The notes under the pieces were generated by a model. It had not been told where the DNA came from. It worked only from the letters and a program-made list of their open reading frames with translations, and searched no databases. A stretch of DNA of 64,000 nucleotides, from assembly GCA_965221125.1 (NCBI GenBank), contig CBDCRW010000007.1, positions 32,001 through 96,000 of the forward strand, read 5' to 3'. Origin of the DNA: Alphaproteobacteria bacterium (lineage in GTDB: Bacteria; Pseudomonadota; Alphaproteobacteria; UBA828). Positions within the stretch are counted from its first letter, which is position 1. Each line of letters opens with the position of its first letter. The position numbers and the translations under genes were made by a program. This document shows positions 1 to 64,000 of this stretch, piece by piece.

Positions 1-1
1 C

Positions 2-271
2 GGCGGCCGGTTGATCGTCTTCGGTCGCTTTGGCGTGACCTGGCGGGCGCTGGAAGACGTTCACCTCAAGGCACAGATCGACGTTCACTCCTCGCCCTAC
101 GGCGCCTCCGCTCTGGCGCCGCTCTCCGATGCGGCGGTCATGCTGGGCCTGGGTGGGACGTTGAGGATCACGGACCATATGGCGCTCGACGTCGCGATCA
201 CCGAAGACGACGGCACCTGGCATGCTGCCCCCGACATCGGCCTCCATGCTGCCTTGCGGTGGAGATTGTAG
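2..271 (+). CDS. Outer-membrane beta-barrel-like protein, C-terminal part (DUF3187-like), truncated by window edge
   Basis: LKAQIDVHSSPY...LGLGGTLR...LDVAITED...APDIGLHAALRWRL; amphipathic strands with aromatic C-terminus resemble DUF3187 C-termini from memory. Confidence 0.5.
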   Translation, partial: GGRLIVFGRFGVTWRALEDVHLKAQIDVHSSPYGASALAPLSDAAVMLGLGGTLRITDHMALDVAITEDDGTWHAAPDIGLHAALRWRL

Positions 272-345
272 GTGATCGCGAGCGTTGCCGTCGCCGGGAC
301 CGCCCGTGGTGCTCGCCAGGGTTCCGCCGTCGCCGGCGGACTTCG

Positions 346-525
346 GAGGCCGACATCGGCCTGGCCTGGCTGGACCACCTCGACGATCCGGGCATCGTGG
401 TGCTTCTCACGGGCGACGGCGCAGGCTACTGCGGTGGCGCAGGCTTTCACGCTGCACTTGAACGTCTTCACGCGCGGGGCTGGCGTGTCGAGATGGGGCT
501 TGGGCCCAGGCGGGATGTTAAATGA
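346..525 (+). pseudogene. Fragment of NYN/PIN-like domain protein
   Basis: PGIVVLLTGDGAGY...GFHAALERLHARGWRVE resembles the C-terminal motif of NYN-domain proteins; no N-terminal half present. Confidence 0.4.
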
Positions 526-1650
526 CTGATTTAACGTCATACTTCCTAGTATAGCCCCGAGCGACGCAGAATCCGACGCACTCATTCCGGCACCTCTTGG
601 CTACGCCCTGCTACGAGACGTCGTAGCAGACAGCCCCCTGCGCGTGCCTGAGCGTAGTGCTGTCGTAGGTGGGCAGCGGGCTGCGTCAGGTGTGAGAGCA
701 AAAAACGCCTCAAGGCGTAAGACAGGTCCAGGGGTCCGCAGAAAAGCTATCAGGCCCAGCCACTTAGGGGGCGCAGGAGGCACGGTGAGGCCAGGAATCC
801 GGGAATTCGGGCGTATTTCGCAGAGCATACGCGGAATTTCTTATGGCACGCGTTATGTAGAACACAATTGGCGACTTGTGTTGTCCGTGTGTGGCGATTC
901 CGGTGCGCTCGGCACGGCTCGGGATGCACGCGGGGATCGATCTGCCGAGCTCGTGCAGGCGCATGTTCTCGCAGACTTGGCGGCGTTCGGAGATGCGGTA
1001 GAAATGAGGCAAGCGATCATGGTCGGCGCAGTGGACCGATCACCATGATCGTCACGAGTGTCGGACGTGGTGACGTCGGGCCGTTCAGGCGCGACGGCAC
1101 CAATGTCCGTCGAACCGCGGAGGCGCTCGTCGTCTTCGGCGACGGCGCTGACGCCGAGCACGCGCATGGGACTTGCAGTCCATGGGTCGAAGGTGAGTTG
1201 CGGCACGATGTCGGCGGCGGCGGTCGACGGCGCACCATCGCCATCTTCATCGCCGCGATCATCGTCATCGGCACAAGCGCGAGCGCGCGCAGTCCATGCG
1301 CGCGCCGCTGCAAAGGCCGGCGATGGCGGCGCGCGGCTCGACCGCGGTTCTGACTTCGCGTACTGAGTCGCGGTGTGTCTCTCTGCAGCGAGACGAGCGT
1401 CCGGCGATGGCGCGCAGCGCCGAGCCGGACGCGGGGCTCGGAGTGATGTGGGATGGCCAGCGACCGCAGAGAGCGCGAGCGCCGCCTGCGCGAAGCGCGG
1501 CGGCACCGGCCATCGAGGGCGCACACCGGTGGCCGATACGGATACCGGCGGTCGGGTGCACCGGACTGCGCGCATTGACAGCCGTCGTGAAAACGCAGAA
1601 CGCGGCCGGTGCCGTGAGGCACCGACCGCTGTATCTGTCGCGGGCGCCGA

Positions 1651-2565
1651 TCAGACCGGTACGACCATCACGGGAATGCCCAAGCGCTTCGCCTTGTCGA
1701 CGAGGTTGCCGGTGATTCCGCTACCGGGGAATGCGATGACGCCCTTGGGCAGCAGGTTGAGCAGGTCGTCGTTGCGGCGGAAGGGCGCGGCCTTGCCGTG
1801 GGCGTTCCAGTCGGGGCGGCAGACGACCTGATTGACGCCTCTGGCCTCGGCCCAGCTCGCTGCGATCTTCTCGACGCCGGGGCCGCCGCCGTGGACCAGC
1901 ACCATGTCGCCGTGCTTCGCGCGGGCCATGTCGAGCGTGCTCCAGACCGTGTCGGCGTCGGCGACGGTCTTGCCGCCGGTGATCGCGACCAGGGTGCCCT
2001 CGGGCAGATGCGCCCGGGTCTCGCGGTCCTTGCGGGCTCTGCGGAAGTCGCGGGCATCGATGGCGGCAGAGGTGAGCGTTCCGGTGCGGCTCGTGTGCGA
2101 GCCGTGGCGCGGGCGCCATGTGTCGCCGGTCTCAGCACGGTAGGCATCGGCTGCGATGTCGCGCATCTTCTCGAAGGCATCGCGCCTGTCGCCGAGGCTC
2201 TGCGCCCGGTCGGTGAGGGTCTGCAGCTCCCACGCCTTCACCTCCGATCCATCCTGCGCCTTCTCGAGGTCGCGCATCTCGGGAGTGATGCGGTCGACGG
2301 CACGGTCGAGCCTCTGCACCTGGCTGTGCAGCATGTTGGTGAAGCCCCACATCAGGGGCTCGCGCTCGTCGGCCATCTGGGTGCCGTCGACGGTGACGCC
2401 GTCCACGATGACGCGGATGGCCTCGCTCAGTGCATCGATGGCATCGTCTTCGTCCCAGACGACGCGGCTGTCGAGCTCGCCGCGCTCCGGTGCGGCGCCG
2501 TAGAGGGCCATGCTCTCGCAAACGGTGGCAGTTGCAGACGCGGTAGCGGTTGCGGTGTCGATCAT
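1651..2565 (-). CDS. DUF2493 / YspA-like SLOG domain protein of plasmid/ICE backbones
   Basis: C-terminal LVAITGG...LVHGGGPGVEKIAASWAEARGV...AAPFRRND...VIAFPGSGITGNLVDKAKRLGIPV. Confidence 0.8.
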   Translation of the reverse strand: MIDTATATASATATVCESMALYGAAPERGELDSRVVWDEDDAIDALSEAIRVIVDGVTVDGTQMADEREPLMWGFTNMLHSQVQRLDRAVDRITPEMRDLEKAQDGSEVKAWELQTLTDRAQSLGDRRDAFEKMRDIAADAYRAETGDTWRPRHGSHTSRTGTLTSAAIDARDFRRARKDRETRAHLPEGTLVAITGGKTVADADTVWSTLDMARAKHGDMVLVHGGGPGVEKIAASWAEARGVNQVVCRPDWNAHGKAAPFRRNDDLLNLLPKGVIAFPGSGITGNLVDKAKRLGIPVMVVPV

Positions 2566-2955
2566 GACGATCTCCCTTGTTCATCCACCGGGACCCTGTG
2601 CCCCGTCGTGGTGTCCTCCTTCTTCACGCGCGCGCAGTGTCAGCACCTGGCCTTAGGAACTGTTGGGCGGGGTGGTGCGGAAGTTCGGCGATGGTGCGGA
2701 AGATGGCGCCGACGTGCCGGTGGGAACGGTGCTCCGCAGCAAATCCATTCCAGTGGTCATTGCGGCGCCGGGCCGGGCGGGCCCGCTTGGGCCTGCCCGG
2801 CGTCTAGGCGCCGCTATGAATGGTTCCGCGAATGGATTTGAAGCGGTGCAGCGTGACGCGGCGGCCCCGCGCGAGGGGCCGGCGCGCTGCGAGACGAGGC
2901 GGTTGGCGATTACACGCAAGCCATCTTCACGGTCGCCGAACTTCACGGCCCGCCC

Positions 2956-4137
2956 TTACAGTTCCTTGGGCCAGGCCGCAGGGAGCGGAGCGACCGGAGG
3001 ACCCGGAGGGTTGCTGGTGCGAGCACGCGTGACAGAATTGGAGGACACGACGGAAGAGGCTTCCATTTCGGCACGCAAGGCCTCCTCTGTTTCTTTGTTG
3101 CCCGCGGGCACGGTCCCGCCGGTGCAGACCAGGGGCGCGATGCGTGCGGCCAGGGCATGCGGACCAAGGGTCACAATGTCTTCGTTGAAGTCGCCGGTCT
3201 GGGAGACGATGACGGCGCACTCGATGCGCAGAGCAAAACATCGCCGACGCAGTCGAAGCGCAGCGCGCTCGCCCGCCTCGTCGTTGTCGCAGACCACGAC
3301 GAGACGGGCGATGCCCGTTGGCGGCGTGAAGGCACCGAGCCCACCGGCCGAGAGCGCGGCAGCGGCGGTGACGGTCGGCACGGCGGTAACGATGGAGAGC
3401 ATCGTCTCGATGCCCTCCCCCACCAGCAGCGTGCCGGTGCTGGGGTCGCCAAAGCGGACGGCATGGCCGTGGACACGGCCGAGCGCCTTGCGCGGGAACG
3501 ACACGTCTGCCTTCGCGGGATGTCTGGGATCGAGCCATGTCCGATGCACGCCGACGATGGCGCCGTGAGCGGTCTGCTCGCCTGGACCGGAGTGTTCCTC
3601 CGGACCGGGGTGTTTCCCCGCGTCGGCGGTGACGGCGGCGACGAGGGCCGGCAGGCGACGCATGCCGCCGCCGTCGCGGTAGAAGAGTTCCGGGTGGAAG
3701 CGCAGCGCGGGGAAGCGGCAGCGGTGGATGGCACGGGCCCTGAGGTACGCCTCGGCATGCGTGCCGTCGATGGCGCGGCAGCGCCGCCAAAGGCGGCGCG
3801 CCGCCTCGCTGGAGTCGTAGGCCCCGTCCGAGGCCGCTGCCGGCACAGCCGGCAAGGCGAGGAAGGCGCGGGCCTCGGCCATGGCGTCGCGGAGCGGCAC
3901 GTCGCCCATGCGGTGGCGGATGAGGTCGAGGAGATCGCCATGGGTTCCCTCGGCGGAGTCGGTCCACTTGCCGGGGACGCCGGGAGGCGTGAGACGGACG
4001 AAGAGCGAGCGCCCGCGGGCACCGTGAATGTCGCCGGCGGTCCAGTACCTGCCCTGCCTGCGCCCGTGGGGCAGGTAGGCGCGGCAGACCTCCTCGGCGC
4101 GCTCGCCGAGGGCCTTGGCGATCCGGGTGGCGTTCAT
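2956..4137 (-). CDS. Toprim-domain primase-like protein (DUF7146-type)
   Basis: EVCRAYLPHGRRQGRYWTAGD N-terminus; GVHRTWL, LLVGEGIETMLS and VVVCDNDEAG toprim motifs; start chosen at MNATRIA. Confidence 0.8.
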   Translation of the reverse strand: MNATRIAKALGERAEEVCRAYLPHGRRQGRYWTAGDIHGARGRSLFVRLTPPGVPGKWTDSAEGTHGDLLDLIRHRMGDVPLRDAMAEARAFLALPAVPAAASDGAYDSSEAARRLWRRCRAIDGTHAEAYLRARAIHRCRFPALRFHPELFYRDGGGMRRLPALVAAVTADAGKHPGPEEHSGPGEQTAHGAIVGVHRTWLDPRHPAKADVSFPRKALGRVHGHAVRFGDPSTGTLLVGEGIETMLSIVTAVPTVTAAAALSAGGLGAFTPPTGIARLVVVCDNDEAGERAALRLRRRCFALRIECAVIVSQTGDFNEDIVTLGPHALAARIAPLVCTGGTVPAGNKETEEALRAEMEASSVVSSNSVTRARTSNPPGPPVAPLPAAWPKEL

Positions 4138-4350
4138 GGGGCTCCCCCGCTCCGTCCAGAGAGTGCCCGCGTTCCGGCCGGTCTCGGGCTCTCGGCGGCG
4201 CGCGGGCGGCGGGGAGGCGCGCCGCGCACCCGCGCCGCTGCCCGGCGGGACGGGGCTCTGGTCGTGCTGCATGGAAACGGGGGCACGCGCACGCGCCGGT
4301 CATCGGCGCAGGCGCGGCCCCCAGGGTGCCGGAGGACGGTGGTGGTACTG

Positions 4351-4665
4351 TCAGGCGGCCATGTGCTGCTGCGCCCGCCAGGCGGGATGCACCATCGGCA
4401 TCGCGGGCGCAAGATCACGGTCGACGAGCAGCTCGGCCACTGTCGCGCGCACGGCGCGCGCATCCTCGACTGCCACGGGTCCTGCGGCATCGTCGTAGAG
4501 GTGCACGTAGAAGACCCCGTGATCCGGGGTGGTATAGGCGGGCCGCTTCATGACGGTGCCAACGGTCTCGCCGTCTGCAACGACGAGCCACTCGTCATCG
4601 CCGCATGAGCGGAAGGCGATGTCGTCGGCGGTGAGGCTGTAGCCGGACATGGCGGGACTTCCCAT
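4351..4665 (-). CDS. Hypothetical protein
   Basis: Normal-composition ORF co-oriented with backbone genes. Confidence 0.55.
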   Translation of the reverse strand: MGSPAMSGYSLTADDIAFRSCGDDEWLVVADGETVGTVMKRPAYTTPDHGVFYVHLYDDAAGPVAVEDARAVRATVAELLVDRDLAPAMPMVHPAWRAQQHMAA

Positions 4666-4808
4666 GAAAGGGGCGCGCGGCGGCGCCCGGAGGGCGCCTG
4701 CCTTGCGCGAGGGTTGAAGGGGAAGGGGCCGTGCTCCGCGCGGCAGATGACGCGGAACACGGCCCCTCGGGGAGCGGGCGGGAGGTCACCCGCTGCGAGG
4801 ATGGGCAG

Positions 4809-4832
4809 CTTAGAATGGTTATGGGAAGTTGG
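4809..4832. repeat. Left att-like end (core CTTAGAATGG plus arm TTATGGGAAGTTGG)
   Basis: Matches core at 16427-16436; arm is inverted relative to 16417-16430. Confidence 0.65.
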
Positions 4833-5011
4833 ACCGTGTAACGTTTGAGTGAGTGGTTTGATTCACAACGATCTTTTGGTGTTCCGGTGCCCTTCCGTGC
4901 GGATCTCTTGTAAACAATGCCGCCGAGATTGGCCCGATATGGGCGACATTGTTTACACTTTTGTCGTCGGCACCCGATGCGAGGCCAGGAAGGACGGGCC
5001 GACGCGCGAAG

Positions 5012-5105
5012 TGCCGAATCTCACGAAAGTAGCCACCCAATCTCAGGCAAAGTAGCCACCGAATCTCATCGAAAGTAGCCACCCAGTCTCACCAAAGTAG
5101 CCACC
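5012..5105 (+). repeat. IS21 left end: four ~23-24-bp repeats (ATCTCA..AAAGTAGCCAC)
   Basis: Seen directly; inverted counterparts at 7726-7821. Confidence 0.9.
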
Positions 5106-5187
5106 CCCTCGGGGCGGCGGCTTTTGGAGCGACTCAGAGCGCCGTCCTACCCGTCGGATTTCGCGATTCATCCGAGGGGGGGCTGGG

Positions 5188-6723
5188 ATGGCACGGGGAA
5201 GGCTGCCGATGAGAAAGGTGAAGAAGGTTCTTGGGTTCCATTTCGAGGAGGGACGTAGCGCCCGCGCGATCGCAACCCACTGCGGTATGGCGCGTCGCTC
5301 GGTGGCGTCGGTCTTGGAGCGCTTCGCGGCATCTGGTCTGAGTTGGCCGGAAGCCGGCGACATGGCCGACGAGGCGCTGGAGGCGACACTGTTTCCGGCG
5401 CCCACGCAAGCCGCGCCGCAGCAGCAGGAGGTGGACTGGGCGAAGGTCGAGACGGACCTGTCCGAGCCGGGCGTGACCCTGAAACTACTGTGGGAGGAAT
5501 GGCGCGAGACCCATCCCGGCGGCATGAGCTATCCGACCTGGTGCCGCCGCTTCCGCGAGTGGCGGCCGCGCCGGGACGCGACGATGCGCCAGAACCGCCG
5601 TCCCGGCGAGAGGCTGTTCGTCGATTACGCCGGCATGACGATCCCGATCATGATCGACGGGGGCGAGCACGAGGCGCAGGTGTTCGTGGCCTCGATGGGC
5701 GTCTCGGGGCGGCTCTACGCCGAGGCGACGCTCAGCCAGAAGATCGAGGACTGGTGCGCCTCGCACGTGCGCTGCTTCGAGGATATGGGCTGCGTGCCGC
5801 AGGTCGTGGTGCCCGACAACATCAAGCCGGCGGTGATCAAGCCCTCGCGCTACGAGCCGGTCCTCAACGAGACCTACGCCGATCTGCTCGACCACTATGA
5901 CGTTCGGGGCTTCCCGGCGCGCGTGAAGAAGCCGCGCGACAAGGCCCTGGTCGAGAACGGCGTGCTCCAGGGCGAGCGCTGGATCCTGGCGCCCCTGCGC
6001 AAGCGCGTCTTCCATGACCTGGCGTCGGCAAACCGGGAGATCGGCGAGCAGGTCAGGAAGATCAACAGCCGGCCCTATGCCGACGGCACCGGCGAGAACC
6101 GCTACGGCCGCTTCGAGAGCGTCGACCTCCCCCACATGAAGCCGCTGCCGAAGCGGCGGTGGCAACGCACGGTATGGCGCAAGAACACGGTCCACCGCGA
6201 TTATCACATCGCCATCGATTACCACTTCTACTCGGTGCCTCACGAGCTCATCGGCAAGGAGGTCGACGTCCGCCTGCGCGACAACCTGATCGATGTCTTC
6301 GTTCGGGGCCGGCACGTCGCCAGCCATATCCGCAGCTCAGCCAGGGGCCGCGCCACCACCGTCGAAGAGCACAAACCGAAGGCGCACCAACGCGCCGGCG
6401 TCGAGGCCACCCGCGCCCACCTGGAGAAGAGCGCGCGCGATATCGGGCCCCATGTCCACGCCTACGTCGTCGTGCTCATGAAGCGGCAGAACAATCCGGA
6501 GTTCGGCTTCCGTGCCTGCTACGGCGTCCTCCGGCTGGCCAAAAGCTACGAGCAGGACCGCTTCGACGGCGCCTGCCGCTACGCGCTCGAGCTCGGCACG
6601 CGGAGCTACCGCGGGCTCGAGAACATCCTGCGCACCGGCGCCGACCGCGTCGACGCCGAGCAGGAACCCGACACCATGCCCATCGATCATTCCAACATCA
6701 GAGGACCGGAGGCCTACCGATGA
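5188..6723 (+). CDS. istA: IS21 transposase IstA
   Basis: N-terminal HTH, PGERLFVDYAG, VVPDNIK, KPRDKALVENGV DDE motifs. Confidence 0.95.
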   Translation: MARGRLPMRKVKKVLGFHFEEGRSARAIATHCGMARRSVASVLERFAASGLSWPEAGDMADEALEATLFPAPTQAAPQQQEVDWAKVETDLSEPGVTLKLLWEEWRETHPGGMSYPTWCRRFREWRPRRDATMRQNRRPGERLFVDYAGMTIPIMIDGGEHEAQVFVASMGVSGRLYAEATLSQKIEDWCASHVRCFEDMGCVPQVVVPDNIKPAVIKPSRYEPVLNETYADLLDHYDVRGFPARVKKPRDKALVENGVLQGERWILAPLRKRVFHDLASANREIGEQVRKINSRPYADGTGENRYGRFESVDLPHMKPLPKRRWQRTVWRKNTVHRDYHIAIDYHFYSVPHELIGKEVDVRLRDNLIDVFVRGRHVASHIRSSARGRATTVEEHKPKAHQRAGVEATRAHLEKSARDIGPHVHAYVVVLMKRQNNPEFGFRACYGVLRLAKSYEQDRFDGACRYALELGTRSYRGLENILRTGADRVDAEQEPDTMPIDHSNIRGPEAYR

Positions 6724-7481
6724 CCGAAAACCCCGTCTCCCACCCGCTGGCCGAGCGCATCGCCTCGCTGCGCCTGCCAGGCATGCACGCCGCCTTCCTC
6801 GAGCAGGTGGCGCGCAACGATCTCGGCGACATGCCCTTCGAGGATCGGCTCGCGCTGCTGATCGACCGCGAGATCGCAGAGCGCCGTTCCAGGGCCCTGC
6901 AGCGGCGCCTCAAGAGGGCACAGCTGCGCCATCAGGACGCCTGCTTCGAGGATATCAACCTGAGCCGCCCGCGCGGCCTCGACCGCAGCCTCGTGCTCGG
7001 CCTCGCAGACTGCGCCTGGGTCCGCAACGGCGCCAACATCCTGGTCACGGGTCCGTGCGGCACGGGCAAGAGTTGGATCTCGTGCGCCCTCGGCCACAAG
7101 GCGTGCCTCGAGGGTCACATCGCCCAGTACCACCGCGTGCCCAGGCTACTCACCGAGCTGCGCATCGCCCATGGCGAGGGCACGATCCCGAAGCTCTACC
7201 GCGATCTCGCCCGCATCGCGGTGCTGATCCTTGACGATTGGGGCATCGCGCCCATCGATGCGGCTCGCGCGCGCGATCTCCTCGAAATCCTCGACGACCG
7301 CTTCGGCCGGCGCTCGGTGATCGTCACCAGCCAGTTGCCCGTGGCCGACTGGCACCGCCAGCTCAACGACCCCACCGTCGCTGACGCCATCCTCGACCGC
7401 CTCGTCCACGGCGCCATCCGCATCGAGCTGCACGGCACGTCCATGCGCATCGACGACGCTGCCGCCGGAACAAAGGCATGA
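6720..7481 (+). CDS. istB: IS21 ATPase IstB
   Basis: ATGA overlap with istA; Walker A GPCGTGKS, VLILDDWG, ADAILDRLVH. Confidence 0.95.
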   Translation: MTENPVSHPLAERIASLRLPGMHAAFLEQVARNDLGDMPFEDRLALLIDREIAERRSRALQRRLKRAQLRHQDACFEDINLSRPRGLDRSLVLGLADCAWVRNGANILVTGPCGTGKSWISCALGHKACLEGHIAQYHRVPRLLTELRIAHGEGTIPKLYRDLARIAVLILDDWGIAPIDAARARDLLEILDDRFGRRSVIVTSQLPVADWHRQLNDPTVADAILDRLVHGAIRIELHGTSMRIDDAAAGTKA

Positions 7482-7725
7482 GCGCGACTACAGAGCGCCG
7501 CGCTGCGCGCGGCGCGAACGTCGCTCCGCTCCGGGGCGTCGGAGAGGCGGGGCCGGTGGTGCCAGGCATGGTGCGCGCGCGCCGCCAGACTCGTGAGGGG
7601 TCTCACGCGTCGCGCGCGCACCATGCTCCACCGCCTTGCCACTGTGCCTTCGGCGGTGGTACCGATCACGGAGAACTCGCGGAAGGAGAACCGCTGACAA
7701 CAACGTAACCGCGTCGCTTCGCTCC

Positions 7726-7821
7726 GGGGTGGCTACTTTGCTGAGATTGAGTGGCTACTTTGGATGAGATTCGCCGGCTACTTCGGGTGAGATTCACCGG
7801 CTACATTGGTGAGACTGGGCA
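7726..7821 (-). repeat. IS21 right end: four inverted repeats
   Basis: GGCTACTT..TGAGA(T/C)T units, reverse complement of left-end units. Confidence 0.9.
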
Positions 7822-7862
7822 CGAAGCGCCGGCCCGATCGGGAGTAGACGGCGATCATGCTC

Positions 7863-8282
7863 CTAGAACGGCGAATCGGAGGCATGGCCGGCTTCTGCCG
7901 GCCGGCGGTCGTCCTGGGTGGCGGCGGTGCCGTTGGTGCGCTCGAGGAACTGGATCCGCGAACCGGGCACCAGCAGGATCTCGGTGGAGAAGCGGTCGCT
8001 GTCCTCGCCCTCCTTCCGCCACCTGCGCGTCTGGAGCTTGCCGCTGACGTAGACCAGGCGACCCTTCTTCGCGTGCTTTTCGAGCATGCCGATGAGCCCG
8101 TCCTGGAAGGTCACCGCCTTGTGCCATTCCACGCGATCGACGCGCTCGCCGGTCTTGTCGATGTACCCCTCGTCGGTCGCCACGCTCATATTGGCGACGC
8201 GCCCGCCGGACGTGAGATTGGTGATGGTCGCATCGGCGCCCAAGCGTCCGATGAGCTCAGCCCTGTTCATCCCGAAGCTCAT
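7863..8282 (-). CDS. ssb: Single-stranded DNA-binding protein (element-borne copy)
   Basis: MSFGMNRAELIGRLGAD...EWHK...KKGRLVYVSGKLQTRRW...SPF C-terminus. Confidence 0.92.
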   Translation of the reverse strand: MSFGMNRAELIGRLGADATITNLTSGGRVANMSVATDEGYIDKTGERVDRVEWHKAVTFQDGLIGMLEKHAKKGRLVYVSGKLQTRRWRKEGEDSDRFSTEILLVPGSRIQFLERTNGTAATQDDRRPAEAGHASDSPF

Positions 8283-8586
8283 GATCGTCTCCTGTTCATC
8301 CGAGTTTCTGACGATGGTTGCGGAACGAAGCGGGCCGGGGGATCTCTCTCCCCGCCCTTCTCCGTTCATCCTCCTCCAGCCACTCTCCACCTCTGCCAGG
8401 CCCGGCGCCCCGGTGGCCGACAGGTAGCCGACGGCTTCACGGATCGCACGCGACGAGAGGCCGGCTGCGGCCGGGCGTGCGCCGGCATTGGAAGCCGCCA
8501 GGGCGCAGTTTTGATCAGGGGGGCGCGGGATGGGGGCGATCAGGGCGCGATGGGGCCAGCCGGCAGGCGGGTGTCGCTGAACGAGG

Positions 8587-10566
8587 TCATTGCCCGATCG
8601 ATCTCAAGCGCGACGCCAGGGTGATGTCGCGCTTCAGATTCCTTGGCGCCGTTGCGACGGCAGCGTCGAAGACGTTTCGGTCTCCGACGAAGACGACCTG
8701 CTCCGAGGCCCGCGTGGCCGCGGTGTAGATCAGCGTTCTGTCGAGGATCCTGGACCGGTAGACGGGCACGATCACCAGGGGCCACTGCGAGCCCTGCGCC
8801 TTGTGCACGGAGATCGCGTAGGCGAGCTCGATGTTGGTGGCGTCGGCGGCGCCCAGCCGGTGCTCCTGGCTGTCGATGACCGCCGTCGCATGGTCCCGGT
8901 GCGCTTCGACGATACGGCCGGTGGAGCCGTTCATGAGGTCGCGCTCGTAGTCGTTGCGGGTCCAGATGACGGGATCGCCTTCGGCGATGTCGGCACGGCC
9001 GGGAACGAGACGGGGGGTATGGGCGCTGCCCTGCATCCGCAGTTCGTGGAACCGGCGGTTGATGGCGAGGATGCCCGCCGGTCCTGCGTTGACCGGCGCG
9101 ACGATCTGAGCGTCGCCCCGGCGCAATCCGTTCTTGGCGAGCCGCGCGCCGGCATCGAAGATGACGTCGAACGCCTCCTCCGGGGCGGCGTCGATGAACG
9201 TCACCCCCGGCGCCAGGCCGCGGAAGGGGCCGAGCTCCGGGCGGCGGCCGTTGCGAATGGCCTCGGCCACGACCGGTATCCCGGTCTCGGCCGATTGACG
9301 CATCACGCGGTCGAGGACGGTCTTCGGGATGGCGGGATGTTCGATGAGCACGTGGAAGGTCAGGCCGAAGCCGATGGGCGGAAGCTGCGCGGGATCGCCG
9401 ACGAGAACGAGGGAGGCGTCCCCGATGCGTCTCACCACCTGCCAGAGCAGGGGAAGGTCGACCATGGACGCCTCGTCGACGATGACGATGTTGCCTGCAT
9501 GCAAGCGCGCACCCGCGCCGCCGGAGGTCTCCTTGAGGAAGCGGGCGATCGTCATCGCGGGGCGCCCCGCCGATTGGGCCATGCGCTGCGCCGCGCGGCC
9601 CGAGAGCGCGATGAGCACGGTGTCGCGGCCGAAGCGTTCCGCCAGCTCGCAGATGCCGCGCAGGGACGTGGTCTTGCCGGAGCCGGCATAGCCGCCCAGC
9701 ACCGACAGCCGGTGCCGGAAGGCGCCCGCGATGGCGGCTTTCTGCGGGCCCGTGAGGCGGTGCGGCCGGCGGCGTTCATACTCGTCAACGGCGTGCCCGA
9801 TCTCCTCGCCGGCAACAGCTGGCAAGGCCAGGTCGGACGCCGGAACTTCGGCGGCGAAGCGTGCGAGCTCTTCGGCAAGGAAGGCCTCCATGGCGGCCGC
9901 GCCCATGGGCTGAACGCCGTCCTCGAAGGGCTCGGCGCCGCCGGCTTCGACGGCGCTCTCGACCGCCCAGGGTCCGGCAGGGCTGCCGTCCGGAGCCGCT
10001 ACGCCGGTGAGCAGCTTCGCGGCCCCGGCCTCTGCCGAGGCGCGGGACGTCCATGTATGGTTCCGGTCGAGGCGGCGGTAGAGGGTGGCCTCGACGGCGG
10101 CGACGGCGCGGCGGGGATCGTCGGGCGCGACGCCGAGAGCGCGGCAGACCCTGTCGGTTGCAGGCCAGGGCAGGAAGCTCGCGAGGAGGTAGGGATTGTC
10201 CTTCAGGGCGTCGATGCCGTCATGGCCCCAGCAGCGGGCGATCCTGATCGCGGTACGCGTCCCGACAGCGGGGGCGACCCCCCGGCTTTCCAGCCAGTCG
10301 AGAAGCTCGATCTCGGGGCTCTTCAACTCGTAGGCCGCGAACGCGTTGGTGGCGGTTTCCTCGCCGAGGATGGCGGTGACCTCGGGATGTTTCCGGTCGA
10401 GCGCGTTACGCAGGCCGTCGCCGAATGCGGCTGCCAGGGCAGCGGCCTTCGCGGGGCCGATGCCGCGGAAGTCCCGGTCCTCGGCAAGGTACGCCGCGAG
10501 CGCGCCGGGCCTTCGCGGCATCGGGGCCTCGACGGCGGCACGGGCGGCTGCGCCCGGCCGGCTCAT
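8587..10566 (-). CDS. RecD2-like SF1B helicase
   Basis: HhH (RGIGPAKA), NPY motif, Walker A GYAGSGKTT, IVDEASMV, GDPAQLPPIG, AYAISVHKAQGSQW, LIYTAATRA. Confidence 0.9.
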   Translation of the reverse strand: MSRPGAAARAAVEAPMPRRPGALAAYLAEDRDFRGIGPAKAAALAAAFGDGLRNALDRKHPEVTAILGEETATNAFAAYELKSPEIELLDWLESRGVAPAVGTRTAIRIARCWGHDGIDALKDNPYLLASFLPWPATDRVCRALGVAPDDPRRAVAAVEATLYRRLDRNHTWTSRASAEAGAAKLLTGVAAPDGSPAGPWAVESAVEAGGAEPFEDGVQPMGAAAMEAFLAEELARFAAEVPASDLALPAVAGEEIGHAVDEYERRRPHRLTGPQKAAIAGAFRHRLSVLGGYAGSGKTTSLRGICELAERFGRDTVLIALSGRAAQRMAQSAGRPAMTIARFLKETSGGAGARLHAGNIVIVDEASMVDLPLLWQVVRRIGDASLVLVGDPAQLPPIGFGLTFHVLIEHPAIPKTVLDRVMRQSAETGIPVVAEAIRNGRRPELGPFRGLAPGVTFIDAAPEEAFDVIFDAGARLAKNGLRRGDAQIVAPVNAGPAGILAINRRFHELRMQGSAHTPRLVPGRADIAEGDPVIWTRNDYERDLMNGSTGRIVEAHRDHATAVIDSQEHRLGAADATNIELAYAISVHKAQGSQWPLVIVPVYRSRILDRTLIYTAATRASEQVVFVGDRNVFDAAVATAPRNLKRDITLASRLRSIGQ

Positions 10567-11102
10567 TCGGACGTCTCGTCGAGCTGAAGGCGGCTCTGTC
10601 CGGGGCCGGAGTTCTCTTTCTCCGGCGGCCTGGGCCTGTAGCGGCGACCGGCGGCGATCAGCGCTTGATCGGTAGCCTCATAGCGCCTCAGGCGGGCGAT
10701 GAGCGCCGCGTTCCTGGCGACCAGCTCGCTGACGCGGCGCTCGGCGGCCGCGCTGCGCCGCTGTTCCTCGCGCAGGCGGGAGGCCGGCACCATGGCCTCC
10801 CCGCCGGCGTCGCCCGGCGCCTCGACAGCTCCCGTGGTCTGGCGGTCGTGCACGGAGGGCGGCGATCCTCTGGCGGAGAAGGCCACGCCCTTCCGGCCGG
10901 CGTAGTCCTTGAGCATGGCGCGGAAGGACGGGTTCTGCGTCACCGTCGACCGGCCAACCCCGACCAGCTGGCAGATCTTCGCCAGATGGAGAGCCCGGCC
11001 GTTCATGGGCAAGGTCTCGCCGGCCGCCTCGCGCGCGTCGATCTCTTCGCGCAGGCGCAGCACCGCCTGCCGGCCGCGTTCCGCGCCGCTGCCCCTGCTC
11101 AT
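10563..11102 (-). CDS. Hypothetical protein with putative HTH and coiled coil
   Basis: LAKICQLVGVGRSTVTQNP HTH-like segment; start/stop overlaps with both neighbours. Confidence 0.7.
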   Translation of the reverse strand: MSRGSGAERGRQAVLRLREEIDAREAAGETLPMNGRALHLAKICQLVGVGRSTVTQNPSFRAMLKDYAGRKGVAFSARGSPPSVHDRQTTGAVEAPGDAGGEAMVPASRLREEQRRSAAAERRVSELVARNAALIARLRRYEATDQALIAAGRRYRPRPPEKENSGPGQSRLQLDETSE

Positions 11103-11518
11103 GCGTCATGCTCGCTATATTCTCGATCGACCGGCTGAAGCGGAGCGTCCAGCCGATGGTCGGGAATGCCGAGAACGTGCGTGTTGTAGGCCCAGACGGC
11201 GAACCGGGTCATCATCGCCTCGTTCTCGGCGCGAAGCCGGCAGAGGTCCGCTTCCAGGGAATCGATGCGCTCGAGGAGGGCCGCTTCGGTGTCGGTCTTC
11301 GGTCTCGGCCGCCGCCCCGCCCCGCTGCCCCTGAGTTGCTCCCTGCGGGCCGCGAGCGCCGTCCTTATCCGTTCATGCCTGGACAGCGCCTGGCGCGAGT
11401 AGGCGTGGCCGAGCCGTCGCCGCGCCAGCCTCACGACCGCGCCCCACGTGGCCACCTCGAGCGTGCCGATGGTCCTGGCGAGCGTTTCGACGTTGGTCTC
11501 GGTGAGGTGCCGGGCCAT
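11099..11518 (-). CDS. Small recombinase-associated protein (TnpC/auxiliary-like, coiled coil)
   Basis: MARHLTE...YSRQALSRHERI...LLERIDSLEADLCRLRAENEAM...WAYN; directly downstream of third recombinase. Confidence 0.7.
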   Translation of the reverse strand: MARHLTETNVETLARTIGTLEVATWGAVVRLARRRLGHAYSRQALSRHERIRTALAARREQLRGSGAGRRPRPKTDTEAALLERIDSLEADLCRLRAENEAMMTRFAVWAYNTHVLGIPDHRLDAPLQPVDREYSEHDA

Positions 11519-11519
11519 G

Positions 11520-13574
11520 TCACGGTTTCCGTAGCCGGGGTAAGGAATCGGGAGCCGGGCCGGGGCCGGGCAGGGCTTTCGCCGAACCGGCCCCGTCGCC
11601 GCCGATCGCATAGCGTGCCGCGCCGTCGAGCCTCAGGACGGCGCCCGGCGCGATCGCCGCGTCGTCGATCAGGGCGACGAGCTCGCGCAGGCGCGCAAGC
11701 TCGGTCCTCTTGCGGGAGAGCCAGATCTCCGAGTTGCCTTCGCCGATAGCTGCGGCCTCTTCCGCGGACGCGACAGCTTTCTGGATGACGGCTAGGCGGT
11801 CGCGCAGGGCGCGCTCGGCGCGCTCGTCTCCCTTGACGCAGGCGTGCTCGACGCAGTTCAGGCAGTCCCGGTACATCGGGCAGGGCGACGCCGCAAAGTC
11901 GTGCAGGCAGGCGCCGTAACGCGTCAGATGCACCCCGGCGAGACTGCCCTCGATCAGCTGCCGCGGGGTCACCGGCCGCTGAGGGGTTGCCGTCATCGGG
12001 CTGCCGAAGATGTCCCCGCCGAGAGAGCGCGCCTTGGAGACGAGGGAATCGGCGGTTTCGTGGTCGTAGTACGCGTTGTGCCGGATGTCCTTGCGGCCCG
12101 CCCATCTCGCGATGTCGAGCTGCGACAGGTTCCCCTCGTTCGCCAGCGTGGTCATGTAGTGGCGCAGCTGGTGAGGCGTGATGCGGACGGTCTCGCCATC
12201 GTCGTCCACCAGCCCGAGACGGCCGAACAATCCAGCCTTTTGATCGCTCGTGCAGTCTCTCCCGTTCATGGTGTTCTTGATCTCGCTGGTCGAGACGCAG
12301 GAAAGGCGCCAGAAGAGAGTGCACGATTGCCGGGCCATGTCAGCGGTGCGTACGAGCAGCGCGCGGTCGTATCCGAGGCCGGATCTGGGATCGGCCAGCG
12401 GGAAGCCTTGCGGGAGCTCCGCCCGAAAGCCTTCTTCGATCGGCGCGCGGAGATAAAGCTTGGCGTTCATTGCGAGCTTGACGCCCAGCTGTGTTGCGTG
12501 GTCCGCGCGAACATCGAATCCGTTTCTGCGCAGCGCGACAAGCACGGTCCTCGGATCGGCGGCCGTTCCGAGACTCCTCATGCTGATGTAGCCCTCGCGG
12601 GCGAGAGGATCGTCCGGGGCGTCGCCCGGGAGGATGTCCTCGCCGGCCATGTACCTGCGCGCAAGCGCGCGGGCGGGCTCGGTGACGTCTCGAATGCGCT
12701 TCAGCGCGTCCCTCGCCAGCGGCACGAACGCGCTCGGGATCCAGCGCGTCTCGGGCTCGCCGCCCTTCGACGGATACCAGCGCAGGCCGTAGCGGTCCTT
12801 GCCGCTCTCGACGGCCTCCACTTCGCAATCGTAGGCGTCGAGCCGGTGCAGCTCGGAGATGCGGCTGTGCGTCACCAGGAGAAGGGCGTATGCGGAAGCG
12901 GCAATCACGTCCATTGGATGCTCGGCGCGGCGGTATGCCTCTCCGAGCGCGGCAAGCGCGCGTTCCGAGGGAAGTTTCCGGGCCCGAGCCCGCTCGCGTT
13001 CGACGCCGATGCGATCGAAGCTCGTCGGCCGCCTGATGGGGCAGGTCCAGACGAGAGGCCGCGCGACGAGGCCGTGATGGTCGAGAAAGCCGGCGATCGC
13101 TTGAAGCTGCAGGCCGACGCGATACGCAGTGTGGCGGCTGTAAGCAGAGCGAGAGGCCGCGGCGGCGGCGTTGAAGTCGTCGGGCCGCGCGTCGGCAATC
13201 GATTTGCCAGCTTCGGCGAGAGTCTTGTCGAGATGCCGCATCGCCGAGAGCATCAGCTGAGGGGCCATCTGTGGGGCAAGACCATACCTGTAGCGCAGGT
13301 ACGCCTTGAAGAAGTCGGCGTTGCGGGCGCCGAACGGCGCGTAGTGCTCGATCGACCTTGGCGCTTTCTTCAGGGGATGACCCCAGTTGAGGCGAAGCAC
13401 GCTCTTGCTGCGGCCCGACACAGTGGCAACTCCGCGCAGCTCCCATCTCGGCGCGTCCCAGTCGAGCTCGGCGCCGAACACCGTGAGGTCGTCGCGCGCA
13501 TGACGGATGAACTCGGCGAGCCTCGCTTCGGCATCGAGCGCCTCCGCCGGCCGGAAGAGCGCGAGCTCAGCCAT
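11520..13574 (-). CDS. Large tyrosine recombinase (third of trio)
   Basis: THSRISEL (R), TPHQLRHY (HxxR), WAGRKDIRHNAYYDH (Y), C-terminal Cys cluster GACLHDFAASPCPMYRDCLNCVEH; start at MAELALF overlapping upstream stop. Confidence 0.85.
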   Translation of the reverse strand: MAELALFRPAEALDAEARLAEFIRHARDDLTVFGAELDWDAPRWELRGVATVSGRSKSVLRLNWGHPLKKAPRSIEHYAPFGARNADFFKAYLRYRYGLAPQMAPQLMLSAMRHLDKTLAEAGKSIADARPDDFNAAAAASRSAYSRHTAYRVGLQLQAIAGFLDHHGLVARPLVWTCPIRRPTSFDRIGVERERARARKLPSERALAALGEAYRRAEHPMDVIAASAYALLLVTHSRISELHRLDAYDCEVEAVESGKDRYGLRWYPSKGGEPETRWIPSAFVPLARDALKRIRDVTEPARALARRYMAGEDILPGDAPDDPLAREGYISMRSLGTAADPRTVLVALRRNGFDVRADHATQLGVKLAMNAKLYLRAPIEEGFRAELPQGFPLADPRSGLGYDRALLVRTADMARQSCTLFWRLSCVSTSEIKNTMNGRDCTSDQKAGLFGRLGLVDDDGETVRITPHQLRHYMTTLANEGNLSQLDIARWAGRKDIRHNAYYDHETADSLVSKARSLGGDIFGSPMTATPQRPVTPRQLIEGSLAGVHLTRYGACLHDFAASPCPMYRDCLNCVEHACVKGDERAERALRDRLAVIQKAVASAEEAAAIGEGNSEIWLSRKRTELARLRELVALIDDAAIAPGAVLRLDGAARYAIGGDGAGSAKALPGPGPAPDSLPRLRKP

Positions 13575-15054
13575 GAGCCACCCCCGTCCGCATCGCGCGG
13601 CAACGATCGGCGACCTCCGCGACGGCCATGATGGTTGCGTCGTTGGCGGCGGCCACCTGCGGGGAGATCCCGTCCGCGAGAAGCGTCCTGCGCTCCTCGA
13701 CCAGGGACTGCAGCAGATCCTCGTGAGGCGCGTCACGCCAGGGACGGAACGCGGCGCAGGTGTAGCATGCAAGCGGCGCCAGACGGACACAGCTGCGCGG
13801 GCCCGCGCAGGTTCCCACGCCTCCGCCGGCGGCGGACGCAACGCGACGCGACGGCGCTTCCCCGGCGCCGGATTCGACCTCGCCCGCAACGATCGTGCCC
13901 CTGAACAGCCCGGCCAGCGGCTCCGCCCGGCCATGAAGGGCGGCGTCCATGCGGTCCTGGATCGAGCCGCGCGACTCCACATACACGCCGACGTGCTGGA
14001 GGTCGGTGTGATCGAGAAGGTGAGCGATCAGAACAGGAGGGTGACCCACATCGGCAGCACGCGTCCCGAGAGTGCTCCGGAACCGCCGGGGCGCCAGGTT
14101 GATCGGAGCGGCAGTGCGCGCCGACCGAAGGCCGAGCGCGCTCTGGATGCGCCTCAGAGCGCGGCCGGCACCGCCCCTGCCGATGTGTGCCTCCGCGAGC
14201 GATGCGAAGGCGGTCGCCTCGACGGCAAAGATCGGACGCCGGTCGACCGGAATGCCCCGGAAGCGCTCGTCGCGGGATCGCTCCTCGACGAGTTCCCTAA
14301 GCAGAACGGCAAGCTCGCCAGGGATGACCCGCTCGCGCGTGAGGCGCTTCGGCGTCCTCTTCTTGAGAGACGGCACCAGGAGGCGAGATGCGGCCGATCC
14401 CGGTGCAGGCGGAACCAGATCGCCACAAGTCAGCATCGACAGCTGGCCGGGCCGGGCCCCCGTTGCGGTCAGCGTGAGAAGAATGCCGAAGTCCTGCCTG
14501 CTCACGCGGCCCTCGCCATACGCCTCGCGTGCCGCAAGGGTGATGCTCTGCAACTCCACATCGGTGAAGGGACCCTTCGTGGGGTGGTGCGTGCGGACGG
14601 CGGCGCCCTTGACGTTCCCGGGTATCTTGATGCTGCTGAAGAACTGCAGCACGTCGCGGTCGACCCCGGCGTAGCCGCGTGCGACCCAGAACTTCAGGAA
14701 CGCCGCGACGTGGCCCAGATAGTGCAGTTGCTCGCGAGCGAGCAGCGACCGGTAGTCCATGAGAGCCGCCGCAGAGATGGTGGCGCCGACCGGGACATCC
14801 CGCGCCATTCTTGCGAGGGCCTGGACGCCCCCCAACACGGTGTCGGGGGAGCGATCTTCCATGTAGGCAAGGGCAGCCTGCTTGACGTTGTCGGCGTGCC
14901 CGGCGCCCCAATGATCTCGTATCGGCTTGAAGGAGATGCGGGTCACGCCCTTCTCCAGCACGATCTTCCAGACGTCGCCGCCGGAATCGAATCCCGCATG
15001 GATGCCGCGCTCTCGCGGAGCGCCGGCAGGCTGCAATCCGCCCGGACTACTCAC
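13567..15054 (-). CDS. Tyrosine recombinase (second of trio)
   Basis: TGARPGQL, APRRFRSTLGT (HxxR variant), LLDHTDLQHVGVY, C-terminal C..C...CYTC..F zinc-like motif. Confidence 0.85.
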   Translation of the reverse strand: MSSPGGLQPAGAPRERGIHAGFDSGGDVWKIVLEKGVTRISFKPIRDHWGAGHADNVKQAALAYMEDRSPDTVLGGVQALARMARDVPVGATISAAALMDYRSLLAREQLHYLGHVAAFLKFWVARGYAGVDRDVLQFFSSIKIPGNVKGAAVRTHHPTKGPFTDVELQSITLAAREAYGEGRVSRQDFGILLTLTATGARPGQLSMLTCGDLVPPAPGSAASRLLVPSLKKRTPKRLTRERVIPGELAVLLRELVEERSRDERFRGIPVDRRPIFAVEATAFASLAEAHIGRGGAGRALRRIQSALGLRSARTAAPINLAPRRFRSTLGTRAADVGHPPVLIAHLLDHTDLQHVGVYVESRGSIQDRMDAALHGRAEPLAGLFRGTIVAGEVESGAGEAPSRRVASAAGGGVGTCAGPRSCVRLAPLACYTCAAFRPWRDAPHEDLLQSLVEERRTLLADGISPQVAAANDATIMAVAEVADRCRAMRTGVAHG

Positions 15055-16291
15055 CCTCGAACAATCCCTGGTGCATGCCTCTCAGGGCGGCCTCGGCCGC
15101 CCGTTCGACGTGACGGTGCGTGTAGACCGCCGCCATCTTCGAATCCGGACTCCATCCCATCAGGAAGTTGCGGATGCGCTCCTCGCTCGCCTCGGGGGTG
15201 CGATCGCCACGCTCCGCCCTGCCGTCGATCGCGGCCGAGAACCTGTCGTTCCAGGTGTGGCGCAACAGGTGAGGATGGAGACGGAAGCCGAGAACGCTTT
15301 CGAGCGCAGCGAAGACGTTGCCCACGCTTCTCGGGGTCAACGGCGCTCCCGGCCTGATTCCTGCATGGGACACGAAGACATAGGCGTGCATCCGGGCGCC
15401 GGGTTCGGTCCGGCGCCAATCCGACAGGTAGGCGAAGAGGATGTCCGCCAGCTCCGGCCTGATCGGCACGGGCCGTGCGCCGGACTTGGTCTTCGGCTTC
15501 TGCCGACGAGGGTCCCGGGGGTCCGGAGGGCGCCGATGGATCGAGATCGTCAGTTTCCTGAAGTCGATGTCCGGGATCTTCAGGCCGCAAAGCTCGCCCC
15601 TGCGCATGCCGGTCTCGTCAAGGCAGGCAACAACGGCAAGGTTGCGATAGCGAACCGCCTCGCTCCGGAACGGGTTTTCCGGCGAGGACGGATCGATGAC
15701 GGCGAACAGCCGGTCGCGCTGTTCCGGCGACAGGCCCTTCCTGGGCTCGGACGGTTGACGCGCGCCCACCTTCGCCCGGGCGGTCAGAGCCTTGACGGTG
15801 TCGCGAAGGAGCTGCTGCGATCCGGCGGCACGGCTGTGGCTTGCAAGCCAGTCGAGATAGGCAGCGACGGACCGCACACGGTTGGCTCCGGTCTGGGGGT
15901 CCAGCATCTCATCGCAGTCGTGGGGAAGGTGCCGATGAAGCTCCTTGCCCGATCTGGAAAGCGGCAGGACATTGGCTTGGTGGGGACGCTCGGTCCGATC
16001 CGGAACCCGGGCGGTCTTCAGCGCATGGGAAAGACTCTCGACCTCCCGCAGCTCCAGACCGGCGCCCGTGGCCATGCGTGCTTCGAGGGAGAGCCCGTTC
16101 GAGTGCGCCCACACCCGGGCCGCCGCGATCGCGCGCATGTGCGCCTCGATCGTGTTCTCGGCGCGGCCGGCGTTTCTGAGAATGGAGACCGCATACCGTA
16201 TCGGCTCGGGCGCGGGGGCCGAGCCGGGCTCGACCAGGGCGGGGAGCGTCTCGCCGCCGGGAAGTCTGATTCTGCGGACGCTCTCGGGCAT
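15047..16291 (-). CDS. Tyrosine recombinase (first of trio)
   Basis: ETGMRRGELCGL, KTKSGAR, HPHLLRHTWN, LMGWSPDSKMAAVY. Confidence 0.9.
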   Translation of the reverse strand: MPESVRRIRLPGGETLPALVEPGSAPAPEPIRYAVSILRNAGRAENTIEAHMRAIAAARVWAHSNGLSLEARMATGAGLELREVESLSHALKTARVPDRTERPHQANVLPLSRSGKELHRHLPHDCDEMLDPQTGANRVRSVAAYLDWLASHSRAAGSQQLLRDTVKALTARAKVGARQPSEPRKGLSPEQRDRLFAVIDPSSPENPFRSEAVRYRNLAVVACLDETGMRRGELCGLKIPDIDFRKLTISIHRRPPDPRDPRRQKPKTKSGARPVPIRPELADILFAYLSDWRRTEPGARMHAYVFVSHAGIRPGAPLTPRSVGNVFAALESVLGFRLHPHLLRHTWNDRFSAAIDGRAERGDRTPEASEERIRNFLMGWSPDSKMAAVYTHRHVERAAEAALRGMHQGLFEGE

Positions 16292-16416
16292 CGAAAGTTT
16301 ACGCTCTTGCCTTGTTCCGGCTTACCTAGAATTGCGACTCCAAACGTGTCAATCATGAAATTCAACAAAAAATGAAAGCCCGCAAGGTGTTACCCCTGCG
16401 AGCTTTACATTTCTAC

Positions 16417-16436
16417 CTAACTTCCCCTTAGAATGG
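16417..16436. repeat. Right att-like end (arm CTAACTTCCC plus core CTTAGAATGG)
   Basis: AT-rich stretch upstream of first recombinase ending in the direct repeat that includes the ssb TAA. Confidence 0.65.
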
Positions 16437-16877
16437 GAACGGCTGGCCCGAATTTTCGCCGTTCGCGGCCGCCGGCGCGTCCTCACCGTTGGCCGGCGCG
16501 GCGCCGTTGCCGTTGGTGCCGGCAGGCTTGTCCAAAAGCTGCACGCGCCCACCGGGAACGAGCAGGATCTCGGTCGAAAACCGATCCGAGTCCTCGCCGT
16601 CCTTGCGCCACTTCCTGGTCTGCATCTTGCCCGAGACGTAGATCAGCCGGCCCTTCTTCGCGTGCTTCGCCAGCATATCGATCAGCCCGTCCTGGAAGGT
16701 GACGACGCGATGCCACTCTGTCTTGTCGATCCGCTCGCCGCCTGCACGCCTGTCGATGTACGACTCGTCGGTGGCGATGCTCATGTTGGCGACGCGCCCG
16801 CCGGAGGCGAGGCTGTTGATGGTGACGTCCGCACCCAGGCGGCCAATGACTTCTGCGCGGTTCAGTCCGAAACTCAT
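16428..16877 (-). CDS. ssb: Single-stranded DNA-binding protein (backbone copy, insertion target)
   Basis: MSFGLNRAEVIGRLGAD...TEWHRVV...GKMQTRKW...PFPF. Confidence 0.93.
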   Translation of the reverse strand: MSFGLNRAEVIGRLGADVTINSLASGGRVANMSIATDESYIDRRAGGERIDKTEWHRVVTFQDGLIDMLAKHAKKGRLIYVSGKMQTRKWRKDGEDSDRFSTEILLVPGGRVQLLDKPAGTNGNGAAPANGEDAPAAANGENSGQPFPF

Positions 16878-17123
16878 CTTCGTGCTCCTTCACGTGCGAG
16901 TTCTGACGATGGTTGACGAACGGATCGGACCGCTCTCTCGCGACCTCCTCCGTTCACCCTCCTTCAAGCTCTCCCTTCCCTCTCGCCTGCGGCCTGATCC
17001 GGCGGTGGCCGGCTTCCCGAGGGCCCCGCGGACCGCACGGCCGCCGCGGCGCCGACGCCGATCCTGGATCGGGAAGTTGCCGAACGACCTGGCCCACGGC
17101 ATCTGTCTGGGGCAAGGCCGCAC

Positions 17124-17930
17124 TCATGCCGGCGGCAGCGCCATCAGCGGCACGTTGGAGAGGAACTCGACCTGGTCGGGCCGCAGCTTGGCGAAGGCGA
17201 GGCAGGCGGCGGCTTCGGCCTCAGTCTCGAAGGTCCCCAGCTCCCGCGAGGTCTGCAGCTCGATCACGGTGATCTGCGGCGGCCAGAGCGCCGCCAGGTG
17301 ACGCTCGGGCGCGCGGGAGTTGGACCGATATGCGCAGTGCTCACAGCGGGCCGCACCACCGGTGCGGACTCCACAATCCACACACGCGCCCCGCGCGCGC
17401 CTCGCGGCATAGCGTCTCTTCCCGACGGCGCTCCTTTGCTCGGGGGAGACGCGCTCCTTCTCCAGCGTGAGGCAGCGGCCGCAGCGCGACAGGCCCCCGA
17501 CCGTGGGCTGCGTGCAGCGTACGCAGCGGCCGACAGCGCGCCGCGCGTCATAGCGCCGGCGGTCGCGTGCGCGCCGTGTCTCGCGGCATGGCTCGCAGAC
17601 GGAGCGGCCCTCCTCCGGCCGACGGCGGCCGCAGGATGTACACAGCCCTGCCTCCTTCCACGCCCTCCGCCGCCGCCTGTCGCCGGCGCGGTCGGCTCTG
17701 CGGCAGCGCTCCGGATCGCGGCCGCCGTACTGCTTGCCCTCAGCGCGGGCCTTGGCCCGGCGGGCGCGGTCGGCGGCGCGGCGTTTCTCGGCACAGCCGG
17801 TGCACATCTTGAGGCCAGGCTCGGAAGGAAGCCGACCGCAGCGGGTGCACCGGCCGCTGGCGATGCGCGCGGCGTGGCGCTGGCGGAGGCGTCGATCCCG
17901 CGCCTTCTTCACCGGGTCCTTGAGCGGCAT
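17124..17930 (-). CDS. Basic protein with four repeated CxxC-x(9-11)-CxxC zinc-finger-like units
   Basis: GRCTRCG..CTGC, GLCTSCG..CEPC, GRCVRCT..CGRC, GACVDCG..CEHC. Confidence 0.7.
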   Translation of the reverse strand: MPLKDPVKKARDRRLRQRHAARIASGRCTRCGRLPSEPGLKMCTGCAEKRRAADRARRAKARAEGKQYGGRDPERCRRADRAGDRRRRRAWKEAGLCTSCGRRRPEEGRSVCEPCRETRRARDRRRYDARRAVGRCVRCTQPTVGGLSRCGRCLTLEKERVSPEQRSAVGKRRYAARRARGACVDCGVRTGGAARCEHCAYRSNSRAPERHLAALWPPQITVIELQTSRELGTFETEAEAAACLAFAKLRPDQVEFLSNVPLMALPPA

Positions 17931-17945
17931 GGCCGGCCACCCCTG

Positions 17946-18269
17946 TCAGCGCGCGTAGCGGGTGGTCAGCAAGCCTGTGGCTTGGGTCCCCCACATCTGC
18001 ACGCCGGAGCGAGCCAGCTTGACCCCCGTGCAGACGATGATTTCGTTGGGCGCAGGCCGCATCTCCCGGACCGCTTTGCGCGAAACGATCTTCCTGCGCG
18101 GCTTGCCCCGGCCCTTCGTCCTGGGCCGCTCCGCCTGGACAGGCTCGATCTCGCCGTTGGGATGGGAGCGGTACTTCTCGACCACGTAGCGCTCGTCGTC
18201 GAGGCCTCTGCCGAACAGGTGCACCAGAAAGGTCTGCGCGTCGCGATGGAATATTCGGTCGGTCCGCAT
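17946..18269 (-). CDS. Hypothetical protein
   Basis: MRTDRIFHRD... segment of longer ORF; start and reality uncertain. Confidence 0.3.
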   Translation of the reverse strand: MRTDRIFHRDAQTFLVHLFGRGLDDERYVVEKYRSHPNGEIEPVQAERPRTKGRGKPRRKIVSRKAVREMRPAPNEIIVCTGVKLARSGVQMWGTQATGLLTTRYAR

Positions 18270-18619
18270 CTTGCCGCCTCCCCCGGTGAAGGTTGCCGAC
18301 GGCGAGGACACGCTCCGCAGCGCCGCCCCCGCCGCCCCGGTTCCGGCCGGGCTCTCGCTCATGGCGACGTGCCGGCGGCGGAGGGGCGGGCGGCGCGCTG
18401 GGGTGGCGGAAGCCCCCGTTTCATCGTCCGGGGACGCTGGAGGCGGGGGAAGAGGCGTGGGCCGGTGATAGCTGCAGATCGTGCGCTGGGCCACGGTGCT
18501 GGAAGAGATGTTCGCCGAGGACGAGCGCAACGCCGCCGGGGAAGGCCGCCAGGACCCCGGTTGCAGGTCCCGTCGTCCGCGCGGCAGCGCACGGACGGCG
18601 GGCAACGCCCGGCGGAGGG

Positions 18620-21881
<3,262 letters not shown>

Positions 21882-22171
21882 ACCCTGGAAACGGGGTCAG
21901 CCGCGACTATGCGGCGCCACGTATGGGCAAAGGACCACACGGCATGCGGTTCTTATGGTCGAGCCGAACGCACCACGCCTTCGGCGCGCAGCGCAGGCGC
22001 AGATCGCACAGCCGCGAAGGTCGCCTACGGCAGGCGCGCTGCCGATCCATGTCTCGGCCCATGGCGCTCGATCACCGCTGGGGCCGGGGAAACGCACGTG
22101 CCCCGACACTGGTCCCCTGGTCCCCCGCATGCACGGTGCTGCCGGCAGGCGCGTCCCCGCCGGCAAGATAC

Positions 22172-23221
22172 TCACGGCTCGGTCCATCCCGCCCGGTGCC
22201 TGGCCGCGCCGCCGAAGAAGGCGAGGCACGCCCGCGCCAGCGATCTCTGCCTCCCCTCCTCCGTGAGCACGGCAAGGAAGCTCCTGCCAGTCTCGACGAA
22301 GCCGCCCGCCTGCATCACCAGAGTGTCGGCCTCCACATGCCGTCCAATCAGATGACGCCAGCCGAGCACGAGGCCGCGGCCGGCAACGGCCGCTTCAAGC
22401 GCCTGGGCATGACTCTCGACGACTTCGTACCGGGGGGCCGGGGCCGGACGACCCACGGCCTCGAACCAGCGCTCCCAGGACGCTCCGCTCTCGCCAGGCC
22501 CCGCGAGATCGAGAAGGGTCAGACCGTCCCAGCCCGCCGCAGGTCCGTCCAGAACCTGGGCATGGGCGGCGGCGTAGCCGGGAGAGCAGAAGGCGCCAAC
22601 GGCTCCCCTGGCAACCGTCACGCAGTGCCTGGGTGCGGCAGTCTCCGCGTCCCAGGTGAGCATGATGTCGGCGGCGGGCTCGGACGGCGCCGGCGCTGCT
22701 GCGTTTGTGTGGGCGAGGATGCGGATTCGGACGTCATCTCCAAGCGCAGCTTTCAGCGCCTCATAGCGCTGCATCGCGAAGAGATGGGACAACTCGCCCG
22801 GACAGGCGATCGCTACCTCCGTCCCGTCCTCGCCGGAGTGTTCCGCAATCTCCGCAGCCCCGCCATGGAGAGCGTCGAGAGCCAGAAGGACGGCCTTGTG
22901 AAAGCGAAGCCCCGCATCGGTCAGACTCACCCCGATCCGGGAGCGCTCGAACAGCCGTGCCGAGAGCTGGCCCTCCAGTCGCGCAATGAGGCGGCTGATC
23001 GCCGACTGCGAGGTGCCGAGCTCACGCGCCGCAAGGGAGAAGCTGCCGTGCCGTACCGCGCTCTCGAAGGCGATCAGGGCGCTCATCGACGGAACACTGT
23101 AAGGACTGCGATCGCTCAAGGGCGCGCGGGCGCGGCCAGAGCGCACGTTCCCGTCCTCGCGCTGCTCCACATGGCGCGGCTCTCCGCTCCTGGCCATGCA
23201 TCCCTCCCCGGCACGTATCAC
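22172..23221 (-). CDS. LysR-family regulator (GcvA-like); true start probably further downstream
   Basis: ALIAFESAVRHGSFSLAARELGTSQSAISRLIARLE HTH. Confidence 0.85.
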   Translation of the reverse strand: MIRAGEGCMARSGEPRHVEQREDGNVRSGRARAPLSDRSPYSVPSMSALIAFESAVRHGSFSLAARELGTSQSAISRLIARLEGQLSARLFERSRIGVSLTDAGLRFHKAVLLALDALHGGAAEIAEHSGEDGTEVAIACPGELSHLFAMQRYEALKAALGDDVRIRILAHTNAAAPAPSEPAADIMLTWDAETAAPRHCVTVARGAVGAFCSPGYAAAHAQVLDGPAAGWDGLTLLDLAGPGESGASWERWFEAVGRPAPAPRYEVVESHAQALEAAVAGRGLVLGWRHLIGRHVEADTLVMQAGGFVETGRSFLAVLTEEGRQRSLARACLAFFGGAARHRAGWTEP

Positions 23222-23283
23222 CGCGTGAGCCCGGTCTCCGCAGCCGCCAGGCGCTCAGGCCGCGAGAACCCCGCCGGGCCGCC

Positions 23284-23730
23284 TCACTCCGCCTGGGCCA
23301 GCGCCACGCGCTTCGTCAGCGTCACCACGTTGCGCCCGTCCTGCCGCCGGTAAGCCAACGTATCCATCGTCTTGTGCACGAGATAGATGCCGAGACCGCC
23401 CTTGGCGCGCTCGTCGAGCGAGGCTCCTAGGTCCGGCGCTGGCGCCTGCGAAGAGTCGAACACCGTGCCGTCGTCTGCGATCTCGACCGCCAGCGCTCCG
23501 CCCTCAAGGTGGAGGACGAGCTTGATCCGATGCTCCCCATCGTCGTCGTAGCCGTAGCTGATCGTATTGGTCAGAAGCTTGTCGACCGCCAGATTGACCT
23601 CAAAGGCAATCTCTGTCGCCAGCCCATGCCTCGCGCAGAACGCGTCGATGTTCTCGGCGGCGATGGCGATATTCCGCAGATCGCTGACCAGCGAGAGCTC
23701 GAGAACGTCGTCGGTACCGGCCGCAGTCAT
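23284..23730 (-). CDS. Anti-sigma factor / ATP-binding protein (RsbW-like HATPase)
   Basis: LAVDKLLTNTISYGY, EIADDG, KGGLGIYLVHKTMD. Confidence 0.85.
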   Translation of the reverse strand: MTAAGTDDVLELSLVSDLRNIAIAAENIDAFCARHGLATEIAFEVNLAVDKLLTNTISYGYDDDGEHRIKLVLHLEGGALAVEIADDGTVFDSSQAPAPDLGASLDERAKGGLGIYLVHKTMDTLAYRRQDGRNVVTLTKRVALAQAE

Positions 23731-23793
23731 TTGCCGAACGCCCCACGCCCGCCCCGTGCAGCACGCGTCCGCCGCTTGCGTCTCCGGCGGCCG

Positions 23794-24069
23794 CTACGGC
23801 TTGGCGGGCTCGATAATGATGCGGCCGCGGCCACGTCTGAGAAGATAGCCGCCGCGCGGGATAGCCAGCGTGCCCTGCTGCACAAGCGGCCAGAGCGTGT
23901 CGACGATCAGGGTTGCACTCTCGTCCGGCGCCGACCCCGCAGCCGCCGGCTGCGCGGAAAGCCACTCCGCGAAGGCGCGTTCTGCGATATCGTCGCCGAT
24001 AGACTTGCGCAACGCATCGAGTTTTCTGCGTTGCCCCTTCGTTAGAACGGATTCGTCGATTGCGGACAT
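23794..24069 (-). CDS. Small hypothetical protein
   Basis: AAGGAG RBS upstream of MSAIDESVLTKGQRRKLDALRKS. Confidence 0.6.
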   Translation of the reverse strand: MSAIDESVLTKGQRRKLDALRKSIGDDIAERAFAEWLSAQPAAAGSAPDESATLIVDTLWPLVQQGTLAIPRGGYLLRRGRGRIIIEPAKP

Positions 24070-24191
24070 CCGAAATTGCTCCTTCGAAGGCTGAAATGCC
24101 GACGGCGCTATATAGCAGTTACAGGGAACAGTGCGAACCCGAGCGATCTGCCGGACCGGTCGGGTCGACATGCCCCGCCTGCGTAACGCGT

Positions 24192-24509
24192 CTACACCGC
24201 GTCAGGCACCTCAGCTCGAGGGTCGAGATCGGCTCGCGTCGGCAGAAGACGGATCGTATCGCCCCTCTCGTTGTCGGCGTAGACGAGATCGTAATGTGCC
24301 TGAAGATTGAGCCAGAACTCCGGCTCGACACTGAACCAGTGTCCGAAGCGAAGCGCCGTGTCGCCGGTGATCGAGCGCCTGCCGTTGATAATCTGGCTGA
24401 CCCGGTTGGCCGGCACATCGATCTGGCGCGCGAACTCCGTCGGTGTGATGCCGACTTCCGCAAGCTCTTCCTTCAATATCCGGCCGGGATGGACGCTGCG
24501 TCTCAGCAC
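24192..24509 (-). CDS. higA: HigA antitoxin (Xre HTH)
   Basis: HPGRILKEEL...VPANRVSQIINGRRSITGDTALRFGHWF...EFWLNLQAHYDL; GTG start approximate. Confidence 0.9.
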   Translation of the reverse strand: MLRRSVHPGRILKEELAEVGITPTEFARQIDVPANRVSQIINGRRSITGDTALRFGHWFSVEPEFWLNLQAHYDLVYADNERGDTIRLLPTRADLDPRAEVPDAV

Positions 24510-24522
24510 GGGCACTCCCCTC

Positions 24523-24810
24523 TCACGAGTGATAGTCCACCATCTCGACATTGCTCGGACCCGACTGACCCTCCGGCCACTCGAAACAGACGCGCCACTG
24601 TCGGTTGACGCGAATGGAATACTGTCCCTTCCGGTCTCCCCCCAGGGCCTCCAACCGATTGCTCGGCAAGTTTCTCAGTGTGCCAAGCGACGGTGCGGCG
24701 TTCAGGATCGCGAGACGTCTGACCGCTTGTTGCTCAAAGCCCCGGAACTCCCGCACCGCTCGGCCGCTGGCGAATCTCTCCGTCTTCTTGTCCCTGTAGC
24801 CGAGGATCAT
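24523..24810 (-). CDS. higB: HigB toxin (RelE/ParE fold)
   Basis: NRLEALGGDRKGQYSIRVNRQWRVCFEW...VDYH; toxin-first order. Confidence 0.9.
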   Translation of the reverse strand: MILGYRDKKTERFASGRAVREFRGFEQQAVRRLAILNAAPSLGTLRNLPSNRLEALGGDRKGQYSIRVNRQWRVCFEWPEGQSGPSNVEMVDYHS

Positions 24811-25905
24811 CAACAGACAACATAGCCCGATGACGATGTACGTCAAGCGTAGTTGGCGGCAATGACGCTCCGGACTGGAGACGCCGAGAGGCTTCAAAGG
24901 GGCCGGCCGTATCTGGCTGCAGCGGCCGCGCGGACCTGCGGGTGTTGAACGCCACGGTTATGGCGCTCATGCTGTCGCCGCCGAAGTCTGAAACCATGCA
25001 GGCGGCCGTGGCCGTGTCGGCGACCACGACGGGTTCTGCCTCAGCCGGTCAGGCGAGTACCGGACGCACTCGGCGGAGACCGTCACCGGCCTGCGCCGCC
25101 CCGCCGACGGGATCGAAAATCGCCTCCCGGCGGGCCTATTTGATTCCGGTTTCGGGGGCGACGGCGACGGGCTCGCGCAGCGTTTCGGCCCGAGTCGCTA
25201 CGGGTCGCTACGCAGGGCTACGCTGGAGTTGGAATTCACTCGCTTCCGGAGTGATTACGGCGGGCGGTTTCAGGGTCAGTCGGAAAGGGCTGATTCGAGA
25301 GCTAAGCGGCTGTATCGATTTAGAGAACCGAGGGTGTAGCTTCTGTCCTACGTCCAGGCTCTCCTTTGCATCTAGGAGGCCTCGGCCGAGGCCTCGCTGG
25401 GTTCAACAAGTCGGCCGTCAACGTACCTGACGACTCGGCAACTGTCCATAGCCCTTAAACTTCACCACACCGGCGCCCGCTTGTCTACATCGCAAAAGCG
25501 GCCATGAGCCATGAAGCGATCCCAAGCCGTCATGGGGACTCCGCCCCTTGTCGCTGCTGCCTCCCTGCACATCCGCAGACCTCCTTGCGTCACGCGCGAT
25601 GTGCTGAGCCGAATTCTCGCCACAATTCCGCGCCCTTTGCAAGCCCGAAATTCGGCCGAATTTCAACTTGCCGAACAAAGCCTTACAGCCATGCCCCCCG
25701 CGCCCCTCGCCGCTCCCGGCCCCTCGCAGGAACGCGGCCTGCAGCAACCGACCGGGCCGGCCTTCGCACGGAACGCGAGGCTTCCGGTCAAACTGCCGAC
25801 GCCAGACGCCGTATCAGGGCTGCCAGCATGACGGCATCGGCATCCTCGGCGGAGTCGCGACGGTGCGCGTGGTGGAGCCAGCGACGAGCCCGCCGCAGCC
25901 CTCGA

Positions 25906-27995
25906 CAGGAACATTTTTTAGTCATGGCTGAGAGGGCGGGATGACCGAGAGCGGGCAGGCTTGGGCCGATGAAGGTCCTGGCCGAGCTTGGCTGGGCGGC
26001 TGCATGGGGTCCGCGGGGGCCGGTAGGGCTCGGTTTTCGGGCTCGCCGGGCAAAGCGATCCCGCCGCGCCGTTCGACGGCGCGTCCCGTCGCGCTCTGCG
26101 ACGCGGTTACGCCCGCAGGATCATGCAGCGGGCGCGATCAGGATCGCGTCGAGAGCCTCCTGGGCGCGGGCGGCATAATGCCGGTTGGCCTCGGGCAGGA
26201 AGCGGAAGCGCCCGTCGCAGCGCACGATGGCGATGGCCGCGTTGGTCAGGCAGGAGAGATTGCGCGGCAGGTGGCGCACGTACGCCCGGCAGCGGTCTTC
26301 GTCATAGGTGAAGTCGCGCACGTAGTGCAGCCGGTTCTCGATGTGCCAGTGATTGCGGACCAGAGCCAGAAGCTCCTCGGGCCCGGCGCGGTCTGCGCCG
26401 AGCGAGGTCAGGCTCCAGGTCACCTCGACGCTGCGCTCGCCGGTCTTGAGGATCTCGCGCTCGCGTTCGATGCGCATCGCCTGGCGGCGTCCGTGAAGGT
26501 TGGCGTAGCCGTCCCATTCGGCAGCGGAGAGGTCGACGACGGCGCAGCGGCGGCGCTCGATGCGGCCATGGCCCTTGTCGACGGTTTCGTGCCAGGGCGC
26601 GTCGGAGAAGTCGATCGCCTTGAGGTCTTCGAGGATGGTCTCCTGATTGTCCTTCACCGCGGTGACCACGTAGTCGGCGCGACGCCCGAGCAGGCAGCGC
26701 GCGGTCTCGTGCTGGGCGTGCATCGCATCGAGGGTGACGGTCCGGCCTGCGAGGTCGAGACTGCTGGAGAGTTCGCGCACGGCGGGGATCTCGTTGCTCT
26801 TTCTATCGACCTCGACCTGTCCCAGGACCATGCCGGTCTTGTGCACCAGCGCCGCGACCATCATGCGCCGCCCGTCTTCGGTCTGCTTCGAGGCGCCGCG
26901 CAGGTCCTTTCCGTCCATGGCGACCGGGGCGTGCGCGCCGTCGTGCTGGCCGGTCCACCGGCCGATGGCGTTGTCCAGCGTCTCCGGCGGCAGGGCGGCG
27001 AGGATGTTGTGGAAGGTGGTGATCGCGGGCGCGGTGTAGCGCTTCTTCGAAGGGCTCCAGAACGCGCCGACCGCCTCGAGCTGCTCCTGCGAGAGCAGGG
27101 CGGCGAACTGGGCGAAGGCTGTCGAGCCCCGGTAGCCGGCAAGGCGGGCGGCGACGGCAACCGCCAGCACGGTCTTCAAGGGATAGCGCTTGCCCCGGGC
27201 ATGGCGGCACTCGGGCACCTCGCCCAGGCACTCGAACAGGCTGCGCAGCCGGGGCGCCGTCATCGGCTCGCTGTGTTGCTCGGCGTTCCAGTTCGCCGGG
27301 ATCTCGGCCCGGCTCAGCGCTTCGGCGGCGCCATCGCTAAGTTCGAACACGAAGACCTCCTTGGGCTGGCCGTGGTGGCGCCAGCGCGGAGCAGCTCCGG
27401 GGTCACGGGCAAAGCCGCGCGTCATCCCCAGCGAGCGCCAGTTCGACGCGCGGTAGCAGGTGCCGGCGAAGCGCGCGGGATCGACGAAGGTCTCGGCCAG
27501 GAGCGCCGGGTATCCATGCACCGCCTGGGTGTCCGCAGACAGCCGCCGCAGGCTCAGCCCCAGAACCCGCGAGGCCAGGTTGGGAACCCGCTCAGGCGTC
27601 AGGATCACGAAGCGCGAGTTGTTCGCGATCAGATGCAGGCGCCGGAACTGCTGCTCCGCCGACCAGCCGATCCAGCGGTCGCGCGCGGCCAGCTTGAACG
27701 CGCCCGGCTGCCAGCCGATCAGGGCGAGCCAGGTCTCGCCATGCACCGCGACATGGCGCAGCCCCTTGCCGACGACGCCGTGGAATCGCAGGTAGTGGTG
27801 CTCCTCCACCAGCCGGTCCCAGCGCCGGTGCTCCCGCGCGCCCCAGGTCGGGCGCACCGTGACCGCACGCAGATCAATGGACGAATCCAGGCCCGGCAAC
27901 GTCGCCATGGCCGCTACACTGCCACAGCGAAAACGAAATGACCAGCGCCGCGATCACCTCACGCCGCTCGCCGGGCGGACAAAAAACGAGCCCTG
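25906..27995 (-). mobile_element. ISAs1-family insertion sequence
   Basis: 10-bp direct repeat CAGCCCTCGA at 25896-25905 and 27996-28005; imperfect IRs CAGGAACATTTTTTAGTC / CAGGGCTCGTTTTTTGTC. Confidence 0.8.
26121..27908 (-). CDS. ISAs1 transposase with N-terminal DUF4338 (DruA-like) domain
   Basis: N-term HHYL...RDRWIGW...NNSRFVIL...NLASRVL...ETFVDPARFAGTCYRASNW; C-term AMDGKDLRG, KSNEIPA, TLDAMHAQ, VRNHWHIENRLHYVRD. Confidence 0.9.
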   Translation of the reverse strand: MATLPGLDSSIDLRAVTVRPTWGAREHRRWDRLVEEHHYLRFHGVVGKGLRHVAVHGETWLALIGWQPGAFKLAARDRWIGWSAEQQFRRLHLIANNSRFVILTPERVPNLASRVLGLSLRRLSADTQAVHGYPALLAETFVDPARFAGTCYRASNWRSLGMTRGFARDPGAAPRWRHHGQPKEVFVFELSDGAAEALSRAEIPANWNAEQHSEPMTAPRLRSLFECLGEVPECRHARGKRYPLKTVLAVAVAARLAGYRGSTAFAQFAALLSQEQLEAVGAFWSPSKKRYTAPAITTFHNILAALPPETLDNAIGRWTGQHDGAHAPVAMDGKDLRGASKQTEDGRRMMVAALVHKTGMVLGQVEVDRKSNEIPAVRELSSSLDLAGRTVTLDAMHAQHETARCLLGRRADYVVTAVKDNQETILEDLKAIDFSDAPWHETVDKGHGRIERRRCAVVDLSAAEWDGYANLHGRRQAMRIEREREILKTGERSVEVTWSLTSLGADRAGPEELLALVRNHWHIENRLHYVRDFTYDEDRCRAYVRHLPRNLSCLTNAAIAIVRCDGRFRFLPEANRHYAARAQEALDAILIAPAA

Positions 27996-28313
27996 CAGCC
28001 CTCGATGTGAAGGTCGACACTCAGTTAAATATGGAACAGGAGCGGGAGACATGAGAGCTGCCCGACCGGGGGGAATTCGGCGGTTTGAGGGGCTTTTTCG
28101 GCCTCCGGCGGACTCCTTGATGACGGTAGATTCCGGTGATTCCAGGGCTGCGACGGCGAAAACCGCCAACAGAGCGCACCACGATACGGAACGGATTTTG
28201 ACCGCGGACGCCTCCGAGTGTGATCGGCACATGGCCTTGCCGGGAGGCAGCGCGCCGCGCGCTCGTGGTATCCCGCCAGCCCCTCCGCTACTATCCTGGC
28301 CGACGGTTGCAGC

Positions 28314-29378
28314 ATGAGCACGCGGCTGCCCGAAGAGGATGCGGCCATGCGGCATGACGAAGCCTTCAAAGCCATTTTCTCCCACAAGATTTCGGTCGAG
28401 CATCTGCTCCGCTTCCTCGCCGGCACGATCGACGACGGGCCGGACTGGATCGCGGCCTTCGACCCCGAGACCCTGGAGCCGGTGCCCACCGAGCGCATCG
28501 ACGAGACCCTGCACCGCCACCTCAGCGACCTGGTCTGGCGCATGCGCCGGCGCGACGGCGGCGAAGAGGATTGGGCCTACCTCTTCGTGCTGATCGAGCT
28601 CCAGTCGTCGGTGGATCATCTGATGGCGTTCAGGGTTCGCACCTATGTCGACCTGCTCTATCGCGGGCTCCTGGCGGGCCGCCGCTTCGGCGCCTCGGAC
28701 CGTCTGCCGCCGGTGCTCCCCGTCGTGCTGTACAACGGTAAATCTCCGTGGACGGCGGTGGCGAGCGTGGAGGAGTTGGTTGCGCCGGCGGTCCGCCCCT
28801 CAGGCCCCGTGGCCCCAGTGCCCTTCTACGCCGGCGCGACGTACGTGACGCTTGACGTCGGCCGGGTCGAGGCCGGAGACTCGCCACCGGACGATGTGCT
28901 CTCTCTCGTGATCGGCATCGAGCGGATGTCATCTTATAGTGAGGGATACGCGACGCTGCGTGAGGCGTTCTCTGTCTTGCGCGGCGCCGAGCACCGGGAG
29001 TTGCGCCGGACGTTTCATGCTTGGTTCACCATGCTTGCCGGGCAGGGCGCCGGAGGCGCTGCAATCGAGGAGTTCGAGGAGATGGAACGGATTCCTGCAG
29101 AAGGAGAGATGCGGACGCCGGTCCAGGACCGCGTGCGCGCATGGCAGGAGGCAGAACGCGAGCAGGGACGCGCGGAGGGCATCGAGCAGGGCATCGAGCA
29201 GGAACGCGCCTTGCTGCGACGCCTCATCGAACGCAAGTTCGGTGCGGAGGTCGCCGAGCGCGCTGCGCCCCTGCTGGCCGGGACCGGGGAGCCGGAGCGG
29301 CTGGCCGACGTCGGCGAATGGATCATCGACTGCGCCTCGGGCGACGAGCTGATCGCGCGGCTGGAGCGCGCAGGCTAA
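28314..29378 (+). CDS. Rpn-family recombination-promoting nuclease / putative transposase (PD-(D/E)XK)
   Basis: HDEAFKAIFS, SDLVWR, LIELQSSVDHLMAFRVRTY, LPPVLPVVLYNG, C-terminal EQGRAEGIEQG...RKFG. Confidence 0.88.
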   Translation: MSTRLPEEDAAMRHDEAFKAIFSHKISVEHLLRFLAGTIDDGPDWIAAFDPETLEPVPTERIDETLHRHLSDLVWRMRRRDGGEEDWAYLFVLIELQSSVDHLMAFRVRTYVDLLYRGLLAGRRFGASDRLPPVLPVVLYNGKSPWTAVASVEELVAPAVRPSGPVAPVPFYAGATYVTLDVGRVEAGDSPPDDVLSLVIGIERMSSYSEGYATLREAFSVLRGAEHRELRRTFHAWFTMLAGQGAGGAAIEEFEEMERIPAEGEMRTPVQDRVRAWQEAEREQGRAEGIEQGIEQERALLRRLIERKFGAEVAERAAPLLAGTGEPERLADVGEWIIDCASGDELIARLERAG

Positions 29379-29549
29379 AGAGTGCTTCCGCCCCCTCGCG
29401 CGAAGTCGAGAGGGGGCGATGCCGCCTCGCGCTGCGCCGCCCGAAAGCGCTCCTGCTCTCTCTCCCATTCAGGCCATGTGCGCGTGCTCTCGCCGGTCCC
29501 CCGGCAGAAGTGGCACGTTTCCGCGCGATAGCCAGAGGGAACGGACCTG

Positions 29550-30572
29550 ATGAAGTTCCAGCGAGTAATGATCGTCGCCATGGCGGGAGCGGTGCTGACG
29601 CTCAATGGATGTATCGGTGGGCATGAGGATGAAGCCGGACCGCTGCCACCGGTCGAAATCCCCGCGCTCACGCCCGAGCCCCAACCGTTCCAGACCGGGA
29701 CGTCCTTCTCCGATGGCGTACTCAGTATCAGTGTGCCGACCTCTGACGGCCGGATCCGCACCCTCGATACCGTCCGACATTTGGAAGGAACGTGGGGACG
29801 ATTTCTCCCTCGTCCCGTCCAACCCAATCATTCCAACCGTGAATGGATACTGGTGGACAATCACTACGACGGTCGGGTGTTCCTCTACGCCCTCGTCTCA
29901 TGGGACAACGCCGACCCAACCGATTACCTTGCGGCGGGATGGTGGCTGATCTACCCGCCGGATGTCCCCGTTTGGGCGTTCGAGGCCGCCACTCGCGGGG
30001 TCTTTCTCGATGGCCCGGAACTCGATCCGGCCAACCCGCCCGACCTCCCTCTCGCGGGCACGGCTACCTATGTCGGTGGGATGGGCGGTCTATACACGTA
30101 CAACTATGGACGGGCGTGGAGCGACTTGGCCGGGTCCACGGAGGTCACGGAGTTTGCGGGGCCAGTCTCGTTGACCGCCGACTTCGATGGGAACCGCCTC
30201 ACCGGGTGCCTTGGATGTCCTGGGCCGATCGAAACCGCACCCGGTCGCCATCTCGCTCCAGCCGTGCCGTGGGGGGCGGACGATCCGGCGGCGTTGCCGG
30301 CCGAGTACGATGTGCGCTTTGAAGCCTCGATTGGCGCAGGCGGGGCCTTCGAGGATACCACCGTCACCGTGGCGCATCCCGACCGCACCATCGTGAGCAG
30401 CGCTGGGACGTGGCGAGGACAGTTCTCAAACGTGCCGGATGTGGATGGCAATCCCCGCCGTGTAGTCGGCTCGAGCGATGTGCTGTTCGCCGAAGACGAC
30501 GGCTCGCATGGGCGCTTTACGGGCATCTTCGACGCGCTGACACCCGCGACGGTCACGCCACCTGAGCGTTAG
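29550..30572 (+). CDS. Lipoprotein type A, TbpB-like beta-barrel C-terminal domain
   Basis: Lipobox LNGC; DYLAAGWWL, LPLAGTATYVGGMGGLY, SLTADF, GTWRGQFS. Confidence 0.8.
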   Translation: MKFQRVMIVAMAGAVLTLNGCIGGHEDEAGPLPPVEIPALTPEPQPFQTGTSFSDGVLSISVPTSDGRIRTLDTVRHLEGTWGRFLPRPVQPNHSNREWILVDNHYDGRVFLYALVSWDNADPTDYLAAGWWLIYPPDVPVWAFEAATRGVFLDGPELDPANPPDLPLAGTATYVGGMGGLYTYNYGRAWSDLAGSTEVTEFAGPVSLTADFDGNRLTGCLGCPGPIETAPGRHLAPAVPWGADDPAALPAEYDVRFEASIGAGGAFEDTTVTVAHPDRTIVSSAGTWRGQFSNVPDVDGNPRRVVGSSDVLFAEDDGSHGRFTGIFDALTPATVTPPER

Positions 30573-30659
30573 ATCTGGCCAACGCCCTGCCGCCATCAGG
30601 CCGGCGAGCAGGACGATCCAGCCGGTGCCGGCGCAGAGGCGGCACCGCATCACCAAGCG

Positions 30660-30767
30660 CCGTCCCGGCCCAGCAGACTGCTCAGGCAGTGCGCTCTTCA
30701 GGGAGTTGCATCCCGGAGCGGTCGACGGGAAGGATGGCCAGTCGGGATGCTGCCAGACCCACGTCAT
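30660..30767 (-). pseudogene. Remnant of Fic-family (DUF4172) N-terminus
   Basis: MTWVWQHPDWPSF motif then loss of frame. Confidence 0.4.
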
Positions 30768-30816
30768 GGGCGATAGAAGCGCCGCCTGTCGCTCGTTCCA
30801 GGCGCGCTCCCCGGCA

Positions 30817-32013
30817 TCACGCAGGCCCGCTCCGGTCACTCCCGCCCGGCATGATATCGGCGAAGATGCTGGCAGCCACCAGGGCCGCGGATTCCTTCAC
30901 CGAGTCCCGCGCCAGGTGCGCATACCGCGAGGTGGTCTGTATCTTGCGGTGACCCAGAAGCTTGCCGATCATCGTGAGGTCCTCGCCAAGCGCCAGGGCG
31001 CGCGACGCGAAGCTGTGACGCAGGTCATGAAGCCGCACGTCGTCGAGATCGGCGCGCTCCCTCACGCGATACCAGTAGTAGGCAATGTGCTTCTGCCGCT
31101 CGCCGGTCTCACGGCCCGCGATCACCCAGGGGTTGTCCGCAAGGCGCGGCAGCCCGGCCAGAACACGCGCCGCCGCCGGCGACAGCGGCACGATGCGAGG
31201 ACCGGTCTTGGAGTCGCGAAGCTGGATCTCGTTCCGGTGCAGCGCCACGTCGTCCCAGAGAAGCGTCAGCACCTCGCCGGACCGGCATCCGGTCAGCATC
31301 AGGAGCTTGATCGCCGCAGCCGCGTGAACCGGAACCCGGCCCTCGGCCTCGAGATCTTCCAGGGCCTGACCGAGACGGCGGAACTCGTCCTCGGTCAGAA
31401 AGCGCTCCAGCCGTCTCGTCGGGTTGCGCGTCACGAAGCGGCAGGGGTTGCTGCCGGCAGGCAGCAGGCCCCACGCCTCCGCCCGGTTCAGCATCCGCGA
31501 CAGCGCGCCCACCGTGTCGTTCGCAGCCACCGGCGTCTTGCGCAGGCGGTAGTGGAGCTCGGCAACGTGCTTGCGGTCGAGCTCGGCGATCGGCACCTTG
31601 CCCAGCTTCGGCAGGATGTGCCGCTCGATCGATTGCCTGTAGCCCTTGACCGTGTTCGGCTTGCAGCGAACCGCCACGTGCTCGCGGAGGTATCTATCCG
31701 CAAGCTCGGCTACCGTCGGCCCGCCGGCTGCGTCCCGCCCGGCCCCCGGCTCATCGCCCGCCTCGATGCGGGTGAGAACCACGGCGCCCTCCTGGCGCGC
31801 CTCGTCGGCAGAGATCACCCCGTGCCGGCCGATCGAGATCCGCTTCAGGCCCCGCGGGCCCTTGCGCTGCACCATATAGCTCTTGCACCCGTTGGGATAG
31901 ACCCGGACCCCGAAGCCCGGAAGCTCCCGGTCCCAGCACATGAACTCCTTCTCACCGGGCGTCAGTGCGTCGACCACCCGGTTGGACAGCGATCTCTTTT
32001 TCAGTCGCGGCAT
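30817..32013 (-). CDS. Tyrosine integrase with Arm-DNA-binding domain (subtype B)
   Basis: WDRELPGFGVRV, LTGCRSGE, DSKTG, LHDLRHSFAS, LLGHRKIQTTSRY. Confidence 0.93.
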   Translation of the reverse strand: MPRLKKRSLSNRVVDALTPGEKEFMCWDRELPGFGVRVYPNGCKSYMVQRKGPRGLKRISIGRHGVISADEARQEGAVVLTRIEAGDEPGAGRDAAGGPTVAELADRYLREHVAVRCKPNTVKGYRQSIERHILPKLGKVPIAELDRKHVAELHYRLRKTPVAANDTVGALSRMLNRAEAWGLLPAGSNPCRFVTRNPTRRLERFLTEDEFRRLGQALEDLEAEGRVPVHAAAAIKLLMLTGCRSGEVLTLLWDDVALHRNEIQLRDSKTGPRIVPLSPAAARVLAGLPRLADNPWVIAGRETGERQKHIAYYWYRVRERADLDDVRLHDLRHSFASRALALGEDLTMIGKLLGHRKIQTTSRYAHLARDSVKESAALVAASIFADIMPGGSDRSGPA

Positions 32014-32031
32014 GTTCCAGTCCTCCGTCCT

Positions 32032-33258
32032 TTACGCCGCCTCCGCCGACGACATGCAGCCGGCTACGTCCTGGGTGGCACCCTCCGTGCGCAGGATGTC
32101 GTCCTCGATGCTGCCGCCCACGCGGGCCACGGCAACTTTCTCCGCCTCCTGCGACAGGTGCGCGTACCGCGCCGTGCTGCTCACGTCCGTGTGGCCGAGA
32201 AGACGGCCGATCATCGGCAGCTGAAGACCCAGAGCCAGGGCGCGCGAGGCAAAGCTGTGACGCAGGTCATGAATGCGCACGTCCTCGACCTCTGCCTTCT
32301 CCCGCACCCGGTGCCAGTGGCTGGTCAGCGTCGCCAGATGGCGGTTGGGCTTGCCCCCTGTGATCACCCAGGGGCTGCGCCTCACCCGCTTGATCCCCGC
32401 CAGGACCTCCAGCACGGCAGGCGTCAGCGGCACCATCCGCGCACCGGTCTTCGCATCGCGCAGGCGAATCTCGCCGGCCTTGCGGTCGATGTCGCTCCAC
32501 CTGAGCGTCTGTATCTCCCCGAGCCGGCACCCCGTCAGCATCAGAAGCCGCAGCGCCGCCGCAGCCCTCGCCGACACCGGGCCCTCGGCCTCAAGCTCGC
32601 ATAGCGCCTCGCCCACCCTGCGGTACTCGTCCTCGGTGAGGAAGCGCTCGCGGCGACCCTCCTTGTAGCGCAGAACGAACCGGCACGGGTTGCCGCCGGG
32701 GGACGCCAGACCCCACGCCTCCGCCAACGAGAACATCTTCGACAGCACCATCAGCGCCCGGTTCGCAGCGCGCGGCGTCTCCCGCAGGCCATAGTGCAGT
32801 GCTTCGACCTCGGCACGCCCCACCTTGTCCAGGGACATCGCGCCCAGCGCCGGCAGGATGTGGTTCCTGAGCGAGCCCTTGTAGATGCCCTGCGTGTGGG
32901 CGTTGCAGTGCACCGCGACATGGGCCTCGAGGTAGCGCTCGGCCAGTTGGGCGACGGTGAGCACAGGCTCGGACTCCGCCTTCGCCGGGTCCTCGCCCTT
33001 CTTGATGCGGGCGATGGCCGCAGCAGCCTTCTTGCGCGCCTGATCGGGGGTAAGATCGCCGTGGCGTCCGAGCGAGACGCGCCTGATGCCCACCGGCCCG
33101 CGGCACTGCGCGACATAGATCTTGGCGCCTGAGGGGTAGACCCTGACGCCGAAGCCGGGCAGCTCCTTGTCCCAGAAGGTGGCGTCCTTCTTCTCGACGG
33201 CGAGCGCGTCGACGGTGCGCTTCGAGATCGAGAGTTCGCTTCGTTTAGGCATCGTCAA
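32032..33258 (-). CDS. Tyrosine integrase with Arm-DNA-binding domain (subtype A)
   Basis: WDKELPGFGVRV, LTGCRLGE, IHDLRHSFAS, LLGHTDVSSTARY. Confidence 0.93.
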   Translation of the reverse strand: MTMPKRSELSISKRTVDALAVEKKDATFWDKELPGFGVRVYPSGAKIYVAQCRGPVGIRRVSLGRHGDLTPDQARKKAAAAIARIKKGEDPAKAESEPVLTVAQLAERYLEAHVAVHCNAHTQGIYKGSLRNHILPALGAMSLDKVGRAEVEALHYGLRETPRAANRALMVLSKMFSLAEAWGLASPGGNPCRFVLRYKEGRRERFLTEDEYRRVGEALCELEAEGPVSARAAAALRLLMLTGCRLGEIQTLRWSDIDRKAGEIRLRDAKTGARMVPLTPAVLEVLAGIKRVRRSPWVITGGKPNRHLATLTSHWHRVREKAEVEDVRIHDLRHSFASRALALGLQLPMIGRLLGHTDVSSTARYAHLSQEAEKVAVARVGGSIEDDILRTEGATQDVAGCMSSAEAA

Positions 33259-33639
33259 GCTCCGCGTTCATCATACCTTCGTTCGCCGGGTGGCGCAGTC
33301 ACCGGGGGCCTGAGCAGCCGTGCGCCGCCTCGCCAAGAACAGCCCGTCCAGGTCCTGTCCTCACGGCCATCACCCCCCTGTCACCCGAGGACCGAATCCC
33401 GGCCTCCGGCGGCAAATTCGGGGTGGGCGAAATCGGCCGAATTTACCGTCATCACTTCGGTAATCCCCGACATCAAACCCCAGCGTATTGGATCGTACAT
33501 CTGACATATCGTAGAGGCATGTGCGCGGATCGTCAACCCACTGTGACAACAACAGTTATCGTACTCCTACGTAGCTCTGCGTAGGTCTGCGTAGGTCTGA
33601 CGGCGAAAGTGGGGAAAACGCTACACCGTACTTTTACAA

Positions 33640-33714
33640 GAGGAGAGCCTCGAAGCCATGAAGAAGACGAAGCTGACTCGCAGCTTGCTGGCGGCGTTCT
33701 CGATCGTCGCCCTC
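33640..33714 (+). repeat. 75-bp leader (RBS plus signal peptide) inverted-repeated at 38647-38721
   Basis: 72/75 identical by manual alignment. Confidence 0.9.
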
Positions 33715-35172
33715 ACGGCCGTCATGTACGGCTGCACCCACAGCAGTGACAATCCGCCGGCGACGGAGATGGAACAGACGCCGGCCGAGCAGATTGCCGC
33801 GCTTCAGGCGCAGATCAATACCCTGCGGGCGGAACTTGGGCTGGATCCGATCGACATCGACGACCTGACCGGCAGCGTGGCTACCCTCACGCAGCAGGTG
33901 GCCGATCTTCAGAAGCAGATCGACGACGCGCAGGACGCCGAGGACAAGGCTGCCGCTGCGGCTGCCGCCAAGGACGCTGTGGCGTTGTTCGACGGTATCA
34001 CCGAAACCACCAGTGACCTGAGTGTTGCAGTCAGCGCTGTTACCGACAAACACGGCGGTGGCATGGCTTCGCTCACGGCCACGGCCTTGGTTCCCGGTAT
34101 CGCTGGTGACGACACGGTGAAATCCGCTGAGCCCATGCTGGGCATGTGGCAGGGCACGATGCTCACCGATTCCGTTCCCGCCATTCCTAGCACCGCCACC
34201 AATGCGGGCACCAGCAGCACCGTGGTCGTCTACACGGACATCGCGGCACCGAAAGCGGTCCCCTTTGGCGACGTGCACACGCTCGACGCGAACGGGAACT
34301 TTGCAATTGTCGCTGCTGCCGACGCAAACCCTCACGTAGGGCTGATTTCTGCGTCCGCGTTCGAGCACACCGGCCGAATGACTCATGATCCCGATGAGGG
34401 CGACGCCAATGAGACTATCCGCGTCAGGGGCATGTTCAACGGGGCGGCGGGTGAATACCGTTGCGCTGAGGGCGGCACGACGGGCACGTGCGCGTCCATA
34501 GAGTCGTCAGCTGGTGTCAGGCTCGTGGGCACGTGGGTCTTCGATCCCGATTCCGGCGCCATGGCCATGATGGTCGACCCATCCTTCGCCTATTTCGGCT
34601 GGTGGCTGAACAAGGGCGGCACTGCAGGTGTCGAGGCTGGCGTGTTCCACGGCGTAACGGACGGTACCGGAGACGACGAGTTGCTCGGTACGGTCACTGA
34701 GGCCGACTTTACCGCGTTGGGTGGCACGGCCACTTATAGTGGTTCAGCGGCTGGCAAGTACGCTCTGAAGCCGAGCCTCTCCGCCGCCTCCGGTGGCCAC
34801 TGGACGGCCGATGCGACCCTGACCGCCGACTTCGGGAGCGAGACTGCTAACGGAATGATCTCCGGCATGGTCGAAAACTTCATGGCCGGCGGCGAGATGA
34901 TGGACTGGAGCGTCTCCCTTGGCGAGACGTCCTTTACTGACGCGACGGGTGCGTTCGACAGCACTGTTGACACTGCTGGCTCCGAGGTTGCCGATGACGA
35001 TGTGGTCTGGACCATCGGCGGGGTTGCCGGAGCGGAATCCGGGTCATGGTCGGGCGGTCTCCGCGCGGGAGGCGACAACAATGTGCCGACACTGGCCACG
35101 GGCGTGTTCTCCGCAACCCACGGCACAGTCGGCCACATCATGGGCGCGTTCGGCGCACACCTCGACGAGTAG
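33658..35172 (+). CDS. Lipoprotein type B, TbpB-like surface lipoprotein with coiled-coil stalk
   Basis: Lipobox MYGC; FAYFGWWL, GTATYSGSAAGKY, ATLTADFG, ISGMVENF, GHIMGAFGA terminal strand. Confidence 0.82.
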   Translation: MKKTKLTRSLLAAFSIVALTAVMYGCTHSSDNPPATEMEQTPAEQIAALQAQINTLRAELGLDPIDIDDLTGSVATLTQQVADLQKQIDDAQDAEDKAAAAAAAKDAVALFDGITETTSDLSVAVSAVTDKHGGGMASLTATALVPGIAGDDTVKSAEPMLGMWQGTMLTDSVPAIPSTATNAGTSSTVVVYTDIAAPKAVPFGDVHTLDANGNFAIVAAADANPHVGLISASAFEHTGRMTHDPDEGDANETIRVRGMFNGAAGEYRCAEGGTTGTCASIESSAGVRLVGTWVFDPDSGAMAMMVDPSFAYFGWWLNKGGTAGVEAGVFHGVTDGTGDDELLGTVTEADFTALGGTATYSGSAAGKYALKPSLSAASGGHWTADATLTADFGSETANGMISGMVENFMAGGEMMDWSVSLGETSFTDATGAFDSTVDTAGSEVADDDVVWTIGGVAGAESGSWSGGLRAGGDNNVPTLATGVFSATHGTVGHIMGAFGAHLDE

Positions 35173-35193
35173 CCACACTTCGAACTTGTTGCT

Positions 35194-35226
35194 GGGCGGC
35201 GGCCTTCGGTCGCCGCCCTTTTTCTT
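35194..35226 (+). terminator. Rho-independent terminator of lipoprotein B
   Basis: GGGCGGCGGC-CTTCG-GTCGCCGCCC followed by TTTTTCTT. Confidence 0.85.
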
Positions 35227-35313
35227 GCTCTGTCCGCCGGGCCACAGTCCCCCCGTCCGTCCTCGTTTCCCTTTCCCGTCCCGCTCCACGCTTAAGGCCC
35301 GGCGAGCGCACCC

Positions 35314-35949
35314 CTACCGATGTCGCGGCTGCGGCAGGCCCGCCAGCGACTCCAACGACCGCACCAGCCGCACCAGCTCGAACTGCCGGCCGATGCCCTG
35401 CTTGGCAAAAATGTTCTTCATGTGCCAGCGGATCGTGTTCTCCGTGCGCCCGCTCGCCCGCGCGATGTCGCGCACGGTTTTGCCCTCGGCCAGCCACACC
35501 GCCACGCGGCTCTCCATCGGCGTGAGACCGAAGCTCGCCGCCACGAGCGCCGGATCGATCCGCGTCCGGCTTGTCGGGTCGATCACCAGCACGAGCGCGG
35601 CGACGCGGTGCGCGCGCATGTCCGTGCCCCCTTCGTCCACTGGGCTCACGTGCAGTACGAGCCCCGGCAGGTCGAGCGTGCGCCTCACCATCATCGAGCC
35701 GCCGGCGCCCTGGCCGCCGCAGCACGGCAGCGCACGCGCCAGCAGCGCCTGAAGCGCGACGTCGTCCGCCGGCGCGCGGGCGTGGAGGGAGCCGCCTCGG
35801 TCGGACAGGCCGTCGCCCCGTCGCAGCAGGTCGCTGGCGTGGTCGCTCGCCGCGACGACGCGGCCGCGCCGGTCCAGCTGGATCACGCCGGACCGGGTGC
35901 CGCCGAGCAGCACGGCCGGGATGCGCTCGAGCGCGTCCCGTCGGCTCAC
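35314..35949 (-). CDS. LuxR-type HTH regulator, internally deleted relative to paralog at 49380
   Basis: GVIQLDRRGRVV PAS-like segment; LTPMESRVAVWLAEGKTVRDIA...TIRWHMKNIFAK HTH. Confidence 0.75.
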   Translation of the reverse strand: MSRRDALERIPAVLLGGTRSGVIQLDRRGRVVAASDHASDLLRRGDGLSDRGGSLHARAPADDVALQALLARALPCCGGQGAGGSMMVRRTLDLPGLVLHVSPVDEGGTDMRAHRVAALVLVIDPTSRTRIDPALVAASFGLTPMESRVAVWLAEGKTVRDIARASGRTENTIRWHMKNIFAKQGIGRQFELVRLVRSLESLAGLPQPRHR

Positions 35950-36291
35950 GACGGCGTTCCCGTTCCCGCTGGCTGCAAGAGCCCACCTCGTCGCTCCTGA
36001 GCGGAATGCCTCCCTCATTCCGCTCGCCGTGTTGCAGCGGACGCATCGCCGGCACCCGTCACTCCATGCAGACGTCCATGCCCGAATTGAAACGCTCCTC
36101 CTGGATGAAGCAGGCGGACGAGGGCCTGGGCAGGCCGGTGGGCGAATGCCGCCAACCCGTTGCGGACCGGCGGTTGACGCGCGATGCGCTTGCCCAAACC
36201 CGTTTCGGCAATCGTTAGGCCGAACGCGTACCCCACCGGGATTGGGGGCTTCACCGGGCGCGTGCCTCCCTAGACTTCATCCGCTGCGCGC

Positions 36292-36643
36292 GAGAGACGG
36301 CTCCGGCGCCCGCACCGGGGGACCGTAACGGCGGTAGCCTGCCCGCTCTCCCTCCCGCGCCCCGCGCTCGCCCGGCCCGAGGGCGGCGAAGTGAGATGCG
36401 GCAGCGTGTATTTTTTGCGGGTTTTGCCGAGACAAGCCGAGATAAGCCGAGACAAGCCGAGACAAGGTGAGACGGCACATCACGGTCCAGGCGCGCCCGC
36501 CAGCGCTACCGGGGGCGTCGCCGGGCGCGCCTGCGGCGGCGTCCCGCATACCCGTCGTGACACGCGCGCTCGCACCTCTCATGGCGCCATCCTGCCGCGG
36601 AATCCGCGCACCGTTCACCGCACCATGGTCCGGGCGCCGGGAG
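36292..36643 (+). repeat. ~350-bp non-coding element with tandem GCCGAGACAA decamers (copy 1)
   Basis: Five 10-bp units at 36426-36475; exact 29-bp and 24-bp blocks shared with 52963-53328. Confidence 0.85.
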
Positions 36644-36853
36644 CAGGCGCCGCGCGGCAGCAAACGAGTTGTTAGCCGACTAGCGCCGGGCCGCCAGGCC
36701 CGGACGGCGCGCTAGCGCCGCGCGCCGAAGGCGCGGAGCCAAGCGAACGGAGTGAGCGCCCGGCGACTGAGGGAAACAAAAAAAACCAGCGCCCGCCGTC
36801 GAGGGAAACAAAAAAAGTCTCCCGCCTGCCCTCAGGGCCGGCGGGAACACGAC

Positions 36854-36887
36854 AAAAAAAGAGGGTGGCGCGGTGTGCGCCACCCTC
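36854..36887 (-). terminator. Rho-independent terminator of lipoprotein B'
   Basis: GAGGGTGGCGC/GCGCCACCCTC 11-bp stem next to A7 on + strand (U7 on - strand). Confidence 0.85.
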
Positions 36888-36951
36888 GTAACGAAGCTTA
36901 CTCTTGCAACGTCAGGTTCCCATGGGCGGGAGCCGGACCTGCTGCCTTGCT

Positions 36952-38703
36952 CTAGTCGTCCTGTATCCGGGCACCGAAGGCGCCAAGCGCGTGCCCGTTG
37001 ACGAAGTGGGCATCGAAAGTACCGCTCACGGAGGTCGGCGCATCGGTCTCCGTGGTAGCCGCGTCCTCAATACCGTGGAGCTGACCGGCCCAGGTTCCTG
37101 CAGCGCCGTCGCCGCCGGCGCTCGTCCCCATCGTCACACCGGTTATGGCACCGGTGCCTTCGGTGATGTTCTGGAGGTCATCCATGTCGTCATCGGTGGT
37201 GTCGCTATCCGGACCTCTGTTCAGCATGACCACCCAGCTCGAATCGATCGGGTCGCCGTTCATGTCCATGAAGTTGGAGATCGTCCCGCTGATCGAGTTT
37301 GTATTTCTTGCAGCTACGTTCTCACCGCCGAAGCTCGCCGTCAGTTTGGCTTGGGCGGTGAACTGCCCGCCGCGCAACGGTATCTGCGTGCCGTCCGAAC
37401 CGAAGCTCTTGATCATGTAGAGACCCGTTGCCGGGCCGGCGTAGTCGGCCGTGCCGACAACACCGGTGGTGGGACGATTCGCGACGCTGCTTTCGGCAAA
37501 GGCGAGGACGGAGTACGTCAGTTCGCCGTCATCGTTGTTCTCTTCGTGCAGCCAGTAACCGAAGGTGAGGTAGTCGTCGTCGATTTCCACGCCGGCGACC
37601 ATGTAGGGGTCGGCACCCGTCGCCTGCGCGGTCGGCGTGAAGGTCCACGTGCCACCGAGGGATGATAGGTTGCCGTCCTTATCGGAGCCGACCGAGCACG
37701 TGCCCGTGCACGCATATGTGCCGGGAACGCCGTGGAACATGCCCATGATCGAGGGTTCGGCCTCGTTGACGTCAGTAGTAGCCGCGTTGTCGGTGTACTC
37801 GATCATTTGATGCGCTGCCGTCAACCCATGAGCGAAATCGATCAGAGAGCGGGCGCCGGCATTCACCGTACCGGCCAGCGTAAGCACTCCGCTGGCAGCG
37901 CTAGCTACACCGCGCCACGCGGCGTGGCCAGTGGGAACGCCAGCGTCTGCGTAGTACGTGCTGTATTCGACGGAATCGTTGGCAGCCCGGTCCGTGTAGG
38001 CGACGGCCGTGTCCATCGAGAACTCGTCCGTGTTCTCGGTGTCGGCGTCGTCTTCCTTCATCCGCGTGTAAGCAGAACCGGCCCACCCGTCGATTGAGGC
38101 AATCGCCATGTCCGACTCGGCGAACATGTCGTCCTCCGCCACCACGCCGGCAGTAGCGGGCAGCGTGGTCGTGAGCTTCCCGTGATTAACGTCGAAGTTG
38201 AAGGGCAATTGATCGCCAGTGGTGCCGCTGTCGGCATCCGCCCTGGTGCTGTCAGGGCCGATCGCCATGGCGATGCGCATGGCCTCCGCCGCGATCTCCT
38301 CGTCCGTGGGACCCGGAGGAGGAGGCGTGTAGTCGGCCGTGTGGATGGTGCCCGTCACCGTTACTGTATCGTCGTCATTGATGGTGACGCGGCAGGGCCC
38401 CATGGCGCAGGTCAGGTTCACACCCCCGACACTGACCGTCGCCCCCATTTCGTGGTCCACCCCCGCGAGACCTTCGGCATCTGCGAAAGCGGCCGCCAGG
38501 GCAGCGTCGACCGAATACGTGCCGGGCGTGACGGCCTGACCGCCGGTCACACCCGCCAGGGTCAGGTTGCCGTCGACGGTGGGCGTTTCCGTCGTCGGCG
38601 TCGTGGCGTCGTCGCTGCTGTGCAGGCAGCCGGACAGGACGACCGAGAGGGCGACGATCGAGCACGCCGCCAGCAAACTGCGAGTCAGCTTCGTCTTCTT
38701 CAT
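36952..38703 (-). CDS. Lipoprotein type B', TbpB-like surface lipoprotein
   Basis: Same MKKTKLTRSLLAA leader, lipobox LSGC; DYLTFGYWL, GTADYAGPATGLY, ISGTISNF, GHALGAFGA. Confidence 0.82.
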   Translation of the reverse strand: MKKTKLTRSLLAACSIVALSVVLSGCLHSSDDATTPTTETPTVDGNLTLAGVTGGQAVTPGTYSVDAALAAAFADAEGLAGVDHEMGATVSVGGVNLTCAMGPCRVTINDDDTVTVTGTIHTADYTPPPPGPTDEEIAAEAMRIAMAIGPDSTRADADSGTTGDQLPFNFDVNHGKLTTTLPATAGVVAEDDMFAESDMAIASIDGWAGSAYTRMKEDDADTENTDEFSMDTAVAYTDRAANDSVEYSTYYADAGVPTGHAAWRGVASAASGVLTLAGTVNAGARSLIDFAHGLTAAHQMIEYTDNAATTDVNEAEPSIMGMFHGVPGTYACTGTCSVGSDKDGNLSSLGGTWTFTPTAQATGADPYMVAGVEIDDDYLTFGYWLHEENNDDGELTYSVLAFAESSVANRPTTGVVGTADYAGPATGLYMIKSFGSDGTQIPLRGGQFTAQAKLTASFGGENVAARNTNSISGTISNFMDMNGDPIDSSWVVMLNRGPDSDTTDDDMDDLQNITEGTGAITGVTMGTSAGGDGAAGTWAGQLHGIEDAATTETDAPTSVSGTFDAHFVNGHALGAFGARIQDD

Positions 38704-38721
38704 GGCTCCGAGGCTCTCCTC
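38647..38721 (-). repeat. Second copy of 75-bp lipoprotein leader
   Basis: Reverse complement of 33640-33714. Confidence 0.9.
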
Positions 38722-39003
38722 ATTCTGAAGAGGCCTCGTGGGCGGCCTTGAGTCGCCGCGAGCACGGGACTTGTTCCGCAGATCGGCCTAGAATTGGCCG
38801 CGCAACACCACGGTAAACCTCTCCAACACCATCGAAATCAGAGGCGCCGGACATGCGCTGGGGTTCAGGGGCCCGAATGCCGGGTGCTTACGGGCGCGGA
38901 CGGGTGATTCCGCCCGCTTGCGCATTGAAGCCGAGTCGACTCGCCGTGTTGACGAGATTCGCGCGCAGGTTCGGCCCTGCCGCGCTCGTTGGACGAGACG
39001 ATC

Positions 39004-40257
39004 ATGCCACGCCGTAGCACGCTGACGCTGAGCAGCCAGGCGGTGGACAGCCTCCCGGCCGAAGGCAGGGACCGGATCTTCTGGGACCGCGAGCTGCCGG
39101 GGTTCGGGGTGCGCGTCTACCGCTCGGGCCAGAAGGTCTACGTCGTCCAGAGCCGGGCCCGGGGCGGACCAAGGCGCGTCACCCTCGGCAGCCACGGGGA
39201 ACTCACCACCGCGCAAGCCAGGCTCCGCGCCGGCCAGGTCATCGACCGTATCAAGGGGGGCAGAGAGCCCATACCGCCCCCGGCCCAGGACGGCGCCACC
39301 GTCGCCGACCTCGCGGCCCGCTACCTGAGCGCCCACGTGGCGCAGAACTGCAACGCCCACACCGCCGGCATCTATCGCGGATCGCTCGAGAACCACATCC
39401 TGCCTGCGCTGGGCATGATGCCGCTCGCCATGGTCGAGACGGCGCATGTGGCGGCGCTGCACTACCGGCTCCGTGAGACACCGCGCGCCGCCAACCGCGC
39501 GCTCTCCGTCCTCTCCAAGATGTTCTCCCTCGCTGCCGCCTGGGGCCTGGTGGCGGACGGCACCAACCCCTGCCGGGGCGTGCGCAAGTACAAGGAGAAG
39601 AAGCGCGAGCGCTTCCTCACCCGGGACGAGTACCGCAGGCTCGGTATGGCGCTGGCTGAGGCGGAAGCCGAGGCAGAGGCCGGCGCAGACGGCGCGGTCT
39701 CCCTCTACGCCATCGCGGCGTTGCGCCTGCTCATGCTCACCGGCTGCCGCCGCAACGAGATACTCACCCTCCGCTGGGACGATATCGACCGCACCGCAGG
39801 CGAGTTTCGCCTGCGCGACGGCAAGACCGGGGCCCGCATGGTCCCGCTCACACCCACCGCAGAGACGGTGCTGGCAGGCATCGTCCGTGTGCCGAACAAC
39901 CCCTGGGTCATCGTCGGCAAGCAACCCGGCACCCACCTCTCCACCATCACCGCAGACTGGTATCGGCTCCGCGCCCACGCCGGCCTCGACGACGTGCGCA
40001 TTCACGACCTCCGCCACTCCTACGCCAGCCGCGCGCTCGCGGCCGGCGAGAGCCTGAGCATGATCGGCAGGCTGCTGGGCCATGCCGACATTCAGAGCAC
40101 CGCCCGCTACGCGCATCTCGCGCGCGAGACCGAGCGCCTCTCCGCCGCCCGCGTCGGCGGCAGCATCGGCGCAGACATCGGTGCCGACATCGGTGCCGAA
40201 GGTCGTGCCGAGGGCACTGCCGACATCGGCGCGGGAAAGGACGGCCCGTCCTCATGA
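39004..40257 (+). CDS. Tyrosine integrase with Arm-DNA-binding domain (subtype A)
   Basis: WDRELPGFGVRV, LTGCRRNE, IHDLRHSYAS, LLGHADIQSTARY; shares CNAHT..IY.GSL.NHILPALG and LRETPRAANRAL with 32032..33258. Confidence 0.93.
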   Translation: MPRRSTLTLSSQAVDSLPAEGRDRIFWDRELPGFGVRVYRSGQKVYVVQSRARGGPRRVTLGSHGELTTAQARLRAGQVIDRIKGGREPIPPPAQDGATVADLAARYLSAHVAQNCNAHTAGIYRGSLENHILPALGMMPLAMVETAHVAALHYRLRETPRAANRALSVLSKMFSLAAAWGLVADGTNPCRGVRKYKEKKRERFLTRDEYRRLGMALAEAEAEAEAGADGAVSLYAIAALRLLMLTGCRRNEILTLRWDDIDRTAGEFRLRDGKTGARMVPLTPTAETVLAGIVRVPNNPWVIVGKQPGTHLSTITADWYRLRAHAGLDDVRIHDLRHSYASRALAAGESLSMIGRLLGHADIQSTARYAHLARETERLSAARVGGSIGADIGADIGAEGRAEGTADIGAGKDGPSS

Positions 40258-41323
40258 ACATGGCAGTGCCTTCGGCACTTCCCGCGCAGGGCACGATCAC
40301 GGACCGCACCGTGGCGGCGCTGTCAGCGGGCAGGGACACCGTGATCTGGGACCGGGCGCTCGCCGGGTTCGGGGTCCGGGTCTACCCCTCGGGCGCCAAG
40401 GTCTACGTCGTGCAGGCGCGGGGGCCGGACGGGTCCAGGCGCATCACCGTGGGCCGTCACGGGGTGATTGGGGCGAGCGAGGCGCGCAGGCGCGCCACCC
40501 TCATCCTCGCCCGCATCAGGGCGGGCGAAGACGCTGCTGCGGAGGCTCGCCGGCCCGAGAGCGTCACCGTCGCAGCCCTCGCCGACCGCTACCTGCGGGA
40601 GCACGTGGCGGTGCGCTGCAAGCCCACGACCGCAGCCCAGTACCGGCTTGCCATCGAGCGCTACATCGTGCCCGCCCTCGGCACCCTCCCCGTCTCCTCC
40701 CTCGGCCGTTCCCAGGTCGCCGACCTGCAGCACGCGCTCCGCGACAGGCCGGCCATGGCCAACCTGGTGGTCGCGATGCTTTCGCGCATGATCGACCATG
40801 CGATGGCCTGGGGCGTGGCGGGGGAGATCAGCAACCCCTGCCGGTCCGTCCCAAGATATCGGACGCGCCAGCGCGAGCGCTTCCTCACCGACGCGGAGTT
40901 CCAGCGGCTCGGCCGCGTTGTTGTTTCGCACGTTATTTGACGCCGAATCTCCCAGATTATTTGACGTGATCGCTGCCCTGATTTCCCAGATTGCTCGGTC
41001 TTTTCCGGATCGAAGCGTAGGAGCTCATGGTCTCTGCGGGCGGTCCGGGGTCGCTGTCTGATTGAGGTTTGGACTGGTGCTTGAGGAGAGCTGACGAGGT
41101 GTCGCGCGGCCGTCGGCGCGTCAAGCGGCTGCGCCGCTCCTGCGCTTCGCTTCGGCCCTTCGGGTGACTCGCCACCGTCCACACGACGAAGTGCTGCCAT
41201 GGCCTGAAGCAAGCTTCCGGCCACGGACTGGCCGCTCACCTGACGTAGTATCCCGGTGGAGGCGCAGCGCCTTCCGGACCGTTGGGGAAGGGTGGTTCCC
41301 GACGGCGGTTCCGGCTCGAACCC

Positions 41324-42364
41324 CTAGGCGTTGGCGGAACCGGGCTCCGGGAACCGCGGGGCCTGCGGCCGACTGCTGCCGTTGGCGGCGGCGGCCGCCG
41401 CCCGCTTGTCCGCTGCGCCTGCGACGACGCTGTAGCCGCCCTCGGCGTTGCGCGCGACGCGACCCTCCTGGACGAGCTTTTGCAAGATTACGCCGACGGT
41501 CTTGTGCCGGGTCGCGGCGCGTTCCCGGATCTGGCGTTGCGAGAGCGGCGCCCCGGCGTCGGCGAGCGCCTTGAGAACGCGGCATTCGGGTGTTTCGGGC
41601 TGAGGCGCCCCGCCGCCGGCCGTGGGCGGCTGGCGCAGCCGGAAGGAGGGCTCCTCTCCGTCTTCCTTGAGCTCGATCTCGATGTCGTCGAGACCGCGTG
41701 CGGCGCGATGCTCGACGGTCATGAGGGTCTGCCGGTCCCGGCGGCGCAGGTAGAGGTTCGAGTCCCCCCAGGCGTGCAGCTCACTGCTGCCCCGCAGGGC
41801 CTGCCCCGGCCTCGTGGCCCCGCTCTTGCGGGCGTGGTGGACGAGGAGGACGGCGGTCTCGAAGCGGCGTTGCAGGTCGCGCAGGAAGCCGAGGATCGGG
41901 GCGACGTCCGCAACCGTGTTCTCGTCCACGCCGTGCAGGCGGACCAGGGGGTCGAGGACCACGAGGCGCGGTGCGATGCGCTCCACGGTCTGCTGCAGGC
42001 GGCGGCGGTCGTCGAGATGGTCGAGGCGCAGTGTGGGCACGTCGATGACGGCGATGTCGAGGGTCTCGAAGCGGGCGCCTGCGGCGCGGGCGATCCCCTG
42101 CAGGCGCTTGCGCACGAGGTGGCCGGCGTCTTCTGCGGCGAACAGCAGGACCGGGCCAGGCCGGGCCGGGGCGAAGTGCCGCAGGCATGGGACGCCGGCG
42201 GCGACTGCGACCGCGAGGTCCAGCGCCAGGATGGACTTGCCGCACTTCGGCTCGCCGCCGACGATGCCGACGGCCTGCTCGCCCCATAGCGTGTCCACCA
42301 GCCATTGCTGCTCGCGCGGCCGCTCCTCCAGCTCGATCGGGGCGCGGGTCGGGAAGCCGGTCAT
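41324..42364 (-). CDS. RecA/AAA_25-like ATPase with C-terminal wHTH
   Basis: WLVDTLW, Walker A GEPKCGKS, LFAAED, VVLDPL, LVHHARK, LRGSSELHAWGD. Confidence 0.85.
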   Translation of the reverse strand: MTGFPTRAPIELEERPREQQWLVDTLWGEQAVGIVGGEPKCGKSILALDLAVAVAAGVPCLRHFAPARPGPVLLFAAEDAGHLVRKRLQGIARAAGARFETLDIAVIDVPTLRLDHLDDRRRLQQTVERIAPRLVVLDPLVRLHGVDENTVADVAPILGFLRDLQRRFETAVLLVHHARKSGATRPGQALRGSSELHAWGDSNLYLRRRDRQTLMTVEHRAARGLDDIEIELKEDGEEPSFRLRQPPTAGGGAPQPETPECRVLKALADAGAPLSQRQIRERAATRHKTVGVILQKLVQEGRVARNAEGGYSVVAGAADKRAAAAAANGSSRPQAPRFPEPGSANA

Positions 42365-43164
42365 GGCCGCAGTTCCTCGAGCGCGTGCTGCAGGTGGTCG
42401 GCACTGACGGTCCTCGCCTCGTCGAGAGCGGCGGCGGAGAGCGCGTAGTGGGCGATGCGGTTGATCTGGCGCGGCAGGCCGCGCGCGCCCTGGAACAGGG
42501 CCTCGACGGCGGGCTCTTCGAACAGCGGCAGTTCGCATCCCGCGAGCCTGAGGCGGTGCTTGATGTAAGCGTCGACCTCGTCGCGGTCGAGACCGCTCAG
42601 GTGGTGGCGGACGACGAGGCGCTGGCTGAGGGATTCGTGCATGGCCATGGCCAGGCGGCGCCTGAGCTCGGTCAGACCGACGAGGACGAGGCACAGGCGC
42701 TGCTCTGCATCCATGGCGAAGTTGGTGAGCAGGCGCAGGTCCTCAAGGACGTCGTTGCGCAGATGATGGGCCTCGTCGATGACGAGGACCGGCAGCTGCT
42801 TGGCCTCGGTGACGAGGCGGGAGATCTCGTTTCGGATGGCCTGATAGGCCGAGGCGCGGGAGCGCTCGATGGGCAGGCCGATCTCCCACGCGATCGCCTT
42901 GTACATGTCGAGCACGTTGCCCGTGGTCAGCGAGACGTAGTGGACCCGGTAGAGGCCTGGATGAAGCTGCGCGGTCAGATGCCGGCACACGGTGGTCTTG
43001 CCGGAGCCCACCTCGCCGGTGAGCAGGCCGATGCCGCGCAGGTCGATGAGGTGGCCGAGCCTGGCCTCGGCCTCGCGGCGCGCGTTGGACTCGAACAGCT
43101 CGTCGGTCTCTGCCGGGGTCTCGAAGGGCAGGCGGGTGAAGGCGAAGTGGCGCAGGTACATCAC
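42361..43164 (-). CDS. ExeA/MuB-like AAA ATPase
   Basis: YLRHFAFTRLPF, TGEVGSGKTT, VIDEAHHL, LVGLTEL, GLPRQINR. Confidence 0.9.
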   Translation of the reverse strand: MMYLRHFAFTRLPFETPAETDELFESNARREAEARLGHLIDLRGIGLLTGEVGSGKTTVCRHLTAQLHPGLYRVHYVSLTTGNVLDMYKAIAWEIGLPIERSRASAYQAIRNEISRLVTEAKQLPVLVIDEAHHLRNDVLEDLRLLTNFAMDAEQRLCLVLVGLTELRRRLAMAMHESLSQRLVVRHHLSGLDRDEVDAYIKHRLRLAGCELPLFEEPAVEALFQGARGLPRQINRIAHYALSAAALDEARTVSADHLQHALEELRP

Positions 43165-44489
43165 TCGTCCTCCTTCTTGTCCTTGAGGTTGCGCATGGCC
43201 AGCGGCGAGGGCGGAGGCTCGGGCGCCGGATCTTCGGCCTCGATCTCCCTGGCCGGGTAGGTGCGCCTGACGGCGGTATTGGCGTAGGCGTCGAGAGGGC
43301 TGGCCTTGCCGGCCGGCTTGCCGTCATGGACCACGTCGAGAGGGCGCGAGGGCGGCGCGGCCGGGTCGTAGCGCAGGATGACGTTCTGACCCACCAGGAG
43401 GGCGTCGACCTCGTAGACGCGGCCGTTCAGACTAACGGTGCGGTCCTTGTAGACACGGCGCCTGGCCTCGAAGAGGAACAGATCGTCGAGGTCCATGGTG
43501 GCGTCGGGATAGCGCACGCCGGCCGAGGCCAGCGCCCACTGCTCAAGCGGGGTGCGCCCCTCGTCGAGGCCACGATGCGGGCTGTTGTGATACTCCCCCT
43601 CGATCCAGGCCCAGAGGCTGCGGTTGAGCGCCTCCAGGCTGTCGACGTCATCGCCGAGGTGGCGGAGCCAGCCGGCCCGGAGGGTGCGGAAGAAGCGCTC
43701 GATCTTACCCTTTCCCGCTGGCTGGAACGCCCTTGCGTGAATCAACGCAACGCCGAGCCTGGCGCAGACCAGGGAGAGATGACGGGAGCGGTAGGCGCTT
43801 CCGTTGTCGACGTACAAGCGGGCCGGGAGGCCGCGCCGGATCAGCGCGTCCTTGAACACCGGCAGGAACGCCGCAGTGTTCTCCGCCATGGCGAAGGCGG
43901 CGAACGGGATGACGCGGGTGGCGTCGTCGATGAAGGCGATCAGGTAGGTCTTGCGCCGGGTTCGGCCGTGCCGGACCTTGGGTCCGTGCATGACGTCGCT
44001 CATCCACATCTCGCCGGCATGCCGGAAGGCGAAGCGGCGGCGATCCGCCCCGTCGGGCGGCTTCTTGTCGAACAGGCCCTCGCGGCTGAAGAGGCGGTGC
44101 ACGGTGGACGAGGCGAGCGGGTGGTCGATACCCTCCTCCTTGACCTTCTGGATGATGGCGCGAACCGACAATGCGTCGTTCTCGGTCTTCAGCGCGATGA
44201 GGCGCTCGGCGACCTCGGGCGGCAGCCGCCGGGGCTTCCCCCGGTCGGTGCGGGGCTTGGGGTAGAGCGCGTCGAAGCCGCCGTAGCGGTAGTCCTTGAT
44301 CCAGCGCCGCATGGTCTCGGCGGCGACCCGGGTCCTGGTGGTTCCGGGGATCGTGTAGGTCTTCTCGGCTTTGGCGCGCATCATCGCGCCGGCACCCGGT
44401 GCACCCACGGGCAGATGCACCAGATCGGCGATGACGTCGTATCGGAAGAGCGCGATCTGTTGGCGAAGGTCGTCGTCTGAGCTGTTCAT
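43161..44489 (-). CDS. DDE transposase (Mu/TnsB-like, with C-terminal Mu domain)
   Basis: IALFRY N-terminus, WMSDVMHG, FIDDATR, LYVDNGSAY, GKGKIERFFRT, YHNSPHRGL. Confidence 0.92.
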   Translation of the reverse strand: MNSSDDDLRQQIALFRYDVIADLVHLPVGAPGAGAMMRAKAEKTYTIPGTTRTRVAAETMRRWIKDYRYGGFDALYPKPRTDRGKPRRLPPEVAERLIALKTENDALSVRAIIQKVKEEGIDHPLASSTVHRLFSREGLFDKKPPDGADRRRFAFRHAGEMWMSDVMHGPKVRHGRTRRKTYLIAFIDDATRVIPFAAFAMAENTAAFLPVFKDALIRRGLPARLYVDNGSAYRSRHLSLVCARLGVALIHARAFQPAGKGKIERFFRTLRAGWLRHLGDDVDSLEALNRSLWAWIEGEYHNSPHRGLDEGRTPLEQWALASAGVRYPDATMDLDDLFLFEARRRVYKDRTVSLNGRVYEVDALLVGQNVILRYDPAAPPSRPLDVVHDGKPAGKASPLDAYANTAVRRTYPAREIEAEDPAPEPPPSPLAMRNLKDKKEDE

Positions 44490-44534
44490 GGTGCGATCCT
44501 CGTTCAGGGACTCCCTGGCCCCGGGATCGTCACG

Positions 44535-45170
44535 CTACGAACTCTCCGGCGGCGGGTCCGGCCCCGCCCGTTGTTGGAACTGCGGTTTGCGATTCCCCAC
44601 GTCGATGCCGTGGGGTTGGAAGCCCAGAGGCGCGGGTAGCGTCCGGAGCTGCCCGGCGACCAGGCCGCGCAGTTCCATCAACGCGCTGTCGCTCTTCAGA
44701 CGCTCGCGCACCGCGCTCATGGTGGGCGCGCAGCCCGCGAGCAGGTCGGGGATCAGGCCGATGACGCGCACAAGCGCGTCGTGCACAAGCTTCAGCCTGC
44801 GGCGGATCCAACGCACGGCGCCGGGAAGCTCGATGGCGTCCTCGTCCTCGGGGCAGCGCACCTCGTCCGCTGCCTCCTCCAGGCTGCCGGCCTCCTCCGC
44901 CACGACAACAACCGCTTCCAGCGCATCGAGCGTGCCCGGCAGCCGCGCCGCCAGACAGTCGGCCAGCAGGCCGATGGTCGTATGGCTCTCACGGCAATAC
45001 CAGCGAGGAACCCTTGCGCCGGGCGGGGTCTTCCGCTCGTAGGTGCCGTGGCTTGCCACAGAACATCCGCCGTGCGGGTGATTCGGGCAGCGCTCAAGCC
45101 TTGCGTCGCGCCACGCCTCGGTCTTAACGTATTCCTCGCTGGTGAGCCCCGTTTCGTAGCGAAGCTGCAC
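44535..45170 (-). CDS. Transposon-associated Cys/His protein (DUF6431-like)
   Basis: CPNHPHGGC...HGTYERK...RWYCRESHTT..LLADCL; first gene of the transposon. Confidence 0.7.
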   Translation of the reverse strand: MQLRYETGLTSEEYVKTEAWRDARLERCPNHPHGGCSVASHGTYERKTPPGARVPRWYCRESHTTIGLLADCLAARLPGTLDALEAVVVVAEEAGSLEEAADEVRCPEDEDAIELPGAVRWIRRRLKLVHDALVRVIGLIPDLLAGCAPTMSAVRERLKSDSALMELRGLVAGQLRTLPAPLGFQPHGIDVGNRKPQFQQRAGPDPPPESS

Positions 45171-46302
45171 CGGCCCTGGCCCGGCGGGAGTTCCGTCCCC
45201 CGGGCCTCTCTTTGTCGTTCAGTGAGAGGCCAAGATTACGGACGCTCCCCGCCGCCGCCAAGCTGTGGAGCCGTGGACGCGTCCTGCGGACCGATCGGCG
45301 TCCTGCGGACCGTGTGGACAGCCCGTGGACAAGCTGGCGCTTGCCCACCGCCTGACCACACTCGCCGATCTCGCGCCCACCGCTCCACAGCTTCAACAGC
45401 AATGAGGATTCTGCTGAGGATCAAAAAAATGCCGCAGGCAGCGTCCTTCCCGCACTCGGCCACCATCCCGGGAAATCCACCAACCAATCAAAGTGAGAAA
45501 AAAACCCGTGCTTCTATCCGGCTAGACCGGAAAACAACACGCGTGCTGGACGAGATGGAGGCGGAGGGGCGCATCTCTCCCCATGCGGCGGCGGCGCTGC
45601 GCCTGCTCATGCTCACCGGCTGCCGGCGCAACGAGATACTGACGCTCCGCTGGGAGGATGTGCGACTGGAGGCGCAGGAGCTGCATCTCAGCGACTCCAA
45701 GACCGGCCCGCGCACGGTCTCGCTCTCGCCCGGAGCGGCGGCGGTGCTGGCCGCGATGCCGCGCCTTCCCGGCAACCCCTGGGTGATCCCCGGCACGAAG
45801 CCGGGCGCCCGGCTCTCCAGCCTGTTCGGGCCCTGGCGGCGCGTGCGCGCCCGCGCCGGCCTCGACGACGTGCGCATCCACGACCTGCGCCACTCCTACG
45901 CCTCCCGCGCGCTGGCGCTGGGCGAGAGCCTGCCGGTGATCGCCAAGCTCCTCGGCCACGCCCGGATCCAGACCACCGCACGCTACACCCACCTCACGCG
46001 GGACGCCGTCAGGGATGCAGCCATTCGAGTCGCCGAGGGGATTGCGGAGGATATCCTTCGGGACAGAAGCCCCCAGCCTCCGCGGGCAGCCTTGCGCCGG
46101 AATGGCAGTGCGATCCCGCCTGGCGGGCGCATCGCGCCAGGCATCGATCGAGGTCTCGACGTTCGCGACCTGCGCTCCAACGATGTCAAAGCGTCGGTGA
46201 AGGCATCGGCTGCACGAGTCGCCGCCGAAATCGGGGATGACATTCTCCCGCCATGGACAGGTGGCGGCGGCTGCTTCGCGAGGTTGAGCGCGTCCGAGGG
46301 GC

Positions 46303-47325
46303 CTACCGCTCGGGCGGCTCGATCGTCTCGGGTGTCAGCGCATCGAAGATGCCCGTAAAGCGCCCATGCGAGCCGTCGTCTTCGGCAAACAGCACATCGG
46401 TCGAGCCGACCACGCGCCGGGGATTGCCATCCGCATCCGGCACGTTCGAGAACTGTCCTTGCCACGTCCCGGCGCTGCTCACGATGGTGCGGTCGGGATG
46501 GGCAACGCTAACGGTTGTATCCTCGAAGGCCCCGGTGGCGTCAAAGGATGCGGCAAAGTGGAGGTCGTAGTCGGCCGGCAACGCCGCGGGATCGGGGTCC
46601 CGCCAGGAGAGGATGGGATAGAGGTGCTGACCGGGCACGATCTCGATCGGCCCCAGGCACCCGAGGCACCCGATGAGGCGGTTCTGGTCGAAGTCGGCGA
46701 TTAGCGAGACTAGCCCGGTAAACTCCGTGATCTCGGTGGATCCGGCCAACTCGTCCCACGCCCGTCCGTAGCTGTACGTGTACAGGCCGCCCATCCCGCC
46801 GACATAGCTGGCCGTGCCCGTCAGCGGCAGGTCGGGCGGTTCGGCGGGGTTGAGCTCCGGACCGTCGAGAAAGACCCCGCGAGTGGCGGCCTCGAACTCC
46901 CGATGGGATACGTCCGGTGGATAGATCAGCCACCATCCCGCCGCAAGATAGTCGGCGGGGTCGGCATCGTTCCACGAGACGACGGCGTAGAGCAGAATCT
47001 TGCCGTCGTAGTGGTTTTCCGCGAGCAACCATTCGCGGCTGGAATGGCCGGGTTGGACGGGTCGGGGAAGGAAAAGCCCCCACGACCCTTCCCGGTGCCG
47101 GACGGAATCGAGAGTGCGGGTCCCACGGTCCGGGGTCGGCACGTCGATACTGAACACGCCATCGGCGAAGGTCGTCCCGGTCCGAAACGGTTGGGGCTCG
47201 GGCGTGAGCGTGGGTATCTCGACCGCTGGAAGCGGCTCGGCCTCATCTCCACCTCCGCCGATACACCCGCCGAGGGTCAGCACCGCTCCTGCAATGGCGA
47301 CGACGAGCACTCGCTGGAATTTCAT
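46303..47325 (-). CDS. Lipoprotein type A', paralog of 29550..30572
   Basis: Same length (340 aa), lipobox LGGC, long identical stretches such as DYLAAGWWLIYPPDV and FAEDDGSHGRFTGIFDALTP. Confidence 0.85.
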   Translation of the reverse strand: MKFQRVLVVAIAGAVLTLGGCIGGGGDEAEPLPAVEIPTLTPEPQPFRTGTTFADGVFSIDVPTPDRGTRTLDSVRHREGSWGLFLPRPVQPGHSSREWLLAENHYDGKILLYAVVSWNDADPADYLAAGWWLIYPPDVSHREFEAATRGVFLDGPELNPAEPPDLPLTGTASYVGGMGGLYTYSYGRAWDELAGSTEITEFTGLVSLIADFDQNRLIGCLGCLGPIEIVPGQHLYPILSWRDPDPAALPADYDLHFAASFDATGAFEDTTVSVAHPDRTIVSSAGTWQGQFSNVPDADGNPRRVVGSTDVLFAEDDGSHGRFTGIFDALTPETIEPPER

Positions 47326-47402
47326 CGGGTTCGCTCCCTGAAGACAATTCGACACTGGGGATCGCCATTATGCGGCTGTCCCGAAAGGGCGGGGGACGCG
47401 GG

Positions 47403-48815
47403 TCAGAACTGCTGCACGAAGCGAAGCTCGCCGCGGGTGCGCTGGAAGTCGTGGGCCTGGGCGTTGGTCTCGCGCTCCTCGTTCACCACCACCAGCTCCG
47501 GGCTGAAGCCGAAGACGGTAAAGCCCCGGTTGTGGACGGAGGCGCGGAGGCTCCTGGTGCGGTCCTGCCGCGCGCCGTTATCGGGCACGAACGGGAACCA
47601 GCCGGGCTCGTAGTCCGCCCAGCGCACCTCGGCGCCGGCGCCCACGGTGAAGCCCAGAGGCAGGATCACCGAGACGTCGGTGCCGAGCCAGCGGGTGCGA
47701 TGGCGCCTGGAGTCCCACTTCGGGCGCTGGCGGCCGTAGCCGCCGGAGAAGTCCAACCGCACGGTCGGATCCACCACCCAGGAGGCACGCAGCGCCACGT
47801 CCATGACCGGCCCGTCGAGGGCCGTCCGCGTGCGGTAGCGCCGCCCGTGCCAGGAGGCCTGGCCCGAGACCGTGACGAGCCGGTTGACGCGGTGGCCGAC
47901 CTCCAGGCGGACGCCGAGCTCGCGGTCGTCCGGCGCGGTGCCGACCCAACGCTGGCGGGCGCTGCCGAGGACGCTCAGATCGGTGTCCCTGTCGACGAGC
48001 CAGCGGGGCCCGAGATGGGTGCCGACGAAGAGCTGGTCGAAGACCGAGCGCTCGTACTCGCGGCGCGCGAACTCGGCGCCCGCGCGGATGCGGAGGTCGT
48101 CGAACACCGGGTAGTGGTACTCCGCGCCGCCCCAGAGCGAGACGCCGATGCCTGACGAGGTCAGCTCCTGCACGTTGCGCCGAAAGGGCAGGTCGAAGAT
48201 GTAGATGATGCGCTCCTCCGACGAGCCGCCGATGTTGCTGTCCGGCGCAAGGGCAGCGCCGGCGTTGAAGCGCCAGCGCCGGCGGGACTCGATGCTCGCG
48301 AGGAAGGTGCGGACGTTGGCGACGACCGCGTCCGGCGGGTCGGTCGCCAGCACGATCTCGAAGTGGCGCCGCGCGAGGTCGTCCTCGCCCATCAGGTAGA
48401 AGGCGCGGGCGAGCTCGAGGCGCACGCGGAGCAGCCGCGGGTCCTCGATCAGCATGGCGCGGAAGGCGGCGACCGCCTGGCTCAGCAGCGCCTCGCGGGT
48501 CTCAGGCGCCAGGTCGGGCTGCTGCTGCGCCGTCCCCACCGCAGCCAGGCCGTAGAGGAAGGCGACGTTGGCGTCGACCGCATCGCCCTGGAGCATCGGG
48601 GCCAGGATCACCAGCGCCTCGCCGAAGCGGCCCGCGTCGATCAGCGCGCGTGCGTCGCCCACGGTGCCCGCGGGGGGCGCATCGGGCGCTGCGGCTTCGT
48701 CGGCCGCTGCGGGCGCGGGCTGCGGCTCGCTCTCGTGCTGGTCGGCAAGCGCGGGCAGGGCAAGCGTGAGGCAGGCCGCGAGCAGGGCGGCGCGGCAGAT
48801 CGTCGTTGGGAGCAT
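47403..48815 (-). CDS. Slam-like surface lipoprotein assembly modifier (TPR plus DUF560 beta-barrel; type XI secretion)
   Basis: Signal peptide, TPR region RVRLELARAFYLMGEDDLARRHFE, LAPDSNIG barrel start, terminal ELRFVQQF; adjacent to TbpB-like lipoprotein. Confidence 0.8.
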   Translation of the reverse strand: MLPTTICRAALLAACLTLALPALADQHESEPQPAPAAADEAAAPDAPPAGTVGDARALIDAGRFGEALVILAPMLQGDAVDANVAFLYGLAAVGTAQQQPDLAPETREALLSQAVAAFRAMLIEDPRLLRVRLELARAFYLMGEDDLARRHFEIVLATDPPDAVVANVRTFLASIESRRRWRFNAGAALAPDSNIGGSSEERIIYIFDLPFRRNVQELTSSGIGVSLWGGAEYHYPVFDDLRIRAGAEFARREYERSVFDQLFVGTHLGPRWLVDRDTDLSVLGSARQRWVGTAPDDRELGVRLEVGHRVNRLVTVSGQASWHGRRYRTRTALDGPVMDVALRASWVVDPTVRLDFSGGYGRQRPKWDSRRHRTRWLGTDVSVILPLGFTVGAGAEVRWADYEPGWFPFVPDNGARQDRTRSLRASVHNRGFTVFGFSPELVVVNEERETNAQAHDFQRTRGELRFVQQF

Positions 48816-49379
48816 CGTGGGCCTGTACCAGTTGCGGGCGGTCGCCATCGTGAGAGCCGCCCAATGTAATTGAGTTGCCCCGATAAGGCCATGCCCGGGC
48901 GGGGATGCGGGCAGGCTGCCGCCGTTGCGGTGCGCCGGCGGCGACACCCCGCTTCCCCCGAAGGGGCAGAGAGCGCATGGGCGCGCGGGCGCTGCGCAGC
49001 TCCCAAAGCGGGGGAATGCGAGAACGGCCTAACGATTTCGCAACGCGGCATTGGGGCGCAGGTGGGAGCGTTCTTCGTTCTCGGGGCAACCGAGGGATGA
49101 AAATTCCGCACATTCGGAACGTCCAGGCGCGAAATTGCGCGATGAAATTGCAGATGCAATGCGAATAGCCAGCACAACTGTCACTTCCTGACTCTCCGGC
49201 CTCGACGGGCGGCGCGACATCGCCCCCCTCAATATTGGGGTTTCATGGGCCGGGCGGCGGCCTAGATTCAAGGGCATGCACCGGAGACGCACCTGGTGCG
49301 AGGAAACAGGCCGTTCGCGCACGCCGCAGCCTGTCCGCACCGACCGCTGCTCGGCGAGCGAAGGCGCGCGGGCGTCCCG

Positions 49380-50531
49380 ATGAGTCGGCAGGACGCATTC
49401 GATCGGATCGTGGCGGCGCTGCACGACGCCGCGTTCGACGATGCCCGGTGGCTCGCGGCATCCGCCCTGATCGACGACGCCTGCCGAATGAAGGGCAACG
49501 GGCTGGTGCACGGTGAGGGCCACACCCACGACGACATCGAAGTCTTCCTTGCGCGGCTCTGCCACCGCGGGGAACGGCGCGACGACCTGGAACGCGAATA
49601 CTTCGACATGTACCACCATGTGGATGAACGGCTGCCGCGCCTCAGGCAGCTCCCCGACCGCCGGCTCGTCCACGTGCGCTCCCTCTACACGGAGCAGGAG
49701 CTGAAGACATCGCCCACGTACAACGAGTGCCTGCTCCACGCCGAAGCGCAGAACGGCCTCAACCTGCGCATGGACGGACCGCACGGCTCGCGCATCGTCT
49801 GGCTGACCGCGGACCCTGTCGGCGCGGACGAATGGTCGTCCGATCAGACCGAGATGCTCGACCGTCTGATGCCGCATGTTCGCCAGTACGCGAGCGTGCG
49901 GCAGGTGTTGTCGGATGCAGGCGCGCTCGGCTCGTCGCTGGCCTCGCTGCTCGACAACACCGGGGCGGGGATCATCCACCTCGACCGGCGCGGCCGGATC
50001 GTCGCGGCGAACGACCGGGCCGGCGCGCTGCTGCGGCGGGGCTGCGGGCTGTCGGACACGGGCGGCTACCTGCAGGCCCGCCTGCCGCCGGACAATGCGC
50101 GCCTTCAGACGCTGCTGGCGCGCGCGCTGCCGCCGTTCGGCGCCCAGGGCGCCAGCGGGTCGATGACGCTGAGGCAGACGCCCGGCCAGCAGCGGCTCGT
50201 GCTGCACGTGAGCCCGGTGGCCGACCGGGACCTGGATTTCCGCACCCGCCGCGTCGCCGCGCTCGCGCTGGTCGTCGAGCCGGGGCGCCGGATGCGCATC
50301 GACCGGGGCCTGGTGGCGGCGATCCTGGGCCTCACGCCGTCGGAGACCGAGGTGGCGGTGCTGCTGGCCGAGGGCCACACCGTCAGCGATATCGCGCGGG
50401 CGACGGAGCGCAGGGAGAGCACGGTCCGCTGGCACATCAAGCACATCTTCAACAAGCACGGCTTCAATCGGCAATTGGAGCTGGTGCAACTGGTGCTGTC
50501 CCTGGCCACCATTCCGGAGTCGGGGCGCTGA
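49380..50531 (+). CDS. LuxR-type HTH regulator with N-terminal sensor (GAF/PAS-like) domains
   Basis: GIIHLDRRGRIV; LTPSETEVAVLLAEGHTVSDIA...TVRWHIKHIFNK; divergent from Slam gene. Confidence 0.85.
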   Translation: MSRQDAFDRIVAALHDAAFDDARWLAASALIDDACRMKGNGLVHGEGHTHDDIEVFLARLCHRGERRDDLEREYFDMYHHVDERLPRLRQLPDRRLVHVRSLYTEQELKTSPTYNECLLHAEAQNGLNLRMDGPHGSRIVWLTADPVGADEWSSDQTEMLDRLMPHVRQYASVRQVLSDAGALGSSLASLLDNTGAGIIHLDRRGRIVAANDRAGALLRRGCGLSDTGGYLQARLPPDNARLQTLLARALPPFGAQGASGSMTLRQTPGQQRLVLHVSPVADRDLDFRTRRVAALALVVEPGRRMRIDRGLVAAILGLTPSETEVAVLLAEGHTVSDIARATERRESTVRWHIKHIFNKHGFNRQLELVQLVLSLATIPESGR

Positions 50532-51035
50532 AGCCGTCGAGGAAATGCCGGCAGGTGCCGGGCACTTCAGCCGTCAATTTTCGCTCGGCAGCGGCGGCGG
50601 CATCCGCAGTTATTGATGGCCGCCGGCGGCAGAGTTTTCGGCCTTGTTCCGGACGCGGAATCGCGTTCGCGACCGCACAGTTTCCGCGCCGCATCGCCGC
50701 GGCCAGGCGCGCCACGTGCTCACGACCGGGCCGCTTGTCTCCCGCGCACGTGCGGACCCCGCCTATGGGGGCTTTACGCGCTCGGCACCACGACCTATGG
50801 TGGGAGACACAGGGCGAACACGCCAGGAAATCGATGGCAGCGGCCGGCCGTCGCCCTGATTGTTGCGCCTGTATCGAGAGCCAGGAGCCTGCCCGGTGGG
50901 CCGACGATCCGCAGCGCGTCTACGCCTTCGGCACGCCGCCGTGAGCCGCGCAGTTTGCGACCGCCGGGCGGCGCGGCCGCGCAATCGCCCGGATACGGAC
51001 GGCCCGCGCGGCGTCATCGGGCAAGGCCCCGGCGC

Positions 51036-52670
51036 ATGAACAGGCTTTACTACGGCGACTGCCTGGCGGTGATGGAGGAAATGCCGCCCGGCAGCGTCGA
51101 CCTGATCTACCTCGATCCGCCCTTCAACTCGAGCCGCGACTACAACGCGATCTACACGGACGAGACCGGCCGCCCCCTGCCGACGCAGATCGAGGCGTTC
51201 TGCGACACCTGGATCCTCGACGAGGACCGCGAACGCGCGATCCGCCAGATGCCGATCCTCATGCGCGAAGCCGGCATCGACGACGAGGTCGCGGAGTTCT
51301 GGCGCCTCTGGGTCAAGGCGCTGCGCAAGACGAACCCGCGCATGCTGGCCTATCTCTCCTACATGGTGCAGCGGCTGCTCCCCATGCGCGGGCTGCTGAA
51401 GGCGACCGGCTCCATCTACCTGCACTGCGACCCGACCGCCAGCCATTACATAAAGATCATGATGGACGCCATATTCGGGCACGAAAACTTCAGAAACGAG
51501 ATTACGTGGCAGCGCACGGAAAGTCACAACACGGCCGATCGCTACGGAAATATTGCCGACATACTGTTGTATTACGCAAAGTCCAGCCAAGCCATATGGA
51601 ACCCGCAGTATCAGGACTACGGCGACGCGCAGTTGAGCCGCTTCCGCCACATGGACGGCGACGGCCGCCGCTACAAGCTGGAGAACCTCACGGCCCCGCG
51701 GCCGAACTCGAATTCCGGCAAGTTCAGCTGGCGGGGCACGCTGCCGGGGCCCACGCGCGGGTGGGGCTACAACGTCGAGCAACTGGAGGCATGGTGGCAC
51801 GAGGGGCGCATCAGGACGAAAGCCGACGGCACGCCCCGGACCGACGGACTGAAGGTCTACCTGGACGAGACGCAGGGCAAACCGCTGCAGAACATATGGA
51901 CCGACATTTCCCGAATCCCCAATACGTCGTCGGAGCGGATGGGCTACGCAACGCAAAAGCCCTTGGCGCTGCTGGAGCGCGTCATCATGGCGAGTTCGGA
52001 ACCCGGAGATCTGGTCTTCGACCCGTTCTGCGGCTGCGCCACGACCATCGAAGCCGCGCACAGGCTGGGGCGGCGATGGATCGGCATCGACATCGCGATC
52101 CACGCAATAAAGCGCGTCGCAAAGGTGCGCCTGCAGGAGCGACTTAGGCTGGTCGAAGGCAGCGATTTCGAGATCAAGGGCATGCCGCGCGACATGGAAG
52201 GCGCGCGCGATCTTTGGAAGCACGACAAGTACCACTTTCAGAAGTGGGCCGTCGAACAGGTGGACGGATTTGTCACCGCGCGAAAGAGCGGCGACGGCGG
52301 CATAGACGGCCGCCTGTACTTCGCCATGCCGCAGGAAGATGCGTGGGAACGCGACCCGCTCCGTTCCATGGTGATCGAGGTGAAGGGCGGCACTAATGTC
52401 GGCATCGATGTCGTCCGCAATTTGCGCGGCATTCTGGAGCGCGAGGACGCGGAAATGGCGGGGCTGATCGTGCTGGAAGAACCTGGTCACAAGAAGCGCG
52501 CGAGCTTCGGCCGCGAGCTGGCATTCGCCGGCGACTTGACGGTGCACGGGACGACATACCCCCGCATGCAGCTTCTCACGGTCTCGGAGATTCTGGCCGG
52601 CAAGCGCTTCACGACGCCGAGCGCGGTGGGGCGCGGCTCCCGGCAGCAACCGCTCGCCCTGGAGCGCTAA
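51036..52670 (+). CDS. N6/N4 DNA methyltransferase fused to C-terminal Mrr-like endonuclease domain
   Basis: DLIYLDPPF, YATQKPLALLERVI, VFDPFCGCATT; C-term FQKWAV...DGGIDG...IEVKGG. Confidence 0.88.
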   Translation: MNRLYYGDCLAVMEEMPPGSVDLIYLDPPFNSSRDYNAIYTDETGRPLPTQIEAFCDTWILDEDRERAIRQMPILMREAGIDDEVAEFWRLWVKALRKTNPRMLAYLSYMVQRLLPMRGLLKATGSIYLHCDPTASHYIKIMMDAIFGHENFRNEITWQRTESHNTADRYGNIADILLYYAKSSQAIWNPQYQDYGDAQLSRFRHMDGDGRRYKLENLTAPRPNSNSGKFSWRGTLPGPTRGWGYNVEQLEAWWHEGRIRTKADGTPRTDGLKVYLDETQGKPLQNIWTDISRIPNTSSERMGYATQKPLALLERVIMASSEPGDLVFDPFCGCATTIEAAHRLGRRWIGIDIAIHAIKRVAKVRLQERLRLVEGSDFEIKGMPRDMEGARDLWKHDKYHFQKWAVEQVDGFVTARKSGDGGIDGRLYFAMPQEDAWERDPLRSMVIEVKGGTNVGIDVVRNLRGILEREDAEMAGLIVLEEPGHKKRASFGRELAFAGDLTVHGTTYPRMQLLTVSEILAGKRFTTPSAVGRGSRQQPLALER

Positions 52671-52962
52671 CCCGCAGGCTGAGCGCGCGGCGCAAACGAT
52701 CTGCCGCGCGCCGGACCCCGATGCACGATGCGTCGCGTGGGCCGGAGGCGTCCCCATCCGCGAATCCCCCGGTCGCGTGGCGGATTCAAGCCTGAAAGCC
52801 GGCGTGTCACGGGAATATTTCCCCGTCGTCGTCGTTTGGCGGGGCATTTCTCCTTGACGGCCGGGCCTGTGAGCGATAGGGAACGAACCGTTTGGTCCAT
52901 TCATGGGCGAGACGCAAGGCATCTGCATTGCGCGCACCGGCACCGCCCACCGTGCCCTGCGT

Positions 52963-53328
52963 GAGAGACGGACCCGCTTGGGCACCGTAACGGCGGTAGC
53001 CTGCCCGCTCTCTCGCCCGCGCCCCGCGCTCGCACCCCGGATCGAGGACGGCAAAGTGAGATACGGCAACGAACTTTTTTTGGGGTTTTTGCCGAGATAA
53101 GCCGAGACAAGCCGAGACAAGCCGAGACAAGGTGAGACAAGGTGAGACGGCACATCGCGGTCCACAGGCGCCCGGCCGCGCCACCGCGCTGCGCGCCTCT
53201 CCGTGCCTGTCGGCCGGACAGCGCCGCGCAGACCATGACCGTGGCGAGAAATGCGGGCCGGTCTCATGCCGCCATCCTGCCGCGAACTCCCCGCCCCGTT
53301 CACCGCACCATGGTCCGGGTGCCGGGAG
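52963..53328 (+). repeat. ~360-bp non-coding element with tandem GCCGAGACAA decamers (copy 2)
   Basis: Six 10-bp units at 53091-53150; homologous to 36292-36643. Confidence 0.85.
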
Positions 53329-53415
53329 GGAGGCACCGCCCTTTCCACTGGCGTCCCCCCTCCGCCCTTCAAGGGGGGAGGGGGCCAGGGGGAGGTGGGT
53401 GGTAAAATCCAGCGC

Positions 53416-53853
53416 ATGGTCAAACCGAGGACGCACCGCGCCCGAGGCTTGCGCAAGGACGCCACGGCGGCCGAGCGTCTCCTGTGGCGGGCCTTGCGGG
53501 ATGCGGCGCTCCCGGTGAGGATTCGCCGCCAGCACCCCATCGGGCGCTACATCGCGGACTTCGCCATTCCCGCGCGCAAGCTCGTCATCGAGATCGACGG
53601 CGGCCAGCACGTCACCGCCGCGCGCCGGGATGCCGCCCGGACGGGCAACCTGGAGGCGCGGGGCTGGCGCGTTATCCGTTTCTGGAACAACGACGTGACG
53701 GGCAACCTGGCCGGTGTGCTCGAGACCATCGTTGCTGAAATAGAAAGGAGATTATATACGAAGGTCACAATTCATCTCGTCTCGGACGAACGGCAATCGA
53801 AGATATCCTCGGGATTGACGCCCGGCCCCCTTTTGGTACACTCCCGGGCGTGA
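53416..53853 (+). CDS. DUF559 endonuclease-domain protein; 3' end replaced by IS1595 sequence from 53747
   Basis: ARGLRKDATAAERLLWRALR, RRQHPIGRYIADF, LVIEIDGGQH, GWRVIRFWNNDV. Confidence 0.85.
   Translation: MVKPRTHRARGLRKDATAAERLLWRALRDAALPVRIRRQHPIGRYIADFAIPARKLVIEIDGGQHVTAARRDAARTGNLEARGWRVIRFWNNDVTGNLAGVLETIVAEIERRLYTKVTIHLVSDERQSKISSGLTPGPLLVHSRA
53815..53842 (+). promoter_or_regulatory. Sigma70-like promoter 1
   Basis: TTGACG-16 bp-TACACT with TG extension. Confidence 0.55.
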
Positions 53854-53973
53854 TCATTGGAGTGGGTGGCGACGTGCTCGTTGACCGGTCGACGGGTTCC
53901 CTCGCCTTCGGAGGATCTCCCGTCCAACGCTGGTCCTCACCCTCCCCATCCCGTTCGTAACCTAAGTAGATAA

Positions 53974-54049
53974 TGGAGACCCGAGCCGGATTCGAACCGG
54001 CGTAAACGCCATTTCCAGGGACGCGCCTAACCACTCGAGCCATCGGGTC
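53974..54049 (-). tRNA. tRNA-like gene: Cys-type body with GGA (Ser) anticodon
   Basis: GACCCGA/TCGGGTC acceptor, U73, CCA; D-loop GAGTGGTTA; loop CTGGAAA; T-arm GCCGG-TTCGAAT-CCGGC; 76 nt. Confidence 0.8.
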
Positions 54050-54110
54050 TCCATCTATTTATCGGCGTTGGCACCCTCCCCTAAGTATTTGTTTTAGAAG
54101 AAAGTTCGTC

Positions 54111-54139
54111 TTGACGCCCGTCTCCAGACGTGTTACACT
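54111..54139 (+). promoter_or_regulatory. Sigma70-like promoter 2 (transposase)
   Basis: TTGACG-17 bp-TACACT with TG extension, upstream of AGGAGG RBS. Confidence 0.65.
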
Positions 54140-54165
54140 TCGGTCACAATTCAGGAGGATCGGGG

Positions 54166-55146
54166 ATGGGCAAGAGTTCACCGGGCAAGGGCGACCGCGA
54201 GGGCATCGGCCTCGTCACCCTGCTGCGGATGTTCCCCGACGACGAGGCAGCGCGGCGGTGGTTCGAGGAGCGGGTGTGGCCGGACGGCCCCCACTGCCCC
54301 CACTGCGGCAGCCTCAACGTCCAGGCCGGCATCAAGCACAAGACGATGACGCACCGGTGCCGCGACTGCTCCAACCGCCCGATGTTCAGCCTGCGGACCG
54401 GCACCGTCATGCAGGGCTCGAAGCTCGGCTACCAGACCTGGGCCATCGCGGTCTACCTGCTGACGACGAGCCTCAAGGGCACCAGCAGCATGAAGCTGCA
54501 TCGGGATCTTGAGATCACCCAAAAATCTGCTTGGCATCTGATGCATAGGCTCCGGAAATCGTTCGAGAACGACCCCGAGCCGTTCAAGGGTCCGGTGGAG
54601 GCGGACGAGACGTACATCGGCGGCAAGCGTAAGAATATGCACGCCAAGAAACGGCGGGAATTGAAGGGCCGGGGTGCCGTGGGTAAGACCGCCGTGGTCG
54701 GTGTTCGGGACCGTGACACCAAGCGCGTGAGCGCCGGGGTGGTGGAGGCGACCGATGGTCCCACGTTGCAGGGATTCGTGGCCGAGCGGGCCGCCGAGGG
54801 GACCACGGTCTATACCGACGAGGCGCGGGCGTACCAGGGCATGTCGTTCGCCCACGAGGCAGTTGCCCACAGCGTCGGGGAGTACGTCCGGGACCAGGCT
54901 CACACCAACGGGATGGAGAGCTTCTGGTCGATGCTCAAGCGCGGGTACGTCGGCACCTACCACAAGCTCAGCCCGAAGCACCTCGACCGGTACGTGACCG
55001 AGTTCGCGGGACGGCACAACGCCCGCGCCGCCGACACCCTCGATCAGATGACCGGCATCGTGACGGGAATGGTGGGGAAGCGGCTCCGGTACGCGGACCT
55101 GATCGCGGACAACGGACTGGAGTCGGGGGCGAAGCCGACTAAGTAG
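54166..55146 (+). CDS. IS1595-family transposase
   Basis: WPDGPHCPHCG...CRDC zinc ribbon, VEADETYIGG, VYTDE, HTNGMESFWSMLKRG, KHLDRYVTEF. Confidence 0.95.
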   Translation: MGKSSPGKGDREGIGLVTLLRMFPDDEAARRWFEERVWPDGPHCPHCGSLNVQAGIKHKTMTHRCRDCSNRPMFSLRTGTVMQGSKLGYQTWAIAVYLLTTSLKGTSSMKLHRDLEITQKSAWHLMHRLRKSFENDPEPFKGPVEADETYIGGKRKNMHAKKRRELKGRGAVGKTAVVGVRDRDTKRVSAGVVEATDGPTLQGFVAERAAEGTTVYTDEARAYQGMSFAHEAVAHSVGEYVRDQAHTNGMESFWSMLKRGYVGTYHKLSPKHLDRYVTEFAGRHNARAADTLDQMTGIVTGMVGKRLRYADLIADNGLESGAKPTK

Positions 55147-55151
55147 GATTC

Positions 55152-55367
55152 ATGGAAGAGAACGCCTTTTATCCCAAGACCGTGGACAAGCCTAGTCCTG
55201 CTAATTATCCGACCGAACAAGATTTCGCGCTTGCTCACAGAGAGTGGTTTGAATGTACCGTGCTTCCTGAGCAACCTGATTGGTGTAATTGGTGTCAGTC
55301 TGTGACGATGGATATTTCAACCGGGAAATTTCATCACAAAGATGGGTGTCCAAACTCAAGAGATTAG
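55152..55367 (+). CDS. Small hypothetical Cys/His protein (lower GC)
   Basis: ORF directly after transposase, WCNWC...HHKDGC; overlaps an opposite-strand ORF so uncertain. Confidence 0.35.
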   Translation: MEENAFYPKTVDKPSPANYPTEQDFALAHREWFECTVLPEQPDWCNWCQSVTMDISTGKFHHKDGCPNSRD

Positions 55368-55506
55368 TCTTGACGTCGTCCTTGTGACTACCCCACTGGA
55401 TCAGTAGGCGCGCCACAGCTTTGGTGAATACCTCGACCGACTTTACGTCATACGACTCCCGTTCACCCATGCCATCTCCTCCTGTTTTGATGGGTTGATC
55501 TGATAC

Positions 55507-56052
55507 TCACCGCAGCATCTGCTGCATCAGCCGCTGCAGGTTTACATGAGAGCGGTTGGTGCTGCCAGCGGGGCTCTCCCGCTGGTTCTTGTACGCGACC
55601 CACCGTCCCGAGCGATTTTGGCAGGCGAAGGCGTAGTTGAGGCGGTAGTTCTTCGCCCCCGCGGGCCACGAGCGGTAGCGGTAGTTCCAGCAGTACCCTC
55701 CCCGGGGCGTTCGGTAGAATCCCCCCACGATGCCGTCGACCTCCCAGCGGTACGGACCGTCATGCACCACGACGGGGAAGGGGACCACGACCTTGCGCGG
55801 GTCGGTGCCGGGGCCTCCCCAGCCGACGAGGTGCTCCTTGAAGCCGGTCTCGCCATCCCGGCTGTACCCCAGGAATCGCATCTGGCGGGACCGGTGACTC
55901 TCGCCCTGCCGCTCGTGGACCGTCCGAGCGGACGCGCCGGAAACGGGGGCGGGGGTGAACTGTGCCCCGCCGGCGACCACCCGAAGGTCCGGGGTGCAGG
56001 CGGCAACGGAGACGACCCCTGCCAGTAGGGTTATCGCGACGAGCCCTCTCAT
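55507..56052 (-). CDS. Putative lipoprotein cargo
   Basis: Hydrophobic leader with VAAC lipobox-like motif. Confidence 0.55.
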   Translation of the reverse strand: MRGLVAITLLAGVVSVAACTPDLRVVAGGAQFTPAPVSGASARTVHERQGESHRSRQMRFLGYSRDGETGFKEHLVGWGGPGTDPRKVVVPFPVVVHDGPYRWEVDGIVGGFYRTPRGGYCWNYRYRSWPAGAKNYRLNYAFACQNRSGRWVAYKNQRESPAGSTNRSHVNLQRLMQQMLR

Positions 56053-56054
56053 GG

Positions 56055-56546
56055 CTAAAACGCGATCGTGCTCTTGGTCCCGGTGCAGTGCCGGGTGTAG
56101 AGAATCTCCAGCGCGCGGCGCAAACGGTCCGGGTCCAAGTTGTACATCGGCAGGGTGACCCGCTTGTGGCTCCCCATCGAGACCCCGGATATGACGAGGC
56201 TGAGGTAGAGCAGATCGTTCTGCGGCTCGATGTCCGCCACGACATCGTCCCCGGCGAGAGTCATGACGAGGACCTGCCCGTTGTCGGGGAAGTAGCGGTA
56301 CTCGATCTCGATGAACTCGGGGTCGACGTTATTCCAGTAGATTCGGACGTAGCCGCCCTTGCTGTCGTCCATGCCGGAGACGCACGCGCTCCGGTCGTAG
56401 ATGCGGGCGGTGGCGACCCCGTTGGCCTCCCGGAGGGGGTCCCCCGTCGTCAGGTAGTTGGTAAGCTGCTGGAAGGCGTCTCCCTGCCCCGCCTCGGCCC
56501 CGGTTGCCACCATGACTGCGGCGAGCAGTATCATCGACCATCTCAT
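56055..56546 (-). CDS. Putative secreted protein cargo
   Basis: MRWSMILLAAVMVATGAEA signal peptide; adjacent to 55507..56052. Confidence 0.55.
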   Translation of the reverse strand: MRWSMILLAAVMVATGAEAGQGDAFQQLTNYLTTGDPLREANGVATARIYDRSACVSGMDDSKGGYVRIYWNNVDPEFIEIEYRYFPDNGQVLVMTLAGDDVVADIEPQNDLLYLSLVISGVSMGSHKRVTLPMYNLDPDRLRRALEILYTRHCTGTKSTIAF

Positions 56547-56802
56547 CCCACACCCCACTCCGTCGCCCCGGTCCCGGCGGGCGCCGGGCCGTTGCAAGCA
56601 ACACACGGGTTAGCGTGGGAAGCCCCGCCTATTCGTCCGGGACGAGGGAGCTACCCCCGACCCTGCACGGACTCTTGTATTCGAGCGGGCGACCCGACTC
56701 AGCGGGTACCCGTGTCTTGCTTGCGGAAACGAGCGTAGGGGAGAGGACGCCGGACGGTCAACCCGACTTGACTACCGGGCGGACGGCGACCATCAAGAGA
56801 AC

Positions 56803-56997
56803 GTGGATCAGGAACCCCGCGAGGACCCGAAACCCCCCTCCTGCCTCACGTGCCAGCACTGGTGGCCGCGGGCGGAGGGCGGGGGAACGTGCGGCAAGGT
56901 GATCGGGACCCAGAACGTCACCGAGGCGTACGACTGGTGCCGTGAGCACCAACCCCGGGGCCTGCGCGGGGTGGCCCACAAACAAACGACGTGGTAG
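56803..56997 (+). CDS. Small Cys-rich protein
   Basis: CLTCQHW...GTCG...DWCREH four-Cys pattern. Confidence 0.45.
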   Translation: MDQEPREDPKPPSCLTCQHWWPRAEGGGTCGKVIGTQNVTEAYDWCREHQPRGLRGVAHKQTTW

Positions 56998-57010
56998 GAG
57001 CGAAACCGCC

Positions 57011-57172
57011 GTGAAGGACGAGTCGAAGCCTCCCGTCGTCCGAATCAAACCCTCCAGCTATCAGCCGCCCAAGGCCGAACTGGAAGAGGACGTACGCATC
57101 GACGCCACCCCGGAGGAACTGGCGCGTGCGGTGCTGCGTCAGGTGAGAGTGGTCAAGGACCCGGAGGCGTGA
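57011..57172 (+). CDS. Small hypothetical protein at IS end
   Basis: AGGAG RBS, GTG start, PSSYQPPKAELEEDVRIDATPEELARAVL. Confidence 0.5.
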   Translation: MKDESKPPVVRIKPSSYQPPKAELEEDVRIDATPEELARAVLRQVRVVKDPEA

Positions 57173-57204
57173 CCGGGCAATTGTGATCTAGGTATATAAT
57201 CTCC

Positions 57205-57479
57205 TTCCCGAAACAGGCGGCGACTGGACGGTCCATCCGGACGAGCACCGCACGCTGAGGGGCGTGCTGGAGAGCTGGGCAGCGCGGGCCGGCTGGACAC
57301 TGGTGTGGAAGGCGCGCGAGGACTACGGCCTGGGCGCGGCGGCGGTGTTCGAGGGCGGCTTCCTGGAGGCCGCCGACGTGCTGCTGAGCGGCCCGGCGAC
57401 GAGGCGGACCCTGGACGTCCGCGCCTATGCGGCAAACCGCCACCTGGTGGTGGACGACGCCGATGGAGCGGGCTGGTGA
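57205..57479 (+). pseudogene. TcpQ-domain protein, N-terminus removed at IS1595 junction
   Basis: WTVHPDEHRTLRGVLESWAARAGWTLVW...FEGGFLEAA. Confidence 0.7.
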
Positions 57480-58015
57480 GTGCGGCGCGCATCATGGCTC
57501 TGCTGTGTTCGGTCGTTTTCGCGAGCCTGGCCTCGGCCCCACTCGCGGGGTGCATGTCGTGGGTGCCTGCGTCGGTGTCGGCGATCTCGCTCTTGGGCGA
57601 CGAACCCGATCCTGCGGAGACGCGTCTTGTCGAGGCGGTCGAGCGCGCCGAGCGGGCGCTGGCCTTGCTCGCCTGCGCGGTGCCGGCGCTGGATCCGGAG
57701 TCGGGGCTGCCGGACGCGCGTTCCGTGCCCGCCGCGTTGCGCACCCCTGTGACGCTGGACTGGACGGGGCCGGTGGAGGCGCTGGCGGACGAGCTGGCGC
57801 GGCGCGCGGGCTACCGTTTCGCGGAAGCCGGCCGTCCGCCGGCGCGGCCGCTGATCGTCTCCGTCGAGGCGGACGCGCAACCGCTGATCGCAGTGCTCCG
57901 CGACGCGGGCCTGCGTGCGGGCGCTGCCGCCACGCTCACCGTCGATGCGGAACGGCGGACGGTTCTTCTCGACTGGACCGAACAGCCGGCACTCACGCCG
58001 GAGAGGGCCTGGTGA
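57476..58015 (+). CDS. dotD: DotD/TraH-family lipoprotein
   Basis: Lipobox LAGC; VTLDWTGPVEALADELARRAGYRF...LRDAGLRAG. Confidence 0.8.
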   Translation: MSAARIMALLCSVVFASLASAPLAGCMSWVPASVSAISLLGDEPDPAETRLVEAVERAERALALLACAVPALDPESGLPDARSVPAALRTPVTLDWTGPVEALADELARRAGYRFAEAGRPPARPLIVSVEADAQPLIAVLRDAGLRAGAAATLTVDAERRTVLLDWTEQPALTPERAW

Positions 58016-58842
58016 TGCGGGGCCTGCGCGTCCTGGCCGTCGCGGCGCTCGGCATCGCGCTGGCACCCCTCCCCGTTCCGGCAACGGAACCGCCGCCGAG
58101 CCTGGCGGCGCTGCAGGCGTTGTCACCGGAGAGCGGACCGGATGTGCCCTTCGCGGCGGAGAAACGCGCGTCGGCCGTCCGCCTGGCCGCGCTGGGGTTC
58201 GGCGCGCGCGCGGGCCTCGCGCGGCGCACGTGGGAGATCGCCGCCATGCTGGACCGGCACGGCCCGAAACTCTCCGCGATCTACCGCTTCGGCGATCTCG
58301 TGCTGCGCGACGACGGGTTCACGGTGCTGCCGCCGGTCGTCGCCGAGACCCGCAGGGCCTTCCGGTTGGAACCCGCCGGCACGCGCGCGGCGAGCGCCCG
58401 GCGGGTGCTCAGGATTCTGGAGCCGGAGCGGCTGGTGAGCGCGGCGCCGGACTGGCGCGACTGGCTGGAGCGTTCCTGGCGCCCGGCCCAGCCGCCCGCG
58501 TCAGTGCTGTTTCCGCGCGACGACCGGGAGGAGGCCCGCTGGCGGCGTCTGCTGACCGAAGGCTGGGCCAAGGGCGTGGCCCTGGCCGACGACATCTTTG
58601 CCGCCGACCTCGACCGCCTCAGCCGCACCTTCGAAGGCGTGGTGCTCTGGCACCGGCTCAGCCGCACCGGGATGCTGACCACGCCCGGCATCGAGGTGGA
58701 ACGGGCCGGCGTTTCCGGCCACGAGAGGCTGATGCGGATCGGCGCGGCCTCGGCCCACATCGCCCGCGTCGCCCGCTTCGAACTGGACGCCGGGCGCTGG
58801 GCGCCGCCGCCGAGACCCTCGGGCCGCAGGGGCAGCCGATGA
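58015..58842 (+). CDS. dotC: DotC/TraI-family type IVB secretion protein
   Basis: ALGFGARAGLA, LSAIYRFG, VLPPVVAE, APDWRDWL, GWAKG. Confidence 0.82.
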   Translation: MRGLRVLAVAALGIALAPLPVPATEPPPSLAALQALSPESGPDVPFAAEKRASAVRLAALGFGARAGLARRTWEIAAMLDRHGPKLSAIYRFGDLVLRDDGFTVLPPVVAETRRAFRLEPAGTRAASARRVLRILEPERLVSAAPDWRDWLERSWRPAQPPASVLFPRDDREEARWRRLLTEGWAKGVALADDIFAADLDRLSRTFEGVVLWHRLSRTGMLTTPGIEVERAGVSGHERLMRIGAASAHIARVARFELDAGRWAPPPRPSGRRGSR

Positions 58843-59978
58843 GCGCGCATCCCCATGAGCGGTGGCCCGAAGCCGCGCACGGCTTCCCGGCGGACAGGCT
58901 CGACGAGTTCCTGCTGTGGGCGGCCGACCGCGGCGCTTCCGACATCGCCTTCCAGACCGGCTCCCCGGCCTTCGTCGAGATCGACGGCGGTTTACAGCGC
59001 GCCACGGCCGCCGCGCTGGACGGCGTGGTCATGGGCAGGCTTTGCGAGCGCCTCTACGACGCAACCGGCGAAGGCATCCTGCGCTCGGGCCGCGCCATCG
59101 ACTGCTCGCACTCGATCACGCTGGCACGTGGGCTCTCGCAACGCTTCCGCTGCAATCTCGCACCGGTCCAGGGCGCTGCAGGCTTCGCGGTCAACATCAC
59201 GCTCCGCGTGCTGCCCGGCAAGCCCCCCACGTTCGCGGAACTGGGGGTCGAGGACGGGATCGTGCGCTCGTGGGAGCTGTGCAAGGGGCTCGTGCTGGTC
59301 ACGGGCGTGCCGGGCTCGGGCAAGTCCACCCTGCTCGCAGCCGGCACGCGCCACCTGCTGGAGCGGGGCGCGGGCCGCATACAGTCCTACGAGGCGCCGA
59401 TCGAGTACGTCTTCGACGGGATTGCCGCTGACGCGGCGCTGATGTCGTCCGCCGAGATACCCCGCCACTTCCCGAGCTTCGCGGACGGCCTGCGCTCCAG
59501 CCTCAGGCGGCGGCCTTCGGCCGTGATCGTGGGCGAGGCGCGCGACCGGGAGACCGTCGAGGCGGTGGTGAAGGCGGCGGACTACGGCATCGCCGTGTTC
59601 TCGACCGCCCACACCATCGGGGTGGCGGCGACGGTGCGCCGCATGCTGGCCGAGTTCCCCGCGCACGAGCGGGCGGAACGGGGCGCCGCGCTGATCGACG
59701 CCATGACGCTGGTGGTGACCCAGGTGCTGCTGCCCAACCCCAAGGGAGGAAGGACAGCGCTCCGCGAATGGCTCGCCTTCGACGCCGGCCTGAAGGCGGA
59801 GCTGCTGGAGAGCCCGCAGGCCAGCTGGCCCGCGAGGATCGCAGCGGCCCTGGCCGCCACCGGCAACGAGCTCGCGGCCGCCGCCCGCAAGGCGCACGCC
59901 CGGGGCCTGATCGTCGACGAAGGACTGCAACGGATCCTCGCCGGCGGCGGTGTACCGAAGCCGAACGAAGGAGATTGA
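58839..59978 (+). CDS. dotB: DotB/TraJ PilT-like ATPase
   Basis: GASDIAFQTG, RFRCN, GVPGSGKSTLL, YEAPIEY, LRRRPSAVIVGEARDRET, STAHT, RTALREWL. Confidence 0.88.
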   Translation: MSAHPHERWPEAAHGFPADRLDEFLLWAADRGASDIAFQTGSPAFVEIDGGLQRATAAALDGVVMGRLCERLYDATGEGILRSGRAIDCSHSITLARGLSQRFRCNLAPVQGAAGFAVNITLRVLPGKPPTFAELGVEDGIVRSWELCKGLVLVTGVPGSGKSTLLAAGTRHLLERGAGRIQSYEAPIEYVFDGIAADAALMSSAEIPRHFPSFADGLRSSLRRRPSAVIVGEARDRETVEAVVKAADYGIAVFSTAHTIGVAATVRRMLAEFPAHERAERGAALIDAMTLVVTQVLLPNPKGGRTALREWLAFDAGLKAELLESPQASWPARIAAALAATGNELAAAARKAHARGLIVDEGLQRILAGGGVPKPNEGD

Positions 59979-60002
59979 GGCGCATGAAGGGGAGATACCG
60001 CG

Positions 60003-60326
60003 ATGGAACCTTCGGAGGGACCGGGGTGTTCTTCGGCCCGAGGGTCCCCTGTGCCAGGGAGTTCCCCTGTGGCGTGGCGGGATTCGATGCGCCCGGTGAG
60101 GGCGTGGGTGTTCGACGCGCGCCTGCTGATCCTGGCGCTGCCGTGGCTGTTCCTGCCGACCTGGTGGACGACGGCAATAGTCGTTGCCGCGATGCTGGCC
60201 TGCCGCGCGGCGGAGGCGCGGGGCTACCGGCTGGCTGCGGCCGTGCGCGCGCTCAGGGCGCTGAGCGCCGGTCGCCGCCGGGCGCTCCATGCCGCCCGCC
60301 TGCGCCGCTTCACGGACTTCGCGTAA
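60003..60326 (+). CDS. icmT: IcmT/TraK-family membrane protein
   Basis: WRDSMRPVRAWVFDAR followed by hydrophobic segments and RGYRL. Confidence 0.8.
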   Translation: MEPSEGPGCSSARGSPVPGSSPVAWRDSMRPVRAWVFDARLLILALPWLFLPTWWTTAIVVAAMLACRAAEARGYRLAAAVRALRALSAGRRRALHAARLRRFTDFA

Positions 60327-60838
60327 TGGGCGCATTGCTGGCGATCGCGCTGCTGGCGCTCCCGGCGGCGTCGGCCGGGGCCGGGTTCCGCTACGTGCCC
60401 CCGGCGGAAACCGGCGCCGTGCCGGCGGAGGCAATCGCGAAGTCGCCGCGCGCTGGGGATATCGGGCCTCCGCCCGGTCCCGGCCCGGCTGACCTGGACC
60501 CGAGGGTCACTGGCACGAGTGTCTCCGGCGCGAGCGTCTTGGACCCAAGGGTCTCTGGCGCGAGCGTCTGGCGGGTGCGTGAGGGCGAGATGCTGCGCGC
60601 CGTGCTGGCGCGCTGGGCAGAGCGGGCCGGCACGGACGTCTTGTTCCTGACGGACCGCGGCTACCGGCTGGACGGCGACGCGGCTTTCGAGGGCGGGCTC
60701 GCGGATGCGGTGCAGGCGCTGTTCCGAAGCCTGTCGCATCTCCCGCGCGCCCCGGTGGCCGCACGATCCGAGGGCGGCACGACGCTCGTCGTGAGGCACC
60801 GGATGCCCGCATCGCCGATAGGCGGAGGCAAACCATGA
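60326..60838 (+). CDS. TcpQ-domain protein
   Basis: Signal peptide; WRVREGEMLRAVLARWAERAG...FEGGLADAV. Confidence 0.75.
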   Translation: MGALLAIALLALPAASAGAGFRYVPPAETGAVPAEAIAKSPRAGDIGPPPGPGPADLDPRVTGTSVSGASVLDPRVSGASVWRVREGEMLRAVLARWAERAGTDVLFLTDRGYRLDGDAAFEGGLADAVQALFRSLSHLPRAPVAARSEGGTTLVVRHRMPASPIGGGKP

Positions 60839-61848
60839 AGGTGGCAACGAACGGCGCGCGCCGCGCGGCGACGCGACTGCGGCTGCTTGCGGCAGCGTTG
60901 GCGGTCGGGGCCGCGATTGCGGCGGCATCAAGTGGAGCCGGGGCTGGGAGCGGGGCGGACCTGCAGTCCCAGGGTCTCCGGCCCGAGGGTCTCCGGGCCG
61001 AGGCTCTGGTGTCGGCGTTGCGCGCCAACGGGGCGGAGATCGTCCCCCTGGGCGCGCGCGGCGGGATGAACGGCTACTTCGTCACGCCGGCGAAGAGTAC
61101 GGGCTACAGCCTGTACGTCACGGAAGACGGCCATGCGGTCGCAGGTCTGCTCTACGGGCCGGACGGAATGGAGATCACCGGCGCTCAGCTCGCCGCGGTG
61201 CGGGCGGGGGACGCCGGTGCGGGCTCGGGCGGCGCCGCCGCGCATAATGAATCGGCGACCCCGGCGGCAGTTGTCGTCGCCCATGCCGAACATGGGAGCT
61301 TCGTCCGTCCGGTCTCTTCGCCTTCCCTCGCGGAACTGTTCGAGCGCAGCACCGCCGCCTTCGGGTTCACCCTCGGCAAGCGCGGCCCCTTGGTGGTGCT
61401 GCTCGGAGACCCGACCTGTTCGTTCTCGCGCTCGGCCGCCGCCAGGCTGGGGCGTGCGGCACTCGACGGACACCTTCAACTGCGGGTAGTGCCGGTGGCG
61501 GTCCTCGGCGCGGACGCCGCACGCCGGGCTGTCGCGATCGCCGCGCACCCCGAGCCGGCTCGGGCCTGGTTCGAGGGCGGCGGAGCGGCCGACGCCACCG
61601 GTGCAGAACGCATTGCCCGCAACAACGCCATCTTCGATGCGTGGGGTGCCACGGCCGTGCCGCTTATCGCCTGGCGAACGCTGGGCGGCGCGGTCGGGCA
61701 CCGGATCGGCGACATCGACGACGTGGACGTCTGGCTCCGGGAGACCCTCGGGCCGAGGACTCTCGGGCCGGAGACACTCGTGCCGGACACCCTCAGGGCG
61801 GGAGAGCCTCGGCCCCGAGACCCTCGGGCCGGTGACGGTCATGAGTAG
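60835..61848 (+). CDS. DsbG/TrbB-like thioredoxin-fold protein (CxxS)
   Basis: GGMNGY, YVTEDGHAVAGLLY, DPTCSFS, VPVAVLG, ATAVP. Confidence 0.7.
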   Translation: MKVATNGARRAATRLRLLAAALAVGAAIAAASSGAGAGSGADLQSQGLRPEGLRAEALVSALRANGAEIVPLGARGGMNGYFVTPAKSTGYSLYVTEDGHAVAGLLYGPDGMEITGAQLAAVRAGDAGAGSGGAAAHNESATPAAVVVAHAEHGSFVRPVSSPSLAELFERSTAAFGFTLGKRGPLVVLLGDPTCSFSRSAAARLGRAALDGHLQLRVVPVAVLGADAARRAVAIAAHPEPARAWFEGGGAADATGAERIARNNAIFDAWGATAVPLIAWRTLGGAVGHRIGDIDDVDVWLRETLGPRTLGPETLVPDTLRAGEPRPRDPRAGDGHE

Positions 61849-62482
61849 CCGCCTGCAGGCCGTGCGCGCGGCGACCCAAAGGTTTGCGTTCCACCGCGAC
61901 CAGCACCACGGCTGGCGCATGGCGGCGGCTTGGCTGCTGGTCTGCAACGTGCTCACCGCCTGCGCATTCGCAGGCTACGTCTGGATGCACTCCACCGTCT
62001 ACATCGCTGTCGCCGCGACGCCCGACGGACGGCTTGTGCGCCTCACGCCGCTCGACGAGCCGATCATGTCCGACGCGGCGCTCAGGAACTGGACCGTCTC
62101 GGCCGTGACCGAGGCCTTCACCCTGGGTCACCACGACTGGCGGCTCCGGCTCGCCGGCATCCGTGAGTACTTTTCCGACGACGGCTACGAGTCCTTCCTG
62201 AAAGGTCTCGAGGAAAGCCTGTTTCTCGACCGCCTCCGCGACAACCTCCAGGTGGCCTCGGCGGTGGCGCAGGGCGCGCCGGTGATCGTGGACACGCGCT
62301 TCTATGGCGCGCGCGTCGGCTGGGCCGTCGAGTTTCCCATCCTGGTCACCTTCTCTGCCGGCACGCGGCGGGTGAGCCAGGAGCTGGTGGCCCAGGTGCT
62401 GGTGATGCGGGTGCCGCTCGACGAGCGCCCCGCCGGCATCGCCATCGAGCAGCTCATCGCCGGAAAGGGGGGCGCGTCATGA
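61841..62482 (+). CDS. icmL: IcmL/DotI/TraM-family protein
   Basis: TM helix, ATPDGRLVRLTPLDEP, WTVSAVTEAFT, YFSDDGYESF, GIAIEQL. Confidence 0.87.
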   Translation: MSSRLQAVRAATQRFAFHRDQHHGWRMAAAWLLVCNVLTACAFAGYVWMHSTVYIAVAATPDGRLVRLTPLDEPIMSDAALRNWTVSAVTEAFTLGHHDWRLRLAGIREYFSDDGYESFLKGLEESLFLDRLRDNLQVASAVAQGAPVIVDTRFYGARVGWAVEFPILVTFSAGTRRVSQELVAQVLVMRVPLDERPAGIAIEQLIAGKGGAS

Positions 62483-63501
62483 GGATGACGGGAGTGCTGT
62501 CGGTTGCGTTGGCGGTGGTCGCGTCGAGCGCCGCGGGATTGTCGGTCGCGGCACAGGACGGCCCGAAGGCCGGCGGCGCACCGGCCGCCCCACTGGAGCG
62601 AGCGACGGACGTGTGGTCCGCCTATGCGCTCACCGAGGACGAGGCGGCGCGGCAGGGCCGGGCGGCACTCCCCTTCACGCCGGAGCAAATCGAGGCGCTG
62701 GGTCGCATCCTGCGCGAGACCCAGGCAGCCACCGCACGCGGCCACGGCGAGCCGCCCCAGGGGCGGGTGCGGCGCATCCGCCTCGATAACGGCGCGATCG
62801 CCGGCACGAGTGTCTCCGGCACAAGTGTCTCCGGCACGAGTGTCCCGGAGATCGCGCTCCGGCGCGGCTACGTCACCGCGGTGTCCTTCACGGACTCGAC
62901 CGGGGCGCCCTGGCCCATCGAGGAGGCGCTGGTGGACCGCCGCTTCCTGCCCCCTGGGGCGGACAGCGACGTCGAGGACGAAGGGTCCCAAAGCAGCCAT
63001 CTGCTCTATCTCGCACCGCAGGCCGCGTATCTCGCCGGCAACGCGGTGGTGAAGCTCCGGGGCCTCGCAGAGCCCGTGGTCGCCAGCCTGCGCGGCACCG
63101 GCGCCGACGCCGACTTCCGGGTCGAGATCCGACTGGGTGTTCCCGGACCGAATACCGATCCGGGCGCGCTGGCGCAGCCTGCCGGGTTCCATGCCGGCGA
63201 TGCGGTGCTGCTCGCGCTGCTCGGCGGCACGGTGCCGCCGGACGCTGAGCGCCTCGCCGTCGAAGGCGGCGCGAGCGGCGACCGGGCGTGGCGCAGGGGC
63301 GGTGAGGTGCTGCTGCTGACCCGCACCCACCTGCTCTCGCCCGGCCCCCTCGCGGCCGAGCGAGGACCGGGCGGGCGCTGGGCCTACCGCCTCGCAGCCA
63401 CCCCCCTAGTGCTGGTGAGCGACGGAGGCATGGAGAAGCGGCTCGCTTTCGCAGATGGCGGAACGGCTGTGCGGTGGCGGGAGGCAGGCGATGAGAACTG
63501 A
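62479..63501 (+). CDS. icmK: IcmK/DotH/TraN-family protein
   Basis: PFTPEQI, GYVTAVSFTDSTGAPWPI, GNAVVKL, GVPGPN, LLSPG. Confidence 0.85.
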   Translation: MRMTGVLSVALAVVASSAAGLSVAAQDGPKAGGAPAAPLERATDVWSAYALTEDEAARQGRAALPFTPEQIEALGRILRETQAATARGHGEPPQGRVRRIRLDNGAIAGTSVSGTSVSGTSVPEIALRRGYVTAVSFTDSTGAPWPIEEALVDRRFLPPGADSDVEDEGSQSSHLLYLAPQAAYLAGNAVVKLRGLAEPVVASLRGTGADADFRVEIRLGVPGPNTDPGALAQPAGFHAGDAVLLALLGGTVPPDAERLAVEGGASGDRAWRRGGEVLLLTRTHLLSPGPLAAERGPGGRWAYRLAATPLVLVSDGGMEKRLAFADGGTAVRWREAGDEN

Positions 63502-64000
63502 AGCAAATTACACGGCGTGGCCGCTCCGCGCGCTGCCCGCCATATATATAAGTGTCGCGGTTGCGGTCCTCTCGGCGGGGGGCTTCCCGTGTGCGGCCCT
63601 GGCTCAAGTCCCGGATAACCGGGACCTCAAGCTCGATCCCGAGGACAGCGTGCCGCCGTTCTACCGGGAGACGCTGGACGAGCGCGACCGCCAGCGCCTC
63701 GACGCGGCGCGCGAGGCAGGCGAGACCTACCTGCCCACGTTCCAGGGTGCGTCGACGGCGGGCGACGGGGAGACGGTGCAGGCCGCCGAGGCGCCGACCA
63801 GGCCGCAGCTCGCATACGAGGGTTACCGCCGTCCGGCAACCGCCGCGCCTCGCGCCTCCGGCCGTGAAGGGCAGGCCGCAGGCGATCCCCGGTCCGATGG
63901 TCGCGGACCCGAGGGTCTGGTCGGCGTGCTGATCGAGGCCTGGACGCGGCAGCCCGAGATCGCGCGCCTGCGCTATCCGGCAGCGGCCCGCGATTCCGGC
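63491..64000 (+). CDS. IcmE/DotG/TraO-family protein, N-terminal part (runs off window)
   Basis: Position after icmK; TM segment then YRETLDERDRQRLDAAREAGETYLPT. Confidence 0.6.
   Translation, partial: MRTEANYTAWPLRALPAIYISVAVAVLSAGGFPCAALAQVPDNRDLKLDPEDSVPPFYRETLDERDRQRLDAAREAGETYLPTFQGASTAGDGETVQAAEAPTRPQLAYEGYRRPATAAPRASGREGQAAGDPRSDGRGPEGLVGVLIEAWTRQPEIARLRYPAAARDSG

Follow-up and report, generated by a model that had tools for sequence, protein, structure and literature searches.

IS1595-family element with a tRNA-like gene

The window, i.e., the whole 64-kb stretch of alphaproteobacterial DNA that was analyzed, contains a 3,458-bp transporter insertion sequence (IS) of the IS1595 family (53747..57204, plus strand), and 227 bp inside this element a 76-nt tRNA-like gene is encoded on the minus strand (53974..54049). 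The element is delimited by 26-bp terminal inverted repeats that were located with 0 matches expected by chance. The left repeat, GGAGATTATATACGAAGGTCACAATT (53747..53772, plus strand), recurs as the end of sister elements in the genomes G014, G003 and G004, and the right repeat (57179..57204, minus strand) matches the left one at 23 of 26 positions. An identical second copy is located on contig C5 (3354-6811), where it is flanked by the 8-bp direct repeat AATAGAAA; the 100% repeat shared by the window and this contig stops exactly at the right inverted repeat, and a 480-nt metagenome contig represents the uninterrupted empty site. The right flank of the window copy does not match the left one, so that this copy has no target duplication, and a search for a surrogate left end that might explain the missing duplication found none.

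The transposase (54166..55146, plus strand, 326 aa) contains a zinc ribbon and a DDE domain (PF12762, 1.7e-40; PF12760, 1.2e-9), and its relatives are labeled 'IS1595 family transposase' by their sources. The combination of an ISXO2/IS1595-type DDE transposase containing a zinc ribbon with inverted repeats and an 8-bp duplication places the element in the IS1595 family. Two passenger open reading frames (ORFs) of 181 and 183 aa (55507..56606, minus strand) belong to no Pfam family; the 183-aa ORF is also found in the G014 element. A small ORF near the right end (56942..57172, plus strand) is conserved in the G014 and G004 elements.

The transposase gene is preceded by a conserved control region (54065..54165, plus strand) that includes the promoter-like site TTGACG-17-TACACT (54111-54139) and an AGGAGG ribosome-binding site. 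A second promoter-like site with the same hexamers, TTGACG-16-TACACT (53815..53842, plus strand), is aimed at the antisense side of the tRNA-like gene and seems to be a degenerate copy of the region that holds the transposase promoter. The consensus scan called no sigma-70-type promoter on the minus strand and two sigma-70-type sites on the plus strand; one of the two is directed into the tRNA-like gene in antisense orientation.

Structure of the tRNA-like gene

The gene is the only tRNA predicted by ARAGORN in the window (53974-54049, minus strand, 76 nt), where it is called Ser(GGA), and also the only Rfam match (RF00005 tRNA, 53977-54049, minus strand). The Rfam score of 38.9 bits exceeds the family gathering score of 29 and is far below the scores of host tRNAs at two fetched loci (58.7 and 70.2 bits). 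On the minus strand, the acceptor stem is GACCCGA/UCGGGUC and the T arm is GCCGG-UUCGAAU-CCGGC; the variable loop consists of 5 nt, U73 is followed by an encoded CCA, and the gene has intact G18G19 and T-loop elements. The anticodon stem (CGUCC/UGGCG) includes the unpaired C31·U39, the anticodon loop is CUGGAAA, with GGA at 54016..54014, and the D stem contains a bulged U. The initial annotation, made from the window sequence, had described a cloverleaf with a Cys-type body, a GGA loop and the C-U mismatch, carried by an IS and closed by an extended acceptor stem. All these features are present at 54049..53974 and its flanks: the cloverleaf according to ARAGORN, Rfam and the sequence itself, the Cys-type body by comparison with the host tRNA-Cys, the IS by its inverted repeats, the C5 copy with its 8-bp duplication and the empty site, and the stem by its fully complementary arms; the bulged U was absent from that description. 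RNAfold of a 106-nt stretch recovers the long closing stem with no cloverleaf inside it (-41.6 kcal/mol, z -2.6, 3 of 200 shuffles equally good); the cloverleaf is based on ARAGORN and Rfam, not on RNAfold.

The gene fits none of the canonical types in full. It has the U73 of tRNA-Cys and lacks the GCA anticodon, GGA being found in the window, in read-built contigs, in the relative from genome G019 and in a metagenome variant. Bacterial tRNA-Ser has a long variable arm and G73, as opposed to the 5-nt variable loop and U73 found here. The regular 5-bp anticodon stem and the regular D stem of canonical elongators are missing as well, and the discriminator and CCA, single-stranded in those tRNAs, can pair with the leader here. 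Contigs assembled from two runs of a single sample, which is probably the source sample, span 53745-54300 and show 0 differences, so GGA is no assembly slip; GCA, which would have undone the initial annotation, appears in neither these contigs nor the homologues.

The host genome encodes an ordinary tRNA-Cys (GCA, U73, 74 nt; contig C4, c47324-47397) and four ordinary tRNA-Ser of 88-93 nt with G73, one of which reads GGA. Overall identity between the host tRNA-Cys(GCA) and the tRNA-like gene is 78%; the T arms are nearly identical, U73-CCA is common to both, and the D loops are similar. The tRNA-like gene differs in having GGA in place of GCA, the unpaired 31:39, the bulged D stem, another acceptor sequence and 5-6 extra closing pairs versus 2 in the host tRNA-Cys. 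In our reading, its D arm appears to be at least as similar to that of the host tRNA-Ser(GGA) as to that of tRNA-Cys.

The leader and trailer of the tRNA-like gene form a clamp that extends the acceptor stem. The 5' arm of the closing stem (54043..54054, minus strand; leader AUGGA plus acceptor positions 1-7) and the 3' arm (53973..53984, minus strand; acceptor positions 66-72 plus U73-C-C-A-U77) are 12 nt each and 100% complementary, yielding a perfect 12-bp stem. Beyond the acceptor stem itself, the clamp comprises five Watson-Crick pairs, from A-1:U73 to A-5:U77, and a possible G·U. Among the 56 ARAGORN calls in the whole genome, both copies of the tRNA-like gene show 6 bp of leader/trailer pairing past the acceptor stem, compared to 0-3 bp in 53 other calls and four extra pairs in one doubtful call (a 100-nt 'Arg' with a poor acceptor stem); the clamp is therefore more than chance pairing.

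Conservation of the fold in relatives

Diverged relatives of the gene retain its fold. The G019 gene, an orphan copy found at a break in synteny with tRNA-Thr about 430 nt upstream, is 74% identical to the window gene; both have the loop CUGGAAA and the unpaired 31:39. A 178-nt metagenome contig that covers 53934-54110 differs at 12 positions, leaving the anticodon unchanged. GGA, whose conservation in homologues the initial annotation had put forward as a check, is thus kept within CUGGAAA in both relatives, and so is the 31:39 mismatch. The G019 anticodon arm is one position longer, with five pairs and an unpaired U·U versus four pairs and C·U in the window. When the window and G019 genes are compared with G004-a, a third Cys-type gene, U73 is present in all three.

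Base pairs were tabulated by script; a MAFFT alignment had the anticodon stems out of register. In the same trio, all of the extension pairs -5 to -1 are formed in each of the 3 genes, with two of these pairs changed on both sides, and changes on both sides with pairing kept are also seen in 4 of the 7 acceptor pairs and 1 of the 5 T-stem pairs; the sample behind this covariation is three or four sequences, one of them known solely as a list of differences. That fourth sequence, the metagenome variant, has four listed changes in the clamp or tRNA: A7-U66 became G-C (two changes), G49-C65 became G·U, and A-5:U77 became G·U through T>C at 54054, a pair that forms on the minus strand only. The two single-sided changes give G·U on the tRNA strand, where the plus strand would have A·C. 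For the outer stem, not all the evidence points to the same strand, because the A1·C72 mismatch of G004-a would be G·U on the opposite strand.

Taken at the level of predicted base pairs, these comparisons demonstrate that the cloverleaf, the clamp and CUGGAAA have been preserved in this lineage by substitutions that make sense solely as RNA pairing on the tRNA strand. The uncompensated stem decay among copies that characterizes tRNA pseudogenes is not seen, the changes in this small sample being structure-preserving; the decaying pseudo-tRNA suggested in the initial annotation is accordingly disfavored by the substitutions in two diverged relatives. Because the relatives have the derived loop and the flanking motifs in common, their divergence followed the anticodon change.

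The motif CGAUAAAUAG (54055..54064, minus strand) immediately precedes the clamp on its 5' side and may be a -10-like element for transcription to the left. It adjoins the tRNA-like genes of the window, G019, G004-a and G003, is kept in the G014 element, which has no tRNA-like gene, and is unchanged in the metagenome variant, in which six bases just upstream differ. Kissing-loop control of the transposase mRNA was considered separately and rejected, as no matching complementarity or covariation was found between the anticodon loops and the transposase 5' leaders of four sister elements.

The cargo slot and its distribution

The left inverted repeat lies on one side of the slot occupied by the tRNA-like gene, the control region of the transposase on the other; the gene is oriented away from the transposase. 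Sister ISs of the same genus carry other tRNA-derived genes in the same slot. In particular, the exact end GGAGATTATATAC is common to the elements of the window genome, G000, and of G003, G004 and G014, and tRNA-type Rfam matches lie between this end and the conserved promoter region in G000, G003 and G004 but not in G014. The sister elements are flanked by perfect 8-bp duplications, CAATTTAG, AAATGAAT and CAAAATTG (3 of 3). The G014 element transposed without any tRNA-like gene, so the RNA is dispensable for transposition; in four minimal relatives, the end, the promoter and the ATG lie within about 90 bp. All five slot-type genes (window, G019, G004-a, G004-b and G003) fold with closing stems of about 12-16 pairs, in which 5-9 extra pairs (up to 8-9 in G004-b) extend over the discriminator and the CCA position. 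Other features vary: G004-a has an 8-nt anticodon loop, CCGGCAAU, without U33, and the 3' CCA is replaced by CCG in G019 and GCGACC in G004-b.

Two Ser-type tRNAs in further IS1595 elements have proline or asparagine anticodons. The G000 element at C7:561670-564813, which has a perfect 8-bp duplication, encodes a Ser-type body (G73, long variable arm) with the AGG anticodon, and in G020 a Ser-type body with a canonical GUU loop is located inside an element that also has a perfect 8-bp duplication; no homologue of the latter gene was found in 20 other genomes of the genus at E <= 1e-6. Body and anticodon are mismatched in every IS1595-borne tRNA seen (window, G004-a, G004-b, G003, G000 AGG and G020 GUU).

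The GGA-type pattern is present in 2 of 44 genomes of the family and in one other species of a 185,579-species collection. A scan of 401 genomes of the class for a 20-nt control-region motif with up to three mismatches returned two exact matches, both in G000, and otherwise only matches with 2-3 mismatches; the reversed-pattern control gave comparable scattered matches, and this sample includes just three other genomes of the same family. Metagenomic relatives of the transposase (59 loci, 51-68% amino-acid identity) yielded an ARAGORN tRNA in two loci of one element. A T-loop scan of these loci found nothing beyond the ARAGORN matches, and Rfam, run on 20 of the 59, detected only the same element. 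A class-II tRNA with UGG adjoins a metagenomic transposase. Among plasmid sequences, none matched the tRNA-like region, and a 1.5-kb IS query matched one record over 8% of its length, inside the transposase.

Possible functions of the tRNA-like RNA

The tRNA-like gene is best explained as a putative tRNA-Cys derivative residing in the fixed cargo slot of a 3.46-kb IS1595-family transporter IS. With a probability of about one half, we interpret it as a maintained passenger RNA gene with a leader-trailer clamp, the product of which is more likely to be a poorly chargeable tRNA mimic than an efficient decoder. Such a gene would be transcribed leftward from the conserved intergenic region, and the transcript would fold into an L-shaped tRNA-like RNA with its ends zipped together. 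The clamp might be a portable end-definition or stability signal; RNase P or an RNase III-type enzyme could cleave it, or it might simply block exonucleases. The product would most likely engage the tRNA-binding machinery as a poorly chargeable mimic rather than act as an efficient elongator. The low Rfam score, the bulged D stem, the retained 31:39 mismatch, the G019 anticodon arm, the G004-a loop and the variable CCA all appear to speak against efficient decoding. Conversely, the fully conserved 7-nt loop with U33 and A37 would be equally expected of a decoding tRNA and counts against a mimic. The lack of a minus-strand call in the consensus promoter scan and the transposition of the G014 element without such a gene also weigh against this interpretation.

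A working mistranslating tRNA is a possibility that we entertain only tentatively: the leader would be removed, the 3' end trimmed to CCA and the tRNA charged by CysRS via U73, to read UCC/UCU as cysteine, and the IS1595 elements of the genus would spread anticodon-swapped tRNAs. This would agree with the canonical loop CUGGAAA (U33, A37), identical in the window, G019 and the metagenome variant, with U73 in all three Cys-type genes and the intact G18G19 and T-loop elements, and with the body/anticodon mismatch throughout the IS1595-borne tRNAs together with the class-II UGG tRNA beside a metagenomic transposase. SerRS ignores the anticodon, so the Ser-type IS-borne tRNAs are plausible mistranslators. 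However, CysRS needs the GCA anticodon as well as U73, as known from the E. coli identity literature, so C35G should strongly reduce charging by this enzyme. The clamp, moreover, masks U73 and the CCA, which is itself variable among the relatives, and a bulged D stem, the unpaired 31:39 and a 38.9-bit Rfam score are not what would be expected of such a tRNA, nor are the longer anticodon arm of G019 and the 8-nt loop of G004-a without U33. In favor of mistranslation, Mukai et al. (Nucleic Acids Res 2017, PMC5389517) describe allo-tRNAs that function in E. coli with non-cognate anticodons and that, in some cases, show a link to transposon-related genes. By extension, the IS1595 transporter ISs of the genus could be vehicles for a hidden class of anticodon-swapped tRNAs, a proposal that we consider doubtful; in this putative class, Ser or four-base loops would be found on Cys-type bodies, and Pro, Asn or Arg anticodons on Ser-type ones. 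Provided that they are expressed and charged, such tRNAs would place a wrong amino acid at chosen codons and would form a mobile mistranslation or recoding module that moves with a simple transposon and has the clamp as a portable maturation signal.

The rarity of the gene (2 of 44 family genomes and one other species in the 185,579-species collection), its low score and irregular D arm, and the transposition of the G014 element without it could all be accommodated if it were a functionless captured copy of a host tRNA riding in the IS, with the clamp and the compensations being relics of history or of gene conversion with the host tRNA-Cys. This is unlikely given that all four listed clamp/tRNA changes of the metagenome variant keep pairing, several pairs changed on both sides across the window, G019 and G004-a, the divergence postdates the anticodon change as judged from the shared loop and flanking motifs, and the clamp was acquired by five different tRNA bodies and is absent from host tRNAs. 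A function of the plus strand, on which the reverse-complement clamp followed by CUAUUUAUC would serve as a terminator or insulator halting transcription from outside or from the upstream site before the transposase promoter, is still harder to credit. The 12 outer pairs are all Watson-Crick and hence form on either strand, in 4 of 5 slot genes the plus-strand stem is followed by a T-rich CTATTTATC, the promoter-like site at 53815-53842 points toward the stem, and only the plus strand allows every outer pair of G004-a to form. Nevertheless, the terminator scan made no call owing to the 58-nt loop that the stem encloses; the U tract is weak and is absent from G004-b; inner-stem G·U pairs and the two single-sided changes of the metagenome variant become A·C on this strand; and it would be unexplained why the insert is always a full tRNA fold. 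Finally, integrases classically target tRNA genes, the tRNA-derived unit at this position differs between sister ISs, as if cassettes had been exchanged, and the G019 copy lies near tRNA-Thr at a synteny break, so a DNA-level role, either as an attachment site or as a hairpin for cassette swapping into the slot, has some appeal. We nevertheless give it almost no weight: neither the IS nor the surroundings of the G019 copy include an integrase gene, no partial duplicate of a tRNA end, as expected from integration, was seen, and the G·U-type changes fit RNA pairing, not DNA. The integrase landing pad proposed in the initial annotation is unsupported for the same reasons, with no att-type junction seen either, whereas the mistranslating tRNA and the decoy proposed alongside it are both still plausible.

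Relation to known systems

Transporter ISs, as defined in ISfinder, are IS1595-family elements with passenger genes. The carrier element resembles them in its zinc-ribbon DDE transposase, inverted repeats, 8-bp AT-rich duplications and extra genes between the ends. To our knowledge, the described IS1595 passengers are protein genes, unlike the passenger located here beside the transposase promoter, which is a tRNA-derived RNA gene; a literature search found no paper on tRNA cargo in IS1595 elements. ISs are usually regarded as carrying the transposase alone or, at most, protein-coding passengers, but here a simple IS family repeatedly carries, at a fixed position next to the promoter of the transposase, RNA genes derived from tRNAs whose body and anticodon do not match, with the ends of the slot genes zipped by a conserved helix. 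Provided that these RNAs are active, ISs, the smallest units of mobile DNA, could pass tRNA mimics or altered decoding from one genome to another. Without any decoding, an RNA of tRNA shape that is maintained and has its acceptor end masked would still represent a novel type of accessory RNA for an IS.

The clamp has partial parallels among structured RNAs. Pre-rRNA stalks are leader-trailer helices cut by RNase III. The MALAT1 tRNA-like element is described as having an extended acceptor stem (PMC8457004). In these cases, as far as the descriptions go, and in the clamp, pairing between the flanks makes the terminal helix of a structured RNA longer and has been conserved during evolution. The clamp, a predicted helix, differs in its short extension (5-6 pairs, up to 8-9 in G004-b) and IS setting. 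Phage- and plasmid-borne tRNA genes include variants with altered anticodon loops, and the tRNA-ProX family of Streptomyces consists of naturally mistranslating tRNAs. Common ground with both is the occurrence of tRNA genes on mobile DNA, some of these genes having non-standard loops or an anticodon that does not fit the identity. However, those genes are located on phages, plasmids or chromosomes and are expressed and charged, whereas the tRNA-like gene, a predicted RNA gene, resides in a simple IS.

The allo-tRNAs and other non-canonical bacterial tRNAs described by Mukai et al. (PMC5389517) are rare, patchily distributed tRNAs with an anticodon mismatched to the body identity; some allo-tRNA-type genes adjoin transposon-related or toxin-antitoxin genes, and these authors suggest that some non-canonical tRNAs are not used for translation. 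As portrayed there, allo-tRNAs share with the tRNA-like gene the tRNA shape, the body/anticodon mismatch, the rare and patchy occurrence and the transposon association. They have a longer acceptor stem and a shorter T stem (an 8/4 or 9/3 acceptor/T branch, still 12 pairs in total) and a Ser-type long variable arm (PMC5389517), in contrast to the tRNA-like gene with its seven acceptor and five T pairs plus 5-6 added leader-trailer pairs, its Cys-type body and short variable loop, and its demonstrated residence in an IS that has inverted repeats and makes target duplications. The allo/Sec layout is resembled by the G003 sister gene only; the Rfam 'tRNA-Sec' label of this gene is unspecific, as RF01852 also passes its cut-off on ordinary tRNA-Ser of these genomes.

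The tRNA-like gene and its insertion sequence

The sole tRNA called by ARAGORN in the window is a 76-nt Ser(GGA) gene on the minus strand (54049..53974), and RF00005 (tRNA) is the one Rfam match in the window (38.9 bits; gathering score, 29). In the minus-strand reading, the acceptor stem is GACCCGA/UCGGGUC, U8 and G9 are present, the D arm contains G18G19 and a bulged U in its stem, and the anticodon stem CGUCC/UGGCG, in which C31·U39 is unable to pair, carries the loop CUGGAAA. The variable loop has 5 nt, the T arm is GCCGG-UUCGAAU-CCGGC, and U73 is followed by an encoded CCA at the 3' end. Perfect 12-nt complementarity between the arms 53973-53984 and 54043-54054 means that the leader AUGGA pairs with U73-C-C-A-U77, giving a leader-trailer extension of the acceptor stem that we refer to as the clamp. 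ARAGORN, Rfam and this complementarity together bear out the cloverleaf with U73, GGA loop and extended stem proposed in the initial annotation. When leader/trailer pairing was tabulated over all 56 ARAGORN calls in the source genome, both copies of the gene had 6 extra pairs (G·U counted), compared to 0-3 in 53 other calls and 4 in a single doubtful call of 100 nt. Membership tests place the gene outside the definitions of both tRNA-Cys and tRNA-Ser. Contigs from two runs of one sample span 53745-54300 with 0 differences and hence GGA, which had been flagged as a possible sequencing error, is not an assembly error; the sample is probably the source sample, so this agreement on GGA gives no independent support.

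The source genome (7 contigs, 4.58 Mb, 68-70% G+C) encodes an ordinary tRNA-Cys (GCA, U73), four ordinary class-II tRNA-Ser, all with G73 and one of them GGA, and a permuted tmRNA, as in alphaproteobacteria. It also contains an 88-nt tRNA-Ser(CGA)-type copy with a 6-nt anticodon loop, one A short of the host gene (C3:534997-535084), which could represent a pseudo-tRNA or result from a homopolymer error.

The tRNA-like gene adjoins an IS1595-type transposase ORF (54166-55146; PF12762, 1.7e-40; PF12760, 1.2e-9) and is read away from it. A GGAGATTATATAC... sequence is present at 53747, and its inverted occurrence ends at 57204, with 0 matches expected by chance; the two 26-nt ends agree at 23 positions. 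A second, 100% identical copy is present on contig C5 (C5:1-6811 = window 50394-57204), where the identity stops exactly at the right inverted repeat and an 8-bp direct repeat, AATAGAAA, flanks the IS. A 480-nt sponge-metagenome contig, in which the end of the same DUF559 gene is joined straight to the C5 right flank, is the empty site of the IS. From the element ends, the C5 target duplication and the empty site, it follows that the element is 3,458 bp long, with the tRNA-like gene 227 bp inside the left end; together with the transposase, these features confirm that the gene is IS-borne, as initially claimed, and the element falls within the IS1595 definition in a membership test. The right flank of the window copy differs and shows no duplication, and no surrogate left end was found that would explain this.

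The 100% repeat spans at least 6.8 kb, its left limit being hidden by the contig end, and holds a methylase, the DUF559 gene and the IS; with the duplication in the C5 copy only, it could be an IS-mediated flank duplication or an assembly effect. The N6/N4 DNA methylase (51027-52670; PF01555, 5.1e-41), with a long C-terminal extension that has no Pfam name, lies directly upstream of the DUF559 endonuclease-like gene (53251-53853). The IS is inserted just after the conserved domain of the latter, which ends near 53743, and the ORF now continues into the IS.

Relatives of the gene

A 151-nt query matched 9 of 61 related genomes, including the source genome itself; six of the seven fetched loci are ordinary tRNA-Cys(GCA) genes, and the seventh, from the congeneric genome G019, is 75 nt long and likewise carries GGA. 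The GGA-type pattern is present in 2 of the 44 genomes of the family. A looser pattern, searched across 185,579 species at one genome per species, matched 10 loci; only two of them contain an ARAGORN tRNA at the match, namely the G019 locus and a 71-nt GGA tRNA within a tRNA array of an unrelated MAG. Thus, the tRNA-like gene is rare.

The G019 copy is 74% identical to the window gene and shares with it the loop CUGGAAA, U73, an unpaired 31:39 (U·U in G019), the upstream motif GCCGAUAAAU and the downstream motif CUACUUAGG. It has no adjoining transposase and lies about 430 nt downstream of a tRNA-Thr(GGT) gene, at a synteny break. In the source genome, an inserted segment of roughly 1.45 kb (C5:331432-332887), which contains a long minus-strand ORF, lies 163 bp downstream of tRNA-Thr(GGT) and breaks a stretch that is contiguous in G019, with replication-protein-like fragments further on, which suggests an island hot spot. 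A third variant is represented by a 178-nt sponge-metagenome contig covering 53934-54110, with 12 differences, 0 of them in the anticodon. We also observe class-I GGA tRNAs with short variable loops, unrelated in sequence to the window gene, on mobile-looking DNA in a viral contig (L170:291-365; U at the ARAGORN discriminator position, 2 extra closing pairs) and a MAG tRNA array (L018:1971-2041).

tRNA-derived cargo of IS1595 elements

At the DNA level, the transposase region has matches in 22 of the 49 genomes of the order, the source genome counted, and 17 of the 20 other genomes of the genus; the end motif, with 1 mismatch allowed, is found in 15 of the 21 genus genomes. Three sister elements (in G014, G003 and G004), with transposase regions 76-78% identical to ours, have exactly the same end and perfect 8-bp target duplications; what varies is the stretch from the left end to the conserved control region. 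In this slot, the G004 element carries two tRNA-type genes, one Cys-type with the 8-nt loop CCGGCAAU and closing arms GGUGGA/UCCACC (G004-a), and the other most similar to host tRNA-Arg; this second gene has the loop UUGACUA and G73, lacks CCA and forms 8-9 extra pairs. The G003 slot gene is a class-II, Ser/Sec-like unit whose loop is UUGCGAA and whose closing stem has about 13 pairs; the 'Sec' label that Rfam gives it lacks specificity. The G014 slot contains small ORFs only and no tRNA-type gene. Among 26 inverted-repeat loci of the genus, G003 and G004 alone have tRNA-type Rfam hits within elements, and another hit is a host tRNA 252 bp outside an element; in four minimal relatives, the end, promoter and start codon lie within about 90 bp. 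The position of the sister genes thus defines the slot as a site for tRNA-derived units, and the clamp is present in all five such units.

Several additional features of these loci deserve mention. In the G014 element (L161), the region matching 53773-54078 may hold a minus-strand ORF for a hydrophobic 40-aa product; it begins shortly after the same CGATAAATAG motif, with no clear ribosome-binding site. The 5.0-kb G004 element (L163) contains a second transposase gene (382 aa) nested within it, along with an ORF of 203 aa whose N-terminus, by sequence reading, is GIY-YIG/T5orf172-like. A DUF3800-VI RNA (Rfam, 37.6 bits; gathering score, 35) lies close to an IS1595-type inverted repeat in G006 (contig C18, L074:181-236).

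Three other IS1595-associated tRNAs follow the transposase downstream and lack a clamp. An element of the source genome outside the window (C7:561670-564813; inverted repeats GGGAATTACATAC.../GGGATTTATATAC..., 8-bp duplication AAAAAAAT), with a degraded transposase, carries a 91-nt Ser-type tRNA with G73, a long variable arm and loop CUAGGCA, i.e., AGG (Pro) (C7 c563753-563843). An element of G020 (contig C102, L036:351-2523; duplication TTTCAAAG) encodes an 88-nt Ser-type tRNA with G73 and the canonical loop CUGUUAA, GUU (Asn) (L036 c1165-1252), for which the other 20 genus genomes yielded no homologue. An 87-nt class-II metagenome tRNA with A73, CCA and loop UUUGGCA (UGG) (L115:3272-3358, L116:3476-3562) is encoded about 35 nt beyond a related IS1595 transposase and on the other strand; with the contig stopping shortly afterwards, this tRNA is a candidate IS passenger. 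Anticodon and body are mismatched in every IS1595-associated tRNA observed. The tRNA-like gene is one case in a small but recurrent set, in which IS1595 elements of a single genus bear tRNA-derived cargo.

Maintenance of the RNA fold

The pair comparison included the window gene, the G019 copy and G004-a. All three genes pair at extension positions -5 to -1, two of which are altered on both sides (A-U/G-C and U-A/C-G); two-sided changes with pairing kept also affect 4 of 7 acceptor pairs and 1 of 5 T-stem pairs. Non-pairs in the acceptor stem are G4·G69 in G019 and A1·C72 in G004-a. The 178-nt variant has four listed changes within the clamp and tRNA: those at 54043 and 53984 together convert A7-U66 to G-C, whereas the single-sided changes at 53985 and 54054 convert G49-C65 and A-5:U77, respectively, to G·U, which would be A·C if read on the plus strand. 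Because the single-sided changes pair only on the minus strand, the pattern fits selection on a minus-strand RNA, extension included. In the same variant, the CGAUAAAUAG motif is unchanged, with six differing bases immediately upstream of it. Such pairing-preserving changes, in a small sample, are unlike decay and speak against the decaying pseudo-tRNA considered initially. The tRNA-like gene is IS cargo with a maintained clamped fold and a conserved loop.

Possible functions

The gene would be transcribed leftwards from the conserved region. The CGAUAAAUAG motif immediately precedes 4 of the 5 clamps and is kept in G014, where it is followed by a small ORF; a consensus scan found no sigma-70-type site on the minus strand and two on the plus strand. 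The clamp masks the discriminator and the CCA position, and the CCA itself is not conserved, for which reason the clamp is best read as a portable end-definition or stability signal. The product would most likely be a poorly chargeable tRNA mimic, a reading to which we assign a probability of roughly 0.5.

The mimic is preferred over a mistranslating tRNA because several features of the lineage speak against efficient decoding. Mistranslation draws its strongest argument from the Ser-type cargo genes of other IS1595 elements but appears unlikely given the unpaired 31:39, the bulged D stem, the G019 anticodon arm that is one position longer than ours, the lack of U33 in the G004-a loop and the dependence of CysRS on GCA. 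Still less probable, alongside the two-sided changes that keep pairing, is a hitchhiker without function. There is little to expect of a terminator or insulator on the plus strand, where the single-sided changes do not pair, and a DNA-level site, set beside a pattern that fits selection on RNA, is the most improbable reading of all.

The closest described systems to the gene are allo-tRNAs, IS1595-family transporter ISs, phage- and plasmid-borne tRNA genes, and leader-trailer helices that serve RNA processing, e.g., pre-rRNA stalks and the tRNA-like element of MALAT1 (PMC8457004). In the literature outside subscription journals, we found no paper joining IS1595 with 'tRNA-like' or allo-tRNA with transposase, and nothing on tRNA cargo among reports on IS1595 passenger genes or on extended-acceptor-stem tRNA-like genes and ISs. 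A study of allo-tRNAs describes some with non-cognate anticodons and some near transposon-related genes (PMC5389517). The tRNA-like gene, in contrast to allo-tRNAs as defined, has a 7/5 branch with extra pairs.
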